Shown here in pieces: positions 1 through 64,000 of a DNA stretch of 64,000 bases. Below the pieces are notes generated by a model. The model had not been told where the DNA came from. It searched no databases and saw only the letters and a list, made by a program, of their open reading frames with translations. The translations under genes and the position numbers were made by a program. The stretch is taken from the NCBI GenBank assembly GCA_947474275.1, contig CANJHY010000003.1, positions 705 through 64,704 on the forward strand, in the 5' to 3' direction. Numbering within the stretch: the stretch's first letter is position 1; the number at the start of each line of letters is the position of its first letter. This stretch comes from Betaproteobacteria bacterium. GTDB taxonomy: Bacteria > Pseudomonadota > Gammaproteobacteria > Burkholderiales > SG8-41.

Positions 1-132
1 TTTGTCCGCGACTTTCGGCCATTGAATGTCGAGAAAAAATCCCGGGAAGTGCAGTCCGGGAGTGCGGTTGCCGGCGATGCCGCGCAGTACGTGCGCGCGG
101 ATGTCTGCTGCGTCAGGGTAAGGTGGTTGCAT
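1..132 (-). CDS. Partial hypothetical protein (5' part only, runs off window start); possibly hotdog-fold/thioesterase-like
   Basis: ATG at 132, 5 bp after the MFS stop; open frame MQPPYPDAADIRAHVLRGIAGNRTPGLHFPGFFLDIQWPKVADK to the window edge. Confidence 0.55.
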   Translation of the reverse strand, partial: MQPPYPDAADIRAHVLRGIAGNRTPGLHFPGFFLDIQWPKVADK

Positions 133-137
133 GGTAG

Positions 138-1376
138 TCATTCGAGGTGGATGCCGAGTTTTGCATAGATTGGCCGGATGTGCTGACGGATGAGCGGCAG
201 CCGGTGCGCGATGACGGCGGCGACCGCGAGGCAGGCCGCGCCGCCTGCGCATACCGTAACGGTGGCGCCGATGCGGTCGGCGAACATGCCCGCGCCGAGG
301 GCGCCGAGCGGTGCGACGCCGAGAAATGCGACGGTATACAGGCTCATCACGCGTCCGCGCTTGTCGTCATCGACGATGGTTTGCAGGATCATATTGGTCG
401 ATACCGTGACGACCAGGATGCCGAAGCCAATCACGCCCATGAGGGCGATCGACAGCGGCAGCCAGCGCGACAGCGATAGCGCCACCAGCGCGGCGCCCAC
501 CGCCAGTGCGGCGGCCACGATGTAGCCGAGCAGTCCGCGCACGTTGCGGCGCATGCTGAGCAGCAGCGTGCCGGCGACGGCACCCAGGCCCGCCGCGCCA
601 ACCAGGAAACCCAGGGTCTGCGCGTCGCCTGCAAAGGCTTCGTGCACGATGGCCGGCATCAATGTGTTGTACGGCGCCGCGGTGATCGCCACCGCCGCCA
701 GCAATATCAACAGCAGCCGGATCGGCAGCACTTGCCACGCGTATACAAGGCCCTCGCCGAGTCCGCGCCACATCGGCGCGTGCGCCGCCGTGCTGGGCTG
801 TGGCTTGACGCGGATGAAGGCGAAGGCGATCAGCACCGCGACGTAGCTCAAAGCGTTGATCAGGAAACAAGTCGCTTCGCTGTAACGGCTGATCACGAGT
901 CCGCCCACTACCGGCCCGATCAGGCGGCCGCAATTGGCGACCAGCGAGTTGGTCGCCACTGCGTTCGACAAATCCTCCTTGCCGTTGACGAGTTCAAGCA
1001 GGTAAGCGTGGCGCACCGGCAGTTCGACGGCAACGCACATGCCGAGAAACGCCGTGAGCGCGATGATATGCCACACCTCGATGGCGCCGGTGAACGCCAG
1101 CACCGTCAGCACGATCGCCTGCAGCATTTCGAGGACCTGGGTGGCGAGCATCATGCGATGACGGTTGAAGCGGTCCGACCACATGCCGGCAACCGGCGCC
1201 AGCAGCAGTATCGGCAGATTGGCCGCGAAGCCGAGCACGCCGAGCAGTGTGGCGCTGCCGGTCATGCGATAGACGAGCCAGGCGAGCGCGATCTGCTGCA
1301 GCCAGTAGCCGATCAGCGCGAATATCTGACCGCTGACGAACAGGGCGAAATTGGGATGGCGCAGGGCGCGGGGCAT
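138..1376 (-). CDS. MFS transporter (DUF894/EntS-like H+ antiporter type)
   Basis: 412 aa, about 12 hydrophobic segments; RALRHPNFALF N-terminus, G-x-x-SDRFNR motif A, DDKRGRVMS. Confidence 0.9.
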   Translation of the reverse strand: MPRALRHPNFALFVSGQIFALIGYWLQQIALAWLVYRMTGSATLLGVLGFAANLPILLLAPVAGMWSDRFNRHRMMLATQVLEMLQAIVLTVLAFTGAIEVWHIIALTAFLGMCVAVELPVRHAYLLELVNGKEDLSNAVATNSLVANCGRLIGPVVGGLVISRYSEATCFLINALSYVAVLIAFAFIRVKPQPSTAAHAPMWRGLGEGLVYAWQVLPIRLLLILLAAVAITAAPYNTLMPAIVHEAFAGDAQTLGFLVGAAGLGAVAGTLLLSMRRNVRGLLGYIVAAALAVGAALVALSLSRWLPLSIALMGVIGFGILVVTVSTNMILQTIVDDDKRGRVMSLYTVAFLGVAPLGALGAGMFADRIGATVTVCAGGAACLAVAAVIAHRLPLIRQHIRPIYAKLGIHLE

Positions 1377-1445
1377 GGGAAGTTATCAGTGCAAAGCTGC
1401 CGCTGCCGGTTTGGCGGCCGGCCACGTCAGCATAACCACGGGCAC

Positions 1446-2381
1446 TTAATTTAAAAGCGTCCTGAAGTACCGGATCGTCTCTTTCAGTCCGTCGTCGAGC
1501 GCCGTGTGCGGTTGCCAGCCGAGCTCTTTGCGCGCGAGCGTGATGTCCGGCTGGCGCTGTTTCGGATCGTCCTGCGGCAGCGGCTTGAAGGCGAGTTTCG
1601 ATTTCGAGCCGGTCAGCGCAAGTATTTTTTCAGCCAGCGCGCGCATCGAGACTTCCTCAGGGTTGCCGAGGTTGACGGGGCCGGTGAACGCGGCGGCGCT
1701 GTCCATCAGTTTCACCAGTGCGGCGACGAGATCGTCGACATAGCAGAACGACCGCGTCTGCAGGCCGTCGCCATACAGCGTGATGTCATCGTTCTTCAGC
1801 GCCTGCATGATGAAATTGCTCACCACGCGGCCGTCGTTCGGATGCATGCGCGGACCGTAGGTGTTAAATATGCGCGCGACCTTGATTTCGAGCTTGTGCT
1901 GGCGGTGATAATCGAAGAACAGCGTTTCGGCGCAGCGCTTGCCTTCGTCGTAACAGCTGCGCGGGCCGATCGGGTTGACGCGGCCCAGGTAGTCTTCGGT
2001 CTGCGGATGGACTTCCGGGTCGCCGTAGACTTCGGAAGTCGAGGCCTGCAGGATGCGCGCCTTGACGCGCTTGGCAAGCCCCAGCATGTTGATTGCGCCA
2101 TGCACGGAGGTCTTGGTCGTCTGCACCGGGTCGAACTGGTAGTGGACCGGCGAGGCCGGGCACGCGAGGTTGTAGATCTGGTCGACTTCGACGTAGAGCG
2201 GAAACGTGATGTCGTGGCGCATCAGCTCGAAGTAGGGGTTGGCGACGAGGTGCGCGAGGTTCTGCTTGCTGCCGGTGAAGTAATTGTCCACGCACAGCAC
2301 GTCGCCGCCCGCCGCGAGCAGCTTTTCGCACAAATGCGAGCCGAGAAAGCCAGCACCGCCGGTAACCAGAATTTTTTTCAA
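1446..2381 (-). CDS. UDP-glucuronic acid decarboxylase family (UDP-xylose synthase-like SDR)
   Basis: [39 protein letters not shown] motifs; TTG start. Confidence 0.93.
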
Positions 2382-2530
2382 GCGTGTTCCCTCATCTCCT
2401 GCCGCAGATTGTATGTGAACGGGGCGGGCATGGCTACGCGGCCACTTCTGCTATAGTTAAGGCACTCCCGCGCGTCCCGGCAATGCCGCGACCGCACCAA
2501 TCGGCGGCCGCGCCGCGGACGCCTTCAGCA

Positions 2531-3670
2531 ATGAACATCTACCGCATTTTTCTCATCGCATTCTGCAATGTGGTCTGCCAGCGTGCGAGCACGGTGGTGG
2601 TGGCGCTGCTCGCCATCGAACTCGGCGCGGATCAATTCGTCATCGGCCTCCTGATCGCCATGTACTCGCTGTTCCCGGCGCTGTTCGCGTTGTATGCGGG
2701 ACGGATTTCGGATCGCCACGGCGCGCGCCTGCCGATGCTACTGGGCTCGCTCGGCCTCGCGCTCGGCATGCTGCTGCCAGGCGCTTTCCCGGTGCTGCCC
2801 GTGCTGTTCGTGTCGGCGGCGCTATTCGGCATGGCGTATATTTTTTACCACGTTGCCGTGCAGAGCCTGCTGGGCGCTATCAGCAGCGATGCCGAACGCA
2901 CGCGCAATTTCAACAACTACACGCTGGTCGTTTCGGCGGGCAGCTTTGTCGGGCCGCTGAGCGCCGGGTTTGCGATCGATCATGCCGGTTACCGGGCGAC
3001 CTATCTGTTGCTGGCGCTGGTTGCGCTGGCGTCCGTTTTGGCGCAAGTGTTCGTGCGCGCAGTCGCGCAGCCGAAAGCGGGCGGCCAGCGCGCGCCGCAG
3101 GGCCAACTCGCCGGCGCGCGTGAACTGCTCAAGCAGGCACCGTTGCGGCGCACCCTCATCGGCAGCGCGGCAGTGTTGACCGGCACCGATTTGTTCCAGT
3201 TTTACATGCCGATCTACGGCCACTCCATCGGTCTGTCGGCGTCCAAGATCGGTTTCGTTCTGAGCATGGTCGCCGTCGCTGCGTTCGTCGTGCGTATCGG
3301 GCTGCCTGCCATGGTGCGCAAATTCGGCGAGGAGGCGCTGCTCGCGTACTCCCTGTTTTTTGGCGCCGCAACCTACCTTTTTTTCCCGTTTTTCACGGAC
3401 GTCGGGGTGCTGACGGTCATTGCCTTCATGCTCGGTCTGAGCCTGGGTTGCGGGCAGCCGCTTTCGCTGCTGCTGACGTACGCGCATTCGCCGCCGGGCA
3501 GGTCGGGTGAAGTCATCGGATTGCGGCTCACGATCAACAACTTCACCCATGTCGTGGTGCCGCTGGTATTCGGCTCGCTGGGTTCCATATTCGGGCTCGT
3601 GCCGGTGTTCTGGATCAATGCATTGTTGCTGGCAGGCGGCGGGGCGGCGAACCGGCCGCGACGGACATAG
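2531..3670 (+). CDS. MFS transporter
   Basis: 12-TM pattern, GRISDRHG motif; start moved to ATG 2531 (MNIYRIF). Confidence 0.85.
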   Translation: MNIYRIFLIAFCNVVCQRASTVVVALLAIELGADQFVIGLLIAMYSLFPALFALYAGRISDRHGARLPMLLGSLGLALGMLLPGAFPVLPVLFVSAALFGMAYIFYHVAVQSLLGAISSDAERTRNFNNYTLVVSAGSFVGPLSAGFAIDHAGYRATYLLLALVALASVLAQVFVRAVAQPKAGGQRAPQGQLAGARELLKQAPLRRTLIGSAAVLTGTDLFQFYMPIYGHSIGLSASKIGFVLSMVAVAAFVVRIGLPAMVRKFGEEALLAYSLFFGAATYLFFPFFTDVGVLTVIAFMLGLSLGCGQPLSLLLTYAHSPPGRSGEVIGLRLTINNFTHVVVPLVFGSLGSIFGLVPVFWINALLLAGGGAANRPRRT

Positions 3671-3681
3671 TTCCCGGGCTT

Positions 3682-3711
3682 TAACCCCATTCGCGGTGCG
3701 CCTGCGTTGAT
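3682..3711 (+). promoter_or_regulatory. Candidate ECF sigma-dependent promoter (TAACCCC-N16-CGTTGAT)
   Basis: AAC-containing -35 and CGT-containing -10 with 16-nt spacing, directly upstream of the operon encoding the ECF sigma factor. Confidence 0.5.
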
Positions 3712-3754
3712 AACGCTGACATCGATGTGATGTCTTATCAACGGAGAGAAAATC

Positions 3755-4579
3755 GTGAAAAAAGCGCTAATTACAGCGGCCCTCCTGCTGGGCATGACGG
3801 GCCAGGCACTGGCGGTGGGCGGGGTCGCCGAGGTCACCGTGTACGACCGCGCCGAGAATCGCACGCTGCCGGTGTACTACCACGAAGGCCGCTACTACAT
3901 AGCGGGCAAGCCCGGCAACGAATACCAGGTGAATATCCGCAACACCCAGCCCGGCGAGATCCTCGGCGTGATCGCGGTCGATGGTGTCAACGCGGTGTCG
4001 GGCGAGACCGCCAACTGGAACCAGACCGGGTACGTGCTGAGCCCTTATACGGCGTTCGGCGTCAAAGGCTGGCGCAAGAACCTGCAGCGCACCGCCGCTT
4101 TCTTTTTCACCGAGCTCGACAATTCCTACGCGGCGCGTACGGGCCGGCCTGCCAATGTCGGCGTCATCGGTGTCGCGGTGTTCCGCAAAAAAGCCGAGCC
4201 GCCGGTCGGCATCAGCCGCAAGAACGATTTTTTCGAGCGCCGGCGCCAGGCGCCCGCCGCCGAAGAGTCGGCCGGCGAGCTGCAAAACAAGTCCAAGGAC
4301 GAAATCTCGCAGGACGCGCGCACCGATGCCGCGGCACCGCAGGCGTCGGCCGCCGCGCCGCGGCCCGAGTCGAACAAACTCGGCACGGGTCATGGCCAGA
4401 GCGAAACTTCGGTCGTGCGTTATACGAGTTTCGAGCGTGCCTCGAGCACGCCGGACGAAGTGATCACGATTTACTACGACAGCTACCGCAACCTGGTGGC
4501 GCAGGGCGTGATCCGCGATAACACGCGGCTGGCGCGGCCCAATCCGTTTCCCAGCCAGTTCGTGCCCGATCCGCGCTGA
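3755..4579 (+). CDS. Secreted hypothetical protein co-transcribed with ECF sigma factor
   Basis: GGAGAG RBS, GTG start, signal peptide (MKKALITAALLLGMTGQALA), motifs VDGVNAVSGE, GWRK, LGTGHG, PFP...FVPDP. Confidence 0.85.
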   Translation: MKKALITAALLLGMTGQALAVGGVAEVTVYDRAENRTLPVYYHEGRYYIAGKPGNEYQVNIRNTQPGEILGVIAVDGVNAVSGETANWNQTGYVLSPYTAFGVKGWRKNLQRTAAFFFTELDNSYAARTGRPANVGVIGVAVFRKKAEPPVGISRKNDFFERRRQAPAAEESAGELQNKSKDEISQDARTDAAAPQASAAAPRPESNKLGTGHGQSETSVVRYTSFERASSTPDEVITIYYDSYRNLVAQGVIRDNTRLARPNPFPSQFVPDPR

Positions 4580-4649
4580 GAGCGCGTTTTATGCACCCCG
4601 CCGCGCGGGTTGCCCAAGTGCCGCGGGTTGCGCATACTGGCAACCCGTT

Positions 4650-5222
4650 ATGCCAGAGAACGCGCACACGAGCGACGAGGATTTGATGGAGCGCTACCGC
4701 GACGGCGATGCCGGGGCGTTCGATGCGCTCTACGGACGCCACAAGGGCGGTGTGTTCCGCTACCTCGCGCGCCAGTGCGGCAACCGCGGTGTTGCGGAAG
4801 AGTTGTTTCAGGACGTGTGGATGAACCTGATCCGCGCGCGTGCCGGCTACACGGTGCAGGCGAAGTTCACGACTTACCTGTACCGGCTTGCGCATAACCG
4901 CCTGATCGATCATTACCGCGCGCAGTCGGGCAACGTGCCGGCGTCGTTCGACGACGAGGCTGGTCCATCGCTCGACGAGGTGGCGGGCGCGCGCAACGAC
5001 GATCCGGCGGTAGGCGCCGATGCCAGGCAGCAGGCGCAGCGCCTGCTGCAACTGATCGAAAACCTGCCCGCCGCCCAGCGCGAAACGTTTTTGCTGCAGC
5101 AGGAGTCCGACATGAGCATAGAAGAAATCGCGCAGGCGACCGGCGTCAACCGCGAGACCGCGAAAAGCCGCTTGCGTTATGCGGTTGCGAAATTACGGGA
5201 AGGCATGCAGCAATCAGGCTAG
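4650..5222 (+). CDS. ECF RNA polymerase sigma factor
   Basis: DEDLMERYRDGDAGAFDALY, AEELFQDVW, region 4 IEEIAQATGVNRETAKSRLRYA. Confidence 0.95.
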   Translation: MPENAHTSDEDLMERYRDGDAGAFDALYGRHKGGVFRYLARQCGNRGVAEELFQDVWMNLIRARAGYTVQAKFTTYLYRLAHNRLIDHYRAQSGNVPASFDDEAGPSLDEVAGARNDDPAVGADARQQAQRLLQLIENLPAAQRETFLLQQESDMSIEEIAQATGVNRETAKSRLRYAVAKLREGMQQSG

Positions 5223-5226
5223 AGAT

Positions 5227-6309
5227 ATGAGCAAACCATCGCACAACGAAGCCGAACGCGACGCCAGGCTGACTGCGCTTTACCACGCGGCCGCCGACGA
5301 TGCGCCGCCGCCCGCGCTCGACGCCGCAATCCTTGCCGCGGCGCGGCGGGAGGTGGGCGCGCGGCCGCGTCCCGCCGGTTTTGCGTTCAGCAGATCGTGG
5401 CGGACGTCGCTGTCCATCGCGGCTGTGCTTGTTTTAAGCGTCAGCCTCGTCACCCTGATGCGTGAGGAAGCGCCCGAGCTCGTTGCGCCACCGCGTGCCG
5501 ACATGCCCGACGCGGATTCGAAGCTTAAATCGGCCGGCATGGCTCAAGAGACGGCGGGGCCGGCTGCATCAGGGCTCATGCGCGAGGAGCAGCGGTCGAA
5601 AAACATCGGATTGAAGCCGCCGCAGTCCGCATCGCCTTCCGGTTTGGGCATGCGCCAGCCGGAATTCGCGGAAGCCTTTCCAAAGTCGAAAAAAGACACC
5701 GCGGGCAAATTGGAGGCTGACGCAATGGCCCCGGCAGAACTGGCCAAGCGCCGCGTTGAGCCGTCCGCGGTTGCCGACGCCCGTGACAACAAAATTGCAG
5801 CGGCGGCCGAGCCGCAGCGCCAGGCGCCAAAACCGGATGTGCTGCGGGACATGGCGCAGGCGCCTCCCGCGGCGCCGGCGAGGATGGCCGGTTCGGTCGC
5901 CGGCATAGCAGAAAATAAAGCCCAGGTTAAAACGGATCCCGCCAGGTCGGACCGCGCCGAAACCGAACCGCGCATGCGGGCGCAGGCCGAGTACGCGCCG
6001 GCAAAGCAGGTGGCGGAAGCAATGTCCGCGGAAGTGCCGGCCGCCAAGCCGCCGCCTCCGCCACCACGTCCCGCCGCTGCATCCATGGTCGCGCCGCCGC
6101 AGGCCAAGCCCGCGCCACCGCCCCCACCGGTCGCCGTGAGCAAACTCGAACGCGCCGCCGACCTGCCTCCCGAGAAGTGGCTGGAACGCATAGAGGAATT
6201 GCGCAAGCAGGGCAGGTTCGACGAAGCCAAGACCAGCTTGGCCGAGTTCAGGAAGCGTTATCCGGATTACCGGCTGCCGGATGCTTTGAAGGACTGGGCG
6301 AAACCGTGA
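5227..6309 (+). CDS. Putative single-TM anti-sigma factor
   Basis: Follows sigma gene by 4 bp; PPPALDAAILAAARR, one TM helix, low-complexity Ala/Pro linker, C-terminal PEKWLERIEELRKQG...FRKRYP. Confidence 0.75.
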   Translation: MSKPSHNEAERDARLTALYHAAADDAPPPALDAAILAAARREVGARPRPAGFAFSRSWRTSLSIAAVLVLSVSLVTLMREEAPELVAPPRADMPDADSKLKSAGMAQETAGPAASGLMREEQRSKNIGLKPPQSASPSGLGMRQPEFAEAFPKSKKDTAGKLEADAMAPAELAKRRVEPSAVADARDNKIAAAAEPQRQAPKPDVLRDMAQAPPAAPARMAGSVAGIAENKAQVKTDPARSDRAETEPRMRAQAEYAPAKQVAEAMSAEVPAAKPPPPPPRPAAASMVAPPQAKPAPPPPPVAVSKLERAADLPPEKWLERIEELRKQGRFDEAKTSLAEFRKRYPDYRLPDALKDWAKP

Positions 6310-6503
6310 GCCGGCCGGCCGGCGACGCTGCCGATCCCCCTCCCGTCAAACCGTCCGAGCCGGAGCCCGGCGCCTGCTGCCAAGGCGGCTGCGACCCCTG
6401 TGTTTTCGATCTTTACTGGGAAGCCGTGGATCGTTACGAGCAGGCATTGGTCAATTGGCAAAACCGTCAGGTCGCGGGTCCGGGCGCCCTGAAAAATCCA
6501 TAA
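6306..6503 (+). CDS. Small oxidoreductase-like N-terminal domain protein (CCxxGCxxCV)
   Basis: GTG overlaps upstream TGA; PPVKPSEPEPGACCQGGCDPCVFDLY motif. Confidence 0.75.
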   Translation: MSRPAGDAADPPPVKPSEPEPGACCQGGCDPCVFDLYWEAVDRYEQALVNWQNRQVAGPGALKNP

Positions 6504-6899
6504 ATATATGAATTATTGGGTAAATTAGTTTTCGCTTGATGAACATTTCGGTGAACCTCCCCGGTTCATCGCGGTCGAACCAAAGCAACGCACCAAACCA
6601 GTGTTTACAGGGCCTTTTCCCGCGTTGACAAGGCCCTGAAAATCCATATAATGCCGCGACCTATTGCAATGCAACACGGGTGTCCCCGGCGGTGGGCGCG
6701 TTGTCACAAGAGCGTAAAATTCTTGTTGCGCAACAGTACTTCAACCACTAGAATTGCCTGAATTTTTTTCAGAAACCACAAGCTGTAGTGGTTTTTTGTT
6801 CCAACCTGATGCCGATGTATTAAGGAGCGTTGTTACCCCAGCAAGGTAGCATTTGGCCGGGCGTAATCTGACCGGCGATTAACGAAAGGAGGTTTTGCC

Positions 6900-7649
6900 A
6901 TGGCAAGATCACACCCCGCACAGTTTGACGATCACGGCGCCCCGCACTTAGCCCAGTGGGCGCGCAACACGGTGGCCAGTTTCACGTTGCTGGCCTGTCT
7001 CGTTTCCCTCAGCATCATCCTGCATACCCAGTATGGATTGCGACTAGCCGGTGCCATCGTGCATGGCCTGGGCGCCATCGATCTGACGCAGCTGGTGAAC
7101 CTGGCGGACACCCCGGCGAATCCGGTGGCGTTGGACGCCAATGCAGGTAAGTATCGCGCCGTCGGCGACTATCTGGCACGCCGCTATCGCGTTTCCGCGG
7201 AGATGACCACCAGCGTGGTGGCCAAGGCGCACGACATCGGCGCCGAGTTGAAGGTCGATCCATTATTGATTCTGGCCGTGATCTCGGTCGAGTCGCGTTT
7301 CAACCCGGTCGCCGAAAGCGTGATGGGCGCCAAGGGGCTGATGCAGGTAATCCCGCGCTATCACAGCGATAAATTCGAGCCGCTGGGCGGCGAGAAGGTC
7401 GCCTTCGACATGCAGGCCAATATCGTGGTCGGCGCCAAGATACTCAAGGAATACATCCGCCGCACCGGCGATGTTGCCGACGCCCTGCAGATGTACGTCG
7501 GCGCCAGCACGGCAGAAAACGAGAACGGTTATTCCGGCAAAGTCATGGCGGAACGCGACCGCCTGAATTTCATCCTGCGCCAGTTCCACAGCCAGACCCG
7601 CACGGCGCAGCGCCAGCCGGTAGTCAAGCCGGCGGCCGCCTCGATCTAA
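6900..7649 (+). CDS. Lytic transglycosylase (SLT domain)
   Basis: AAAGGAGG RBS; VISVESRFNPVAES, GAKGLMQV motifs. Confidence 0.9.
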   Translation: MARSHPAQFDDHGAPHLAQWARNTVASFTLLACLVSLSIILHTQYGLRLAGAIVHGLGAIDLTQLVNLADTPANPVALDANAGKYRAVGDYLARRYRVSAEMTTSVVAKAHDIGAELKVDPLLILAVISVESRFNPVAESVMGAKGLMQVIPRYHSDKFEPLGGEKVAFDMQANIVVGAKILKEYIRRTGDVADALQMYVGASTAENENGYSGKVMAERDRLNFILRQFHSQTRTAQRQPVVKPAAASI

Positions 7650-7658
7650 ACGCCTGAG

Positions 7659-8099
7659 TCAGCCGCTTTCCCCGGCGGCTTTTGCCCGCGGGGGGATCGA
7701 ATAAGTGCAGGTAACATGCGCGACCGGTTCCGGGTCGCCGTCCGAAAACAACGTCACCTCCCCCACCGCGAGGCGCTTGCCGACTTTCAGCAGGCGCGCT
7801 TCGCCGATGACGCCCTTTTGCTCTGGCTTGCGCAGAAAATTGATGTTGAGGCTGGTCGTCACCGCCAGCGGCACCAGGCCGATTTCACCCAGCAGCGCCA
7901 CGTACATCGCCACGTCCGCCAGCGCCATCAGCGTCGGGCCCGACACCGTGTCGCCGGGGCGCAGGTGCTGCTTGCCGACGCGAAAGCGCGCGCGCGCCGC
8001 TTTACCGCCCAGCTTCTCGATGGCGATATGCCCCTCGTGGTCGAGCTGGTAGTCGCGCAGCAGATTCTGCACGTCCTGCGGGGTGATTGTTTTTGGCAT
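7659..8099 (-). CDS. PaaI family thioesterase
   Basis: LRPGDTVSGPTLMALAD, VTTSLNINFLRK hotdog motifs. Confidence 0.9.
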   Translation of the reverse strand: MPKTITPQDVQNLLRDYQLDHEGHIAIEKLGGKAARARFRVGKQHLRPGDTVSGPTLMALADVAMYVALLGEIGLVPLAVTTSLNINFLRKPEQKGVIGEARLLKVGKRLAVGEVTLFSDGDPEPVAHVTCTYSIPPRAKAAGESG

Positions 8100-8184
8100 G
8101 TGCGCGGGTAAGGGAGATCCAGTTTTATTCTGCGCGCAGACGCTATGCTACAGTGGCTGCACAGTGTTCTGACAGGAGGCCGCC

Positions 8185-8472
8185 ATGGCCGAACAAGACG
8201 TGCCGAAGGACTGGTTCGAATTCATGCAGAAAATGTGGAATCCCACGTCGTTTCCGATGCCCGGGATGATAACGCCGACCGCCAACGTCGAGGAAATCGA
8301 AAAGAAAATCGCCGAATTGAAGGTCGTTGAAAGCTGGCTGACCATGAGCACCGGCTTCGTGCAGATGAGCATCAAGACGCTGCAGATGCAGGTGTCGGCG
8401 CTCGAAAGCCTGCGCGCGGCAGGCGAGGCCGCCGCGCGCCCGGTCAATCCGGACTCGTCTAAATCGGGTTAG
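8185..8472 (+). CDS. Short PhaM-family (PHA granule-associated) protein
   Basis: AGGAGG RBS; FEFMQKMW...PTANVEEIEKKIAELKVVESWL...LQMQ pattern of the PhaM N-terminal domain. Confidence 0.65.
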   Translation: MAEQDVPKDWFEFMQKMWNPTSFPMPGMITPTANVEEIEKKIAELKVVESWLTMSTGFVQMSIKTLQMQVSALESLRAAGEAAARPVNPDSSKSG

Positions 8473-8716
8473 GCCGCCAGCGTCGCGGGATCGAAGAACG
8501 GCTGGTCGCCCCGGATCTGCGTCCGGTGCATCAACCGTCGAGATGCGGGATCAAATGCATCCCTGCTATGCATTTGATGAGTTGTGGCTGCGGCCGCGAT
8601 GATGTCGCGGCCTACGCCGCAACTGTTGCCGGATCGAAGAACGGCTGGTCGCCCCGGATCTGCGTCCGGTGCATCAACCGTCGCGATGCGGGATCAAATG
8701 CATCCCTCCTATGCAT
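8469..8716. repeat. Direct duplication of the tauD 3' end (8488-8573 vs 8631-8716, 84/86 identical) with an 11-7-11 palindrome at 8550-8578
   Basis: Direct base comparison; ATCAAATGCAT-ccctgct-ATGCATTTGAT. Confidence 0.9.
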
Positions 8717-9502
8717 GGCGCAACGGTTGTCCCAAATGATCAGGTCGCCGACTTTCCATTCCTGGTACCAGGCGAATTTTTCCTGCGACGCATGCGCCCA
8801 TAGTTTGTTCAGCAGGTCTTCGCTTTCGTCGAGCGGCAGTCCGATGATGTAAGCATTGCGGCGGCGGCCCAGGTACAGGGCATTGCGGCGCGTCGCCGGG
8901 TGGGTGCGGATCAACGGGTGGATGGCGCCCGGCGCTTCGCGCGGATCGCTGATGTCCTTGAATCCCTTGCGCAGTTCGCCGGCGCTGTTGCGGCTCGAAT
9001 CGTGGCGGCATTGCAGCGAAACGATAGTGCGTTTGAGCGCCGCCGGCAGGGTGTCGTAAGCCTCGTACATATTGGCAAAGCCGGTGTTGCCGCCGGCGGG
9101 CGGCACTTCGATCGAGTAGAGCAGGCTGCCGATGGGCGTCATTTCGTTATACGACATGTCGGTGTGCCACTCGGCCTCGTAGTGGCCAAGGTTGCCGATC
9201 GATTTTCCGTCCACCTTGATGTTCGACATCACGGTGATTTCGGGATAGGGATTCACGACCTCTTTGCCGGCGTGTATCGGCGCCTTGTCCAGTTCGCCGA
9301 AGCGGCGGGCGAAAGTGAGAAAGCGCGGATCGTCGAGCTGCTGGCCGCGAAATCTCAGGACGAGGTACTGGTGCCAGGCGTCCTCGATCTGCTTGAACGC
9401 CGCTCCGTCCATGGGCTGCGTCAGGTCGACGCCGATGATATCGGCGCCCAGGCTGGCGCCGGTCGGTTTGACCGTGATGCGGGTTGTCGAGGGTAAATCC
9501 AT
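8612..9502 (-). CDS. TauD/TfdA family Fe(II)/2-oxoglutarate dioxygenase
   Basis: WHTDMSY, WDNRCAMHRR motifs; AAGGAGG RBS before ATG 9502. Confidence 0.92.
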   Translation of the reverse strand: MDLPSTTRITVKPTGASLGADIIGVDLTQPMDGAAFKQIEDAWHQYLVLRFRGQQLDDPRFLTFARRFGELDKAPIHAGKEVVNPYPEITVMSNIKVDGKSIGNLGHYEAEWHTDMSYNEMTPIGSLLYSIEVPPAGGNTGFANMYEAYDTLPAALKRTIVSLQCRHDSSRNSAGELRKGFKDISDPREAPGAIHPLIRTHPATRRNALYLGRRRNAYIIGLPLDESEDLLNKLWAHASQEKFAWYQEWKVGDLIIWDNRCAMHRRDAFDPASRRLMHRTQIRGDQPFFDPATVAA

Positions 9503-9518
9503 GGTGTCCTCCTTTTGG

Positions 9519-10415
9519 CTAACCGGAAATTTTGTTGCGCAGCAGACCGAGGCCGCGGATCTCGGTTTCGAACACGTCGCCCGGCCGCATGAATTCGGGC
9601 GGCGTGCGCGCATGTCCGACGCCTGCCGGCGTGCCGGTGCAGATGATGTCGCCGGGCTCCAGCGTGAGCCCCGCGGACAGCTCCGCAATGATGCGCGGGA
9701 TCTTGAAATACATCTGGCGCGTGTTCGACTTTTGCTTGGTCACGCCGTTCACACGGCACTCGATGTCGAGTTCCTGCGGGTTGGCGATTTCGTCGGCGGT
9801 CACGATCCACGGCCCCATCGGGCAATGTCCGTCGAGGCTTTTGCCCTTGAACCACTGTTGACCGTGCTGGCGCTGCACGTCGCGCGCCGACACGTCGTTG
9901 ACCACGGTATAGCCGAAGATATGCGCCAGCGCGTCGGCTTCCCTGATATTGCAGCCGCCTTTGCCGATGACGAGGCCGAGCTCGACCTCCCAGTCGAGTT
10001 TTTCAGTTACGCCTTTATGCGCGGGTACGTCGGCATAGGGCCCGTTCACGGACGTCGGCGCTTTGGAGAAAAAGGCGGGATGCGCCGGCATCTCCTGCAC
10101 GTGCGGGCGCGCTTTCGCGCCTTCCTCGAAATGCTCGAGGTAATTCCAGCCCACGCAGAACACGTTCTTGCGCGGCCGCGGAATCGGCGCCAGCAAGGTG
10201 ACTTTGTCGAGCGGCATGGCGTCGCGCGCCTTGGCCGCGACATCGCGTAGCCATTTGAGGGCGGCATCGCCCGCGGCGACCAGCGAAATCATATCGGCGG
10301 GGTCGAAGGGCGGCTCGCCGCCTATGCCCTTGAGGTCGACCACTTCCTTGCCGTCGCGCACCAGGCCCAGGTGTTGCGGGCCATGCGGCCGCGGGGTGAA
10401 CGTTACCAGACGCAA
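9519..10415 (-). CDS. Fumarylacetoacetate hydrolase family protein
   Basis: CVGWNY, LDWEVEL, NDVSARD, GKSLD, TGTPAGVG. Confidence 0.92.
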   Translation of the reverse strand: MRLVTFTPRPHGPQHLGLVRDGKEVVDLKGIGGEPPFDPADMISLVAAGDAALKWLRDVAAKARDAMPLDKVTLLAPIPRPRKNVFCVGWNYLEHFEEGAKARPHVQEMPAHPAFFSKAPTSVNGPYADVPAHKGVTEKLDWEVELGLVIGKGGCNIREADALAHIFGYTVVNDVSARDVQRQHGQQWFKGKSLDGHCPMGPWIVTADEIANPQELDIECRVNGVTKQKSNTRQMYFKIPRIIAELSAGLTLEPGDIICTGTPAGVGHARTPPEFMRPGDVFETEIRGLGLLRNKISG

Positions 10416-10484
10416 TTGATTCCCCTCTCCATGTTGCCGGCGCGCTGTGCGGCGATGCCGGCTGTAATTGTTAGTGCAACGTTG

Positions 10485-11462
10485 TTATTGCAGCGGCTTG
10501 GGGCTGCTTTTGAATCTTTCCATCGCTCTCACGAGTTCGGCGCAGATGCCCGGCTCCCACGCCGAATGGCCGGCGTCGGGCACGATGATGTAGTCGGCTT
10601 CCGGCCACGCGTGGTGCAGATCGTGGGCGCTGACGACGGGGCAAACCGCATCATAGCGGCCCTGCACGATCACCGCCGGAATGTGCCGTATGCGGCCGAT
10701 GTCGTCGAGCAGCGAATTTGTGGGCAGAAAAATATCGTGCCGGAAGTAATGCGCTTCCATGCGCGCGAGTCCCAGCGCCACCACGTCGCTCGCGAAGTGG
10801 GCAACAGTGTCGGGGCTCGGCAGCAGCGTAGAGCATGAGCCTTCGTACACGCCCCACGCGCGCGCCGCCGGCATGTGCACGGCAGGGTCCGGATCCATCA
10901 GGCGCTGATAGTAGGCGCTGAGCAGGTCGCCGTGTTCGCTCGCGGGCAGCTGCGCGGTGAACTTCTGCCACGCTTCCGGAAAAATATTTCTGAGGCCGTA
11001 CAAAAACCAGTCGATTTCGCTTGGCCGGCACAGGAATATGCCGCGCAGCACGAAGCCCAGGCAGCGCGCGGGATGCGCTTCGCCGTACGCCAGTGCGAGC
11101 GTCGAACCCCACGAGCCGCCGAACACCAGCCATTGCTCTATGCCCAGGTGCTGGCGCAGGCGTTCGATGTCGGCGATCAGCAGCGGCGTGGTGTTTTCGC
11201 GCACTTCGCCGAGCGGCGTCGAGCGTCCGGCGCCGCGTTGATCGTAAATTACGATGCGATAGTGCGCGGGATCGAAAAAGCGCCGGTGGTTGGGCGCGCT
11301 GCCGGCGCCGGGGCCGCCGTGCAAAAACACCACCGGCACGCCATGCGGATTGCCCGACTCTTCCCAGTATATCGTATGGATGCGGTCGAGCGCGAGCCGG
11401 CCGGCGCTGAACGGTTCGAGCGGCGGGTAGATTTCGGTGCGTACGCTAGGCGAGATATCCAT
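10485..11462 (-). CDS. pip: Proline iminopeptidase
   Basis: LHGGPG, DQRGAGRS, GGSWGS nucleophile elbow, GRYD, AGHS. Confidence 0.93.
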   Translation of the reverse strand: MDISPSVRTEIYPPLEPFSAGRLALDRIHTIYWEESGNPHGVPVVFLHGGPGAGSAPNHRRFFDPAHYRIVIYDQRGAGRSTPLGEVRENTTPLLIADIERLRQHLGIEQWLVFGGSWGSTLALAYGEAHPARCLGFVLRGIFLCRPSEIDWFLYGLRNIFPEAWQKFTAQLPASEHGDLLSAYYQRLMDPDPAVHMPAARAWGVYEGSCSTLLPSPDTVAHFASDVVALGLARMEAHYFRHDIFLPTNSLLDDIGRIRHIPAVIVQGRYDAVCPVVSAHDLHHAWPEADYIIVPDAGHSAWEPGICAELVRAMERFKSSPKPLQ

Positions 11463-11605
11463 GGGTGTGCGGCGCGTCTGGAAATGCAATGGAGGCGTGA
11501 AAATAGCACAAAAGCGCGTGTGGCGTAGCCGGGAGCCCGCAGTGCCGCTCCGGATTTTGCGAAGCGCTGGGTTATAATCAGCCCCCCCAAACCGCCTGCG
11601 TTCCC

Positions 11606-13903
11606 ATGGACGATCAACTGCGAAAAAGCGCGCTCGATTACCACCGTCTGCCCACCCCGGGCAAGATTTCGGTAACGCCGACCAAGGGCCTGCTCAACCA
11701 GCACGATCTGTCGCTTGCTTACACGCCGGGTGTTGCTGCCGCCTGCGAATTGATCGTGGCCGACCCCGCCGAAGCACGCAACATGACTTCGCGCGGCAAT
11801 CTCGTCGGCGTGATTACGAACGGGACCGCGGTGCTGGGGCTGGGCAATATCGGGCCGCTCGCCGCCAAGCCGGTGATGGAAGGCAAGGCGGTATTGTTCA
11901 AGAAATTCGCCGGCATCGACGTGTTCGACATCGAAATCAACGAGCGTGATCCCGACAAGCTGGTCGACATCATCGCCAGCCTGGAGCCGACGTTCGGCGG
12001 CATCAACCTCGAAGACATCAAGGCGCCCGAGTGTTTCATTGTCGAGCGCAAACTGCGCGAGCGCTGCCGCATCCCGGTATTCCACGACGACCAGCACGGC
12101 ACGGCGATCACCGTGTGCGCCGCGTTCATCAACGGCCTGAAAGTCGTCGGCAAAGATATCGCGGCGATCAAACTGGTGGTGTCGGGCGCCGGCGCTGCCG
12201 CCCTTGCGTGCCTCGATCTTCTGGTCAAGCTGGGCCTGCCCAAGGAACACATCACCGTCACCGATATCAAGGGTGTCGTCTACAAGGGCCGCAAGGAAGA
12301 GATGGACCCGGACAAGGCGCAGTACGCAGTCGAGACCAAGGCGCGCACGCTTGGCGAAGTGATCGCCGGCGCCGACGTGTTCCTGGGGCTTTCTGCCGGC
12401 GGCGTCCTCAAACCGGAGATGGTCAAAAAGATGGCCGACCGGCCGCTGATACTCGCGTTGGCCAATCCGGAGCCGGAAATCCTGCCCGAGCTCGCCAAAC
12501 TGGCGAAACCCGACGTGGTGATGGCGACCGGCCGCTCGGATTATCCGAACCAGGTCAATAACGTTTTGTGTTTCCCTTTCGTGTTTCGCGGCGCGCTCGA
12601 TGTCGGCGCCACCACCATCAACACGGAAATGGAACTGGCCGCCATCAAGGCGATCGCAGCACTCGCGCAGGCCGAGCAGTCCGACATTGTGGCGATGGCG
12701 TATGGCGAGCAGAATCTCTCGTTCGGCCCCGATTACCTGATTCCGCGGCCCTTCGATCCGCGCCTGATCGTCAAAATTGCGCCGGCCGTGGCCAAGGCCG
12801 CGATGGACAGCGGTGTCGCGACGCGGCCGATCAAGGACTTCGACGCCTACCGCGACTCGCTGCAGCAGTTCGTTTATCACTCCGGCATGATCATGAAGCC
12901 GCTGTTCGCGGCAGCCAAGGAATGCAAGCAGCGGCGCATCGTTTATGCGGAAGGCGAGGACGAGCGCGTTCTGCGCGCGGTGCAGGTGGTGGTCGACGAA
13001 AAGCTGGCGCTTCCCATCCTGGTCGGCCGGCCCGCGGTCATCGAGCGCCGCATCGAGCGCTTTGGGCTGCGCCTGAAGGCGGGCGTGCATTTCGAACTCA
13101 TCAACCCCGATCAGGACGAGCGCTACCGCGACTACTGGCAGGAATACTACCGGCTCACCGCGCGGCGCGGCGTGTCGCAGGAGTACGCCAAGGCCGAAAT
13201 GCACCGGCGCAACACGCTGATCGGCGCTATGACGGTACATCTGGGCGCTGCCGACGGCATGCTGTGCGGCACTTTCGGCCGTTATGACATCCACCTGCGC
13301 TATATCGACGAGGTCATAGGGCGGCGTTCCGGGGTCAACAATTATTACGCGATGAATCTTCTGATGCTGCCGCAACGCACGGTGTTCATTTGCGATACCT
13401 ATGTGAATTTCGATCCGAGCGCCGAGCAGCTCGCTGAAATGACGGTGCTGGCGGCGGAGGAAGTGCGGCGCTTCGGCATGACGCCGAAAATCGCCTTGCT
13501 ATCGCATTCGAGCTTCGGCACGGCCAACACGCCGTCGGCGCAGAAGATGCGCGCGGCGCTCGCCCTCATCGAAAAGGTCGCGCCCGAACTCGAGATCGAG
13601 GGCGAGATGCACGGCGACGCGGCGCTGTCCGGCGCAGTGCGCCGGCAGGCCTTTCCGCTGTCACGTCTGAAAGGCGATGCCAATCTGCTGATCATGCCGA
13701 CGCTGGACGCCGCCAATATCGCGTTCAACCTCCTGAAGACGGCCGCAGGCGACGGCATTACGGTCGGACCCATCCTGCTCGGCGCGGCGAAGTCTGTGCA
13801 CATCGTGACGCCGTCGGCATCGGTGCGCCGCATCGTCAATATGACGGCGCTGACGGTGGTCGACGCGGGCGCTGAGCGCGGCAATCTGACGCTGCCGTTC
13901 TAG
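11606..13903 (+). CDS. maeB: NADP-dependent malic enzyme with PTA-like domain
   Basis: [41 protein letters not shown]; C-terminal PTA domain. Confidence 0.97.
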
Positions 13904-13954
13904 GCAGCGTGCATGCAGTAATTCAAAAACCTGTTGATCAGTCGGGGAACGGCA

Positions 13955-15346
13955 ATGGAAAAATTCAGAATCGAACGCGATACATTCGGCAACATCGAAG
14001 TGCCGGCGGAGCGCCTGTGGGGCGCGCAGACGCAAAGAAGCCGTATTAATTTCGCTTTTCCCGGCGAAACCATGCCGCTGGCGGTGGTGCTTGCCCAGGT
14101 CATGGTCAAACGCGCCTCCGCGGTCGTCAACATGGCGCTCGGCCTGCTCGACAACAAGAAGGGCAAAGCCATCGTCAAGGCGGCGGACGAGGCGCTGGCC
14201 GGCAAACACAATGCGGAGTTCCCGCTGGTGGTGTGGCAGACCGGATCGGGCACGCAGACCAATATGAACGTCAACGAGGTGCTCGCCAACCGCGCGTCCG
14301 AAATCCTCGGCGGCGAACGCGGCGAAAAACGCCTGGTGCATCCCAACGACGACGTGAACATGGGCCAGTCGTCGAATGACACTTTCCCCACGGCGATGCA
14401 CGTTGCGGCGGTGATCGCGCTGGAAAAAGAACTGAAGCCGGCGGTAAAGAAGCTGCGCGATACGCTCAACAAGAAAGCAAAGCAGTTCGCGAAAATCGTC
14501 AAGATCGGCCGCACGCATCTGCAGGATGCGACGCCGTTGACGCTCGGCCAGGAATTCTCGGGCTATGTGGCGCAGCTCGACCACGGTTTGAGGCACGTCG
14601 ACGCCGCAATGCCGCATCTGGGCGAACTCGCACTCGGTGGCACGGCGGTCGGCACCGGGCTCAACGCCCATCCCAAATTCGCCGTGAAGGTCGCGGCGGA
14701 TCTCGCCAGATTCACCGGGCTGCCGTTCGTCACCGCGCCCAACAAGTTCGAGGCGCTGGCGTCGTGCGACGGCGTGGTGCATGCGCACGGCTCGCTGAAG
14801 ACGCTTGCCGCGTCGCTGATGAAAATTGCCAACGACGTGCGCTGGCTGGCGAGCGGCCCGCGTTGCGGCATCGGCGAGCTGAGCATTCCGGAAAACGAGC
14901 CGGGCAGCTCCATTATGCCGGGCAAGGTCAATCCGACGCAGTCCGAATCGCTGACCATGGTGTGCTGCCAGGTGTTCGGCAACGACGTTGCCATCAACCT
15001 CGGCGGCGCGTCGGGCAATTTCGAGCTCAACGTGTTCCGCCCGCTGGTGATCCGCAATTTCATGCACAGCGCGGTACTGCTCACGCACGGCTGCACCAAT
15101 TTCAACGAGCAGTGCGCGGTCGGCATCGAGCCCAACAAGGAGCGCATCGAGCAGTTGATGCGCGAATCGCTGATGCTGGTGACCGCGCTGAACCCGCACA
15201 TCGGCTACGACAAGGCAGCGCAGATCGCGAAAAACGCGCACAAGAAAGGCCTTACCCTGAAAGCGTCCGCGCTGGCGCTGGGCCATGTAACGGCGAAGCA
15301 ATTCGACGAGTGGGTCAAACCCGAGCAGATGGTCGGGAAGATCTGA
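13955..15346 (+). CDS. fumC: Class II fumarate hydratase
   Basis: [13 protein letters not shown] signature, [12 protein letters not shown]. Confidence 0.97.
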
Positions 15347-15357
15347 AGGCCGGCAGC

Positions 15358-15960
15358 TTGCGCTGGTCGCAGCTTACGCGCGACGACGTCGTGTCGCGGC
15401 TGGCGCAGCCCACGACTGCGCCGGGCGAGCTGGACAAGCACATAGTCGCGCTGCCGCCCGGCGCGCGCGTGATGCTCGCCGCGGTGCTGGTGGCGCTGGT
15501 GCCGCGCGACGACGAAGTGCACGTGCTCCTGACCCAGCGCACGGCCCATATGAAAGACCACCCGAGCCAGATCAGTTTTCCCGGCGGGCGGGTCGAAGGC
15601 GGGGACGGCAATCGCATCGAGACCGCGCTGCGCGAAGCGGAGGAGGAAATCGGGCTCGCCCGCGACCGTGTGGCCATACTCGGCACGCTGCCGGACTACG
15701 ACATGCCGTCCGGGTTCAGGATCAGCCCGGTGGTCGCCTGGGTCGAGCCGCCGTTCACGCTCAAACTCGACCCCATAGAAGTGGAATCGGCGTTCGAGGT
15801 GCCGCTGTCTTACGTGCTCGACCCCGCTAACCACCAGTACCGCAGCTATGAATTCAACGGCCGCCACCGCGATTACCTGGCGATGCCGTACGAGGGACGT
15901 TATATCTGGGGCGCGACTGCCGGCATGCTGCAAAGCCTGTCGCGGCAACTCGCCGGCTGA
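15358..15960 (+). CDS. CoA pyrophosphatase (NudL-type Nudix hydrolase)
   Basis: LLTQR...HPSQISFPGG, ALREAEEEIG Nudix box, IWGATA; start (TTG 15358) uncertain. Confidence 0.88.
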   Translation: MRWSQLTRDDVVSRLAQPTTAPGELDKHIVALPPGARVMLAAVLVALVPRDDEVHVLLTQRTAHMKDHPSQISFPGGRVEGGDGNRIETALREAEEEIGLARDRVAILGTLPDYDMPSGFRISPVVAWVEPPFTLKLDPIEVESAFEVPLSYVLDPANHQYRSYEFNGRHRDYLAMPYEGRYIWGATAGMLQSLSRQLAG

Positions 15961-16032
15961 GCGCCGCGAGCGCGGTGGTATCAGCCGGCGGGCCCGGTGT
16001 GGCAATATAGGGCATGGTTCAGGGAGGAAGTG

Positions 16033-17202
16033 ATGGATAGCAGCGACAGTCTGCAACCGGCCAAGGTCGGCCTCGTCCTGACGGGCGGCGGCGCGCGCGC
16101 CGCGTATCAGGTCGGCGTGCTGCGCGCGATCTCCGAAATGCTGCCGGCGGACGCGCCGTGCCCTTTTCCCATTATTTGCGGCACCTCGGCCGGCGCTTTC
16201 AACGCCACCGTGCTTGCCGCCAATGCCGGCAATTTCCGGCAGGGCGTGCGTCAGCTGATGACGGTATGGAAAAACTTTCGCGTCCATCAGGTCTATCGTG
16301 CCGACCCGCTGGGCGTCATACACAACAGCGGCAAGTGGATCATGGCCGCGTTGACCGGCGGCCTCGGCCGCAAGACTTCAATCTCGCTGCTCGATAATTC
16401 GCCGCTCGCGCACCTGCTCGGCACGCGGCTCGATTTCGGCGGCGTGCAGCGCTCGATCGACCAGGGCGATCTCTACGCGTTCAGCATCACCTGTTCGGGT
16501 TATACGTCTGGCCAGTCGGTGACTTTTTACCAGGGCGTGCCGGGGCTGGAACCTTGGCAACGGGCGCGTCGCATCGGCATTCCGGCGACCATCGGCCTCG
16601 AACACCTGATGGCGTCATCGGCATTGCCGTTTATTTTTCCGGCGACGCACATCAACCGCGAGTTTTTCGGCGACGGTTCGATGCGCCAGATCGCGCCGGT
16701 GAGCCCGGCCCTGCACCTGGGCGCCAACCGCCTGTTCGTGATCGGCGTCGGGCGCCAGCTGCAGGCCCAGCAGGAGCGCATCAAGACCGAGTCCTACCCT
16801 TCGCTCGCGCAGATCGCCGGCCATTGCCTGAACAGTATTTTTCTCGACAGCCTGGAAGTCGATCTCGAGCGCCTGCAGCGCATCAACCGCACGCTCTCCA
16901 TCATGCCGCCGGACGTGCGCGCAAAAAACAACATGCCTTTGCACGAGGTCGATTTCCGCGTGATTTCGCCGAGCGAGGCGCTCGAAAAGATCGCGGTCCA
17001 GCATGTGCATGAACTGCCGCGCACTATACGCACGCTGCTTTACACGGTGGGGGCGCTGAAAAAGGGCGGTTCCAACCTGGTCAGCTACCTGCTGTTCGAA
17101 AAAGCTTATTGCCGTGCGCTGATCAAGCTCGGTTACAACGACAGCATGCAGCGGCGCGACGAGCTGATGAAGTTCCTCGGCTACGAAGCGTGCTGGCTGT
17201 AG
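16033..17202 (+). CDS. Patatin-like phospholipase
   Basis: GGGARAAYQVG, GTSAG, DGS motifs. Confidence 0.92.
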   Translation: MDSSDSLQPAKVGLVLTGGGARAAYQVGVLRAISEMLPADAPCPFPIICGTSAGAFNATVLAANAGNFRQGVRQLMTVWKNFRVHQVYRADPLGVIHNSGKWIMAALTGGLGRKTSISLLDNSPLAHLLGTRLDFGGVQRSIDQGDLYAFSITCSGYTSGQSVTFYQGVPGLEPWQRARRIGIPATIGLEHLMASSALPFIFPATHINREFFGDGSMRQIAPVSPALHLGANRLFVIGVGRQLQAQQERIKTESYPSLAQIAGHCLNSIFLDSLEVDLERLQRINRTLSIMPPDVRAKNNMPLHEVDFRVISPSEALEKIAVQHVHELPRTIRTLLYTVGALKKGGSNLVSYLLFEKAYCRALIKLGYNDSMQRRDELMKFLGYEACWL

Positions 17203-17230
17203 CCCGCGCGCGGCGCTCACCGTTTTTCGC

Positions 17231-17836
17231 GTGAAGCCGTATGCCGAAGCGTGCGAGCGCAATCGCGCGCCCATCCTCGCCGTGCTGCGTGTGGCGTTCG
17301 CAGATACGGCTTCCGTGCTGGAGATCGGCTCGGGCACCGGCCAGCATGCGGTCTATTTCGGCGCGGAACTGCCGCATCTCACGTGGCAAGCCAGCGAATT
17401 GCAGGAAAACCACGCCGGCATCCTTGCCTGGCTCGCGGCAGCGCAGCTGCCCAACGGGCTGCCGCCGCTGGAACTCGATGTCAATCGCACTGACTGGCCG
17501 CAACGCCGGTATGACGCCGTCTTTACCTGCAATACGCTGCATATCGTGGCGTGGAGCGCGGTAGAGCGGATGTTTGCCGGCATCGCGCGCGCATTGCCGG
17601 TGAACGGCGTGCTTGCGGTCTACGGGCCGATCAACTATGACGGCCGTTACACGTCTGCCAGCAATGCGCAGTTCGATGCCTGGTTGAAGGCGCGCGACCC
17701 GGCGAGCGGGATCCGCGATTTCGCGAACGTAGATGCGCTGGCGCGGTCATATGGTTTCGCGCTGGAGCGGGATGTTGCCATGCCTGCCAACAATCGCACG
17801 CTGGTGTGGCGGCGATTGAGCGAAAATGCAGCGTGA
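17231..17836 (+). CDS. DUF938 family SAM-dependent methyltransferase
   Basis: ACERNRAPI, LEIGSGTGQH, YGP, MPANN. Confidence 0.9.
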   Translation: MKPYAEACERNRAPILAVLRVAFADTASVLEIGSGTGQHAVYFGAELPHLTWQASELQENHAGILAWLAAAQLPNGLPPLELDVNRTDWPQRRYDAVFTCNTLHIVAWSAVERMFAGIARALPVNGVLAVYGPINYDGRYTSASNAQFDAWLKARDPASGIRDFANVDALARSYGFALERDVAMPANNRTLVWRRLSENAA

Positions 17837-17895
17837 CTTATAGTTGTGCGGGCGGCTGTAAAAGCGGCGGCACCTTCAACCGGAATATATCGATC

Positions 17896-18420
17896 ATGAG
17901 CCGAGCGTTTGTCAAAGAGTCTGACGAAGATGCCGCGTCCGCGGAACTGCCGGAACGGCCGCTCAGCGCGGAACCGAATTACGTGACGCCGCGCGGCTTG
18001 CAGTCGCTGCGCGTCCGTCTGAAGGCGCTGCAAGTTGAGCGCGAGCGCCTGGCGGCGCAGGCCGAGTCGATGGCAAAACAACGGCTGCTCGAGGTCAAGC
18101 GCGACATCCGCTACTTCAGCGCGCAGCTCGAGCGCGCGACGCTGGTCGATACCGTCGGCCAGCCGCGCGATGAGGTGAGGTTTGGCGCAGCAGTGACAAT
18201 ACTCGACGGGCAGGGAAAAAATCACGCGTTCCAGATCGTTGGCGACGACGAGGCCGACGTGGCCGCTGGCAGCATTAGCTGGGCATCGCCGCTGGCGAAG
18301 GCCCTGCTGGGGGCGCGGGTCGGCGATACCGTCAAGTGGCAGCGCCCGGCCGGCGCCAGTGAAGTTGAAATCGTCGAGATCGCGTATTTGGAAAAAACGG
18401 CGGCGGCGCGCACCCCATGA
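17896..18420 (+). CDS. GreA/GreB family transcription elongation factor-like protein
   Basis: MSRAFVKE, NYVTPRG, IVGDDEAD, ISWASPLAKALLG. Confidence 0.88.
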   Translation: MSRAFVKESDEDAASAELPERPLSAEPNYVTPRGLQSLRVRLKALQVERERLAAQAESMAKQRLLEVKRDIRYFSAQLERATLVDTVGQPRDEVRFGAAVTILDGQGKNHAFQIVGDDEADVAAGSISWASPLAKALLGARVGDTVKWQRPAGASEVEIVEIAYLEKTAAARTP

Positions 18421-19334
18421 CTTTCCTCGCGCTGGTGGGCGCGCTGCTGCTCGAACAATGGCGGCCGCTGCGCACGGGCAACCGCCTGTACGTGGCGTTC
18501 GCGCGCTACGTCAACCGTATCGCCCAGAACTTCAATGCGGGGCAGTACCGCGACGGCATCATTTCATGGCTGCTCGCGGTGGCGCCAGTGGCGCTCATCA
18601 CGCTGATCGTCTACAGCGTATCGCACTATGTGAACGGGTTGCTCGCGCTCGCGTGGAACATCGTGGTGCTGTACCTGGCGCTCGGGTTCCGCCAGTTCAG
18701 CCACTTTTACAACGACGTCACGCTGGCGCTGCGCGCGGGTGATCTGGTGCGCGCGCGCGAAGTGCTGAGCCGGTGGCGCGGCGAATCCGCGCAGGAACTG
18801 CCTGCCGGCGAAATCGCGCGGGTCGCGATCGAACTCGGGCTGATCCGTTCGCATCGCCACGTGTTCGGCGTGATGGCGTGGTTCATCGTGCTGGGGCCGG
18901 TCGGCGCGATAGGTTACCGTCTGGCCGCACTGCTCAGCGACCGCTGGGGCGGCGCGCAGGGCGACGAGGCAGGCGCATTCGGTCTCTTCGCGAAACGCGC
19001 GTTCGAAATCATCGACTGGCTGCCGGTGCGGCTCACCGCGTTCGGTTTCGCCATGACCGGCGATTTCATGGGTGCGGTCGAGTGCTGGCGCGCGCAGGCA
19101 GCGACGTGGCGTTTGCGCTCGCAGGGAATCATTCTTGCCGCCGCCGCCGGCGCGCTGGGCGTCAAGCTGGGCGGCGTGCTGCACGAGGACGGCGGCATAG
19201 TCTACCGGCCGCAACTCGGCGAAGGCGACGAAGCCGATGTCGATTACATGCAGGCCGCGGTCGGCCTGATCTGGCGCGCGCTGGTGTTGTGGCTGTTTTT
19301 GATCCTGCTCGCTACCATCGCCAGCTGGTTCTAG
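18417..19334 (+). CDS. CobD/CbiB family (AmpE-like) membrane protein
   Basis: Hydrophobic; HRHVFGV, YRLA, IDWLPVRLTA, GALGVKLGG. Confidence 0.85.
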   Translation: MTFLALVGALLLEQWRPLRTGNRLYVAFARYVNRIAQNFNAGQYRDGIISWLLAVAPVALITLIVYSVSHYVNGLLALAWNIVVLYLALGFRQFSHFYNDVTLALRAGDLVRAREVLSRWRGESAQELPAGEIARVAIELGLIRSHRHVFGVMAWFIVLGPVGAIGYRLAALLSDRWGGAQGDEAGAFGLFAKRAFEIIDWLPVRLTAFGFAMTGDFMGAVECWRAQAATWRLRSQGIILAAAAGALGVKLGGVLHEDGGIVYRPQLGEGDEADVDYMQAAVGLIWRALVLWLFLILLATIASWF

Positions 19335-19344
19335 TAAGCGAGCG

Positions 19345-20259
19345 TCACTCCCAGCGCTGCGCTTTTTTCATCAACTGCATTACGAGCTTGCGGTACGACG
19401 CCACCCGCTGGGCGTCGATTTCGCCGCGTTCGACCGCAGCCGTGATGGCGCATCCCGGCTCGGTCAGGTGCTTGCAGTCGTTGAACTTGCAATGGCCGAG
19501 ATGTTGGCGGAGCTCGATGAAAGCGTGCGCCAGGTCCTCGGGCGCCACGTGCACGAGGCCAAATTCCTGCAGGCCCGGTGAGTCGATGATGTGGCTTGCT
19601 GCATCGAGGTGATAGAGCCGAGCGTGTGTGGTCGTGTGCCGTCCGCCGCCGAGCGCGACCGATAATTCGCCGACGCGCGCGGCAGCATCCGGCAGGAGGC
19701 GGTTGATGATGGTCGATTTGCCCATGCCCGATTGCCCGACCAGCACGCTGGTGTGACCGGCGAGGCGCGCGCGCAAAGGCGCGATGTCGATTTTGGCGGC
19801 GAGCGGCAGCACGTCGTAACCCAGTGCGCGATAACGCTCCAGCGATTGCAGCGCCTGCGCGGCAGCCGGCAGGTCCATTTTGTTGAGCGCGAGCAAGGCC
19901 GGGATGCCGGCTTCCTCGGCGGCGGCCAGGCAGCGGTCCAGCAATTCAGCATGAAAAGGCGGGGAAGATGCGAGCACGATCACGATTTGCGTGACGTTGG
20001 CGGCGATCAGTTTTTCGCGCTGAATGTCGGAACGGTAAAAAAGAGAGATGCGCGGCGCGGTGGATTCGATGACACCTTGATCCGGCGCGGTCATGGCGAC
20101 GGCAACGCGGTCACCGCATGCGATGTCGGTACGTTTGCCGCGTGTCACGCATGCTATCAGCACGCCATCTTCAAGCTCGACGGTGAACTGGCGGCCGAAG
20201 CTGGCGACGACCGTTCCGGGCTGGGTGGGGGCGGCAGTCTTTTTTGGGGCGCTGCTCAA
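19345..20259 (-). CDS. rsgA: Ribosome small subunit-dependent GTPase A
   Basis: NKMD, GQSGMGKS, GRHTTT, IIDSPG, CKFNDCKHLTEPGC zinc finger. Confidence 0.95.
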   Translation of the reverse strand: MSSAPKKTAAPTQPGTVVASFGRQFTVELEDGVLIACVTRGKRTDIACGDRVAVAMTAPDQGVIESTAPRISLFYRSDIQREKLIAANVTQIVIVLASSPPFHAELLDRCLAAAEEAGIPALLALNKMDLPAAAQALQSLERYRALGYDVLPLAAKIDIAPLRARLAGHTSVLVGQSGMGKSTIINRLLPDAAARVGELSVALGGGRHTTTHARLYHLDAASHIIDSPGLQEFGLVHVAPEDLAHAFIELRQHLGHCKFNDCKHLTEPGCAITAAVERGEIDAQRVASYRKLVMQLMKKAQRWE

Positions 20260-20294
20260 AGCGTGAACAGCGCGTCGAGCTTGGCCGCGGTCAT
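20256..20294 (-). pseudogene. 12-aa mini-ORF MTAAKLDALFTL, probable internally deleted remnant of pterin-4a-carbinolamine dehydratase
   Basis: GAGAGG RBS, ATG 20294, stop overlaps the rsgA TTG; AAKLDAL resembles the PCD C-terminus. Confidence 0.45.
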
Positions 20295-20304
20295 GGCGCG
20301 CCTC

Positions 20305-21552
20305 TCATGCCGGCTTGTATGCCTGCAGGCGCGCGATGCGCAGCGTCGCCGGCGGATGTGAATCGTAGAACATGGAATGCAGCGGGTCGGGCGTAAGCGT
20401 CGCCGAATTGTCCTTGTAGAGCTTGACCAGCGCCGAGATGAGATCGGTGACCGATGCGTGCTGGGCGGCATAGTGGTCGGCCTCGAATTCGTGCTTGCGC
20501 GAATAAAAGCTCGTCAGCGGATGGAGCAGAAAGATGAATTGCGGGAGCACCAGGAAAAACAAAACGAGCGCCATCGCAGTCGAAGGCGTCTGCACGTTGA
20601 GTCCGTTGTAGAACCAGGGCTGGTTGATGAGCTGCGCGAGTAGCCACAGGAACGCGAGGCTGGCGGCAAATATCCAGACGATGCGCTTGATCACATGCCG
20701 CAGCTTGAAATGGCCGAGTTCGTGCGCGAGCACGGCTTCGATTTCCGGAGGCGTTATCTTGGTAAGAAGCGTATCGAAAAATACAATGCGCTTGGTTTTG
20801 CCAAAGCCGGTGAAAAAAGCGTTTGTATGACTCGAGCGGCGGGAGCCGTCCATGACCATGATCCCCTGCAATTTGAAACCGCAGCGGTGAAGCAAGTCAT
20901 CAATGCGCTGCTTCAACTGCGCATCGTCGAGCGGCGCGAATTTGTTGAATAGCGGCGCGATCCAAACCGGGTATACAGCCTGAATCATTAAAGTGAAGGT
21001 CACCCAGATCAACCACGCATACAGCCACCACAGGTCTCCCGCGCGCTCCATTACCCACAGGATGCAGGCGATAAGCGGGATTCCCAGCGCCGCCGCCAGC
21101 GCCGCATTCTTGAGTGTGTCGGCAATGAACATCAGCGGGGTCATTTTGTTGAAGCCGAAACGCTGCTCGATGCCGAAAGTGCTGTACCACGCCACCGGCA
21201 GATCGAGCAGGCTGGTGATCGTGCCGAGCAGAACCAGCAGCGCCACGCCGCGCGTAACACCCGGCGCCAGCCAGCCGGCAGTCACTTCCTGCAGCCATTG
21301 CAAACCGCCGCCAAACGTCAGCACCAGGATCAGCGCGCATTCGAATACGGTGGTGAACAGGCCCAGGCGCGTTTTAGCGCAACTGTAATCGGCGGCCTTG
21401 TGATGCGCATCGACGCTGATATCGCTGGAGAATTCGGCCGGGACCGTATTGCGATGGCGCTGGATATGCGCGAGGTGGCGCATGGCGAGCCACCACTTGG
21501 TGGCAGTGGCGAGCGCCAGCGCGGCGAGAAAGACGAGGCTGAAAGTGTGCAT
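20305..21552 (-). CDS. M48 family metallopeptidase (Ste24-like)
   Basis: HELGH, EFEAD, DSHP motifs; multi-TM. Confidence 0.93.
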
Positions 21553-21618
21553 CAGACGAAGATTATCCTATCAAGACGTTATATGACAAAATACCGCTTC
21601 TTTTCGTTCAAAGAAACT

Positions 21619-22164
21619 ATGGCAGCCGACGCGAATAACCTGATCTGGGTCGACATGGAGATGAGCGGGCTCGACCCCGAGATCGAAAAAGTGCTGGAAG
21701 TGGCGATCGTCGTTACCGACACCAACCTCAACACTGTGGCCGAAGGGCCGGTGGTGGTCGTGCATCAGACCGCTGCGGTGCTCGATGCCATGGATGCGTG
21801 GAACAAGAACACGCACGCGAAGTCCGGCCTGATAGAACGCGTGAAAGCGTCCAAGCTGACGGAGGCAGATGTCGACGGCAAGCTGGTCGAATTCCTGCAA
21901 CAGCACGTGCCGGCGGGCGTGTCGCCGCTGTGCGGCAACTCGGTACACCAGGACCGCCGCTTCATGGTGAATTACCTGCCGCGCTTCGAAGCGCATTTCC
22001 ATTACCGCAACCTCGACGTCAGCACGCTGAAAGAACTGATGCGGCGCTGGAAGCCGGAACTCGCGGCCGGCATGACCAAGCATGGCCGCCACGAGGCGCT
22101 GGCCGACATTTACGAGTCGATCGAAGAGCTCAAGTATTACCGCGAGCATTTTCTCAAGCTCTAA
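21619..22164 (+). CDS. orn: Oligoribonuclease
   Basis: [38 protein letters not shown]. Confidence 0.97.
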
Positions 22165-22170
22165 AGCTAT

Positions 22171-22359
22171 GCCGCAAAGGCGCAAAGGCGCAAAGAAAAA
22201 CAAGGTTCGTCATTCCGAAGGGAGCCTTAAGCCAACGCCTCTTATTTTCTCGGGATAGACATTTCTGGATGTCGCCCTGCGCTAGGATCACGATGCGAAG
22301 AGTAGTGTGGTTATTTCAATCTTTGTTGAATTTTCTTTGCGTCTTCGCGCCTTTGCGGC
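22171..22359. repeat. Intergenic element with 29-bp terminal inverted repeats built from an 8-bp period (CGCAAAGG)
   Basis: 22171-22199 vs reverse complement of 22331-22359: 27/29 identical; AT-richer core. Confidence 0.85.
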
Positions 22360-22379
22360 GCGGTTTCTTGAATATCTGA

Positions 22380-22889
22380 ATGGAAAGCGATAACAATCCC
22401 CATCGCCGCGGCGGCACCGTCATGCTGGTAATCGCATGGGCGCTGATCCTGGGCGGCATCTACTGGTTTTTCAGCGGATGGCAGGCGCAACAGGCCAATC
22501 CCAATACCGCGCGCGTTTTGAGCCTGCAGCAGGGCGAGGTCACGCTCGCGCGCAACGGCGCGGGTCATTACGTGGCGGAAGGCGAGATCAACGGCCGGCG
22601 CGTGGTTTTTCTGCTCGACACCGGCGCTACTTCGGTCTCATTGCCACTCTCGCTGGGCCGTGAGCTCGGCCTGAAGCGCGGAGCGTCGGTCAGTCTGCAG
22701 ACCGCGAACGGTAGCGCGGTCGGCTACCAGACGCGGCTCGACCGCGTGCGTTTGGGCTCGCTGGAAATCAACGATGTCGGTGCGGTGATGTCGGAAGGCC
22801 TCGATGCCGACTTTGTGCTTCTCGGCATGAGTTTCTTGAAGCGCGTGGAGTTCACGCAGCGTGACGGCAAGCTGATTCTGAAGCCCTGA
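22380..22889 (+). CDS. Retropepsin-like (clan AA) aspartic protease
   Basis: GHY, FLLDTGATSV, TANG, LLGMSFL; N-terminal TM. Confidence 0.9.
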   Translation: MESDNNPHRRGGTVMLVIAWALILGGIYWFFSGWQAQQANPNTARVLSLQQGEVTLARNGAGHYVAEGEINGRRVVFLLDTGATSVSLPLSLGRELGLKRGASVSLQTANGSAVGYQTRLDRVRLGSLEINDVGAVMSEGLDADFVLLGMSFLKRVEFTQRDGKLILKP

Positions 22890-22893
22890 CTTC

Positions 22894-23100
22894 CTACTCC
22901 AGCCGGATTTCGCCATCGAGCGTAATGCTGAGCCCGATAGCGTCGATGCGCAGTTGCATGCTCGCCGGGAAAATTTCGTTGCCTTTCAACTTGCCGTCGG
23001 CGACAGCCTTGGCGACCGCGCGCTCGATTTCGGATTGCGAGCGCACGCCGACGGTCTTCAGAAACTTGCGTATGCTCATGTTGAAGGCTTCTTCGTTCAT
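22894..23100 (-). CDS. Small conserved protein (DUF6494-like)
   Basis: AGGAG RBS; MNEEAFNMSIRKFLKTVGVRSQSEIE. Confidence 0.75.
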   Translation of the reverse strand: MNEEAFNMSIRKFLKTVGVRSQSEIERAVAKAVADGKLKGNEIFPASMQLRIDAIGLSITLDGEIRLE

Positions 23101-23158
23101 GCTGCTTCTCCTTGCCGCTGATTGAATTCCAAAATGAGAGGACCGCCGGCGCGCGGTT

Positions 23159-24718
23159 TCAATTGCCGCCGTCGCAATGCGCCTTGTAGAAATTGACGAG
23201 GCCGTTGGTCGACGCATCGTAGGCCGCCATGGGGTCGCCGTTTTCGAGGTCGGGCAGCAGGCGCGCCGCCAGGCGCTTGCCGAGCTCGACGCCCGGCTGG
23301 TCGAACGCGTTAATGCCCCAGATCGTGTTCTGCACGAACACCTTGTGCTCGTATAGCGCGAGCAGCATCCCCAGTGTGCGCGGCGTGAGCTTCTCGACGA
23401 GTATGGAATTGCTCGGCCGGTTGCCGGGAAACCCGTCCTGCGGCGCGCCGTTCATCAGCGCTGCGGTCTGCGCGAAAAAATTCGCCAGTAATATCGCGTG
23501 CTGCGCGCGCGCCGCATGGTGCGGTTCGCAGGCCGCGATGAAATCGGCGGGCACCAGCCGCGTGCCCTGGTGCAGCAGCTGGAAAAACGAATGCTGCGCA
23601 TCCGTGCCCGGCGCCCCCCAGACGATGGGCCCGGTGTCGTAATCGACGAGGTCACCCAGGGACGTCACGCGCTTACCGCTGGATTCCATGTCGAGCTGCT
23701 GCAGAAAGGCGGGCAGCAGCGCAAGTGATTCGTCATAGGGCAGGACGGCATGCGACGCGGCGCCGAAAAAATTGTTGTACCAGATGCCGAGCAGCGCCAG
23801 CACGACGGGCATGCTGTGCTCGAATGGCGCGTCGCGGAAATGCGCGTCCATGGCATGCGCGCCCTGCAGCAACTTGGTGAAATTGTCCATGCCCACGCCG
23901 AGTGCGACCGGCAGTCCCACCGCCGACCATAGCGAGTAGCGTCCGCCGACCCAGTCCCAGAACGGAAATATGCGGTCTTCTGCCATGCCGAATTCAGCGG
24001 CCAACGGGGTATTGGCTGTCACCGCCACCAACTGGCTGTCGGCGCCGCGGCCCAGCCAATCGCGAACCAGCCGTGCGTTGGTCAGGGTTTCGAGAGTGGT
24101 GAAGGTCTTCGACGCGACGATAACGAGCGTGGTTGCCGGATCAAGGCCGGCCAATACCGCATACGCAGCCGCTGCGTCGACATTGGAGATGTAATGCACG
24201 CGCGGGCCGCCGCTGGAGTAGGGCGCCAGCGCGCGCGTCACCAGCGCCGGGCCGAGATGCGAGCCGCCGATGCCAATGTGTATGACGTCGGCGATTTTTT
24301 TGCCGCCGCGGCCGGTGATCGAGCCGGCGCGCACGCCATCGGTGAATTCGCGCATGCGGGCGAGGGTCGCCTCCACCTGCGGCAATATATCGACGCCGTC
24401 AACCAGTAGCGGTCTGTTGTCGCGCAAGGCGGTATGTAGCGCCGGCCGGTTCTCGCCGGTGTTGATCTTGCCGCCGCTGAAGAGGCGCTGCATTTCGTTG
24501 CCGACACCGCGTTCGCGTGCGAGAGCCATCAGCAGCCGCATGGTTTCGGCATCGACCAGGTTCTTCGAATAATCGAGCAGCATGCAGTCGTGGCGCAACG
24601 AAAAATCCTCGAACCGTTGCGGATCGGCCGCAAACATCTTCACCATATCGGCGCCGGCCATGGCAAGCCGGTGCGCTTTGAGCGCCTGCCATGCGGGTGA
24701 GAGTGCGAGTGTCGGCAT
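23159..24718 (-). CDS. pgi: Glucose-6-phosphate isomerase
   Basis: IGIGGSHLGP, ASKTFTT, WVGGRYSLWS, FDQPGVELGK. Confidence 0.96.
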   Translation of the reverse strand: MPTLALSPAWQALKAHRLAMAGADMVKMFAADPQRFEDFSLRHDCMLLDYSKNLVDAETMRLLMALARERGVGNEMQRLFSGGKINTGENRPALHTALRDNRPLLVDGVDILPQVEATLARMREFTDGVRAGSITGRGGKKIADVIHIGIGGSHLGPALVTRALAPYSSGGPRVHYISNVDAAAAYAVLAGLDPATTLVIVASKTFTTLETLTNARLVRDWLGRGADSQLVAVTANTPLAAEFGMAEDRIFPFWDWVGGRYSLWSAVGLPVALGVGMDNFTKLLQGAHAMDAHFRDAPFEHSMPVVLALLGIWYNNFFGAASHAVLPYDESLALLPAFLQQLDMESSGKRVTSLGDLVDYDTGPIVWGAPGTDAQHSFFQLLHQGTRLVPADFIAACEPHHAARAQHAILLANFFAQTAALMNGAPQDGFPGNRPSNSILVEKLTPRTLGMLLALYEHKVFVQNTIWGINAFDQPGVELGKRLAARLLPDLENGDPMAAYDASTNGLVNFYKAHCDGGN

Positions 24719-24811
24719 TTGTGTGCTGGTGATGGGCGGCAGGGAGTGCCGCCGCGCGCCCGATTTTACTTGCTTTCAAAGCGCGTGCCCAAGTCCGTTA
24801 GAATGGCAAGC

Positions 24812-25546
24812 ATGAGCGACGTAATGCAGGCATTGGCCAGCGCATTTCGCAGCGTGCTGCATCCGCGCATGCTGATGCTGACGATCTGGCCGATGCTGAT
24901 CGCGCTGGTGCTGTGGATCGGGCTGGCGTGGTGGCATTGGGGCACCTGGTCGCAGTGGCTGGAAGCGCTGATCACGGGGTCCGACGCCAGCCGGTGGCTG
25001 TCGCAGTCCACGCTCGCTTTCATGGCGCACTATTCGGCATGGCTCCTGTTGTCGCTGGCACTCGCGCCGATGATCCTGCTCACGGCGGTGCTGGTCGCGG
25101 CGGTGCTTGAAATGCCGCTGATCGTCAGCTTCGTCGCCACGCGCCATTATCCGGCGCTGGAGAAAAAGCACGGCGGCACCGTCCTCGGCAGCAGTCTCAA
25201 CGCGCTGGCCGCCGTGCTCGTATTTACGGGGCTCTGGATCGTCACTTTGCCATTGTGGCTGACGGGTGTCCTGATACCGGTGCTGCCACTGGTGCTGGGC
25301 GCTTATCTCAACCAGCGGCTGTTCCGCTATGACGCGCTGTCGGACCACGCCAGCGCCGAGGAATATGCGGCGCTTCTGGAAGCGGGTTGGAGCCGCATGT
25401 ACGTATTGGGTCTGCTGCTGGCGCTGCTTTACTTCGTGCCCCTGCTCAACTTGCTGGTGCCCGTCCTGAGCGGACTGGCATTTACGCATTTCGGCCTGGC
25501 CGCGCTGGCGCGCCTGCGCGCCGCCAACGGCGGACAACTCGTTTGA
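24812..25546 (+). CDS. EI24/CysZ-like membrane protein
   Basis: Multi-TM; HYPALE, RYDALSDHAS motifs; start may be 24803. Confidence 0.8.
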   Translation: MSDVMQALASAFRSVLHPRMLMLTIWPMLIALVLWIGLAWWHWGTWSQWLEALITGSDASRWLSQSTLAFMAHYSAWLLLSLALAPMILLTAVLVAAVLEMPLIVSFVATRHYPALEKKHGGTVLGSSLNALAAVLVFTGLWIVTLPLWLTGVLIPVLPLVLGAYLNQRLFRYDALSDHASAEEYAALLEAGWSRMYVLGLLLALLYFVPLLNLLVPVLSGLAFTHFGLAALARLRAANGGQLV

Positions 25547-25577
25547 TAAATATGATCCAGCAACGAAGGAAAGATTC

Positions 25578-26360
25578 ATGACCAAACAACTGGCGGGAAA
25601 AATCGCCATCGTCACCGGCGCGGGCAACGGCATAGGCGCGGCCACAGCGCGGCGCTTTGCGCAGGAAGGCGCGCAAGTGGTATGCGCGGACTTGGACGCG
25701 GAATCGGCGCGCGCAGTGTGCGCGGAAATCATTGCGGCGGGCGGCAGCGCGGCGGCCTGCGGCGCGGACGTCAGGAAAGCGGAAGACGTCGAGGCCATGA
25801 TCGCGTTTACGCTGCGCGAGTTCGGACCGCCCAACATCGCGATCAACAATGCCGGCAAGGGTGCGCAAAAACATTTTCTGGAAACCCCGCTTGCCATGCT
25901 GCATGAGATGCTCGACACCAACGTGGTCGGCACTTTTCTGTGCGCGCAGGCGGCGGCGCGCGAAATGGTCAAGATCGGCGGCGGCGCCATCGTGAATTTT
26001 TCTTCGCACTCGGGCCTGCTCGGCAGCAGCGGGCGCGCCGCGTATGCGGCGTCCAAGGGTGGCATCATTGCAATGACCCGCGTGATGGCCGTCGATCTCG
26101 CGGTCCATAACATCCGCGTGAACGCGATTGCACCCGGCCCCATCGACGTGCCACGCAGCCGCAAGCAGCACACCGGGGAGCGCCGCGAATCGTGGCAGCG
26201 CGCGGTGCCGGCGGCGCGCTACGGCCAGCCGGAAGAAGTGGCGGGCGCCGCGCTCTTCCTGGCGTCGGATGATGCCAGCTACGTGAACGGGCAGACGATC
26301 GCGGTCGACGGCGGATTTACCGCCGCCGGGCTGCGCGTGCAGGACCTGACGGTACTCTAG
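25578..26360 (+). CDS. SDR family oxidoreductase
   Basis: TGAGNGIG, NNAG, YAASKGG, NAIAPG. Confidence 0.93.
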   Translation: MTKQLAGKIAIVTGAGNGIGAATARRFAQEGAQVVCADLDAESARAVCAEIIAAGGSAAACGADVRKAEDVEAMIAFTLREFGPPNIAINNAGKGAQKHFLETPLAMLHEMLDTNVVGTFLCAQAAAREMVKIGGGAIVNFSSHSGLLGSSGRAAYAASKGGIIAMTRVMAVDLAVHNIRVNAIAPGPIDVPRSRKQHTGERRESWQRAVPAARYGQPEEVAGAALFLASDDASYVNGQTIAVDGGFTAAGLRVQDLTVL

Positions 26361-26367
26361 GTTTACT

Positions 26368-26555
26368 TAGAAGCTGTCTCGAAAACAGTTTGGAACCGCC
26401 GATGAACGCCGATGAACGCAGATAAGCTCAAGGGTATTTGACCCTGATTCGGGGAAAGGTCTGGATTTGTATCGGCGTCAATCAGCGTACCCCTCAAGGG
26501 GGTATTAATTAGTCGGCGGTTGCTTGTCGGTGTTGTATTTTTAGATGAGTTTTAG
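26368..26555. mobile_element. MITE-like intergenic element with 9-bp periodic (AACGCCGAT) inner inverted repeats; same family as 38075-38229, opposite orientation
   Basis: TTGGAACCGCCGATGAACGCCGATGAACGCAGATAAGCTCAAGGGTATTT closely resembles the reverse complement of 38169-38207; degenerate outer TAGAA...TTTTAG ends. Confidence 0.6.
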
Positions 26556-27574
26556 TTACTGGCAGTCATGCCCGACGCCTGCACGATGCGGGCGTTGGTG
26601 GCGATTTCTTTTTTCAGGAAGGCCATGAAATCGTCGGGTGTGCTGGCGATGACCGTCGCGCCTTCGTTGACCAGCCGCTCCCTGAGTTCAGGCAAAGCCA
26701 GGATGCGCGCGATTTCCGCGTGCAGCTTGGCGACCGAGCTTCTGGGCGTGCCGCCCGTCACCAGCAGGCCGTACCAGTTGGTCATCGCGTAGCCGGGCAC
26801 GCCCGCTTCCGCGATCGACGGTATTTCGGGCAGCGCGGAGAAGCGCTGCTCGCTGGTCACTGCGAGCGCACGCAGCCGCCCGCCGCGGATGTGCGGCACT
26901 GCCTGCAATGCGTTCATGAAATAAACCGGGATCTGTCCGGCGATGACGTCGATGGCGGCGGGGCCGGCGCCCTTGTACGGGATGTGCAGCATTTTCGTGC
27001 CGGTCATGTATTTGAAGAGTTCGGTCGCCAGATGCGGCGGCGAGCCATTGCCCGAGCTGCCGTAGTTCACGGAATCGGGATGCGTTTTGAGAAACGCGAT
27101 CAATTCCTTGATCGAGCGTGGCGGAAACGACGGGTGCAGCGAAACCACCAGCGGGCTCGCCGCCAGTTGCGTGACGGGCGCCAGGTCCTTCAGCGTATCG
27201 AACGGCAGATTCTTGTAGATGCTCGGGTTTACGGCAAAGCCGCTCGGCACGATGAGCAGCGTCTGGCCGTCCGGCGGTGACTTGGCTGCGGCTGCCGCGC
27301 CTATCGTGCCGTTTGCGCCGCCGCGATTGTCGACCACCACCGGCACCGCCCACGCTTCATTGAGTTTTTGCGCAAGCGCGCGGCCGAGGATGTCGGTGCC
27401 GCCGCCGGGCGGAAACGGAATGACCATGCGCATCGGGCCGGATGGATAAGTCTGAGCGCAGGCAGTGGCGACAATCAGCAGCGTGCCGATGAATCCTGCA
27501 AGAGTGCAGCGCAGCGCTGAAAAAGAAAAAGCACGCGGCATTGCTGCCGCGTGCTTTCTGGTTTGACACTTCAT
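26552..27574 (-). CDS. Bug/TctC tripartite tricarboxylate transporter substrate-binding protein
   Basis: PFPPGGGTD, VDNRGGANG, PDGQTL, HIPYKG; start uncertain. Confidence 0.92.
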   Translation of the reverse strand: MKCQTRKHAAAMPRAFSFSALRCTLAGFIGTLLIVATACAQTYPSGPMRMVIPFPPGGGTDILGRALAQKLNEAWAVPVVVDNRGGANGTIGAAAAAKSPPDGQTLLIVPSGFAVNPSIYKNLPFDTLKDLAPVTQLAASPLVVSLHPSFPPRSIKELIAFLKTHPDSVNYGSSGNGSPPHLATELFKYMTGTKMLHIPYKGAGPAAIDVIAGQIPVYFMNALQAVPHIRGGRLRALAVTSEQRFSALPEIPSIAEAGVPGYAMTNWYGLLVTGGTPRSSVAKLHAEIARILALPELRERLVNEGATVIASTPDDFMAFLKKEIATNARIVQASGMTASN

Positions 27575-27634
27575 ATTTTTATTTTTGCCCTGCTCCCCAC
27601 GCCTCACTCCTCCCATATATTCAATTGATGCGCT

Positions 27635-28825
27635 TTAATTCATCCGCTCGTATACGGCGGCGATGCCCTGGCCGCCGCCTATGCACATCGTGACCAGCGC
27701 GTATTTGCCGCCTATGCGCTGCAGTTCGTAAAGCGCCTTGATGGTGATGAGCGCGCCGGTCGCGCCGATCGGATGGCCGAGCCCCACCGCGCCGCCGTTC
27801 GGATTGGTTTTCTTCGAGTCGAACTGCAGATCGCAGGCCACGGCCATCGCCTGCACGGCGAACGCTTCGTTCGCTTCGATCACGTCCATGTCGCTCACTT
27901 TGAGCCCGGCCTTGTCGAGCGCTATCTTGCTCGCGGGTACCGGGCCTATGCCCATGATCTTGGGATCGACGCCGGCAAAGCCGTAAGACACCAGCCGTGC
28001 CATCGGTTTGAGGCCCTGTTTTTCCGCGGCGGACTTTTCCATCAGCACTACCGCCGCTGCGCCGTCATTGATGCCGGAAGCGTTGCCTGCGGTGACGGAA
28101 CCGTCCTTCTTGAACACCGCGCGTAGTTTCGCCATGCCTTCCACCGTTACGTCGGCGCGCGGATGCTCGTCCTTGTCGAACAGCGTGGTGCCTTTGCGCG
28201 TCTTCAGTTCGACCGGCATGATCTGGTCTTTGAAGTAGCCTTTTTCGATGGCGTTGATCGCGCGGCGATGGCTTTCGACCGCGAACTCGTCCTGCTGCTC
28301 GCGCGTGATTTTCCATTGCGACGCGATGTTTTCAGCGGTAATGCCCATGTGCACGGTGTCGAACGGGTCGGTCAGCGCGCCCACCATCATGTCGACTACG
28401 TTGCCGTCGCTCATGCGCTGGCCCCAGCGCAGGGTCGGCATCAGGTAGCCGCCGCGGCTCATCGATTCGACGCCGGCGCCGACCGCGATATCGGCGTCGC
28501 CCAGCTTGATCATTTGCGCCGCGCTGATGATGGCCTGCAGGCCGCTGCCGCACAAACGGTTGACCGTCAGCGCGGTCGTTTCCTGCGGCAGCCCGGCCTT
28601 CAGGCAGGCGACGCGCGATACGTACATGTCCTTGGCTTCGGTGTGTATGACATTGCCCAGTACCATGGTGCCGACTTCCTTGGGATCGACCTTGGCGCGT
28701 TTCACCGCTTCGCGGATCACTTGCCCGGCGAGCTCCGTGGGCGCGAGGTCTTTCAGCGCACCGCCGTAATCGCCGATCGCCGTGCGCGCGCCGCTCAATA
28801 CGACAACTTCACGTTCGTTGCTCAT
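27635..28825 (-). CDS. bktB: Beta-ketothiolase (BktB type)
   Basis: NRLCGSGLQA, NEAFA, GHPIGATG, MCIGGGQG; DMYVSRVA segment typical of BktB. Confidence 0.9.
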   Translation of the reverse strand: MSNEREVVVLSGARTAIGDYGGALKDLAPTELAGQVIREAVKRAKVDPKEVGTMVLGNVIHTEAKDMYVSRVACLKAGLPQETTALTVNRLCGSGLQAIISAAQMIKLGDADIAVGAGVESMSRGGYLMPTLRWGQRMSDGNVVDMMVGALTDPFDTVHMGITAENIASQWKITREQQDEFAVESHRRAINAIEKGYFKDQIMPVELKTRKGTTLFDKDEHPRADVTVEGMAKLRAVFKKDGSVTAGNASGINDGAAAVVLMEKSAAEKQGLKPMARLVSYGFAGVDPKIMGIGPVPASKIALDKAGLKVSDMDVIEANEAFAVQAMAVACDLQFDSKKTNPNGGAVGLGHPIGATGALITIKALYELQRIGGKYALVTMCIGGGQGIAAVYERMN

Positions 28826-29074
28826 GGTGCTCTCCTTGAACCGTTGATTTTGAGGGTGGTGGCCCGTGTGGTCGGGCTAAATTGGAAGCGGTGGGAGTCA
28901 GTTTACGCCTGCAAAAAAGGAGTGTCGAGAATGGTGATTAAATCCAGCGCTGTGCGCCGGTTTAATTCTGCGCGTTGGAACGGACAACCGCGCTGCCGTT
29001 CAACGCGCAGCGCATGGCATGCGGTGGGGCGGGCGGGGCCGCCCCACGTATGTTTGTACGCTGGACCCAACTAT

Positions 29075-29944
29075 TCAGTGGCGTGTCTCCGGCACCGGCG
29101 TGGCGGCAGCGGTCGCAAATACCGCAGCGGCCGCGCCGCCGTCGAAGCAGTAGCGCTGGTTGCAGAACTCGCAATTGACTTCGACTTCCCCGCGTTCGGC
29201 GATGATGCCCGCGACCTCTTCGCGTCCGAGCATGTGCAGCATGGCGGTCACTTTTTCGCGCGAACACGAGCAGCGGAAATCGACCTGCCGCGGTTCGAAG
29301 ATGCGGATGTCTTCCGCTGAATACAGCCGCCGCAGCAATTCGCGCGCGTCGTGGCCGGCGAGTTCCGGGGCCGTGAGGGATGCCGCGAGCGTGGTCGCGC
29401 GCTGCCATGCATCGGTGTCGGCACCTTCTGTCTCAGGCAGTTTTTGCAGCAGCAGCCCGGCCGCGCAATCGTCGCGCGCCGTCAGCCACAGGCGCGTTTC
29501 GATCTGCTCGGAGCGCAGCATGTATTGTTCGAGCGCCGCGGCGATGGTCGCGCCCGCGAGTTCGACCACGCCCTGGTAGCCGGGCCGGCCCTGTCCGGGG
29601 TCGAGCGTGATGGCGAACTTGCCGTCGCCGACCAGATCAGCGAGGGCGCCGCTCGCCGGGACCTCCGACCACTTGGCGGTCGCACGCATGTGATGATCGC
29701 TCGTGCACTCGACCACCAGCAGCTTGACCGGCCCGCGGCCCTGGATCTGCATGATCAGCGTGCCGCCGAACTTGAGCGTCGCGGTGAGGAGAGCGGCGGC
29801 GGCCATCATTTCGCCCAGCAGCGTGCGCACCGCGGGCGGGTAGTCATGGCGCTCGAGCACTGCGTGCCAGGTGGCTTCGAGATGCACGATCTCGCCGCGC
29901 ACCGGCGCGTGTTCGAACAGGAAGCGTTGAATGGTGTCGGTCAC
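29075..29944 (-). CDS. hslO: Hsp33 redox-regulated chaperone
   Basis: CSC and CEFC zinc motif, YQGVVEL, RSEQIET; GTG start. Confidence 0.95.
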   Translation of the reverse strand: MTDTIQRFLFEHAPVRGEIVHLEATWHAVLERHDYPPAVRTLLGEMMAAAALLTATLKFGGTLIMQIQGRGPVKLLVVECTSDHHMRATAKWSEVPASGALADLVGDGKFAITLDPGQGRPGYQGVVELAGATIAAALEQYMLRSEQIETRLWLTARDDCAAGLLLQKLPETEGADTDAWQRATTLAASLTAPELAGHDARELLRRLYSAEDIRIFEPRQVDFRCSCSREKVTAMLHMLGREEVAGIIAERGEVEVNCEFCNQRYCFDGGAAAAVFATAAATPVPETRH

Positions 29945-29946
29945 GG

Positions 29947-30071
29947 TTCAGGATTCAGGATTCAGGATTCAGGATTCAGGATTCAGGATTCAGGATTCAG
30001 GATTCAGGATTCAGGATTCAGGATTCAGGATTCAGGATTCAGGATTCAGGATTCAGGATTCAGGATTCAGG
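29947..30071. repeat. Perfect heptamer tandem array (TTCAGGA) x17 plus 6 nt, with two degenerate inverted units at 30094-30107
   Basis: Direct reading; TGTATCC CGAATCC resemble the reverse complement of GGATTCA. Confidence 0.97.
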
Positions 30072-30106
30072 GAAAACCGCTCTACCCAATCGCTGTATCC
30101 CGAATC

Positions 30107-31756
30107 CTAGTTCTTGCTGCGTTGATACAGCCGGTAGCTTTCGAACTTGTCGCCGGGGCGCGCGCCCTGCCAGATTTTTTGCCAGGGGCCGAGCGGCACG
30201 TGTTCTTCGCTTGCCACGCCCTGCACCAGGGTGAGATCGCAGTCATCGCGTTTGCGCTGCGGCGCATCGAGGCGCCAGGTGACGATGTTGGCGAAGTAAT
30301 GCAGCATCGCGCGCTGCGGCTCGCCGAGATTGAGGCTGGCGATGCAGAGGTATTTCGGTGGCAGCGATTTTTGCATGTCGGCGATCATCCCGCGATAGCT
30401 TTTGCCGACGTCGATCCAGCTGACGAACAGGATCGCCAGCAGCCCCCAGATCATCGTCATGGTGGCCGCCCACGCGATCACCGGACGGTCGCGGCTCTTC
30501 TTGAGGCGGGTAAGCAGCACGATCCAGCCGCCGGTATAAAGCGCGCCGAGGACGAATGGCAGCCATTTGAAGCCGGTCGCGTAGCCGGGCTGCAGATCGA
30601 GCAGATGGTCGTGCAGTTTCGGCGGGATGCTCAGTTCGAGCGCGCCCCAGTAGAACCAAGCGACGATCAGGAAGACGGCGCCGCCCATAACGCTGAACCA
30701 GTACATCAGGTTGGCCGCGCCGCGCCGCAGCGTGTCGGCTGCCGGGGTGGCGAGTAGCGCGAGCGGCAACACCAGCGGCAGTGCATAGAGTTCGCGCGCG
30801 TCGGCCGAAGCGCTCAAGACGACGAAGATAACGCCGAAGCTGACCAACGGCAAAGCGTAGGCCGGCGCGAGCAGGCTCCTGAACCGCGCGCGCCACAATG
30901 CCCACACTGCTAGCGGCAGCGCCGGCAGCGCGTACCACGGCAGGATGCGCAGATAGTGCGCCGAGTCGGCGGTCGGGCCGATGTCGTTGCTGCCGAGAAA
31001 GCGGCCGAAGTTGTTGACGATCAGCCATTCATTGAACAGCGCCGGCGCTTTGTTGTAGAGCGCGAGCGGCCAGATCAATAACCATGGCGCGCACGCCAGC
31101 GCCGCCACGGCGAGGCATGCGACATAACTGCGATTGCGCCAGGCCGGAAACAGCGGCAGCAGCAGCGCGATGATGCCGAAGACGCCAGGTGCGATCAGCC
31201 CCTTGGACATGAAGCCGATGCCCACCCCGGTGCCCAGCCAGAAGCCGCCGGTAGCGGGACGCCGCAAAGCGAGCGCGAAGCCGTAAAAGCCGGCGGCGAA
31301 TCCGGTCAGCAGCGAAATGTCGGTGATCAGCTGGTGGCTGCGGATCAGGATGCCGAGGCAGCCCATCAGCATCAGCGCCGCCAGCCAGCCGCGGTTCACG
31401 CCGTAGAGCTCGCGCGCGGCGCCGGCGATAAAGGCAAAAGTGCACGCCATGTAGAGCCCGGTGGTGAGGCGCGCTGCATCGTGCAGCGCCAGCGGCGGCG
31501 ACAGCAGGGATGCGAGCGCCGCGGCACTCAGGTAAAACAGCGGCGGTTTTTCCATGAACGGCTCGTGCGCCAGCATGGGCACGATCCAGTCGCCGTCTTT
31601 GAGCAGGCTGTAGATGAGCCCGAACGTATAGGCTTCGTCGGGCTTCCACGGGTCGTGGCCGACCAAGCCGGGCAGTATCCACGCCGCGGCGAGCACCCAG
31701 ATCCAGGCGAGGGAAATCGATTGCGCGGCGTACTGCCCGCTGGCGGTTGGTGTCAT
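30107..31756 (-). CDS. ArnT-like integral membrane glycosyltransferase (GT-C fold)
   Basis: GHDPWKPDE, FMEKPPLFY, FMSKG motifs; many TM segments; start reassigned to ATG 31756. Confidence 0.88.
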   Translation of the reverse strand: MTPTASGQYAAQSISLAWIWVLAAAWILPGLVGHDPWKPDEAYTFGLIYSLLKDGDWIVPMLAHEPFMEKPPLFYLSAAALASLLSPPLALHDAARLTTGLYMACTFAFIAGAARELYGVNRGWLAALMLMGCLGILIRSHQLITDISLLTGFAAGFYGFALALRRPATGGFWLGTGVGIGFMSKGLIAPGVFGIIALLLPLFPAWRNRSYVACLAVAALACAPWLLIWPLALYNKAPALFNEWLIVNNFGRFLGSNDIGPTADSAHYLRILPWYALPALPLAVWALWRARFRSLLAPAYALPLVSFGVIFVVLSASADARELYALPLVLPLALLATPAADTLRRGAANLMYWFSVMGGAVFLIVAWFYWGALELSIPPKLHDHLLDLQPGYATGFKWLPFVLGALYTGGWIVLLTRLKKSRDRPVIAWAATMTMIWGLLAILFVSWIDVGKSYRGMIADMQKSLPPKYLCIASLNLGEPQRAMLHYFANIVTWRLDAPQRKRDDCDLTLVQGVASEEHVPLGPWQKIWQGARPGDKFESYRLYQRSKN

Positions 31757-31765
31757 TGAGTATGC

Positions 31766-31860
31766 GGTGATGGGCAATGGGTTATGAGCAATGGGTGTAG
31801 GAGCGGGCAAGTCCGGCGCTGCTGGAAGTTGTTACCCATCACTCATCACTCATATCCCAT
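31766..31860. repeat. Degenerate heptamer-period inverted repeat (TGATGGG/CAATGGG ... CCCATCA/CTCATCA)
   Basis: Four 7-mer units on each arm around a loop of about 35 nt. Confidence 0.7.
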
Positions 31861-31869
31861 TTCCGGTTT

Positions 31870-32748
31870 TTAGGCGAGTTGGCGCCGATAAATCGCCTCG
31901 AGGATGCGCAAAGGCGCAGAGCGCTCGTCCTGCATCGCCGCGACCGGCAGGTAGAACGTCTGCTCGAGCAGAAACTGGCCCGCCAGCGCCGCGTGCATTA
32001 CGCGGTCGGTGAAGACCAGCCACGTTGTCTGCGCGGGAAATTCGAAATGCGTGCGCGGCGTCGCCTGCTGGTAAGCGTCGTCGAGCTTGGCCTTGTCGTG
32101 CAGGTTGAGCATGACGTGGTCGTAGGCGCTGCGCCTGCCCTTGGTGATGCCGAGTTTTTCCAGCAGCCACGCGCTGCCCGGCACTTGCGGTGGCACGCGC
32201 GCGGAAAATTTTCCGGCCATCGCGTCGAACGGCTCGCCGATTTCCCACACGCGCGGCTCACGGCGCGGATTGATATTGGAGAACACGCGCAGTATGCGCA
32301 GTCCCTGGTTGGGGCGCGAGGCGAATGCGTCGACGTGCAGCCGGGTGTCGTCTTTTTTGCGCGAAGTCTCGCGCCCGCGCGTCTCCACCGGGCGAAAGCT
32401 GGCGAGGCCGTAGCGCAGATGCTGCGCGTAATGCGGACACAGGTTCAACACGAGTTGATGCGCGTGGCTGGCGTAGCGTGCAACCAGGGCGGCGAGCTGT
32501 TCTCGGTCGGCGCCGTCAGCCGACGTGTGCGCGAGCGTGCTCGAGCGCGGATCGTAGCTTACGTTTTTTGCGTTGCCGGCGAGCCATTGCGGCGACAGGA
32601 AACGCTGTTCTTCGGCCGCGAGCGCGAAATTCAATTGCGGCAGGAAGAGCACGTTGCCGGCTTCGAGATCGCGCGTCGCGGCGGCCGCGGCGGCGGGGGC
32701 GAACGGCGCGTCCCAGCGCGCGGCATCGAGGGTGATGATGGGGCTCAT
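31870..32748 (-). CDS. kdoO: Kdo hydroxylase family protein
   Basis: KDDTRLHVDAFASRP, RILRVFSNINP, YDHVMLNLHD, HAALAGQFLLEQT. Confidence 0.85.
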   Translation of the reverse strand: MSPIITLDAARWDAPFAPAAAAAATRDLEAGNVLFLPQLNFALAAEEQRFLSPQWLAGNAKNVSYDPRSSTLAHTSADGADREQLAALVARYASHAHQLVLNLCPHYAQHLRYGLASFRPVETRGRETSRKKDDTRLHVDAFASRPNQGLRILRVFSNINPRREPRVWEIGEPFDAMAGKFSARVPPQVPGSAWLLEKLGITKGRRSAYDHVMLNLHDKAKLDDAYQQATPRTHFEFPAQTTWLVFTDRVMHAALAGQFLLEQTFYLPVAAMQDERSAPLRILEAIYRRQLA

Positions 32749-32751
32749 TAT

Positions 32752-34194
32752 TTACTCTACGATCTTCAGTGCCTGCCCCGCGGCAGGCTCACCTTGCGGG
32801 TACAGGCCGTTCAACAGGCGCAGGTACGATACCGCATTCTTGCCCAGGGGTGAGGAGCGCGCGAGTTCAGCAAATGTCGCGCCCGGCGGCGCGTTGATGA
32901 CGCGCAGCGTTAGCGGCCGCGCTGAGTTCCGTTCCGTTTCGCTCATGGCGTGAAAGCTTGTAATCGTAGCATTGATCGCCGCCAGCGCCTGCTGCATGGC
33001 GCCTTCCGTTTTTGCCTGGCCGCCGATCAGGTACGCGCTCTTGCCGAGAAACACGACGGCGGCACGCGTCGGCAGTCCGCGGATACTCGTGGTGGCGATG
33101 GCGGCCGGCAGGCCGTTGATGGTGGTGGAGGTGATTTCGCGCGCGTTGCCGATCTGTTTGCGCAGGATGTCGGCGGGCGCGCCCTGCGCGCGGCCGGCCA
33201 GGCGCATTTCTATCATCACATCGTCGCCGCGGTTGCTGGCCGACACGCTGTCTGGCTTGTTGCTGATGCGCCAGGTGTCGGGAAATTTGAGGACGAGCCC
33301 GAGTTCGCGGTGATAGAAAGTGAAGTTGCGCACGAAGCCCTGGCTTTCGCTGTAGCCGAACGGGACCTTATCGATCATGCGCAGGAATTCTTCCTGGTTG
33401 ACGCGCCCGCTGCCAGCCAGCTTGCCGGCTTCGCCCACCACCTCCTGCAGGCGCTGGTCGGCGTCGGGGTGCGAGGCGAATACGCCGTGATAGCTGCGTG
33501 GCTGGCGGCCTTCCGCTTTCGCGACTTCGGCGTCGAACAACTCCTGGTTTTTGAGCACACCGATGACCTTGATCATCGCCTGCGGATCGTAACCGGTGCG
33601 ATACAGGTACTCAGCGCCCAGCTTGTCGGCTTCGAGTTCGTGCTCGCGGCCATAGCCCGACAGCAGCACGTTGCCGAGCAGACCGATGGCGGTATCGCCG
33701 GCCTGGTTGCGCAGCGCCGGCACGAAAATACCGACCAGCGTGGCGCCCACACCGGCGGCGGTCGCGGCACTCATCTGCTGCACGCCGTGGCGCGCGGTTA
33801 CGTGTCCGGTTTCGTGCCCAAGCACGGCAGCAAGCTCGGCTTCCGAGTTGAGATAAGCGAGGATGCCGCGCGTGACGTAGATATAGCCGCCGGGCAGCGC
33901 GAACGCGTTGATCTCCGGCGAATCGACCACCACGTAGGTATATTGCAGTTGCGGGCGATGGCTCGCCTTGCCCAGCCGCTGGCCGACTTCGTTCACGTAC
34001 TGCTGCAGCGCCTTGTTGTCGTAGACGCCGTACTCCTGGCGCACTTTGACGTCTTCCTGGCGGCCGGTCTGGACTTCCTGCGTTTCCGACATGGTCACGA
34101 AATTGGCGCGCCCGGACACGGGGTTTTGCGCGCAGTTGGTGAGCGCGAGTGCCAGCGGCAGCGCGGTCCATGCGGCAAGCATTCTCGATTTCAT
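32752..34194 (-). CDS. M48 family metalloprotease lipoprotein (BepA/LoiP-like)
   Basis: Lipobox LTNC, NAFALPGG, HETGH, ELEAD, FASHP. Confidence 0.9.
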   Translation of the reverse strand: MKSRMLAAWTALPLALALTNCAQNPVSGRANFVTMSETQEVQTGRQEDVKVRQEYGVYDNKALQQYVNEVGQRLGKASHRPQLQYTYVVVDSPEINAFALPGGYIYVTRGILAYLNSEAELAAVLGHETGHVTARHGVQQMSAATAAGVGATLVGIFVPALRNQAGDTAIGLLGNVLLSGYGREHELEADKLGAEYLYRTGYDPQAMIKVIGVLKNQELFDAEVAKAEGRQPRSYHGVFASHPDADQRLQEVVGEAGKLAGSGRVNQEEFLRMIDKVPFGYSESQGFVRNFTFYHRELGLVLKFPDTWRISNKPDSVSASNRGDDVMIEMRLAGRAQGAPADILRKQIGNAREITSTTINGLPAAIATTSIRGLPTRAAVVFLGKSAYLIGGQAKTEGAMQQALAAINATITSFHAMSETERNSARPLTLRVINAPPGATFAELARSSPLGKNAVSYLRLLNGLYPQGEPAAGQALKIVE

Positions 34195-34234
34195 GGGTGC
34201 GATTTTAACGGTTGAGTCGGCAAAGGACTACCCG

Positions 34235-34273
34235 TGCGCCCGATTCGGGTGCGCAGCGCACTAATAACGTGCG
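34235..34273. promoter_or_regulatory. Candidate NtrC-type enhancer sites
   Basis: CGCACTAATAACGTGCG (34257-34273) resembles TGCACCA-N3-TGGTGCA; second palindrome at 34235-34255. Confidence 0.5.
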
Positions 34274-34382
34274 GCGGCGCCTGCAACGGCAGCGGAACGG
34301 GGGTGTTGCGAACTTCGTCGGTGCGTCGATTCGTCAATAAAAACAGATTGCTGATGAGCTGTTCGCGCACGGTGCGCGGCAC

Positions 34383-34398
34383 TGGTATGCATCCTGCT
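34383..34398 (+). promoter_or_regulatory. Sigma54 (-24/-12) promoter of the cyanate operon
   Basis: TGGTATGCATCCTGCT: GG-N10-GC spacing, about 35 bp upstream of the ATG. Confidence 0.7.
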
Positions 34399-34433
34399 GA
34401 TAACCGGACGATTCAACTTCAGCGGAGACACCC

Positions 34434-35807
34434 ATGTCCGGTTTCAAGAACCCCTACGATCCGAATATCAAGTTGTCGCGCGGTTGCGGCTGCGGCCGGC
34501 ACACCACGCAGGCGGAGCACGACGCGGCGGTTGAAACCGACCAGTTGGCGAGCGGCAGCGAAGCGCTGCTGGCGCGTGTCGTCGAGTCCGCGGTGATGCG
34601 CGCGCTGTTTCCGCAGGACGAACTGCGCCGGCGTTTCCTGCGCGCGGTCGGCGCCGGCACCGCGCTGTCGGCGATTTCGACGTTTTTCCCGCTCGGCATG
34701 GCGAAGGAAGCTTTCGCGCAGGTGGGCAACCTGGAAAAGCAGTCGGTGAAAATCGGCTTTATCCCGATCACCTGCGCTACGCCCATCATCATGTCGCTGC
34801 CGATGGGTTTTTACGCGCGCCAGGGCCTCAACGTCGACGTGGTGAAAACCGCCGGCTGGGCGGTGATCCGCGACAAGACGCTCAACAAGGAATACGACGC
34901 CGCGCACATGCTGTCGCCGATGCCGCTGGCGATCTCCCTGGGCGCCGGCTCCAACCCGATTCCGTATACCGTGCCGGCGATCGAGAACATCAACGGCCAG
35001 GCCATCACGCTGTCGGTCAAGCACAAGGACAAGCGCGATCCCAAGCAGTGGAAAGGCTTCAAGTTCGCGGTGCCTTTCGACTACTCGATGCACAATTACC
35101 TGCTGCGCTATTACCTCGCCGAGCACGGCCTCGATCCGGACAAGGACGTGCAAATCCGCTCGGTGCCGCCGCCCGAGATGGTGGCGAACCTGCGCGCCGA
35201 CAACATCGACGGCTTTCTCGCGCCCGATCCGGTTAACCAGCGCGCGGTTTTTGATGGCGTCGGTTTTATCCACCTGCTGACCAAGGAGCTGTGGGAAGGC
35301 CACCCGTGCTGTGCGTTCGCCGCTAGCAAGGAATTCATCACCAAGGCGCCCAATACCTATCGTGCCCTGTTAAGGGCCATCGTGGACGCCACCGCGTATG
35401 CGGCGAAACCCGAGAACCGCAAGCAGATCGCGGAAGCCATCGCGCCGGTGAATTTCCTCAATCAGCCGGTGACGGTGCTCGAGCAGGTGCTGACCGGCAA
35501 TTACGCCGACGGGCTCGGCAACATCATCAAGGTGCCGAATCGCATCGACTTCGATCCTTTCCCGTGGCATTCGTTTGCGATCTGGATCATGACGCAGATG
35601 AAGCGCTGGGGCCAGGTCAAGGGTGATATCGACTATGCGAAGGTGGCGCGCGAAGTGTTTCTCGCCACCGATGCCGCGAAAATCATGAAGGAGGCCGGCA
35701 TGAAGGTGCCGTCGTCGGCGACCAAGAAGTTCTCGGTGATGGGTAAGGAGTTCGACTCCGCCAAGCCCGACGCTTATCTCGCGAGCTTCGCGATCAAGAG
35801 GACGTAG
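34434..35807 (+). CDS. cynA: CmpA/NrtA-family ABC substrate-binding protein (cyanate)
   Basis: Tat-like RRRFL, GFIPITCATP, PFDYSMHNYLLRY, HPCC; operon ends in cyanase. Confidence 0.85.
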   Translation: MSGFKNPYDPNIKLSRGCGCGRHTTQAEHDAAVETDQLASGSEALLARVVESAVMRALFPQDELRRRFLRAVGAGTALSAISTFFPLGMAKEAFAQVGNLEKQSVKIGFIPITCATPIIMSLPMGFYARQGLNVDVVKTAGWAVIRDKTLNKEYDAAHMLSPMPLAISLGAGSNPIPYTVPAIENINGQAITLSVKHKDKRDPKQWKGFKFAVPFDYSMHNYLLRYYLAEHGLDPDKDVQIRSVPPPEMVANLRADNIDGFLAPDPVNQRAVFDGVGFIHLLTKELWEGHPCCAFAASKEFITKAPNTYRALLRAIVDATAYAAKPENRKQIAEAIAPVNFLNQPVTVLEQVLTGNYADGLGNIIKVPNRIDFDPFPWHSFAIWIMTQMKRWGQVKGDIDYAKVAREVFLATDAAKIMKEAGMKVPSSATKKFSVMGKEFDSAKPDAYLASFAIKRT

Positions 35808-35811
35808 GGCA

Positions 35812-36657
35812 ATGCCGCGTTCCGACCGCCTTGGGGCGGCCTTGTTGTCCCTCCTGATGTTCGCGTTGTTCATCGCGATCTGGCATGGCGCGACCATGCC
35901 AAGCAGCAGCGGCGGCCAGGCGGCTGATTCGGAATACGCGAAGATGCTGGGCTCGGCTGCCGCGAGCGGGCAGAAATCCGCGATGCCTACCCCCAAGGAC
36001 GTGGCGCTCAAGTTGTGGGCGCACGCCAGGGACCCGTTCTACGTGCGCGGCACCAACGACCAGGGCATAGGCATCCAGATTGCATATTCGATAGGACGCG
36101 TGCTGCTCGGCTTTGGTCTCGCCGCGCTCGTCGCCATCCCGCTGGGCTTTTTGATCGGCATGTCGCCTTTGCTCTATCGCGCGTTCGATCCTTTCATCCA
36201 GGTGCTGAAACCGATTTCGCCGCTGGCCTGGATGCCGCTTGCGCTGTATACGATCAAGGACAGCGCGACCTCGTCGATATTCGTGATTTTCATCTGCTCG
36301 CTGTGGCCCATGCTGATCAATACCGCATTCGGCGTGTCAGCCGTGCGGCGCGAGTGGCTGAACGTCGCGCGTACGCTTGAAGTGTCGCCCATGCGCAAGG
36401 CGTTCCTGGTGGTGTTGCCGGCGGCAGCGCCCACCATCATGACCGGCATGCGCATTTCGGTCGGCATCGCCTGGCTGGTGATCGTGGCCGCGGAAATGCT
36501 GGTCGGCGGCACCGGCATCGGCTACTTCGTGTGGAACGAGTGGAACAACCTGTCGATCAGCAACATCCTGTGCGCGATCCTGCTGATCGGCCTGGTCGGC
36601 ATGGTGCTCGACCAGCTCCTTGCACGCCTGGCGCGCGCCGTCACCTATCCTGAGTAA
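35812..36657 (+). CDS. cynB: Nitrate/cyanate ABC permease
   Basis: DPFYVRGTNDQGIG, LKPISPLAWMP, WLVIVAAEM. Confidence 0.85.
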   Translation: MPRSDRLGAALLSLLMFALFIAIWHGATMPSSSGGQAADSEYAKMLGSAAASGQKSAMPTPKDVALKLWAHARDPFYVRGTNDQGIGIQIAYSIGRVLLGFGLAALVAIPLGFLIGMSPLLYRAFDPFIQVLKPISPLAWMPLALYTIKDSATSSIFVIFICSLWPMLINTAFGVSAVRREWLNVARTLEVSPMRKAFLVVLPAAAPTIMTGMRISVGIAWLVIVAAEMLVGGTGIGYFVWNEWNNLSISNILCAILLIGLVGMVLDQLLARLARAVTYPE

Positions 36658-36667
36658 GGCTTAGAGC

Positions 36668-37594
36668 GTGGAATTCCTCAGGGTCGAAGGTCTGAAAAAA
36701 TCGTTTGTGCCGCCGCGCGGCGGCGCGCCGTTCGTGGTGTTCGACGAAGTCAATTTCTCGATCGACAAAGGCGAGTTCGTCTGCATCGTCGGCCATTCGG
36801 GCTGCGGCAAGTCGACCATACTCAATATCCTCGCCGGGCTCGACGAAGCGAGCGCCGGTGTCGTGATCATGGCCGGCCGCGAGGTGGCGGGCCCGAGTCT
36901 GGATCGCGGCGTGGTGTTCCAGGGCCATGCCCTGATGCCGTGGCTGTCCGCCAAAAAGAACGTCGAGTTTGCGGTGAAGTCGCGCTGGCGCGACGCCGAC
37001 CGCGCGAAAATAGACGAAATCTGCCAGCGCTATCTCGACATGGTCGGTCTGACGGGTTCCGAAGACAAAAAGCCGGCTGAACTCTCGGGCGGCATGAAGC
37101 AAAGGGTCGGCATTGCACGCGCGTTTGCGATCGCGCCCAAGATGCTATTGCTGGACGAGCCGTTCGGCGCGCTCGACGCGCTGACGCGCGGCGTCATCCA
37201 GGACGAGCTGCTGAAAATCTGCGCAGCCACCCACCAGACCGTGTTCATGATCACGCACGACGTCGACGAAGCGATCCTGCTTGCCGACAAAATCATGCTG
37301 ATGTCGAATGGCCCGAACGCGCGCATCGCCGAAATCGTCGTCAACACGCTGCCGCGAGACCGCAGCCGCAACACCATACACAAAGATCCGCAGTACTACC
37401 CGATACGCAATCATCTGGTCGACTTTCTGGTCAGCCGCTCGAAAGAATTCACCGAGCAGCCGCCGGCGAATTTCGACCCGCGTCATCCGCCGCAGGTGAC
37501 GCCGGGTCTGCCGCCCGCTGCGCCGGCAAATCCCCTGTCGTTGGTGCAACCGCACGGTGCGCCGTCGCCCGTTCTGGCCGGCAGCAAAAACTGA
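36668..37594 (+). CDS. cynD: Nitrate/cyanate ABC ATP-binding protein
   Basis: GHSGCGKS, LSGGMKQR, LLDEPFGALD, ITHDVDEA. Confidence 0.85.
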   Translation: MEFLRVEGLKKSFVPPRGGAPFVVFDEVNFSIDKGEFVCIVGHSGCGKSTILNILAGLDEASAGVVIMAGREVAGPSLDRGVVFQGHALMPWLSAKKNVEFAVKSRWRDADRAKIDEICQRYLDMVGLTGSEDKKPAELSGGMKQRVGIARAFAIAPKMLLLDEPFGALDALTRGVIQDELLKICAATHQTVFMITHDVDEAILLADKIMLMSNGPNARIAEIVVNTLPRDRSRNTIHKDPQYYPIRNHLVDFLVSRSKEFTEQPPANFDPRHPPQVTPGLPPAAPANPLSLVQPHGAPSPVLAGSKN

Positions 37595-37624
37595 ATCAGA
37601 TCACTTTTAAAAGGAGAGAGAAGC

Positions 37625-38077
37625 ATGAGCATAACGAACCGCACGCAAGTTACCGAACTGATAGTCATGACGAGGATCAAAAAGGGTCTGTCATGGGCCA
37701 AAATCGCCAAAGCCGTTGGCCAGAGCAAGGAATGGACGACCGCCGCGCTGCTGGGCCAGATGCAAATGACCAAACAGCAGGCCAAGGCTGCCGGCAAATT
37801 GCTCGACTTGCCTGCGGACGCAGTGCTGCTGCTGCAGCAGGTGCCGTACAAAGGCTCGCTGCCGACCGCCGTGCCGACCGACCCGCTGATCTACCGGTTC
37901 TACGAACTGGTGAGCGTCTACGGCACGACGTTCAAGGAACTGATACATGAAGAATTCGGCGACGGCATCATGAGCGCGATCGACTTCAAGATGGACATGA
38001 CGCGCGAGGCCGACCCCAAGGGCGACCGCGTCAAGATCGTGATGAGCGGCAAATACCTCGCGTACAAGACTTATTAG
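37625..38077 (+). CDS. cynS: Cyanase (cyanate hydratase)
   Basis: PTDPLIYRFYE, HEEFGDGIMSAIDF, GKYLAY. Confidence 0.97.
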   Translation: MSITNRTQVTELIVMTRIKKGLSWAKIAKAVGQSKEWTTAALLGQMQMTKQQAKAAGKLLDLPADAVLLLQQVPYKGSLPTAVPTDPLIYRFYELVSVYGTTFKELIHEEFGDGIMSAIDFKMDMTREADPKGDRVKIVMSGKYLAYKTY

Positions 38078-38229
38078 AACCCACCTCCATAACGCAACTC
38101 GGACAAGCAACCGTCGATAGACGCCGATTAACGCCGATATAATTTCAGACCTGACCCGGACGATGCCTAAATCCCTTTAGGCTATCTGCGTTCATCCGCG
38201 GTTCCAAGTTGATTTGGAGGTGGTTTCTA
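38075..38229. mobile_element. MITE-like element with 15-bp terminal inverted repeats and inner 9-bp periodic inverted repeats
   Basis: TAGAACCCACCTCCA (38075-38089) vs reverse complement of 38215-38229, TAGAAACCACCTCCA (14/15); inner ACGCCGAT repeats and TATCTGCGTTCATCCGCGGTT. Confidence 0.7.
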
Positions 38230-38293
38230 GCTGCTTGAAGCGGACGTTTTAGCACGGCTTAAATATCGTTGTTCAACCTGACAGGGAGCCAAT

Positions 38294-39409
38294 ATGAAAG
38301 TCACGCGTAGAAAATTCATGACCGCTGCGGGCGGTGTTGCTGCTGCGACCATCGCCGCGCCGGCGATCGCGCAATCCGTGCCCGAGGTGCGCTGGCGCTG
38401 CGCGTCGAGCTTTCCGAAAAGCCTCGACACCATCTATGGCGGCGGCGAAGTCATCGCCAAGCGCGTGGCCGCGATCACCGGCGGCAAGTTCCAGATCCGC
38501 GTGTTCGGCGCCGGTGAAATCGTGCCGGCGTTCGGCACGGTCGATGCGGTCCAGCAGGGCACGGTCGAATGCACGCACACCGCGGGCTATTACTTCGTTG
38601 GCAAGAACAAGGCGTTTGCGTTCGACACGACAGTGCCGTTCGGCATGAACCAGCGCCAGCAGAACGCGTGGATCTACTGGGGCGGCGGACTGCAGTTGAT
38701 GCGCGACTTCCTGAAAGACTACAACATCATTTCCTTTCCGGCCGGCAACACCGGCACGCAGATGGGCGGCTGGTTCCGCAAGGAAGTGAAGACCGTCGCC
38801 GACCTGAAGGGCGTCAAAATGCGCATAGCGGGTCTCGGCGGCGAGGTGATGGCGCGGCTGGGCGCGGTGCCGCAGCAGATCGCGGGCGGCGATATTTATC
38901 CGGCGCTCGAACGCGGCACCATAGACGCCGCCGAATGGGTGGGGCCGTACGATGACGAGAAGCTCGGTTTCTACAAGATCGCGCCGCATTACTACTATCC
39001 GGGCTGGTGGGAAGCGTGCTCGATGTACGGGCTCTACGTGAACATCAAGGAATGGGAAAAGCTGCCCAAGGAATACCAGGCCGCGCTCGAGGCCGCATGT
39101 TACGAGGCCAACACCGACATGATGGCCGAATATGATTTCAAGAATCCGCAGGCACTGCAGCGCCTGGTCAAAAACGGCGTCAAGCTGCACGCCTACTCGC
39201 CGGAAATCATGAAGGCCGCCTACAAGGTTTCGTTCGAGTTGTACGAAGAAGAGGCGATCAAGAACCCGGCGTGGAAAAAAATCTACGAGCCGTGGAAGAA
39301 ATTCCGCGACGAAGAGTTCCTGTGGCACCGCGTCGCCGAGCAGACGCTGGCAACTTTTCTTTACAGCCAGCAGGTGGCCAAAACCGCGGCCGCCGCAAAA
39401 AAGAAATAG
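38294..39409 (+). CDS. TRAP transporter substrate-binding protein (TakP/DctP type, Tat-exported)
   Basis: TRRKF Tat signal, SSFPKSLD, GNTGTQMGGWF, EWVGPYDD, YYPGWWE. Confidence 0.92.
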   Translation: MKVTRRKFMTAAGGVAAATIAAPAIAQSVPEVRWRCASSFPKSLDTIYGGGEVIAKRVAAITGGKFQIRVFGAGEIVPAFGTVDAVQQGTVECTHTAGYYFVGKNKAFAFDTTVPFGMNQRQQNAWIYWGGGLQLMRDFLKDYNIISFPAGNTGTQMGGWFRKEVKTVADLKGVKMRIAGLGGEVMARLGAVPQQIAGGDIYPALERGTIDAAEWVGPYDDEKLGFYKIAPHYYYPGWWEACSMYGLYVNIKEWEKLPKEYQAALEAACYEANTDMMAEYDFKNPQALQRLVKNGVKLHAYSPEIMKAAYKVSFELYEEEAIKNPAWKKIYEPWKKFRDEEFLWHRVAEQTLATFLYSQQVAKTAAAAKKK

Positions 39410-39425
39410 CCATAATTTCCCGGAT

Positions 39426-39455
39426 AAATGCCCCGCAGTCGCGGGGCATTTTTTT
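39426..39455 (+). terminator. Rho-independent terminator
   Basis: AAATGCCCCGC-agtc-GCGGGGCATTT followed by a T run. Confidence 0.88.
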
Positions 39456-39510
39456 GTGCGGTGTCGCCGAATCCCGGATATCATCGCGGCTTTTCAGCGG
39501 CGGGCTGCGT

Positions 39511-40074
39511 TTGGAAGCTTTTTTGACCTCGACACTGGTGGTTGCGCTCGCCGAAATCGGCGACAAAACGCAACTGCTGTCCTTGTTGCTGGCGGCGCGC
39601 TATAAGCGTCCTCTGCCGATAATTGCAGGCATCCTGGTGGCAACGCTCGCGAACCACTTCGTGGCGGGTGCCCTGGGTGCGTGGGTGAGTTCGCTCGTGG
39701 CGCCCGCAATGCTGCGCTGGATCGTCGGCGTGTCATTATTGGCGATTGCCGCGTGGACGCTGGTGCCGGATAAATTCGACGGCGAAGTAAAAGAGTCGAC
39801 GCGGTACGGGCTGTTCGCGCTGACGTGCGTGGTGTTTTTTATTGCGGAGATCGGCGACAAAACGCAGATTGCGACCATCGTGCTTGCCGCCAAGTACCAG
39901 TCATTGGTGGCGGTCGTGCTGGGCACTACGCTCGGCATGATGATAGCCAACGTGCCGGTAGTGTTTCTCGGCAGCGTTGCCTCGCGGCGTATTCCGTTCA
40001 GATTGGTGCGCACTGTGGCAGCGTTGCTGTTTGCCGTGCTGGGCGTGGCGGCGCTGCTCGGCGTCGGCGCGTGA
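39511..40074 (+). CDS. TMEM165/GDT1 (UPF0016) family Mn/Ca transporter
   Basis: Two AEIGDKTQ motifs; TTG start inferred. Confidence 0.9.
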   Translation: MEAFLTSTLVVALAEIGDKTQLLSLLLAARYKRPLPIIAGILVATLANHFVAGALGAWVSSLVAPAMLRWIVGVSLLAIAAWTLVPDKFDGEVKESTRYGLFALTCVVFFIAEIGDKTQIATIVLAAKYQSLVAVVLGTTLGMMIANVPVVFLGSVASRRIPFRLVRTVAALLFAVLGVAALLGVGA

Positions 40075-40095
40075 ATCCCCGGTCAAAAACAATTC

Positions 40096-40241
40096 ACCGC
40101 TAAGGACGCGAAGGAAGAGCAATAAGCAAAAGGGCCAAGAATTTAGCGCAATAGATTCAGGATCCACGACGGTCGGGAAATTTCCCCACTTTTAAATTGT
40201 TTCTCGTCGGGTGCCTTTGCGTCCTTCGCGTCCTTTGCGGT
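40096..40241. repeat. Intergenic element with 20-bp inverted repeats built from a 9-bp period (CGCRAAGGA)
   Basis: ACCGCTAAGGACGCGAAGGA vs reverse complement of 40222-40241: 19/20. Confidence 0.8.
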
Positions 40242-40262
40242 TCAAGATTCAGATTCAAAAAT

Positions 40263-40290
40263 AAAAAAAGCAGCCGCAGCTGCTTTTTTT
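40263..40290. terminator. Bidirectional rho-independent terminator after rpmE
   Basis: A7-GCAGC-cgca-GCTGC-T7. Confidence 0.85.
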
Positions 40291-40308
40291 AATTGACGTG
40301 AAAACCGC

Positions 40309-40545
40309 TTACGCAGTGGTTGCTGACTTGCCTTTGGAAGTCGGCTTGTGCGCGTATTTCTGCTTGAATTTCTCGACGCGTCCCGCGGTATCGACGATCT
40401 TCTGCTTGCCAGTGTAGAACGGATGGCATTCCGCACAGACTTCGATATGCAGGTCCTTGGCCATGGTCGAGCGCGTTTTGAACGAGCTGCCGCAACTGCA
40501 GATAACGCTTATCTCTTTGTATTCAGGATGAATTTTTTCTTTCAT
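40309..40545 (-). CDS. rpmE: 50S ribosomal protein L31 (zinc-binding type)
   Basis: [25 protein letters not shown]; AAGGAG RBS. Confidence 0.97.
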
Positions 40546-40622
40546 CGGAGTGCTCCTTGTGTCGCGTGTTAGGCGCGAAAGGCGCGGATTATCCGCTAAA
40601 TAGCGGGGTGTGGCAAGCCGCG

Positions 40623-41102
40623 TTATAAACCGGGTATGCCGGTCCGCGACTGGCCGGGCCGCCAGGTTTCGAGCAGGGTGCAACATTGCGTAATGACCCG
40701 CTTGGCGGCGTCCGCCGGCACGCTGCGGAAAATCGTGGTGTGGTCTGATTCCGATTCGCCGAGCACCTGCATTTCGACGAAGTAAACACCTTCTTCCCGG
40801 GTGTCGACGTCGATGCGCCCCATGTCATTGCCGGCGACGCCGATGCGGTTGCGCCCGGGACGTACCGCCACCCGGAAGTAGGTGCGAGGCACCGTTTGCC
40901 CCACCAGCCGGTCGTTGATCCAGATGGTAGCAACGCCGCCGCGCTGGTCGCCGCGGTAGAGGTAAATGATCGCGCCTCGTAGCGCCGGGTCGAAGCGCTT
41001 GGCGTCCGCGTCTTTCTCGGGTGACGCTTCGGGCGTGGCTGCGCAGCCGCCCAGCAAGGCCAGCAGCAGGAGCAGCGACAGGGATTTCAGGAAGCCTAGC
41101 AT
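40623..41102 (-). CDS. DUF2846-like lipoprotein
   Basis: Lipobox LGGC, DADAKRF, IYLYR. Confidence 0.75.
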
Positions 41103-41184
41103 GGCTGCAAATCCTGGTGGATTACAGGTGGTGATCCAACTGCAGGGCTAAGAATTTCATCGGAGCACGGTCTGCGCGTTAACG

Positions 41185-41311
41185 CTAACCCCTGCGCATT
41201 GAGTCGAAAAAGTAGCCCTGTGACCCGTTAGCCGCAGGCCCGCTTGCGGGAACAGGGCCGTGATTTTTTCGTTCCAGAGAGGCATATCGAAGTGTGGACT
41301 TGAAATTACTA

Positions 41312-41338
<27 letters not shown>
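41185..41338. repeat. 27-bp perfect direct repeat of the rho 3' end (41185-41211 and 41312-41338) flanking a 100-bp spacer
   Basis: CTAACCCCTGCGCATTGAGTCGAAAAA occurs twice. Confidence 0.92.
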
Positions 41339-42571
<1,233 letters not shown>

Positions 42572-42709
42572 AGGGTATAGATACAGTGAGGGCGGGGCTC
42601 GGCTACGGGGACTGCGGGAAAGTTGGGCGGGCGGAGCGCAGTTTGCGCTCTTCCGGCATGCCCCCGAGTGGGTCAGGCTGCCGGATAATTTGAACCTAGA
42701 TTAACCAGT

Positions 42710-43036
42710 TCAGATATTGCTGTCAATAAACGCCATGAGTTGGGATTTTGAGAGGGCGCCGACCTTGGTCGCCGCCAGAGTGCCGTTCTTGAACAGCATC
42801 AGGGTAGGGATGCCGCGGATGCCGTATTTTGGGGGGGTGGCCTGGTTCTCGTCGATGTTCAGTTTGGCGACTTTCAACTTGCCTGCGTAGTCCTTGGCGA
42901 TGTCGTCGAGCAGCGGCGCTATCATTTTGCAGGGGCCGCACCATTCGGCCCAGTAATCGACCAGCACGGGCTTGTCGGCTTGCAGCACTTCCGGTTCGAA
43001 AGTGTCGTCGGTCACGTGATGGATATGTTCGCTCAT
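42710..43036 (-). CDS. trxA: Thioredoxin
   Basis: WCGPC; canonical trxA-rho order. Confidence 0.98.
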
Positions 43037-43271
43037 GCTGTGTGCTCCTGCTGCTGGGGTGCGGGGAATGTCGCCGTGATGCGCGCGGGCGGAGAGGGGT
43101 AGATGGCGCGTATGCTAACCAAAAACCGCAAGTTTGTGAAGCATCGCCCCGGCGGCCGAGGGCGGCGAGATTGTTTCTGCTAAAATGGCGCCCTTCAACC
43201 GGTCGCGGGCGGCATTCATTGTGTGCGTCGACCCCTCGCGCAAGAACTGGCTGGATTAGCCAAGGATTACC

Positions 43272-43595
43272 ATGACTTACGTCGTTACCGAAACCTGTAT
43301 CAAGTGCAAATACACCGACTGTGTAGATGTGTGCCCGGTGGATTGCTTTCGCGAAGGCCCGAATTTCCTCGTCATCGATCCCGATGAATGCATCGACTGC
43401 ACGTTGTGCGTCGCCGAGTGCCCGGTCGAAGCCATCTTTGCCGAAGACGACGTGCCTGACAGCCAGAAAGAGTTTACCGCTCTCAACGCCGAACTCTCCA
43501 AGGTCTGGCCGGCTATCATCGAGAAGAAAGACGGGCCGCCGGACGCTGCTGAATGGGAAAAGGTAAAAGAGAAGAAGCATCTTCTCGAGAAATAG
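43272..43595 (+). CDS. fdxA: 7Fe ferredoxin
   Basis: [30 protein letters not shown]. Confidence 0.95.
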
Positions 43596-43660
43596 TAGGT
43601 CCTGAACGTCGCCTGAGTAATCCACACCACGGCGTGATGTAGCGACTGTTCGGCGCTATC

Positions 43661-46381
43661 ATGCGCCGGATGCCCGCCGAAGCCGCTTTCCCGCAACTCA
43701 CCAAAGCCGACGTTTTTGCGCGCCTCGCTGAAGGCGTGCAGGGCGGCGTTACCGTTGTTACGCCCAACCGCCGGCTGGCGCAGGAACTCGTGCGTGAGTT
43801 CGACGCTGAACGCGCGGCGAGTGGTCTGCAGGCGTGGGAGGCGGCGGACATACTGCCGATCGGCACTCTGGTAGAACGCTGGTGGGAGAGCGCGGTTTAT
43901 TCCGGGCTGGAAGACGTCCCGTCTTTGCTGTCCCCGGCGCAGGAGCAGGCGCTGTGGGAAGAAATCGTCGACGCCAGTCTGTGGAGTGCGCAATTGCTGA
44001 CGCCAGCGCGCGCGGCGGCGCAGTGCCGCGATGCGTGGCGCATCGCACACGCATGGCGCATCGCGGGCGCGCTCGGCAAATTTCCCGGCACCGACGACGC
44101 AGCCGCGTTCACAGAATGGGCGCAGACCTATACGAAGCGCACCGCGCGCGAAGTTGATGCCGCGCGTTTGCCCGACCGCGTGGCGCAGTCACTCAACTCC
44201 CCCGCGCTTGCCAAACCGCGTTTGCTCGTTGCCTACGCATTCGACATCGTGCCGCCGCAGACCGCGGAGTTTTTCCGTGCCTGCAGTGCCGTGGGTGTCG
44301 AAATCGCGCAGTGCGGGCCGCGCAAAAAAGATGCGGCGGCCGTCCGTGTCACCCGCGCCTCTTCGCGCGACGAGCTTGAGGCCGCTGCGCAATGGGCGCG
44401 CGCGCGGCTGGAAGCGGCGCATTCGCAGTCGGCGCCGCAACAGTTGGTCAACTATCCGCGCATCGCGGTCGTCGTGCCGGACCTGGAACTGCGCCGGCAG
44501 GAAGTCGCGCGTGTTTTCGCGCGCGTCATGCAGCCGGGCTGGAACCTGCCGGGCGCCGAAGCGCTGCCGCTGCCGTTCAACATTTCGATCGGCGTGCCGC
44601 TTGCCACCTATCCGCTCGCGCATGCGGCGCTCGGCTTGCTCGCGATCGCCGCCGGCGAAGTCGATTTTGTGCTGGCGAGCAGGCTTATGCGTTCGCCGTT
44701 TGTCGCGGGGGCGGACCGCGAGTTCGCGCGCCGCGCGCGGCTGGATGCGGACTTGCGTGAAACGTTGCCGGCACGCGTCACGCTGGTGAAAATCGTCGGC
44801 GCGGTCGAAGGCAGTCCGCTGCTGCGCGAGCGGTTCGAGGCCATGTACAACTACGCGAGCGGCAACCTTGCCGGCATGCAGTCGCCGCACGCGTGGGCGC
44901 GGCATTTTTCTGCATTGCTCGAAGCTGCGGGTTTTCCGGGCGAGCGCGTGCTCGATTCAGCCGAATTCCAGACCCGGGTGAAGTGGTACGAGGTGCTCGG
45001 CGAATTCGCGCTACTCGAACGCGTGGTGCCGCGCATGAACTGCCAGCAGGCACTGGGGCGTTTGCGCCGGCTGTGCGCCGACACCTTGTTTCAGCCGGAA
45101 TCCGGCACGGCGCCGGTGCAAATCCTCGGCATACTCGAATCCGCGGGCCTCGAGTTCGATCATTTGTGGGTGAGCGGGCTTACCGACGACGCGTGGCCGC
45201 TGGCCGCGCGCCCCAATCCGTTCATCCCGGTCGCGCTGCAGAAAAAGGCGGGCATACCCGAAGCCGGCGCCGATACCGCGCTGGTGCTCGACCGGCGCAT
45301 TACAGAAGACTGGCTGCATGCGGCTGACGAAGTCGTGGTGTCGCATCCATTGCGCGAAAAAGACCGCGATTTGCTGCCGAGCGCGCTGATTGCCGGTGTC
45401 GCGCCCGGCGATGTCGATCTGCCGCATTACCCGCACTATCGCGATGTATTGCACGCGGCGCGCGCACTCGAAAGCGTAGTCGATGGCGTCGCGCCGCGGT
45501 ATGCCGCGCTCGAAGTGCGGGGCGGCACGCGAGTGCTCGCCGACCAGGCTGCCTGTCCGTTTCGCGCTTTTGCGCGCCACCGGCTGGGCGCGCAGGGCAT
45601 AGCCGAACCCACAGACGGACTCGATGCGCGCGACCGCGGCAACCTTTTGCACGCACTGATGGCGCAATTGTGGGAAGCGTTGCGCACCAAGTCGCGTTTG
45701 GATTCGATGGCGCCCGACGAACTCGCTGGCGCTATCGACGACGCGGCGAAGGTTGCGGTGGCGAAAGTACACGCGCAGCGCGCTGGTGTGCTCGACGGGC
45801 GGTTGGCTGAACTCGAGCGCGGCCGTCTGGCGCGCCTCGCGCGGGAATGGCTCGCGGTGGAGGGCGCGCGCGGGGAATTCGAGGTGGTCGCGCGCGAGGA
45901 GCGCCGCACGCTGAAAGTCGCGGGACTCACTTATACCGGACGTATCGACCGCATGGATCGCCTGCCCGACGGCAGCGGCGTGTTGATCGATTACAAAACG
46001 GGACGCGCAACCCCTAACGAATGGCTGGGCGAACGTCCGGACGATCCGCAGCTTCCGCTCTATGCGATCGCGGCGCAGGAAGACATTGCCGCGGTTGCGT
46101 TCGCGCGCATCAAGACGGGCGGCATGCGTTTCATGGGCTTCACGCGCGAGGCGGACGTGCTGCCGAAAGCAAAGCATGCCGAATCGTGGGCGGGGCTGCT
46201 CGACCAATGGCGGCGCGAACTGGAATCGCTCGGCGGCGAATTCGCGCAAGGCGCGGCCGCGGTCGATCCCAAGCGCGGCCTCAAGACCTGCCGCCACTGC
46301 GACCTGCAGCCGTTGTGCCGCGTGCATGAGCGCATCGCGGCAATGGAAGACGAAACCGACGACGAGGACGAAGAAGAATGA
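43661..46381 (+). CDS. AddB-like PD-(D/E)XK nuclease with Fe-S staple cysteines
   Basis: ACPFRAF, GRIDRMD, IDYKTG, QLPLY, CRHCDLQPLC; start may be 43670. Confidence 0.88.
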   Translation: MRRMPAEAAFPQLTKADVFARLAEGVQGGVTVVTPNRRLAQELVREFDAERAASGLQAWEAADILPIGTLVERWWESAVYSGLEDVPSLLSPAQEQALWEEIVDASLWSAQLLTPARAAAQCRDAWRIAHAWRIAGALGKFPGTDDAAAFTEWAQTYTKRTAREVDAARLPDRVAQSLNSPALAKPRLLVAYAFDIVPPQTAEFFRACSAVGVEIAQCGPRKKDAAAVRVTRASSRDELEAAAQWARARLEAAHSQSAPQQLVNYPRIAVVVPDLELRRQEVARVFARVMQPGWNLPGAEALPLPFNISIGVPLATYPLAHAALGLLAIAAGEVDFVLASRLMRSPFVAGADREFARRARLDADLRETLPARVTLVKIVGAVEGSPLLRERFEAMYNYASGNLAGMQSPHAWARHFSALLEAAGFPGERVLDSAEFQTRVKWYEVLGEFALLERVVPRMNCQQALGRLRRLCADTLFQPESGTAPVQILGILESAGLEFDHLWVSGLTDDAWPLAARPNPFIPVALQKKAGIPEAGADTALVLDRRITEDWLHAADEVVVSHPLREKDRDLLPSALIAGVAPGDVDLPHYPHYRDVLHAARALESVVDGVAPRYAALEVRGGTRVLADQAACPFRAFARHRLGAQGIAEPTDGLDARDRGNLLHALMAQLWEALRTKSRLDSMAPDELAGAIDDAAKVAVAKVHAQRAGVLDGRLAELERGRLARLAREWLAVEGARGEFEVVAREERRTLKVAGLTYTGRIDRMDRLPDGSGVLIDYKTGRATPNEWLGERPDDPQLPLYAIAAQEDIAAVAFARIKTGGMRFMGFTREADVLPKAKHAESWAGLLDQWRRELESLGGEFAQGAAAVDPKRGLKTCRHCDLQPLCRVHERIAAMEDETDDEDEEE

Positions 46382-49300
46382 GTGCGGGCGACATCGTGCA
46401 ATCCGGCATCGCCGACGCGCGCGAGCGCGCAGATGCGCTCGACCCGCGCCACTCGTTCATCGTGCAGGCGCCCGCCGGCTCGGGCAAGACTGAATTGCTG
46501 GTGCAGCGCTATCTGCGGTTGCTCGCCACCGTCGAACGGCCGGAGGAAATTCTCGCCATTACCTTTACGCGCAAGGCCGCGGCAGAAATGAAGCGGCGGG
46601 TTTTGCAGGGGCTGCCTTCCGTGCTTGCGCCTGAACGGATTGCGGACATCGCGCCGCGCTTGCGCGTGCAGACCATAGACGCGTTGTGCGCATCGCTTAC
46701 GCGCCAGATGCCGATACTCGCGCGTTTCGGCGCGCAGCCGGACATCGTCGACGACGCGCGCGAACTCTACTTTGATGCGGCGCGCCGCGTGCTCGCACTC
46801 GAACCGCCGAATGCGCCGGCAGAACGTTTGCTCGCCCACCTCGACAACAATCTCGACATTGCGCGCGGCCTCATGGCCGACATGCTGAAACGCCGCGACC
46901 AATGGGTGCGCAAGACCGGCGGCGCGCCGGGCCGCGCCGAACTCGAAGCGGTGTTTGCAGCGGAGCGCGAACGTTTATTGGCGCGCGCGCGCGAACTGCA
47001 TCCGGCGGCGTCCGAGGATTTCGCGAATGAAGTGCTGACCAAGAAAGGCGAATGGCGCAAGCGCAACAAGGCCGCGCAGGCGCTCGATGGCAACGAGCCG
47101 TTGCGGCTTGCGCTCGTTGCACTGCAGGCACTGCCGCCGGCGGCATACACGGAGACGCAATGGGAAGCGCTGAGCGCGATGCTGGAACTGCTGCCGCGCG
47201 CGGTGGCCGAACTGACCGTCGTGTTCGGCGAGCGCGGGCAGGCCGATTTCACCGAAATCGCGCAGGGCGCGGTGCGCGCGCTGGGCGACCCCGAGGCGCC
47301 GACCGATCTGCTGCTGGCGCTCGACGTGCGCATCAAGCACATACTCGTCGACGAATTCCAGGACACTTCGATCAGCCAGTGGGAATTGCTCAAGTGCCTC
47401 ACCGCCGGCTGGCAGGCGGGCGACGACGGCCGCACGGTATTTGCGGTCGGCGATCCGATGCAGTCGATCTATCGATTTCGCGAGGCCGAAGTCAGGCTGT
47501 TCCTGCAAGCGTGGCATGCAGGGCTCACCAGCGTGCCGCTGGTCCCGTTGCGCCTGGCGACCAATTTCCGTTCCGAGGCCGGCATCGTCGATTGGGTGAA
47601 CGCGACTTTCCCTGAAGTGCTGCCCGCCGAAGAGGATGAAACTTCCGGCGCGGTGCCGTACGCGCCGTCGGTTGCGCATCACGCCGCGACCGCGGGCGAC
47701 GCCGTGCAATGGCATCTTTTCGACGAGCGCGCCGACGAAGCGCAGCGCGTGGTCGAGATCGCGCGGGCGGCGCGTGCCGCGGATGCGAATGGATCGATCG
47801 CCATACTGGTGCGCAACCGCAGCCATCTCGATTACATCGTGCCGGCGCTGCAGCAGGCCGGTGTGCGCTATCGCGCGGTCGAAATCGAGCGGCTGGGTCA
47901 AAAGCAGGTAGTGCAGGACTTATACGCATTGACGCGCGCGCTGGCGCATCCCGCTGATCGCGCGGCGTGGCTCGCGGTATTGCGTGCGCCGTGGTGCGGA
48001 TTGTCGCCCGTGCAGCTCGCCGCACTCGTCGAAGGCGTTCGCAACACGTTATGGGAAGCGATGAACGATGCGGAGCGCATTGCACTGCTCGATGACGACG
48101 CGCGCAGCCGGCTCGAACGCGTGCGCGGCGTGCTCGATGCGGCCCGCGCGCAGCGCCTGCGCGGCAATCTGCGCGATCGCGTCGAAGGCGTGTGGCTGGC
48201 ACTCGGCGGGCCGGCGTGCTGCAGCAATGCCACCGAACTCGAAGACGCCGAAATTTTCTTCGACGTGCTGGCGGACGAAGACGATGCGGGCGATCTTGCC
48301 GCGCACAGCGCGTTGGCGGAGAGCCTCGCCGGAATTTATGCGTTGCCGGACATGAATGCCGGTGACGATGCAATCGAAATCATGACCGTGCACAAGGCGA
48401 AGGGGCTGGAGTTCGACACCGTCATCATGCCGGGGCTCGATCGCCGGCAGCGTCACGGTGATCCGCCGCTCATCATCTGGAAGTCGCTGGCGGAAAAGGC
48501 CCTCCTGCTCGCGCCGATACGCGAGGCGGGTGCGGCGAAAGATGCCGCCTATGAATACGTGCGCAGTCTCGAACGCGATGCCGAGGACATCGAGGCCGGG
48601 CGCCTGTTCTATGTGGCGGCGACGCGCGCCGCTTCGCGTCTGCATTTGACCGGATGCATCAGGCGCGACGACCACGGCGAGGCCAAGCCGCCGATGAAGC
48701 GGACCTTGCTGAGCAAAGTCTGGGCTATTGCGTCGGCGCACGTGGGTCCGGCACAGGCGCCGCACGCGGCCACTGCTGCGACTGCCGTGCCGCCGCAGAC
48801 TTTCAAACGTTTTGCGCCAGGATTTGTGTTGCCGGATTCGCCGCCGGCCGCGCAATGGCAGGCGCCGGCCGCCAGCGCGCAGGACAACGAGGTAATCGAA
48901 TTTTCATGGGCGGGAGAAATGGCACGGCATGTCGGCACCGTCGTGCACCGCTGGCTGCAACGCCTCGCGGACGACGCGCTTGAAGGCTGGACTCCTGCCC
49001 GCATAGAGGCGCTGCGACCGCGGCTCGCGCGCGAACTCGAGCGCCGTGGCGTACGCCCGGCGGATTGCACAGAAGCCACCGCGCGCGTCGTGCGTGCTCT
49101 GGTGCAGACGCTGAACGACGAACGCGGCCGCTGGCTGCTCGGCCCGCGCGCCGATGCGCGCAGCGAGTACCGTCTGCGACGCATGGTCGGCAACGTCCTG
49201 CATAGCTATGTGATCGACCGCACTTTTCGCGACGACGACGGCAAGCGCTGGATTGCGGACTACAAGACCAGCAGCCACGAAGGCAGCGCCGTCGACGCGT

Positions 49301-49428
49301 TTCTCGACCGTGAGCGCATACGCTATGAAGCGCAGCTCGCGCGCTACGCCGCCGCGCTCGGCGAGCCTGACACCATGCTGGGATTATATTTTCCGCTGCT
49401 CGGCGGCTGGCGCGAGTGGTGGCATTGA
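46378..49428 (+). CDS. AddA-like UvrD helicase/nuclease
   Basis: APAGSGKT, VDEFQD, VGDPMQSIYRFR, TVHKAKGLEF, YVAATRA, DYKT; ATGA overlap with upstream gene. Confidence 0.92.
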   Translation: MSAGDIVQSGIADARERADALDPRHSFIVQAPAGSGKTELLVQRYLRLLATVERPEEILAITFTRKAAAEMKRRVLQGLPSVLAPERIADIAPRLRVQTIDALCASLTRQMPILARFGAQPDIVDDARELYFDAARRVLALEPPNAPAERLLAHLDNNLDIARGLMADMLKRRDQWVRKTGGAPGRAELEAVFAAERERLLARARELHPAASEDFANEVLTKKGEWRKRNKAAQALDGNEPLRLALVALQALPPAAYTETQWEALSAMLELLPRAVAELTVVFGERGQADFTEIAQGAVRALGDPEAPTDLLLALDVRIKHILVDEFQDTSISQWELLKCLTAGWQAGDDGRTVFAVGDPMQSIYRFREAEVRLFLQAWHAGLTSVPLVPLRLATNFRSEAGIVDWVNATFPEVLPAEEDETSGAVPYAPSVAHHAATAGDAVQWHLFDERADEAQRVVEIARAARAADANGSIAILVRNRSHLDYIVPALQQAGVRYRAVEIERLGQKQVVQDLYALTRALAHPADRAAWLAVLRAPWCGLSPVQLAALVEGVRNTLWEAMNDAERIALLDDDARSRLERVRGVLDAARAQRLRGNLRDRVEGVWLALGGPACCSNATELEDAEIFFDVLADEDDAGDLAAHSALAESLAGIYALPDMNAGDDAIEIMTVHKAKGLEFDTVIMPGLDRRQRHGDPPLIIWKSLAEKALLLAPIREAGAAKDAAYEYVRSLERDAEDIEAGRLFYVAATRAASRLHLTGCIRRDDHGEAKPPMKRTLLSKVWAIASAHVGPAQAPHAATAATAVPPQTFKRFAPGFVLPDSPPAAQWQAPAASAQDNEVIEFSWAGEMARHVGTVVHRWLQRLADDALEGWTPARIEALRPRLARELERRGVRPADCTEATARVVRALVQTLNDERGRWLLGPRADARSEYRLRRMVGNVLHSYVIDRTFRDDDGKRWIADYKTSSHEGSAVDAFLDRERIRYEAQLARYAAALGEPDTMLGLYFPLLGGWREWWH

Positions 49429-49442
49429 TTTTGTAACTCTGC

Positions 49443-50279
49443 TCAGTCGCAGCGGTTGGCTTCCATGCTGCGCCGGATGCGTGTTTCGGCGGCGCGCGAG
49501 AAAGGTGTCGCGTAATTGAGGTTGCTCAGGCGGATTTCGTCCGCCGTCACCAGGCCGCTGCGACCTTCAGGCTTGGCGGAATTGATGGCGACAAGGATGT
49601 CGCCACGGTCTGAAGTCTGCAGCGTAACCGGTCCGCCCGACTGTCCTTCTGTCATCGAACACGCCATGCGCCAGCGGCGGTCCTGGTCGACTCGCGCGAG
49701 ACGGCAACCGACATGCGCCATGAGGTCGGGTGACTGTCCCGGGTAGCCCGCGGATATGAGTTGCTTGTCCACGATTGCGGCGGGTGGCGCCGCGACAAAG
49801 TCAAAGTAGCCGACCTGTTCGCCCAGCTTGTTGCTCCGGTTAGTCTTCGGATCGATGAGTTTGACGAGCGCCCAGTCGTCGACGGTATCGCGCTCCGCCC
49901 AGAAGGCGCCGGCATCCACAATGCGGCCGACCGCTTTGTATGCGAAGCCCGCGGCCTTGGCGGGGCGCTGTCCGACTTCGAACAGGACTTCCTTGCGGCT
50001 CGCTTCGAATGCAACGTGGTAATTCGTCAGCACGTGGCAGGGTGAAATCATCGCGCCGGTGCCGCGGTATTTGCTCATAACCTGGATGCCGTCGGTCTGC
50101 GCAATCGGATACACCACGCCGACCGCTTTGAATTGCCGGTAACCCGGATCTAGACGGTTGATAAGTACCCGCGGGTCGGCGCCCTGCGGCGCCTGCGCCC
50201 AGCAGGCCGCGCCAGTCAGGACGAGGGTGAGGAATCCGCCAACATGAAACCAGCATCGCACAACGGTGTTCGCTTTCAC
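49443..50279 (-). CDS. Secreted trypsin-like serine protease
   Basis: TNYHV, DDWAL, GQSGGP catalytic triad motifs; start uncertain (GTG 50279). Confidence 0.75.
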   Translation of the reverse strand: MKANTVVRCWFHVGGFLTLVLTGAACWAQAPQGADPRVLINRLDPGYRQFKAVGVVYPIAQTDGIQVMSKYRGTGAMISPCHVLTNYHVAFEASRKEVLFEVGQRPAKAAGFAYKAVGRIVDAGAFWAERDTVDDWALVKLIDPKTNRSNKLGEQVGYFDFVAAPPAAIVDKQLISAGYPGQSPDLMAHVGCRLARVDQDRRWRMACSMTEGQSGGPVTLQTSDRGDILVAINSAKPEGRSGLVTADEIRLSNLNYATPFSRAAETRIRRSMEANRCD

Positions 50280-50314
50280 GTGCGGCTGGCTTTGTGCCGC
50301 GCGCGGGGTCACGT

Positions 50315-51274
50315 CTATCCGGCGATGACCGGGTCGCCCTTGACCACCGTGCGGTAGAGCACGCGCGGCTGCGTTGCATCGACTTCCGAGCGGTAATGCA
50401 TGCAGCAACGGTTATCCCACAGCACGAGATCGCCGACGCGCCACTTGTGACCCCAGGAATATTTTACCTGCGTGGCATGCGCCCACAGTTTGTCGAGCAG
50501 CGCTTCACTGTCGTCGTTCGACATGCCGATGATGTAATTCGACGGCCAGTCGCGCCGGCGGCCAAGATACAACGCGCGTTTTTTGGTAACGGGATGCACG
50601 CGCACCAGCGGATGCGCCGGCCCCGGCACTTCTTCGGGTTTGGTCGGCAGCTTCACGGTGGGGCGCAGCACGCCCGCGCTATTGCGCGTGGAATCATGGA
50701 TCTGCGATTTGCCTGCGATCGCGTGCTTCAAGTCGGCGGGCAGTTCGTCGTAAGCGAGGTATTGGTTGCTGAAATGTGTATCGCCGCCGCCGTTCTCGGG
50801 GATGACCACGGCGTACAGCATGCTGCCGGCGGGCGGCACTTCGACGTACGAATTGTCGCTGTGCCAGATGACTTCATAGCTGCCGAGCGTGCCGTTGTCT
50901 TTGACCGGTTGGCCGTTCTCATCGAGGTTGGAGATCAGGCTCACGTGCGAATGCAGCGGCACGATCTTGCCGCCTATTTTGTAACCACCGGCGACCTGGT
51001 ACTTGCGCGCCGCGGGCTCCTTGGTGACGCCGAATATCCCGGCCGCTTCAAGGAAGGAAATATCCGGTAGTTTCTGGTCGCGCCACAACAGCACGCCGTG
51101 ATCGGCCCACGCCTGGCGCATCAAAGCCCTGGTTGCTTCAGGTACCGGCTGCGAGAGATCGACGCCGCGGATTTCCGCGCCGACGGCGGCGCCGCTCGGC
51201 ACGACCTGCAGATTTTCCGGCGCGTTCACGCCCGCCCCGGATTGCGCTGTTTTTCTTTCAAGGTTCGCTGCCAT
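50315..51274 (-). CDS. TauD/TfdA family dioxygenase
   Basis: WHSDNSY, WDNRCCMHYR; GAGGAG RBS. Confidence 0.92.
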   Translation of the reverse strand: MAANLERKTAQSGAGVNAPENLQVVPSGAAVGAEIRGVDLSQPVPEATRALMRQAWADHGVLLWRDQKLPDISFLEAAGIFGVTKEPAARKYQVAGGYKIGGKIVPLHSHVSLISNLDENGQPVKDNGTLGSYEVIWHSDNSYVEVPPAGSMLYAVVIPENGGGDTHFSNQYLAYDELPADLKHAIAGKSQIHDSTRNSAGVLRPTVKLPTKPEEVPGPAHPLVRVHPVTKKRALYLGRRRDWPSNYIIGMSNDDSEALLDKLWAHATQVKYSWGHKWRVGDLVLWDNRCCMHYRSEVDATQPRVLYRTVVKGDPVIAG

Positions 51275-51309
51275 GTAGTTCTCCTCAATCCAATCAACCG
51301 TTGACTATC

Positions 51310-52101
51310 TTAGGCGCTTTTTCCAGCCATGTAGCTGTAATGCGATTTGCGATGCATGCCGCGCCGGATGGCGTCGACCGCCACCACGTCGGCCGGGCTC
51401 ACGCTGGCGAAATTGATTTCGAAGCCGTAGCGCTCGACCAGCCACGCGGCTTTTTCCTGCGCCTCGATGAGGCCCAGCTCGAACAGCAGGTACTGGTTCT
51501 TGCCGAGCGCGGCGATCGTGTCCAGTGCTTTCGGATCGGTCCGCGTCATGGCCTGGATCTCGCTGCTTTCCAGGTAAATTTTCGAAACACCGAGTTCGAG
51601 GTCGCGCAAGATCTGCTTGCAGACTTCATCCGCGTCGAACGGGATGTCGACGTTCTTGCGTCCCATCTCGGTCATCACCTTCAGTCCCATTTCCAGCGCC
51701 TGCGCAATCAGCTCTTCGCGGTAACCGGTTTCCATCGGCGCCATGGTGTCTTCGCTCATTTCGACGCCGGCAAAACCGAGATCGCGCACGGCCTTCAGGT
51801 AATCGCCGACCTTGTGCTGGATAACGGCGAGCTGAAACGGGATGCCGCCCGGCAGCACGTCGATGCCGCTCTTGTTGTACAGCGCGACTTTCTTTTTGAT
51901 CCACTCTGCGGAAAGGCGGTCGGCGAGCCCCGCGTGGTCGGTAATTTTCGCGTAATCGATCAGGGGTGCGGCGATTTCAATAATGTCCTCGGTGGCGCGC
52001 ATGGGGATGCCGACTTCGGACATCAATATCATGCAATCTTTGCGCGGCTTGGGTGGCAGTTGCAGGACTTCGAGCATCGGAAACGCAGTGGGCTTTTTCA
52101 T
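51310..52101 (-). CDS. Divergent phosphosulfolactate synthase (ComA)-family TIM-barrel protein
   Basis: PPKPR, IDYAK, PGG, VEMSE, TEMGRK, LLFE, IRRG pattern. Confidence 0.75.
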   Translation of the reverse strand: MKKPTAFPMLEVLQLPPKPRKDCMILMSEVGIPMRATEDIIEIAAPLIDYAKITDHAGLADRLSAEWIKKKVALYNKSGIDVLPGGIPFQLAVIQHKVGDYLKAVRDLGFAGVEMSEDTMAPMETGYREELIAQALEMGLKVMTEMGRKNVDIPFDADEVCKQILRDLELGVSKIYLESSEIQAMTRTDPKALDTIAALGKNQYLLFELGLIEAQEKAAWLVERYGFEINFASVSPADVVAVDAIRRGMHRKSHYSYMAGKSA

Positions 52102-52137
52102 CGGGTTCTTCTGTATAAAAGTGGTTAGAGGGTATGT

Positions 52138-53136
52138 TTACTCGAAACGGATCTTCGCGGTCTGTATCACCTTGGCCCACAAAGAGCTCTCTTTTTTGAT
52201 ACGCGCTGCGAATTCGTCGGGCGTATTGGCGACCGGCTCGGCCCCGATGTCGAGCAGCTGCTTGCGCACTTCGGGCATGGCGACGACGCGCGCGATGTCG
52301 CGCTGGGTCCTGGTCACGACGTCAGGCGGCGTGCCGGCGGGTGCTACGAGTCCAAACCACACGTCGATATCGAAGCCGGCTACGCCGCCTTCGGCTATGG
52401 TGGGCACGTCGGGCAGCAGCGTTGAACGCTTTGCGGTGCTTACGCCGAGCGCGCGCAACTTGCCGGCTTTCACATAAGGCAGCGCTGCAGGCGTGTTGAA
52501 GAACAGCAGCGCGATCTGGCCGGCGATGAGGTCGGTCGCTGCCGGTGGCCCGCCTTTATACGGCACATGCACGATGTCTATGCCCGTCATCGACTTGAAG
52601 AGTTCCATCGCGAGATGCAGCGAGCCGCCGGCGCCCGACGAACCATAATTCACTTCGCCCGGCCGCGCCTTGCACAGTGCGATCAGCTCGCGCACGTTTT
52701 TCACCGGAAAAGCCGGGTTGGTGACGAGCAGTTGCGAAGTCGAGGCGACTATCGTAATCGGCGCGAATGCTTTGTCCGGATCGTACGGCAGGTTCTTGAA
52801 GAGACTGCGGTCTATCGTGAACGAGGTGTTCAGGGTGAAAAGCTGGGTATAGCCGTCGGGTGTCGCCGCAGCGCCGGCTTGGGTGCCGAGCCGGCCGCCG
52901 CCGCCCGCGCGGTTGTCGATGACGACTTGCTGGCCCCACACCTCGTACAGTCTCTGGCCGACGACGCGCCCGACGAGATCGATGCTGCCCGCTGCCGGAA
53001 ACGGTACGATCCATCTGACCGGGCGCGCAGGAAAGGCGCCCGTGCTGTCTGCAGCGTGCGCGGACGCTGCAAGGATGTTGCATGCGATAGAGAGCGCTGC
53101 GCCGACGCGACGCGACGTTAAGCAAAGTTTGTCCAA
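52138..53136 (-). CDS. Bug/TctC substrate-binding protein
   Basis: VPFPAAGSID, DNRAGGGG, PDGYT, HVPYKGG. Confidence 0.92.
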   Translation of the reverse strand: MDKLCLTSRRVGAALSIACNILAASAHAADSTGAFPARPVRWIVPFPAAGSIDLVGRVVGQRLYEVWGQQVVIDNRAGGGGRLGTQAGAAATPDGYTQLFTLNTSFTIDRSLFKNLPYDPDKAFAPITIVASTSQLLVTNPAFPVKNVRELIALCKARPGEVNYGSSGAGGSLHLAMELFKSMTGIDIVHVPYKGGPPAATDLIAGQIALLFFNTPAALPYVKAGKLRALGVSTAKRSTLLPDVPTIAEGGVAGFDIDVWFGLVAPAGTPPDVVTRTQRDIARVVAMPEVRKQLLDIGAEPVANTPDEFAARIKKESSLWAKVIQTAKIRFE

Positions 53137-53307
53137 CAGAAACTTCTCCTCGCGGGGCGCGATACCCCAATTTGAATAAATGCCGGGTGCTGAAAACCGC
53201 CACCCGCTGATACGTGGACGCTAGAATAACATCGCCGCCGCTTCGACGTACGTGGCCAGCCGGGCTGCGGTAGTATGGCGCGATGCCGAAATCCGCCAAC
53301 CGGTTCG

Positions 53308-54587
53308 ATGCATAAGCACTTGCGAGTTGCACTCGCCGGTTTTGCGCTGGTCGTTGCCGGCGCGACTTCTGCGCAGCAGCCGTTGTCCGCCGGTGTCGAA
53401 GCAACGGCGGCGGAGATCGTGGGCAATTTCAGGCGCATGATCGTGCTGCACGAAACGGCAGGGCGCGCGCGCGACCTCACGCAGGTCGGGCAGTACTCTT
53501 CTTTCGCAATCGTGAACTCACGGCGCAGCTGGTTGCCGACTTGCTCGTGCCGCCGCAGACGGACAGCGATCAGCGCATCGACGTGCTGCTCGATCTCATT
53601 GAAACGCGCAAAGACTGGCGCGACGTCGACAAGCTGGCGTTGCTCGGCGTGGTCAACGAAACCCGCGTGCGCCTGCCCGCCGCCTATCCGCTGGCCGCGC
53701 GGCTTAACAAGACCCGCGATGAGATCGTTGCCATCCGCGCCGGCTACAACAGCGAAATCACCGCGGCGTTTACCGATCGGCCGCTGGCCGCGCGCCGGCG
53801 CCCCGGTTGGGACGCTTATGTTGCTTTCCTGCACGAGGAATACCCGCTGGCGCGCGTGATGGAGGATTTGAAGGCGCAGCTCCCCGCGCCCGAACAGCGC
53901 GCAACACCCTCGCCCAAGGGCGCAGCGATCGCCGAGCATGCGCAGCGCGACGAATGGAACGACGGCGGCCTGCCGGCTAAAACCGTGCTGCTGACGTTCG
54001 ATGACGGGCCGCATCCGCGCTACACCGCGGAAATCCTGCGCATACTCGACTACTACAAGGTGAAGGCGATTTTCTTCCAGGTCGGCCAGAACCTCGGCAC
54101 CCTGCGCGACGGCCAGGCTGATTTCTCGCGCAACGCCAGCGTGGTTGAAGCGATACTGCGTGGCGGCCATGCCGTAGCGAATCATACCTATACGCATCCC
54201 TTTTTGCCCAAGCTCAGTGCCGCGCAGGTCGACGACGAAATCGAAACGACGCAGGCCCTGCTGCTTGCCGCAGTTCCCGGCAGCGGCCGCGCGTCGCTGT
54301 TCCGGCCGCCGTATGGCGTGCGCAACCCGCTGGTGCTTGCCGAGATTGCGGACCGCGGCCTGCGCTCGGTAATCTGGAACATCGATTCGCGCGACTGGGC
54401 GGATCCGATTCCGCAGTCGATCGCACAACGGGTGTTTGCCGAGGCCGAACGCGAGGGTCGCAGCATCATTCTCTTTCACGACATTCACGGACGGACCGTG
54501 CAGGCGCTGCCGCGCGTCATCGAAGGCCTGCTGAAGCGCAGGTTTCGGTTTGCGTATTGGGATGGCGGCGGACTGAAAACAGACTGA
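53308..54587 (+). pseudogene. Secreted polysaccharide deacetylase with a frameshift near 53496 (pseudogene or sequencing error)
   Basis: Signal-peptide frame ends ...VGQY; the -1 frame continues LFFRNRELTAQLVADLLVPP into the NodB domain (TFDDGP, HTYTH, RPPYG, DSRDW, LFHD). Confidence 0.75.
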
Positions 54588-54671
54588 GTGGTGTGCAATC
54601 CCGCCATCGCTGCGCCTGATTTCAGTCTATGTTCAGACTTAACCAGTCGCGCCGGGTGGTGTTTTCAAAAC

Positions 54672-54937
54672 GGCCACCAGATACATACGCAGCATTCGTT
54701 CAATGCCAATCGGCGGTCGGCCATTGCCCGCCTTTGGGGAATGCGGTTCAATCAACGCACAGAACTCGCTCTACGGCACCAGCGCTTCCATGCGCGCCAG
54801 AAATTCCGCCTTGCGCGTCGCCCTAACGTGAACCTCGAATCCTTTTGTTGCCGCCAGTGTCATTTGCTGCATGATCATGTCCTCCCGTTTACTGTCCATA
54901 CTGTGACAAAGCAATCGGGGACTTGTTCAGTGTTTCC
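54672..54937 (-). mobile_element. Truncated IS5-family element: left end plus transposase N-terminus with an internal stop
   Basis: End GGAAACACTGAACAAGTCCCC next to CTAA target (54938-54941); MQQMTLAATKGFEVHVRATRKAEFLARMEALVP*SEFCALIEPHSPKAGNGRPPIGIERMLRMY from ATG 54872. Confidence 0.85.
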
Positions 54938-54974
54938 TTAGCGCGCGGATGTTCGATCTGCCCTGACACTGGCC

Positions 54975-55058
54975 CTATTCAACGCGGGTGTTCGCGGTTT
55001 CGATCAGCGTGTCGAACTTGATATGTAGCGATTTCAGGAAATCGGCGAATTCAGCCAG
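54975..55058 (-). pseudogene. Orphan C-terminal fragment of a Bug/TctC gene
   Basis: LAEFADFLKSLHIKFDTLIETANTRVE* resembles the C-termini of the intact Bug proteins in this window. Confidence 0.5.
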
Positions 55059-55077
55059 ACAGCGCATTCGAGGGCCG

Positions 55078-55869
55078 TCAGGTCCCGGTAAATCTGGGCT
55101 CGCGGCGGTCGAATCCTGCCTTCACGCCTTCCTTGAAGTCGTTCGTTTCGCGCAGCATCTGCTGCTGGAAGGCCTCGCGCTCGGTCGCGGCCCGAAACGC
55201 GGGAATGAGATCGTTGTTCAGCGTTTCACGCGTCGCCTGGACTGCGAGCGGCCCCGATTGCGCAAGTTGCGCGGCCATCAACTGCGCGGTCTCGCGCACC
55301 TTGTCCTGTTCGACCAGGCGGTCCGCGAGCCCCATCGCGACCGCTTCGTCACCCGGCACGCGGCGCCCGGTCAGGAACAGCCATTTGGCCGTTTGGTGGC
55401 CGACTAGCCGCGGCAGTGTGACCGTCATCCCAAAACCGGGGTGATAGCCGAGGGCGGCGAAATTGGCGGCAAGCCTCGCTTCCTTGCACGTTACGCGGAA
55501 ATCGGCGACTAGCGCCAGTCCCAGGCCGGCGCCGATCGCGCTGCCGTGAACCGCTGCGACGATAGGCTTGCGCGTCTGCACCAGACGCTGTGCCTCATGG
55601 TAAAGATGCCGCGGCCGCGCGGTGGGTTTGCCCGCCGCTTCGTCTTCGATGCGTTTTTTCAGGTTCGCGCCGGCGCAGAAGTGCTTCCCGGCAGCCGCCA
55701 GCACGATGCTGCGACATTCGATGTCCTCGTCGAGAGCCTCCAGCACTGCGGCGAGGCTGGCGATCAGATCGACGTCCAGAAAGTTGTTGGGCGGTCTTTG
55801 CAGTTCGACCGTCGCAACGTGTCCGTTCATGCTGACGCCGATATCCGCATTGCTCAATGATTTTTCCAT
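55078..55869 (-). CDS. Enoyl-CoA hydratase/isomerase (crotonase) family protein
   Basis: FCAGANL, KPIVAAVHGSAIGAG, DFKEGV. Confidence 0.9.
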   Translation of the reverse strand: MEKSLSNADIGVSMNGHVATVELQRPPNNFLDVDLIASLAAVLEALDEDIECRSIVLAAAGKHFCAGANLKKRIEDEAAGKPTARPRHLYHEAQRLVQTRKPIVAAVHGSAIGAGLGLALVADFRVTCKEARLAANFAALGYHPGFGMTVTLPRLVGHQTAKWLFLTGRRVPGDEAVAMGLADRLVEQDKVRETAQLMAAQLAQSGPLAVQATRETLNNDLIPAFRAATEREAFQQQMLRETNDFKEGVKAGFDRREPRFTGT

Positions 55870-56297
55870 TTGCTGGTGTCCCCGTATGTGGCCGCCCCCT
55901 TGACTGTCAGCCAGAGTTGCCGGTCACTAAATCAATTAAATCCGTACGTTCGTCGGTTTCAGCCGCATCTTCCATGAGATGCGTAGACATCCGCGCGGGC
56001 CACTTGTGCTCAGTTCGAGGCGCAATGATACCGCCGTTAGCGAAGGGGGCAAAATGATTGGCCTCAAAAATCCGGGGTGGCCGGAGAGTTTCAAGACGTC
56101 TTCCGGGTGCCCGCGAGCGTCTGCCGGTGCCGCGCCGACAACTGGAAACCTGTGAAGCCAATATGTATGGTTTAACAATAGCTCTACTAGCATACGCAAT
56201 GAAATTTCGTTTTACGCGGTTAGTGCCATCGGGCACAATTGCAATTGTCCGCGTTTGCCTGTCTCAAGAGCCGCCGTCAGCGCTCGAAAAATAAAAT

Positions 56298-58412
56298 ATG
56301 AAGACCAGAAAGTTAAGTCCGGACTTTTTCCTGCCTCGATCAGTAGCGCTCGTTGGCGCGTCCGGTGAACCGGGAAAGGTAAATTCCCGGGCGCAGCAGC
56401 TATTACGCATACACGGTTTCACCGGCAAGGTATTTCCGATTAACCCGCGGTATAAAGATCTGTTCGGTTTGCCGGCTTATCCAACTTTGTTGGCCGTTCC
56501 CGAGAAAATAGACCACGCTTTGATAATGGTGCCCGCCGCTGCCGTGCACGAGGTGGTGCGTCAGTGTTGTGAACGCCAGGTTGCAGCAGCAACCATATTC
56601 AGCTCCGGTTTTGCAGAACTGGGCGAGGAAGGGGCGGAACTGCAGCGACAGATCGTGGCGACAGCCCGGGATGGGGGAGTAAGACTATTGGGGCCCAATT
56701 GTCTTGGCCTGGTAAATGTTCCCGGACACACAACCCTTTCCCTGAACGCTGTTCTTGAGCAAGAACAATTGCGCTCCGGTCCGCTCAGTGTAATTTCGCA
56801 GAGCGGCAGCATGCTAGGCGCCTTGATTTCACGGGCGCAGGCGCGTGGCCTCGGCTTCTCCAAGCTTGTATCCGTGGGAAACGAATGTGATATCGGTGTG
56901 GGGGAGATCGCAGAACTTCTGGCGGATGATGCAGATACCGGCGCAATACTGCTGTTTCTGGAGGCTTTCCGGGATTCCACCCGACTTGCTGTCGCGGCAC
57001 GTCGCGCGTTTAAAAAGGGTAAGCCGGTCATCGCATACAAACTCGGACGTTCGGAAATCGGGCGCCGGGTTGCGGTGTCGCATACCGGCGCCATTGCGGG
57101 AGCCGCTGAGGTTTCAGACGCTTTTTTTCAGGCGCACGGCATTATGCGTGTAGACACAATGGAGAGCCTCTTCGAATTACCGCAGTTGGTCATGGGACAT
57201 AAGCCACCGGCACACCGCAGAGTGGCCATTCTCACAGGATCGGGAGGACCTGCCGGGATGATTGCAGATCGCCTGGGTACGCTGGGCGTCGAAGTCGCGG
57301 GTCCCACGGAAGAAGTGATAAGAGATTTAAATGAAAAAGGCGTAAAGATCTCGGCGTCCCCCGTCACCGATATTCCTATGGGAAGAAATGATAGCTCATA
57401 CAACATGATACTGAGTGCGCTATTGTCTTCGGATCATTGTGATGCGGTGATCTCGGTGAGTGGTTCAAGCTCGCAGACGAACCCACAAAAGATTGTTGAT
57501 CGTGTGTTTGTGCCTGAACGAAGCAAGAAGCCTTTGGCCGTATTTCTGGCGCCACGCGCCGATGAAGCGCTCGCTTTGCTGGGAAAGCAGGGAATAGCCG
57601 GATTCCGAACGCCGGAAGCATGTGCAGATTCGATGCGTGCATATCTCAACTGGCGGAGCCCCCAGAGTAACGAATCTATCCGTGCTGGAGAACTGGCGGG
57701 GCCGAATGCTATGCTGGCAGCTACACAACGGGATTCCCTGAACGAATGTGAATCACTGGGTTTGTTTTCGTCGCTCGGCATTCCATCCACGCACTGCAGG
57801 GTTGTATCCGGGCCGGCTGAAGCGGTCGATTTCGCGGATCCTGTCGCGGTCAAGATATTGTCGCCTGACATTGTCCACAAGACCGAAGCAGGTATGGTCG
57901 CGCTTAATGTCGTGCCGGCTGATATCGCGTCGGTCGTTTCCACGATGTTGGGCGATGCCGCGAAGAAATTTCCAAAGGCCGGCATCGATGGAATTCTCGT
58001 GCAGCGCATGGAGAGCGGTCTCGCGGAAGTGATCGTTGGCTATCGCCGGGATCCCGAGGTCGGGCCGATCGTTCTCCTGGGACTGGGAGGCATTGCAGCG
58101 GAGGTTCATGCTAACCATAGCGTGCGCGTGGCGCCGGTCAGTCTGCGGACCGCGGAAACCATGGTCAGTGAAATACCGCAACTCAAGACGCTGGCGGGTT
58201 TTCGCAATTTGCCGAGAGGGGACTGCACTGCTCTTGCGCACGCGATTCGCGCAATGTCTCTGCTGGCGCTCGTTACGCCGCGCGTCGTGAGTGAAGCCGA
58301 GATAAACCCATTGATCGTAAAGCGCGACGGCGAAGGAGTGGTAGCAGTCGATGGCCTGGTCGTGCTGGAACCAAGTTCTTCTCCGCAGCAAGAAGCGGCA
58401 GGTGAGAATTAA
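56298..58412 (+). CDS. ADP-forming acyl-CoA synthetase (acetate--CoA ligase family, fused alpha/beta)
   Basis: PRSVALVGAS, GPNCLG, SQSG, SHTGA phospho-His, HKTEAG, EINPL. Confidence 0.93.
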   Translation: MKTRKLSPDFFLPRSVALVGASGEPGKVNSRAQQLLRIHGFTGKVFPINPRYKDLFGLPAYPTLLAVPEKIDHALIMVPAAAVHEVVRQCCERQVAAATIFSSGFAELGEEGAELQRQIVATARDGGVRLLGPNCLGLVNVPGHTTLSLNAVLEQEQLRSGPLSVISQSGSMLGALISRAQARGLGFSKLVSVGNECDIGVGEIAELLADDADTGAILLFLEAFRDSTRLAVAARRAFKKGKPVIAYKLGRSEIGRRVAVSHTGAIAGAAEVSDAFFQAHGIMRVDTMESLFELPQLVMGHKPPAHRRVAILTGSGGPAGMIADRLGTLGVEVAGPTEEVIRDLNEKGVKISASPVTDIPMGRNDSSYNMILSALLSSDHCDAVISVSGSSSQTNPQKIVDRVFVPERSKKPLAVFLAPRADEALALLGKQGIAGFRTPEACADSMRAYLNWRSPQSNESIRAGELAGPNAMLAATQRDSLNECESLGLFSSLGIPSTHCRVVSGPAEAVDFADPVAVKILSPDIVHKTEAGMVALNVVPADIASVVSTMLGDAAKKFPKAGIDGILVQRMESGLAEVIVGYRRDPEVGPIVLLGLGGIAAEVHANHSVRVAPVSLRTAETMVSEIPQLKTLAGFRNLPRGDCTALAHAIRAMSLLALVTPRVVSEAEINPLIVKRDGEGVVAVDGLVVLEPSSSPQQEAAGEN

Positions 58413-58458
58413 GCTGGATCAGACGTCGGATAAGTGTATGGAAGCCGGAGGAGAAGTA

Positions 58459-59427
58459 ATGAGTGTCAAACGCATTGCGCGTTGGTTTGTTACCGTGATC
58501 TGGTGCGCTTCGAGCTTGGCTGGCGCGCAGCCCTATCCAATCAAGCCTATTCGATTAATCGTACCGTGGCCGCCGGGAGGGACAACGGATGTGCTTGGCC
58601 GCATGGCCGCCGCAAGACTTACGGAAACGTGGGGCGTACAGGTTGTCGTGGACAATCGCGCGGGCGCGGGCGGTAATATCGGATTCGAAGGTTGCGCAAA
58701 ATCCCCCCCTGACGGCTACACGCTGTGCATTATGACGGTCGCCCAGACGATTTCGCCCAGCATTTACACCAAACTCGGTTTCGATCCCATCAAGGATTTC
58801 TCGCACGTCACTCTTATGGCTATCGTGCCAAGCCTGCTATTGGTGCATCCCTCTCTGCCGGTTAAGAATGTCAGGGAATTTACAGCACTTGCCAGGGCGA
58901 AACCCGGCGCTCTTAACTATGCCTCTACGGGCAACGGCACCAGCCCGCATATGATGATGGAAATGTTTAAGACGATGACAAACACCAACATCGTGCACAT
59001 CCCATATAAAGGTGTTTCATTGGCGATGATTGATCAGATTTCAGGTCTCGTGGAATCTTCGTTCGGCACCGCCATCGGTACGTTGCCTTTTGTAAGGCAG
59101 GGAAAGATCCGCGCGCTCGCGGTAACCACGCGTGACCGGTTTCCCCCGCTTCCCGAACTGCCGACAATGGTGGAGGCCGGCGTCAAGGGCTTTGAGGCAA
59201 GTTCATGGACGGGCATGTCGATGCCCGCGGGCACCCCGCGCGAAATGGTATTGAAGGCCAATGCAGAACTGGTCAGGATGCTGACGGCACCCGAGATGCG
59301 GGAAAAGCTGCTTGCGATGGGCGGCATTGCTGTCGGTGACTCTCCGGAAGAGTTCTCAGCGTTCGTTAAGCGCGATACCGGACAGTGGGGCAGAGTCGCC
59401 AGGGCCGCCAAAGTTCGCGTTAACTAG
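58459..59427 (+). CDS. Bug/TctC substrate-binding protein
   Basis: GGAGGAG RBS; VPWPPGGTTD, DNRAGAGG, PDGYTL, HIPYKG. Confidence 0.92.
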   Translation: MSVKRIARWFVTVIWCASSLAGAQPYPIKPIRLIVPWPPGGTTDVLGRMAAARLTETWGVQVVVDNRAGAGGNIGFEGCAKSPPDGYTLCIMTVAQTISPSIYTKLGFDPIKDFSHVTLMAIVPSLLLVHPSLPVKNVREFTALARAKPGALNYASTGNGTSPHMMMEMFKTMTNTNIVHIPYKGVSLAMIDQISGLVESSFGTAIGTLPFVRQGKIRALAVTTRDRFPPLPELPTMVEAGVKGFEASSWTGMSMPAGTPREMVLKANAELVRMLTAPEMREKLLAMGGIAVGDSPEEFSAFVKRDTGQWGRVARAAKVRVN

Positions 59428-59488
59428 CCTGGCACCGGATCTTTTACAGCAGTTTGCAAGGCATGTGCTTTCACTTATGGATTAAGCG

Positions 59489-60250
59489 ATGGAAAACGTA
59501 GTCTTGTACGAGGTCACGGGCAATATCGCGGTTATCACAATTAACCGCCCGGAACGGCACAACGCAATCAGCCTGGCCGTGCGCGAGCAGCTAAGAGAGG
59601 CCTTCATCCGGTTTGAGGCGGACGCCACGTTGCGGGTTGCAATATTGACAGGCAGTGGAGACAAGGCTTTTTGCGCCGGTATGGATCTGAAAGAAGCGGC
59701 CGAACTGAAACTCCAGAAAACTCCCCCACTGCCGGTCCTTGGTAACAACATCAAAGTTTCCAAGCCGGTAATTGCCGCGGTAAACGGTCATACCTACGCC
59801 GCCGGATGGTTACTCGCTCAAATGTGCGACCTGTGCATCGCGTCCGATAACGCGTTATTTGGCATTACCGAAGCCAAAGTCGGTCGCGGGTTTGCCTGGG
59901 CGGTCCCTTTGCTGGAAATGCTTCCGCAGCGAATCGTGGTCGAGCTGCTAATGACTGGCCGCGTAATAGATGCAAAGCGCGCTTGCGAAATCGGGTTCGT
60001 AAATTACGTTGTACCGGCGGCCGAATTGATGGACAAAGCCCTCGAACTGGCGAGGGAGATCGCCGCGAATGCGCCGCTGACGGTAATGGCAGTCAAAGAG
60101 TTAGTCCAAATTTCCCGGGAGATGGGCCAAAGCGCGGCGTTAAAGTATGCGCGCCAGATGTTCGATGAGAAAGTGTATTTGAGTGAAGATGCCATCGAGG
60201 GGCCGAAGGCGTTCAAGGAAAAGCGGCCGCCCGTATGGAAAGGCCGCTGA
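59489..60250 (+). CDS. Enoyl-CoA hydratase/isomerase family protein
   Basis: INRPERHNA, FCAGMDL, KPVIAAVNG, DAIEGPKAFKEKR. Confidence 0.92.
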   Translation: MENVVLYEVTGNIAVITINRPERHNAISLAVREQLREAFIRFEADATLRVAILTGSGDKAFCAGMDLKEAAELKLQKTPPLPVLGNNIKVSKPVIAAVNGHTYAAGWLLAQMCDLCIASDNALFGITEAKVGRGFAWAVPLLEMLPQRIVVELLMTGRVIDAKRACEIGFVNYVVPAAELMDKALELAREIAANAPLTVMAVKELVQISREMGQSAALKYARQMFDEKVYLSEDAIEGPKAFKEKRPPVWKGR

Positions 60251-60313
60251 TTGTGCTGTCGGTAAACTCGTATGCAGTTGGTTAGTGCAGGCAATGAAGA
60301 TGGAGTGCAGATC

Positions 60314-60856
60314 ATGATTGAAAAAAATGTGCGGTGGGTGACGCCTGAAGCTGCGTCTCCCCAGACAGTCAAAGCGCGGGAGTATCGGCGTCCGGACAAA
60401 ATTACTTTTCGTCTCGGCATTTTGGACAATGCAAAAAGCAATGCAGATCACTTATTGCGCATGGTATCCGAATCATTGCAAGCGACGATTCCTGTCGCCT
60501 CAGTTATTCGCCGGCGCAAGCCTGGCCCGGCCAGGCCGGCAGAAACTGCACTGCTGGATGAACTCATGAAGGAGGCTGATTTCGTTGTCAGTGCGATGGC
60601 TGATTGAGGGGCCTGCACGTCGTGGAGTGTCCACGACATGTCACAGCTTCGTCATAAAGGCGTCGCAGCAGCGGTCATTTGCTCGGAGCCTTTTGTCCGG
60701 CTGGCAAAAGCCCAGGCAGCTATTGCTGGCGTGCCTGATTTGCCTCTGATCGTGATCCCGCATCCGCTCGGAGGGGCGACGCAGGACGAAGTTAAGGCGC
60801 GTGCCGAGGTTGCAATGAGTCAGCTTATTATTCTGGTTCGGGAACTAACGCAATGA
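60314..60856 (+). CDS. UGSC-family selenoprotein (UGA at 60605-60607 read as Sec; U-G-A-C motif), 180 aa
   Basis: ORFs 60272-60607 and 60638-60856 share a frame; readthrough gives GILDNAKSNAD...SAMAD-U-GACTSWSVHD...IPHPLGG; SECIS-like hairpin follows; GGAG RBS before ATG 60314 (alternative start 60272). Confidence 0.85.
60615..60641 (+). promoter_or_regulatory. Putative bacterial SECIS element
   Basis: GTCGTGGA-gtg-TCCACGAC perfect 8-bp stem (60619-60637), extended by GCA/TGT; G-containing loop starts 19 nt after the UGA. Confidence 0.7.
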
Positions 60857-61968
60857 GAGACTCAGGGATCCCCGGCGGCCTCCAGGCATACACCGATGGG
60901 CCTGACGATATCGAGGAGGCCTACGAGTTTTGCGCCGTGCGCGGTTGGTGCGATGGGTTGCCGATTATTCCGCCCACACCTGAGCGTGTCGAACGCATGC
61001 TCATGTTTTGTGACAGGGAGCGCGACAAACCGGTAATAGCGATACCCCCGCGTTACGGCGACGCAACCCCGATACTACTGGCCGCCAATGCGGTAATGGC
61101 GGGTTGCAAGCCAGAGTATTTTCCGCTGGTCATTCTGGCTCTGGAAGCGATGGCGGAGCAGACCTTCAACCTTTACGGTATCCAGACAACGACGCATCCG
61201 TGCGCGCCGCTCATAATTGTGAACGGGCCGATAGCGCGCGAGCTGAAAATTAATTCAGGCCATGGCGCTTTCGGACCAGGCAACAGAAGTAACGCGAGCA
61301 TAGGGCGCGCAATTCGCTTTGCCCTGGTCAACATCGGCGGCGCAAATCCGGGAGCCGGTGACATGGACACCTATGGTTCGCCGGCAAAATATACTTATTG
61401 CATAGCGGAAAACGAACAACAAAGCCCGTGGCAACCATTGAGCCTCGATGAAGGACATACTCTCGAAGTCACTACGGTGACCGTGGTTGCTGCAGAATGT
61501 CCCCATAATGTGAACGATCACGAAAGCACAACTGCGGAGGGAGTACTGAAGACCATGGCCGGGACCGTCGCCACTACTGGTTGTAATAATGCCCATCATG
61601 CATCGCGTCCGGTCGTCGCGTTTTGCCCGGAGCATGCGGCGACCATAGCCGGGGGCGGCTATACAAAGGACGACGTCAAGGCCTATTTATACGAACATGC
61701 ACAAATACCCTTGTCGAAATTTTCCACGGAAAATGTCGAACGCCGCCTGCGCTTGAAGTTTCCCCTTCGTTACGCGAATGCACCGCTGGACGCCCTCGTC
61801 CCGATGGTGCAACGTCCGGAGGACTATATCGTTATCGTTGTGGGCGGCGCCGGAAAGCATTCGGCATATATACCTACTTTCGGTTCCACCCGCCCGGTAA
61901 CGCGTGCGCTTCGTCACGCAGATGGGCATTTGGTGCGGTCGATACAAGAGCTGCGAAACGCCCGTTAG
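60853..61968 (+). CDS. Conserved uncharacterised partner of UGSC-family proteins
   Basis: ATGA overlap with the selenoprotein; GWCDGLPIIPPTPERV, NAVMAGC, TTHP, NASIGRA, HNVNDH, PEHA, GGAGKHS. Confidence 0.85.
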   Translation: MRDSGIPGGLQAYTDGPDDIEEAYEFCAVRGWCDGLPIIPPTPERVERMLMFCDRERDKPVIAIPPRYGDATPILLAANAVMAGCKPEYFPLVILALEAMAEQTFNLYGIQTTTHPCAPLIIVNGPIARELKINSGHGAFGPGNRSNASIGRAIRFALVNIGGANPGAGDMDTYGSPAKYTYCIAENEQQSPWQPLSLDEGHTLEVTTVTVVAAECPHNVNDHESTTAEGVLKTMAGTVATTGCNNAHHASRPVVAFCPEHAATIAGGGYTKDDVKAYLYEHAQIPLSKFSTENVERRLRLKFPLRYANAPLDALVPMVQRPEDYIVIVVGGAGKHSAYIPTFGSTRPVTRALRHADGHLVRSIQELRNAR

Positions 61969-62163
61969 TTGCCGGGAGTCAATCAAGTTTCACAATAGGT
62001 GTAAGCTAAAGTCCGGGAAGTCCAGTTGATCCAGGATGCAAAAGTCAGATCAACAATAAAGGTTGACGCTGATGGACTTGCAACTCGATATACACGCGGG
62101 CGGCACGCGCATCGCGGTATTTTTCCGCGCTACGCTCAAGGTTTAAACGCACACCCATCGCAT

Positions 62164-64000
62164 ATGGCCAAACTTATCCCCCAATCCGCGGCGCCTTCAG
62201 AGGTTGAATCTGATTTTGTCGTTGCGCGCGACGTCATGGTCGCCATGCGCGACGGCGTCAGGCTCGCCACCGACGTTTACCGCCCCGCGAGCAAAGGTAT
62301 GGCGGCCGCCGGCAAATTTCCGGTCATCCTCGAGCGCACGCCGTACGGCAAGGCGCAGGTCTCGCGCTCCGAGATCGACGTCGGTATGACGGTCTCGCGT
62401 CCGCGTCCGGAAGTCGCCGCATGGTTCGTGCGCCAGGGTTACGTCGTCGTCTACCAGGATTGCCGCGGCCGCTATGCGTCCGAAGGCGAGTTCGTCAAAT
62501 ATCTGAGCGATGGCGAGGACGGCTTCGACACCATGGCGTGGCTGATGGCGCAGCCATGGTGCAACGGTAAAGTCGCGACCATGGGGCTTTCATACGCGGC
62601 GCATACGCAAGGTTCGCTCGCCTGCCTGAACCCGCCGGGGTTGGCCGCGATGGTGATCGATTCGGGAGCGTTTTCCAACGCTTACCTGTCCGGCATACGC
62701 AGCGGCGGCGCGTTTGAAATGAAACAGGTGACGTGGGCATTCAACCAGGCGAAGGAAAGTCCCCTCGCCAAAGCCGACCCCGCGGTGCGCGCGGCCCTCG
62801 AAGCGGAAAATCTCATCGAGTGGTTCAAGGTCATGCCGTGGAAGCCCGGCCATTCGCCGGTGCGCTGGGTGCCGGAGTACGAGGATTACCTGTTCGAGCA
62901 GTGGACGCACGGCGCGTTCGACGGCTACTGGAAGCAGCTCGGCATTTATGCCGAAGGCTTTTACAAAAAATTCGCCGACGTGCCGCAGATTCACATGTCG
63001 AGCTGGTACGACGCCTATATACGCACCGCGACGGACAATTACGTTGCGCTCAAAAAACTTAAGCGCGGCCCCGTGCGCCTCATCATGGGGCCATGGACGC
63101 ACGGCGATCGCGCCAAGACTTTTTCGGGCGACGTCGATTTCGGCGCGGCGGCGACCATAGACAACAATCTCGCGCAGCACTGGCGCGAATTCCGCCTGCG
63201 CTGGTTCGATCACTGGGTCAGGGGTGTTGCCAACGGCGTGGACAAGGAACCCGCGGTGCGGCTGTTCCTGATGGGCGGCGGTTCCGGCCGCAGCAATGTC
63301 GACGGGCGGCTCGATCACGGCGGGCGCTGGATTGCCGGCGACGACTGGCCGCTGCCGCAGACGAAATACACCAATTACTATCTGCACGCGGACGGGCAAT
63401 TGACGCCGGCCAAGCCGGCAACGAACGCCGCGCCGCTGGCTTACGATTACGATCCCGCAAACCCGGTGCCGACGATGGGCGGACCGCTGACTTCGGGCGC
63501 GCCGGTGTTCGTCGGCGGGGCGTTCAACCAGCGCGAAGATGCGCGCTTTTTCGGCGTGCGCCATCCGGGTCTGCCGCTTGCCGCGCGCCATGACGTGCTG
63601 GTGTTCGAGACTGCGCCGCTCGCGGAAGACGTCGCAGTGATCGGCCCTATCGTCGTGCATCTGCACATCGCTTCGAATTGCATCGATACCGATTTCACCG
63701 CCAAATTGATCGACGTGCATCCACCGAACGTGGATTACCCGCGCGGCTTCGCGATGAACCTGTGCGACGGCATTCTGCGCTGCCGTTACCGGGCCTCATG
63801 GGAAAAGCCGACGTTGATGAAGCCGGGCAAGACGTACGAAATCACCATAGAGCCGTTTGCGACCTGCAACCTCTTCAAGGCCGGGCACCGCATCCGGCTC
63901 GATATTTCGTCCTCCAACTTTCCGCGCTACGACGTCAATTCGAACACCGGCGAACCCGAAGGCCGCGCGCAGACCAGGCGCGTTGCGACCAACACAGTGT
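62164..64000 (+). CDS. CocE/NonD family hydrolase (partial, runs off window end)
   Basis: ATG 62164; MRDGVRLATDVYRP, RTPYGK, QDCRGRYASEG, GLSY nucleophile, GPWTH, SSSNFPR; absent from the ORF track because no stop lies in the window. Confidence 0.92.
   Translation, partial: MAKLIPQSAAPSEVESDFVVARDVMVAMRDGVRLATDVYRPASKGMAAAGKFPVILERTPYGKAQVSRSEIDVGMTVSRPRPEVAAWFVRQGYVVVYQDCRGRYASEGEFVKYLSDGEDGFDTMAWLMAQPWCNGKVATMGLSYAAHTQGSLACLNPPGLAAMVIDSGAFSNAYLSGIRSGGAFEMKQVTWAFNQAKESPLAKADPAVRAALEAENLIEWFKVMPWKPGHSPVRWVPEYEDYLFEQWTHGAFDGYWKQLGIYAEGFYKKFADVPQIHMSSWYDAYIRTATDNYVALKKLKRGPVRLIMGPWTHGDRAKTFSGDVDFGAAATIDNNLAQHWREFRLRWFDHWVRGVANGVDKEPAVRLFLMGGGSGRSNVDGRLDHGGRWIAGDDWPLPQTKYTNYYLHADGQLTPAKPATNAAPLAYDYDPANPVPTMGGPLTSGAPVFVGGAFNQREDARFFGVRHPGLPLAARHDVLVFETAPLAEDVAVIGPIVVHLHIASNCIDTDFTAKLIDVHPPNVDYPRGFAMNLCDGILRCRYRASWEKPTLMKPGKTYEITIEPFATCNLFKAGHRIRLDISSSNFPRYDVNSNTGEPEGRAQTRRVATNTV

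Follow-up and report, generated by a model that had tools for sequence, protein, structure and literature searches.

We consider it fairly probable that the UGSC family selenoprotein encoded in the window (the whole stretch of 64,000 nucleotides analysed here) and the 371-aa protein encoded immediately after it make up the two halves of a single selenoenzyme, which is fed by the thioredoxin system and acts on a carboxylate substrate. This two-part enzyme is probably a reductase. The genes themselves speak for the pairing; going beyond the gene evidence, we infer that the two proteins bind each other, that the chemistry is that of a reductase, what each residue does and to which class the substrate belongs.

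Organisation of the locus and selenocysteine decoding

The original prediction described five co-oriented genes with short gaps, encoding an acyl-CoA synthetase, a Bug/TctC receptor, a crotonase, UGSC and the 371-aa partner, and all of these were located on the + strand. The intergenic gaps from synthetase to Bug gene, crotonase and UGSC are 43, 61 and 21 nt, after which the stop codon of UGSC overlaps the start codon of the partner in an ATGA that can be read directly in the sequence, as had been proposed. The second crotonase gene is likewise divergent, as described. The features are as follows:

55078..55869, - strand: crotonase/enoyl-CoA hydratase family gene, divergent (PF00378 ECH_1, E 9.5e-52); local context
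56298..58412, + strand: NDP(ADP)-forming acyl-CoA synthetase, 704 aa (CoA_binding, CoA_binding_2, Succ_CoA_lig, ATP-grasp_5); local context
58456..59427, + strand: Bug/TctC periplasmic solute receptor (PF03401, E 1e-66); apparently a recurrent neighbour in the host's bacterial family
59489..60250, + strand: crotonase/enoyl-CoA hydratase family gene (ECH_1, E 5.4e-57); local context
60272..60856, + strand: UGSC family selenoprotein, 194 aa, D111-U112-G-A-C115 (above the PF24696 and NF041046 cut-offs)
60605..60607, + strand: TGA read as selenocysteine (U112), the single in-frame TGA, at the invariant position of the family
60619..60637, + strand: SECIS-like hairpin, 8-bp stem and GUG loop, starting 11 nt past the TGA (MFE -21.1 kcal/mol, z -2.2)
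60853..60856, + strand: ATGA stop/start overlap of UGSC and partner
60853..61968, + strand: partner, 371 aa, unnamed family (open reading frame; no match in Pfam, NCBIfam or PDB)
62026..64000, + strand: CocE/NonD family hydrolase, continuing past the window end (Peptidase_S15 and PepX_C; TIGR00976, 374 bits); local context

The CocE/NonD hydrolase is a sixth co-oriented gene that was absent from the original prediction; amongst loci from other species, such a gene occurs at none near the pair and at one in the far control. The acyl-CoA synthetase scores under all NCBIfam equivalog cut-offs, and the Bug gene has an alternative upstream start at 58351, from which it would overlap the synthetase gene. 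Contigs from an RNA library lie over the synthetase start (56278-56448) and bridge the Bug/crotonase (59325-59550) and crotonase/UGSC (60053-60555) junctions; these assembled contigs are a hint of expression of the locus, but are no proof that it is transcribed, let alone as one transcript.

Membership of the selenoprotein in the UGSC family is clear from its scores of 141.2 bits against NF041046 (cut-off 125) and 155.1 bits against PF24696 (cut-off 25, E 2.6e-45). It corresponds to the 'UGSC-containing protein' of the GOS selenoproteome (PMC2398784), which has been listed since 2008 amongst the most abundant selenoproteins in ocean and, above all, freshwater metagenomes, with no function given in the available text of the two papers concerned (PMC2398784, PMC13188914). 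According to the 2008 paper UGSC use is highest in freshwater, which is also the habitat of the host of the window (PMC2398784). Our literature search found no published function for either UGSC or the partner, in agreement with the original statement that none had been assigned to the pair.

U112 and G113 are invariant in an alignment of 50 UGSC sequences. The motif was found in 74 of 84 UGSC matches from other species, and 71 of these 74 carry TGA (68 UxxC and 3 UxxS, the other 3 being CxxC). Folding of 73 UGSC genes predicted the same hairpin in the folds listed, and in L076/L103, L106 and L055 both strands of its stem have changed; the hairpin matches no Rfam family. The host genome encodes two copies of tRNA-Sec together with selB and selD. 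Given the conserved SECIS-like hairpin and this machinery, the in-frame TGA can be taken as a genuine selenocysteine codon. UGSC/partner proteins are cut off at the selenocysteine codon by gene callers.

UGSC and its partner are a conserved pair

Homologues of the partner form a large family, in which thousands of 'hypothetical proteins' fall into one enzyme family. Its AlphaFold2 model is confident (pLDDT 95.2), and a structural search with this model returned no solved relative: the best match, class I fumarate hydratase (Z 4.0/3.9, the former with an rmsd of 5.8 over 189 residues), is at noise level by the tool's calibration, as are the weaker matches to L-serine dehydratase (Z 2.5) and the PrpD/IRG1 family (Z 2.1). 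Four residues, D34, N147, R152 and E186, are invariant in 96 of 96 genes, while C85 (94/96) and T114 (93/96) are nearly so and C183 is retained in 80 of 96. C85 and C183 are the only conserved cysteines; class I Fe-S hydro-lyases bind their 4Fe-4S cluster with three. The four invariant residues appear to point to a small-molecule site, in which the conserved arginine, R152, suggests a carboxylate as substrate. The TTH, HNVNDH, PEHA and KH motifs that had been singled out as potential metal ligands are indeed present and supply H115, H218, H223, H261 and H336. However, since these histidines are poorly conserved (47%, 50%, 35%, 86% and 76%, respectively, of 66 homologues), a metal site built from a His cluster is not supported.

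Of the 77 loci analysed in other species, 67 have UGSC next to the partner on the same strand. Amongst 56 UGSC-to-partner junctions, 21 are in-frame fusions, 19 overlap by 4 nt and one overlaps by 1 nt, and since the 4-nt overlap and fusion recur so widely, the ATGA overlap in the window is not a matter of chance. Fusions were found in both orders, UGSC-partner and partner-UGSC. The host genome contains 13 copies of the partner and about 10 of UGSC, which lie side by side or are fused, and its nine paralogous UGSC/partner pairs co-diverge (r 0.72, with none of 5000 permutations as high) down to 20-30% identity. In the host's bacterial family, 40 of the 41 genomes searched contain the partner, in 2-48 copies per genome. 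Taken together, adjacency, fusion in both orders, co-divergence and conserved translational coupling support the original proposal of a single selenol/thiol enzyme made up of UGSC and partner. Ten of the 77 partner loci are without a detectable UGSC, and the end of a contig does not account for this in six or seven of them (L059, L068, L072, L090, L094 and L102, plus L099, which has only about 700 nt upstream). The partners at UGSC-less loci still keep C85 and C183, which suggests that part of the family may be able to act without UGSC.

CoA genes and Bug receptors in the neighbourhood of the pair

The gene company in the window had led to the proposal that the pair belongs to a CoA-dependent catabolic module. 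In a dedicated pathway of this kind, the Bug receptor would capture an acid, the synthetase would make its CoA thioester, the crotonase(s) would modify this and the UGSC/partner pair would act on the CoA ester, for example by reductively cleaving a C-S or C-X bond adjacent to the thioester. The co-orientation of the genes, their gaps of 21-61 nt and the RNA-library contigs that bridge two of the junctions fit such a pathway, as do two further loci in the host genome, C112, where the pair is found with an NDP-forming synthetase and PrpD, and C122, where it is found with CoA-transferase III, a crotonase and HpcH. Amongst the loci from other species, Pfam places CoA genes directly beside the pair at L032, L036, L040, L047, L055, L065, L070, L082, L084, L085, L089, L092 and L093, and CoA-transferase III (11 near vs 6 far) and acyl-CoA dehydrogenase (8 vs 3) are about twice as common near the pair. 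However, a CoA-family gene lies within 3 kb of the pair at only 19 of the 77 loci, with 30 CoA-family matches near vs 24 far, so that linkage to these genes is not recurrent, and crotonases (6 near vs 7 far) and NDP-forming synthetases (0 vs 2) are not enriched. The nearest four relatives (66-72% identity) also argue against this pathway, since Bug genes flank the pair in all four and a CoA ligase or crotonase is near it in none. The closest paralogue in the host genome (61%) is located between fur and recN, a setting that it has in common with L033 (recN/NAD-kinase/hrcA), and the pair elsewhere has neighbours such as amidases, asparaginase, amidohydrolases, peptidases and binding proteins of the ABC or TRAP type. 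Within the host genome, nominal enrichment is limited to crotonase (2 of 11 loci vs 0.31, P 0.034), the window being one of the two. A pathway dedicated to CoA esters is therefore unlikely, and the link to CoA genes finds no support as a general feature. The UGSC/partner system does not in general involve CoA activation, and the CoA genes in the window give no basis for naming the pair. Comparison across loci indicates that the conserved unit consists of UGSC and partner only, the CoA and transport genes being local company.

The association with Bug receptors fared somewhat better. A Bug gene is present within 1.5 kb at 8 of the 11 host-genome loci vs 4.0 expected (P 0.012), as well as beside the nearest relatives. 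Overall, Bug genes are near the pair at 14 of 77 loci (24 matches near vs 16 far) and are limited there to Betaproteobacteria. With about 485 Bug (TctC) matches genome-wide, alongside 69 MmgE/PrpD, 38 CoA-transferase III and 31 crotonase matches, the view that the Bug receptor is the usual neighbour of the pair in the host's bacterial family is weakly supported. In comparison with the Bug/TctC 'orphan receptor' islands of Bordetella-type Betaproteobacteria, the cluster in the window has the typical content of one Bug gene plus cytoplasmic catabolic enzymes, to which the selenoenzyme pair is added as a recurring passenger; our literature search found no description of the pair in this role. The pair in the window appears to be set in an island around a Bug receptor that also includes an acyl-CoA synthetase, two crotonases and the CocE/NonD hydrolase, which makes an organic acid taken up by the cell, or a derivative of such an acid, the probable local substrate.

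Kinship to selenoprotein B and the redox link

The AlphaFold2 model of UGSC (pLDDT 91.2) consists of five parallel strand-helix units in a flavodoxin-like arrangement, with the Sec-x-x-Cys (UxxC) motif at the N-terminus of a helix. The Foldseek matches listed for this model, with E down to 7.5e-5 and TM about 0.45, are alpha/beta proteins such as flavodoxin, azoreductase and WrbA-like ones, with no thioredoxin among them, whereas a thioredoxin-like fold was suggested, and a fusion to an 'Unknown_1' domain mentioned, in the 2008 paper (PMC2398784).

Profile comparison with selenoprotein B models (TIGR01917, TIGR01918 and TIGR04483) revealed that 28 of 50 UGSC sequences match GrdB (TIGR01917) at E<=1, with a best E of 5.6e-6, and that 17, 14, 12 and 5 match the sister models TIGR01918, GrdF, GrdH and PrdB, respectively. 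The match aligns residues 96-174 of the window UGSC with positions 330-403 of the 431 in the GrdB model, the region that holds the selenocysteine, and thus covers only the C-terminal 80-100 or so residues of B proteins that are about 430 residues long. Against the full-length GrdB model the window UGSC scores 15.3 bits, far below the cut-off of 602.2 for the full protein, and none of the 50 UGSC sequences matches the Pfam GRDB model. These matches suggest that UGSC is remotely akin to the Sec-bearing C-terminal part of GrdB/PrdB.

Grd/Prd reductases are linked to thioredoxin or a dithiol reductant. UGSC/partner resembles them in this link, here through fusions to thioredoxin reductase (TrxR)-like domains, in the Sec-x-x-Cys motif shared with GrdB, GrdF, GrdH and PrdB, in a domain with reciprocal weak profile matches and in having two components, a selenoprotein and a substrate-activating protein. 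Grd/Prd systems have the pyruvoyl proproteins GrdE/PrdA, whereas the partner is unrelated to these or to any named family, with none of 66 sequences matching the Grd/Prd models, including pyruvoyl GrdE/PrdA, at E<=1. The ORFs scanned beside the pair include no GrdA-like second selenoprotein, and the organisms that carry the pair are for the most part aerobic heterotrophs from freshwater, soil and the sea, each genome having many copies, and not Stickland fermenters. Since the partner has no likeness to GrdE/PrdA, Grd/Prd chemistry is not simply transferable.

A Pyr_redox_2 (TrxR-like) domain is present in 31 of 38 longer partner homologues, as it is in P0145. Around the pair at the 77 loci, TrxR-like genes number 5 near vs 0 far and flank L051, L065, L096 and L105, while none is beside the pair at the 11 host-genome loci. 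DsbA-like genes are found beside L043 and L044. This redox company, the position of UxxC at a helix N-terminus and the classing of UGSC with thiol oxidoreductases (PMC2398784, PMC13188914) would also fit UGSC as a mere selenium 'thioredoxin' by which the partner's Cys85 (and Cys183) is kept in the reduced state, or a pair that detoxifies peroxides or disulfides, selenium taking no part in the carbon chemistry of a substrate. We regard this as improbable, since the copy numbers of the partner, the joint divergence of the pairs to low identity and their varied catabolic and uptake contexts suit enzymes diversified by substrate better than an antioxidant with a housekeeping role, and the invariant residues of the partner would be those of a small-molecule site. 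A non-redox role, in which Sec112 and Cys85 would serve as nucleophile or in acid-base catalysis while a carboxylate is isomerised, cleaved by a lyase reaction or used in group transfer with no net electron input, is very unlikely: the structural resemblance of the partner to hydro-lyases and related dicarboxylate enzymes and the lack of TrxR genes near host-genome pairs would favour it, but that resemblance does not rise above noise, most of the longer forms have a TrxR-like flavoprotein fused to them and the Sec domain is akin to those of reductase selenoproteins.

Proposed mechanism and significance

In the two-part selenoenzyme that we favour, the partner would provide the substrate site, comprising D34, N147, R152, E186 and the near-invariant Cys85, and UGSC would provide the Sec-x-x-Cys pair at the helix N-terminus of its flavodoxin-like domain. 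Together with Cys115, and perhaps also with the partner's Cys85, the selenolate would give two electrons to the bound substrate, or attack it, and would end as an Se-S bond, to be re-reduced by a TrxR-type flavoprotein or by the thioredoxin system of the cell with NAD(P)H.

More tentatively, the partner may represent a new class of catalytic subunit that has no solved relative and that, with a GrdB-like Sec module, carries out thioredoxin-driven reduction of imported carboxylates with no pyruvoyl cofactor. Freshwater Betaproteobacteria would then possess 2-48 substrate-specific copies per genome, many beside a Bug gene, and, through the conserved overlap or fusion, production of the catalytic half would depend on selenocysteine having been inserted.

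The question of UGSC function, which has stood since 2008, becomes testable, given a partner, a probable reductant and conserved active-site residues, and for annotation, 'hypothetical proteins' in their thousands become one enzyme family. If the partner is indeed a new class of catalytic subunit, a large share of organic-acid turnover in lakes would be dependent on selenium.

Organisation and expression of the locus

We combined profile searches with direct reading of the sequence. The five co-oriented genes of the original prediction are all present on the + strand, and the stop codon of the UGSC gene shares an ATGA with the start codon of the partner gene, as had been read in the sequence.

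Features of the locus
55078-55869, - strand, second crotonase, divergent (profile searches)
56298-58412, + strand, NDP-forming acyl-CoA synthetase (profile searches)
58456-59427, + strand, Bug/TctC receptor (profile searches)
59489-60250, + strand, crotonase (profile searches)
60272-60856, + strand, UGSC family selenoprotein (profile searches; one in-frame TGA)
60605-60607, + strand, TGA within D-U-G-A-C of UGSC (sequence)
60853-60856, + strand, ATGA common to UGSC stop and partner start (sequence)
60853-61968, + strand, partner, 371 aa, matching no Pfam or NCBIfam family
62026-64000, + strand, CocE/NonD hydrolase, co-oriented, at most 57 nt after the partner

The CocE/NonD hydrolase gene (62026-64000) was not part of the module originally proposed. 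A promoter and terminator scan gave counts equal to the shuffled expectation. DNA of the locus is present in lake and freshwater metagenomes of nine studies, and contigs from two metatranscriptome libraries, which cannot prove a single transcript, cover 56278-56448, the Bug/crotonase junction (59325-59550) and the crotonase/UGSC junction (60053-60555). The sole RNA contig from the partner gene is a 35-nt piece (61084-61118); absences of RNA, in runs X23 and X24 and over most of the partner gene, carry no weight. Many contigs of two lake metatranscriptome libraries match only 60602-60640 (35-39 nt) and then diverge; they apparently stem from transcription of UGSC genes other than this one, which have the Sec-motif/hairpin core in common.

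The UGSC-partner pair is the conserved unit

Among 8000 candidates scored, 6686 proteins belong to the partner family at E ≤ 1e-3. Counted as clusters at 50% identity the family numbers 5302, of which 1334 reach E ≤ 1e-30, and all members found are unnamed or 'hypothetical'. We compared 77 loci from other species (contigs, one genome per species) drawn from Betaproteobacteria, Binatia, Rokubacteria/Methylomirabilota, Chloroflexi, Acidobacteriota, Actinomycetota, one Bacillota isolate and two archaeal MAGs. A UGSC gene adjoins the partner gene in 67 of these, on its upstream or downstream side; a contig end truncates three (L046, L079, L097) of the ten loci lacking one. In six others (L059, L068, L072, L090, L094, L102) the partner has no detectable UGSC nearby and keeps Cys85 and Cys183; a glycyl-radical enzyme neighbours it in L090, as does an ABC family-5 binding protein.

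Where UGSC lies upstream, the 56 junctions comprise 21 in-frame fusions, 19 overlaps of 4 nt like that of the window and one of 1 nt, with gaps of 0-30 nt in three, 31-100 nt in seven and longer in three; the start codon is absent at the remaining two. A Pfam scan of 13 longer representatives of the partner family found four complete UGSC-partner fusions, three proteins that begin directly after the Sec codon, where the gene call is truncated, two partner-UGSC fusions cut short at that codon and one partner-TrxR fusion; three had no Pfam family. Public gene calls for the fused representatives P0123, P0124, P0125, P0127 and P0138 start just past, or end at, the Sec codon, so that truncated versions of these proteins are numerous in databases.

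The window's own genome (G000) carries 13 partner copies and about ten UGSC copies, adjacent or fused, each UGSC with one TGA. Pairwise identities across nine adjacent pairs of this genome correlate between the two proteins (r 0.72, with 0 of 5000 permutations as high), implying that the pairs duplicate and diverge as units. Within the same bacterial family the partner was found in 40 of 41 genomes, with 2 to 48 matches each, a tally that takes in one unpublished genome (G007). The conserved unit is the UGSC-partner pair.

Additional components accompany some pairs. A second, shorter partner paralogue, without profile positions ~281-313, comes in tandem after the first in L096, L098, L104 and L105 and on contig C87 of the window's genome (L022 2886-5195). 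Ala replaces Cys85 in the tandem paralogue of L104 and L105, which suggests a putative non-catalytic second subunit. A DUF6282 gene lies between or just before UGSC and partner in L051 (1061-1918), L053 (3013-3861), L065 (5803-6678) and L050 (6433-7308), loci of Chloroflexi or Acidobacteriota type. DUF6282 was matched five times close to pairs versus none further away, and may be a third component in these lineages.

CoA and Bug genes are local context

The original prediction placed the pair in a CoA-dependent catabolic module supplied by the Bug receptor, and recurrent linkage to CoA genes was not borne out. By Pfam, CoA-related genes occur in 6 of the 30 loci L030-L059 (131 ORFs lying up to 3 kb from the pair) and 9 of the 47 loci L060-L106 (97 flanking or intervening ORFs). 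Local profiles found a CoA-family gene within 3 kb at 19 of the 77 loci, with 30 matches in 422 kb near pairs versus 24 in 452 kb further off (near/far: crotonase 6/7, CoA-transferase III 11/6, acyl-CoA dehydrogenase 8/3, NDP-forming synthetase 0/2). These HMMs, built from one to eight seed sequences, undercount: AMP-binding scored 0 near pairs, yet a Pfam match lies directly beside L070. As a gene filter GC3 did not discriminate, and greedy longest-ORF calling was used, which sometimes took an antisense ORF (for example L021:7839-8969); among the neighbour ORFs given '0 families', some are accordingly not genes.

Of the four relatives closest to the window's partner (66-72% identity), all have Bug genes beside the pair and none gave a match there to synthetase, crotonase or CocE; across the 77 loci CocE was matched 0 times near pairs versus once further off. 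The closest paralogue in the window's genome (61%) sits between fur and recN, and L033 shares its recN/NAD-kinase/hrcA context. Elsewhere pairs are accompanied by amidases, asparaginase, amidohydrolases, peptidases, MmgE/PrpD proteins, ABC family-5 and TRAP binding proteins, DUF6282 and TrxR-like genes.

Linkage to Bug genes is weakly supported. Enrichment is modest: 8 of 11 loci of the window's genome have a Bug gene no more than 1.5 kb away, versus 4.0 expected (2000 random placements, P 0.012), and the genome itself is Bug-rich. With ~485 TctC/Bug matches in 4.36 Mb it is an extreme 'orphan receptor' genome, which also has 69 MmgE/PrpD, 38 CoA-transferase III, 31 crotonase, 25 amidase and 18 NDP-forming synthetase matches. 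Taken together, the near and far counts, the relatives, the paralogue contexts and the modest Bug enrichment indicate that CoA and Bug genes are local context usual in Bug-rich Betaproteobacteria, and do not define the system.

Selenocysteine codon and machinery

The TGA at 60605-60607 is a Sec codon. A hairpin at 60619-60637, 11 nt 3' of the TGA, has an 8-bp stem and a GUG loop (MFE -21.1 kcal/mol, z -2.2), and the same hairpin is predicted in the listed folds of the 73 folded UGSC genes from other species, with its stem altered on both sides in L076/L103, L106 and L055. No Rfam model fits the hairpin (no match in 55000-64000 at E ≤ 1), and it is read as SECIS-like from its folding and from comparison between genes. 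Among 84 UGSC matches in the 77 loci, 68 have UxxC, three UxxS and three CxxC; four have no motif and six do not reach its position.

The window's genome assembly (4.36 Mb, 215 contigs, 94% complete, 5.3% contamination) contains selB, selD and two tRNA-Sec genes. One tRNA-Sec adjoins selB on contig C169; the second (C201 7453-7547, - strand) lies just past two genes, one for a Bug receptor and one for a UGSC-partner fusion (L029 4659-7547), and, given the contamination, could come from another organism. The selD gene (C9:37329-38255, L017) has one in-frame TGA, so that this organism probably makes its selenophosphate synthetase as a selenoprotein.

The pair as a proposed two-part selenoenzyme

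The partner model (pLDDT 95.2) has no solved structural relative. Foldseek returned nothing at E ≤ 1e-3, PDB sequence searches gave chance-level rows only for the partner and both profiles, PDB and NCBIfam profile searches with the partner were empty, and in the ESM Atlas the only matches were UGSC-fused clusters and members of its own family. The best Z from VIA-align, over 48,161 chains, was 4.0, to class I fumarate hydratase, which is noise by the tool's calibration. The proposed His cluster is not a conserved metal site, as H115, H218 and H223 are only 35-50% conserved. D34, N147, R152 and E186 are invariant in 96 of 96 partner genes, followed by C85 (94), T114 (93), W193 (90), C183 (80), H261 (79) and H336 (65), and the conserved site is instead a predicted Cys/Asp/Glu/Asn/Arg pocket. 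Gly84-Cys85 was considered as a candidate self-cleavage (pyruvoyl-forming) site.

The UGSC model (pLDDT 91.2) is built of five strand-helix units, and Sec112 sits where helix 113-128 starts. Its listed Foldseek matches, among them no thioredoxin, are flavodoxin, azoreductase, WrbA-type and other alpha/beta proteins (E down to 7.5e-5, TM ~0.45). The GrdB model was matched by 28 of 50 UGSC proteins (best E 5.6e-6) and others matched the sister models GrdF, GrdH, PrdB and the general selenoprotein B family; these matches span the Sec-bearing part, with scores far below family cut-offs, and Pfam GRDB did not match UGSC sequences. Literature searches on UGSC gave catalogues and reviews only, and no function is in print; a 2026 review calls functions still largely uncharacterised (PMC13188914), and a 2008 paper records UGSC fused to 'Unknown_1' (PMC2398784).

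Among the 38 homologues that exceed 650 residues, 31 bear a thioredoxin-reductase-like Pyr_redox_2 domain (the others comprising four with UGSC, one with amidohydrolase, one with fn3 and one with nothing), and TrxR-like genes number five near versus none far in the 77 loci. As none lies beside the pairs of the window's genome, reduction there would fall to the housekeeping thioredoxin system. The best-supported model is that the pair is a two-part selenoenzyme that would work like the B component of the glycine/sarcosine/betaine and D-proline reductases (Grd/Prd), although it falls outside that family and has no pyruvoyl proprotein. The partner would bind a substrate of carboxylate type, electrons would be given or taken by the Sec-x-x-Cys motif of UGSC, and a thioredoxin-type system would recycle that motif.

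Follow-up and report, generated by a model that had tools for sequence, protein, structure and literature searches.

GrdB and PrdB, the selenocysteine (Sec)-bearing subunits of glycine and D-proline reductase, work together with a second protein. Another family of selenoproteins, UGSC, has been in print since 2007-2008 (PMC1976440, PMC2398784), and is presented by Zhang and Gladyshev, in the passage of PMC1976440 dealing with it, as a 'UGSC-containing protein' of unknown function. According to the section of PMC2398784 on the Global Ocean Sampling (GOS) data, UGSC is among the most abundant selenoprotein families in this collection (255 Sec vs 21 Cys forms), is commoner in the non-marine samples, has 'likely' a thioredoxin (Trx)-like fold, and is found fused to a domain named Unknown_1. 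A 2026 review places UGSC (NF041046), where it is listed there, among the prokaryotic selenoproteins with largely uncharacterized functions (PMC13188914). The gene described below is an ordinary member of this known selenoprotein family, and the family itself is not new.

The window, i.e. the whole 64,000-nucleotide stretch of DNA that was analysed, belongs to a metagenome bin of 215 contigs, which is 94% complete and 5.3% contaminated. Within it, an in-frame TGA at 60605-60607 closes the ORF 60272-60607 after the residues ...VVSAMAD. Past this TGA the same frame continues with GGG GCC TGC ACG TCG TGG AGT GTC CAC GAC ATG, and the next in-frame stop is the TGA at 60854-60856, so that the ORF 60638-60856 is the tail of the same frame and the readthrough peptide at the site reads D-U-G-A-C-T-S-W-S-V-H-D. 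That the TGA joins these two ORFs with no other stop between them had been claimed in the original prediction, and is directly seen in the sequence. ATG 60314 is preferred over the start at 60272 because a GGAG lies 8 nt upstream of it and because the orthologs begin at a Met aligned with this codon; starting there, the protein is 180 residues long with Sec at 98, as had been predicted, and Cys at 101. The minus-strand ORFs located over 60314-60856 are without support and were taken as chance. The coordinates of the gene and of its neighbours are summarized in Table 1.

Table 1. Position and supporting evidence of the features at and around the UGSC-family gene (coordinates of the window).
Feature	Coordinates	Strand	Evidence or remark
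NDP-forming acyl-CoA synthetase	56298-58412	+	Pfam/NCBIfam
TctC-family solute receptor	58351-59427	+	Pfam/NCBIfam
Enoyl-CoA hydratase	59489-60250	+	Pfam/NCBIfam
GGAG, likely ribosome-binding site	60302-60305	+	8 nt before ATG 60314; inferred from sequence
UGSC-family selenoprotein gene (very probable)	60314-60856	+	180 codons plus terminal TGA; Sec98 from in-frame TGA
Sec98 codon TGA	60605-60607	+	Same column TGA in paralogs, relatives and orthologs
Cys101 codon TGC	60614-60616	+	Second residue of U-x-x-C; invariant in 20-sequence alignment
SECIS-like hairpin	60616-60640	+	Core stem 60619-60626 with 60630-60637; loop 60627-60629
Partner gene, 371 aa, large unnamed family	60853-61968	+	ATG overlaps UGSC stop (ATGA)
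S15/CocE-NonD-type hydrolase, runs off window	62026-63999	+	PF02129 2.7e-56, PF08530 1.6e-46

The readthrough protein was recognized by the family model NF041046 (UGSC_fam) with 141.2 bits over residues 47-186, counted from the 60272 start (cut-off 125 bits; model positions 4-143 of 147), and by PF24696 with 155 bits (cut-off 25 bits; model positions 3-167 of 172); the latter model was also matched by eight of the eight paralogs tested. Both matches span the TGA and both alignments are unbroken, which bears out the proposed UGSC-family identity as well as the continuous alignment across the UGA that was to be looked for. The segment 60314-60856 is thus best explained as one gene encoding a 180-residue UGSC-family selenoprotein, a reading which, from the sequence comparisons, we consider very probable. 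In an alignment of 20 UGSC sequences, Gly99 and Cys101 do not vary, and the Sec column hardly does. At the third position of the motif, Ala replaces Ser (U98-G-A-C101); the U-G-A-C put forward as a variant motif is thus present, but there is nothing special about it, the Ser-to-Ala change being recurrent and found in three of 11 orthologs.

Database proteins corresponding to this gene are split pieces: one protein (P0002) and its relatives end with ...SAMAD, and another (P0005) begins with MSQLRHKG. The expectation that annotation would divide the gene in two is therefore confirmed by such halves, and the gene illustrates the splitting of selenoprotein genes by ORF callers. The description of the selenoprotein as 'hidden' applies to naive ORF calling, but not otherwise, since the family has already been described and modelled.

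UGSC and one partner family, to which the gene immediately downstream belongs, are obligately paired or fused at the genomic level. Each of the genome's 10 UGSC copies adjoins (six copies) or is fused to (four copies) a member of this family, of which tblastn found 13 copies. The partner is located after three of the adjacent UGSC copies and before the other three (in one of these cases as two partners in tandem), while each of the four fused copies shares a single 564-620-residue reading frame with its partner. The two partner copies that lack an adjacent UGSC are cut off by the end of the contig on the side that could have carried one. The ATGA overlap between the UGSC stop and the partner start is found in 12 of 13 related loci, as in the window. 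The partner has no Pfam or NCBIfam match. Of 8000 candidates scored, 6686 match it at E<=0.001, and its family has 5302 representatives at 50% identity; among the matches listed, few homologs are named, all of them as 'hypothetical protein'. Among the best 150 of the 5302 representatives, 77 are shorter than 400 aa, 48 have 400-499 aa and 25 have 500 aa or more. Five out of five tested partner homologs of 416-452 aa open with the post-Sec tail of UGSC and are therefore fusions cut at the TGA, and both tested members of 560 aa are complete fusions of UGSC and partner. In one homolog (P0151), the partner is joined to a pyridine-nucleotide-disulphide oxidoreductase. Eighteen positions of the partner are invariant among 11 paralogs (W32, D34, L36, P37, T42, A77, G84, P87, P91, G125, P126, G151, R152, N160, E186, W193, G201 and G331). 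The best-conserved cysteines of the partner, Cys85 and Cys183, were considered as universal catalytic thiols, a proposal weakened by their conservation in 10 and six of the 11 paralogs, respectively.

The genes surrounding the pair, which encode a CoA ligase, enoyl-CoA hydratases, a TctC receptor and a hydrolase, hint at a context of carboxylic-acid or CoA-ester catabolism. At two other paralog loci there are genes for MmgE/PrpD, family III CoA-transferase, enoyl-CoA hydratase or acyl-CoA synthetase, which is not the case at others. The neighbours of the other paralogs (amidase, GST, ketopantoate-reductase-like protein, MmgE/PrpD, family III CoA-transferase, RecN, NAD kinase, GGDEF-EAL protein and Tex, among others) do not indicate a single pathway, and the contexts differ from locus to locus. 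A specific link of the UGSC-partner pair to TctC receptors was set aside (15 near partner genes vs 9.7 expected, P 0.066), and TctC neighbours are uninformative because TctC is found everywhere in the genome (464 TctC-like tblastn hits).

An AF2 model of UGSC, built from a 20-sequence alignment (pLDDT 89.3, pTM 0.83, the first 30 residues being less confident), shows five parallel strands in the order b-a-b-a-b-a-b-a-b-a, with strands 1-3 before the Sec site and strands 4-5 after it. Sec98 is placed between strand 3 (residues 90-94) and the N-terminus of helix 3 (residues 100-114), and lies with Cys101 at the sheet edge alongside the family-conserved residues N39, K69, D89 and D108. The best matches retrieved by Foldseek and VIA-align are flavodoxin-like, CheY-like and B12-binding domains (TM 0.43-0.52; the highest VIA-align Z is 12.3, and 523 chains reach Z>=8); they are generic domains of a common fold and give no function. 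No thioredoxin-fold chain was present among the structural matches listed by the two programs, although absence from such a list does not rule a fold out. The fold of UGSC is predicted to be flavodoxin-like, in contrast to the thioredoxin-like fold proposed in print.

This prediction bears on the published possibility that UGSC is a free-standing thioredoxin-like thiol/selenol oxidoreductase, with many clients, for which the neighbouring gene product would be one client or an unrelated protein. The U-x-x-C at a helix N-terminus in the model is what thioredoxin-fold proteins would show, but five parallel strands alternating with helices, together with the flavodoxin-like, CheY-like and B12-binding matches, speak against such a protein, as does the adjacency or fusion to a single partner family in 10 of 10 copies; moreover, every paralog has a partner copy of its own, as would be expected of dedicated pairs more than of a general carrier. 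We consider a free-standing oxidoreductase unlikely, and prefer UGSC as one half of a dedicated UGSC-partner pair.

For the partner, AF2 gave a confident model from 63 sequences (pLDDT 94.9, pTM 0.93). Foldseek retrieved nothing for it at E<=0.001, the best row being a class I fumarate hydratase with TM 0.24, and the best VIA-align score over 48,161 chains was Z 5.3 over 75 residues; longer alignments, to Fe-S hydro-lyases, reached Z 3.3-3.9. These values are too low for a fold to be named. Searching solved structures by sequence returned nothing for UGSC and a chance row only for the partner. As modelled, the partner has no clear solved structural relative, which is not proof of a new fold.

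The decoding of UGA codon 98 as Sec by the organism's own SelA, SelB, SelD and tRNA-Sec is strongly supported by genome content and codon conservation. The genes selA (596.4 bits) and selB (429.5 bits) and the tRNA-Sec gene selC (76.1 bits; gathering score 47) were all found on one contig (C169), and selD (426.4 bits), which itself contains one in-frame TGA, on another (C9); all four, whose presence was to be checked, score above the model cut-offs, and the contigs carrying them have 59-63% G+C vs 61% for the genome. A single in-frame TGA is located within 10 of the 10 UGSC_fam matches of the genome, each of which translates into a U-G-x-C motif. In 60 relatives, the TGA is present at the motif in 150 of 150 among the matches listed (508 further matches lie outside this list), and 11 out of 11 orthologous loci covering the column, from named public bins, have TGA there; Cys occupies the column in seven fused homologs (C-G-S/N-C), and these Cys forms are single proteins. 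The anticipated Sec or Cys at this column of the homologs was thus found. Contigs from three independent DNA studies cover 60605-60607 and have TGA only, with no TGC or TGT, and one of these contigs spans 60200-60641 with a single difference, which is away from the TGA. A metagenome RNA run yielded contigs at 90-99% likeness covering part of the gene only, which is not evidence of its expression. Of 36 genomes belonging to this family, 30 were found to contain selA, as were the two genomes from other families in which UGSC occurs; the six family genomes in which selA was not found are all metagenome bins, three of them rated 92-100% complete.

Directly after the UGA, 9-35 nt downstream, lies a SECIS-like hairpin with outer pairs 60616/60640 and 60617/60639, one mismatch, eight pairs and a three-base loop. 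In an alignment of 34 in-frame sequences (the window, seven paralogs, and 26 relatives and orthologs), 80.6% of the hairpin cells are paired vs 20.3-41.5% after a shift of the partners by 1-3 columns, counts which are inflated because the hairpin overlaps a conserved peptide and because the structure was drawn from one aligned sequence. Covariation is 0.273, compared with 0.105 +/- 0.016 in shuffles, and this value is reached by none of 500 shuffles. Pair 21/27 is C-G in 19 sequences, G-C in 15 and unpaired in none, and in two other pairs both bases have changed, from G-C to A-U, at synonymous third positions. Folded on its own, the 61-nt stretch following the UGA is not significantly stable (z -1.49; 16 of 200 shuffles fold as well), and an Rfam search over 60400-60900 gave no relevant model, the sole row being Twister-sister at E 4.2. 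The four most divergent paralogs have different hairpins at the same place. The position of the hairpin and its G-containing loop fit the bacterial SECIS model of bSECISearch. From these compensatory changes in the alignment, the hairpin is likely a SECIS element recruiting SelB.

These observations leave little room for the TGA being a true stop, in which case the locus would encode two distinct small proteins, one of 97-111 aa and one of 72 aa, or represent a dead nonsense allele. Gene callers do yield exactly these pieces (P0002 and P0005), and ATG 60638 could start the second one; however, the family models do not break at the TGA, a nonsense mutation is not expected at one and the same column in 10 of 10, 150 of 150 (among the matches listed) and 11 of 11 sequences, the Cys-form homologs are undivided, and the predicted domain needs both halves, with its strands distributed on either side of the site. 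We regard a true stop as very improbable. Equally improbable is the insertion of one of the standard amino acids (Trp, Cys or Gly) at the UGA, whether through near-cognate suppression or through an altered code: one homolog (P0003) is recorded with W at the column, which is probably the gene caller's choice of code, but ordinary genes here end in TGA, including the UGSC gene and that of the enoyl-CoA hydratase (for which the Pfam match is complete at its end), selA and selB read without internal stops while selD carries its one in-frame TGA, and the genome combines the full Sec machinery with a covarying hairpin right after the UGA.

Related public loci come from bins of uncultured Betaproteobacteria or Burkholderiales, and at least six studies have lake and freshwater metagenomes that contain the stretch. 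When genomes of the same family were compared with those of the rest of the order, UGSC matches were found in 36 of 36 sampled family genomes (7 to 52 each) and in two of 24 genomes from other families. Without one family genome (G034), the tallies become 35 of 35 for UGSC, 29 of 35 for selA and 26 of 35 for a third tally; nothing else said here depends on this genome. In a congener (98% complete, 2% contaminated), 54 of the 56 UGSC matches contain an in-frame TGA, as do 21 of 22 in another. The 37-nt segment comprising the UGA and the hairpin reaches a metagenome depth of 15 to 140 times that of its flanks, and contigs break there, which fits with many paralogs sharing the segment. The largest bacterial selenoproteomes comprise 57 and 63 genes, and the richest groups are mostly anaerobic, as stated in the part of PMC13188914 dealing with them. 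In a literature search on Burkholderiales and metagenome-assembled selenoproteins, no paper on this UGSC expansion was found.

The only NCBIfam match of UGSC other than its own family model is TIGR01917 (glycine reductase selenoprotein B), over the Sec region at E 0.0068 (15.4 bits vs a cut-off of 602.2, model positions 330-403 only); one fused UGSC paralog has a marginal match to the glycine reductase component B family at E 0.017. No match of PF07355 to UGSC was found at E up to 1, nor one of PF09338 (GrdE/PrdA) to the partner at E up to 10. The genome also encodes a GrdB/PrdB-like selenoprotein (contig C191) with the motif U-P-N-C, in which the PF07355 match ends just before Sec; this gene has orthologs in relatives, and one GrdB-like gene carries U-G-T-C. 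Comparison by hhalign of the UGSC alignment with 10 GrdB/PrdB-like Sec segments gave a probability of 82% (E 1.1e-5, 78 columns), placing Sec on Sec and Cys on Cys with the G-[VI]-P-T strand and the P-x-G loop in register, and a probability of only 18.7% with a single GrdB/PrdB-like sequence. These results are weak one by one but agree in direction. UGSC is not a member of the GrdB/PrdB family, nor is the partner a GrdE/PrdA-type proprotein; distant homology of the Sec-bearing segment alone to GrdB/PrdB is probable but unproven. The likeness to GrdB/PrdB may be driven by the U-x-x-C-T motif that both share.

From the original prediction we retain a redox role for the UGSC protein, which we infer. 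UGSC may be the selenium-bearing subunit of a two-part enzyme, a reductase, with the product of the translationally coupled gene 60853-61968 as the other part. By analogy with the Sec subunits of glycine and D-proline reductase, Sec98 would attack or reduce a substrate held by the partner and would then form a selenenylsulfide with Cys101, which might be re-reduced by a thioredoxin-reductase-type flavoprotein system; the fusion of P0151 to a pyridine-nucleotide-disulphide oxidoreductase was counted in favour of a reductant of this type. The full chain, from the two-part reductase and the Sec98 chemistry to the selenenylsulfide and its regeneration by a flavoprotein, is offered as a tentative proposal with a real but minor chance of being correct. 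Somewhat more doubtful still is the broader picture, in which UGSC and its partner would form a modular selenium-dependent reductase with a GrdB/PrdB-related Sec module, fed by thioredoxin-reductase-type flavoproteins, that has diversified, within an uncultured freshwater Burkholderiales family, into dozens of paralog pairs differing in substrate. This genome has 10 pairs, and the near-complete congener has 54 copies with a TGA. If this picture is true, a single family rivals the largest published selenoproteomes (57 and 63 genes) outside the mostly anaerobic groups. The copy numbers in this lineage bear on the maximum size of bacterial selenoproteomes and on their distribution. Concrete experiments are suggested by the defined partner, whose family is very large and unnamed and whose model is confident but structurally unmatched, together with a plausible GrdB/PrdB relation.

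Added by the present analysis are the 7-56 UGSC copies per genome in an uncultured freshwater Burkholderiales lineage, the adjacency or fusion of every UGSC copy in the genome to the family of the 371-aa ORF, the predicted flavodoxin-like fold, and the profile similarity of the UGSC Sec segment to GrdB/PrdB-type selenoproteins. Compared with the published UGSC family, the protein is alike in its size of approximately 180 aa, in having Sec followed by G-x-C-T, in the SECIS-like hairpin inside the coding region, and in its pairing or fusion with an unknown domain, for which the 'UGSC/Unknown_1' fusion is the example given in PMC2398784; it differs by its U-G-A-C, with Ala in place of Ser. With the thioredoxin-fold UxxC/CxxC oxidoreductases it shares a Sec/Cys pair with two-residue spacing at a helix N-terminus, and it is set apart from them by the five parallel strands of its predicted flavodoxin-like fold. 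Similar to GrdB and PrdB, UGSC has its Sec in a U-x-x-C-T motif straight after a beta strand, and downstream of it come a helix, a G-[VI]-P-T strand and a P-x-G loop; in contrast to them, it is without the region of approximately 345 residues (PF07355) that precedes Sec, and its partner is unlike the pyruvoyl proproteins GrdE and PrdA.

The source genome, a metagenome bin (GCA_947474275.1), carries on its contig C9 a selD gene whose product is probably a Sec-containing selenophosphate synthetase, because one in-frame TGA lies inside the gene. The flanks of the two tRNA-Sec matches, on contigs C201 and C169, are 94-97% identical across ~240 nt, and the pair represents either two copies or two strains within the bin. 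A gene in which the UGSC selenoprotein is fused to its partner, the family of the 371-aa protein encoded directly downstream in the window, is located ~1.3 kb from the C201 tRNA-Sec.

Besides UGSC, a GrdB/PrdB-like protein is the second selenoprotein kind of this genome, and its match to the GrdB-family model stops immediately ahead of Sec. PF07355 matches are present in 27 of the 36 genomes of the bin's taxonomic family; 18 of the loci fetched from relatives show the U-P-x-C form, and a GrdB-like gene of G005, a genome of the same genus, has a U-G-T-C motif.

Features of the source genome and of UGSC-partner loci (C, contigs of the source genome; L, loci examined alongside the window)
Feature	Location	Strand	Remark
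selD	C9:37329-38255		
tRNA-Sec	C201:7457-7547		Score equal to C169 match
tRNA-Sec	C169:2996-3086		Score equal to C201 match
GrdB/PrdB-like selenoprotein, ~409 aa	C191:5679-6962; L062	minus	U-P-N-C motif; PF07355 match
Enoyl-CoA hydratase gene	window 55078-55869	minus	
Enoyl-CoA hydratase gene	window 59489-60250	plus	
TctC-family receptor gene	window 58351-59427		One copy among the genome's TctC hits
ORF	window 53118-54488	minus	No Pfam match at E<=1e-5
ORF	L063:5650-6816		No Pfam match at E<=1e-5
ORFs	L066:3371-4465 and 4233-5444		No Pfam match at E<=1e-5
ORF	L068:1470-2810		No Pfam match at E<=1e-5

In the window, the two enoyl-CoA hydratase genes flank genes for an NDP-forming acyl-CoA synthetase and TctC, and a similar set (acyl-CoA synthetase, MmgE/PrpD and TctC genes) is found upstream of the UGSC-partner pair on contig C112. 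TctC (Bug-family) solute receptors have undergone a very large expansion, with 464 tblastn hits on 150 contigs of the whole 4.36 Mb genome, or approximately one per 9.4 kb. In the neighbourhood of UGSC-partner loci lie several ORFs (364-456 aa) that lack a Pfam match at the threshold tabulated, and part of them may be spurious overlapping frames. In the 695-aa protein P0151, a database homolog of the partner, residues 19-353 make up the partner domain and a pyridine-nucleotide-disulphide oxidoreductase (Pyr_redox_2, 6.1e-41) is joined to it at the C-terminal side, a fusion that hints at the electron source.

Among lake metagenome contigs, the 37 nt comprising the UGA and the hairpin (window 60602-60638) display a summed depth of 113-832, versus 5-8 in the flanks, and form the start or end point of many contigs with unlike flanks; this segment therefore behaves as a short repeat, breaking assemblies.

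Of two whole genomes from the same genus, G005 possesses 56 matches to the UGSC family model, 54 with an in-frame TGA, and G002 possesses 22 (21 with TGA). PMC13188914 gives 57 and 63 genes for the largest selenoproteomes of bacteria, a size that the UGSC family approaches by itself.
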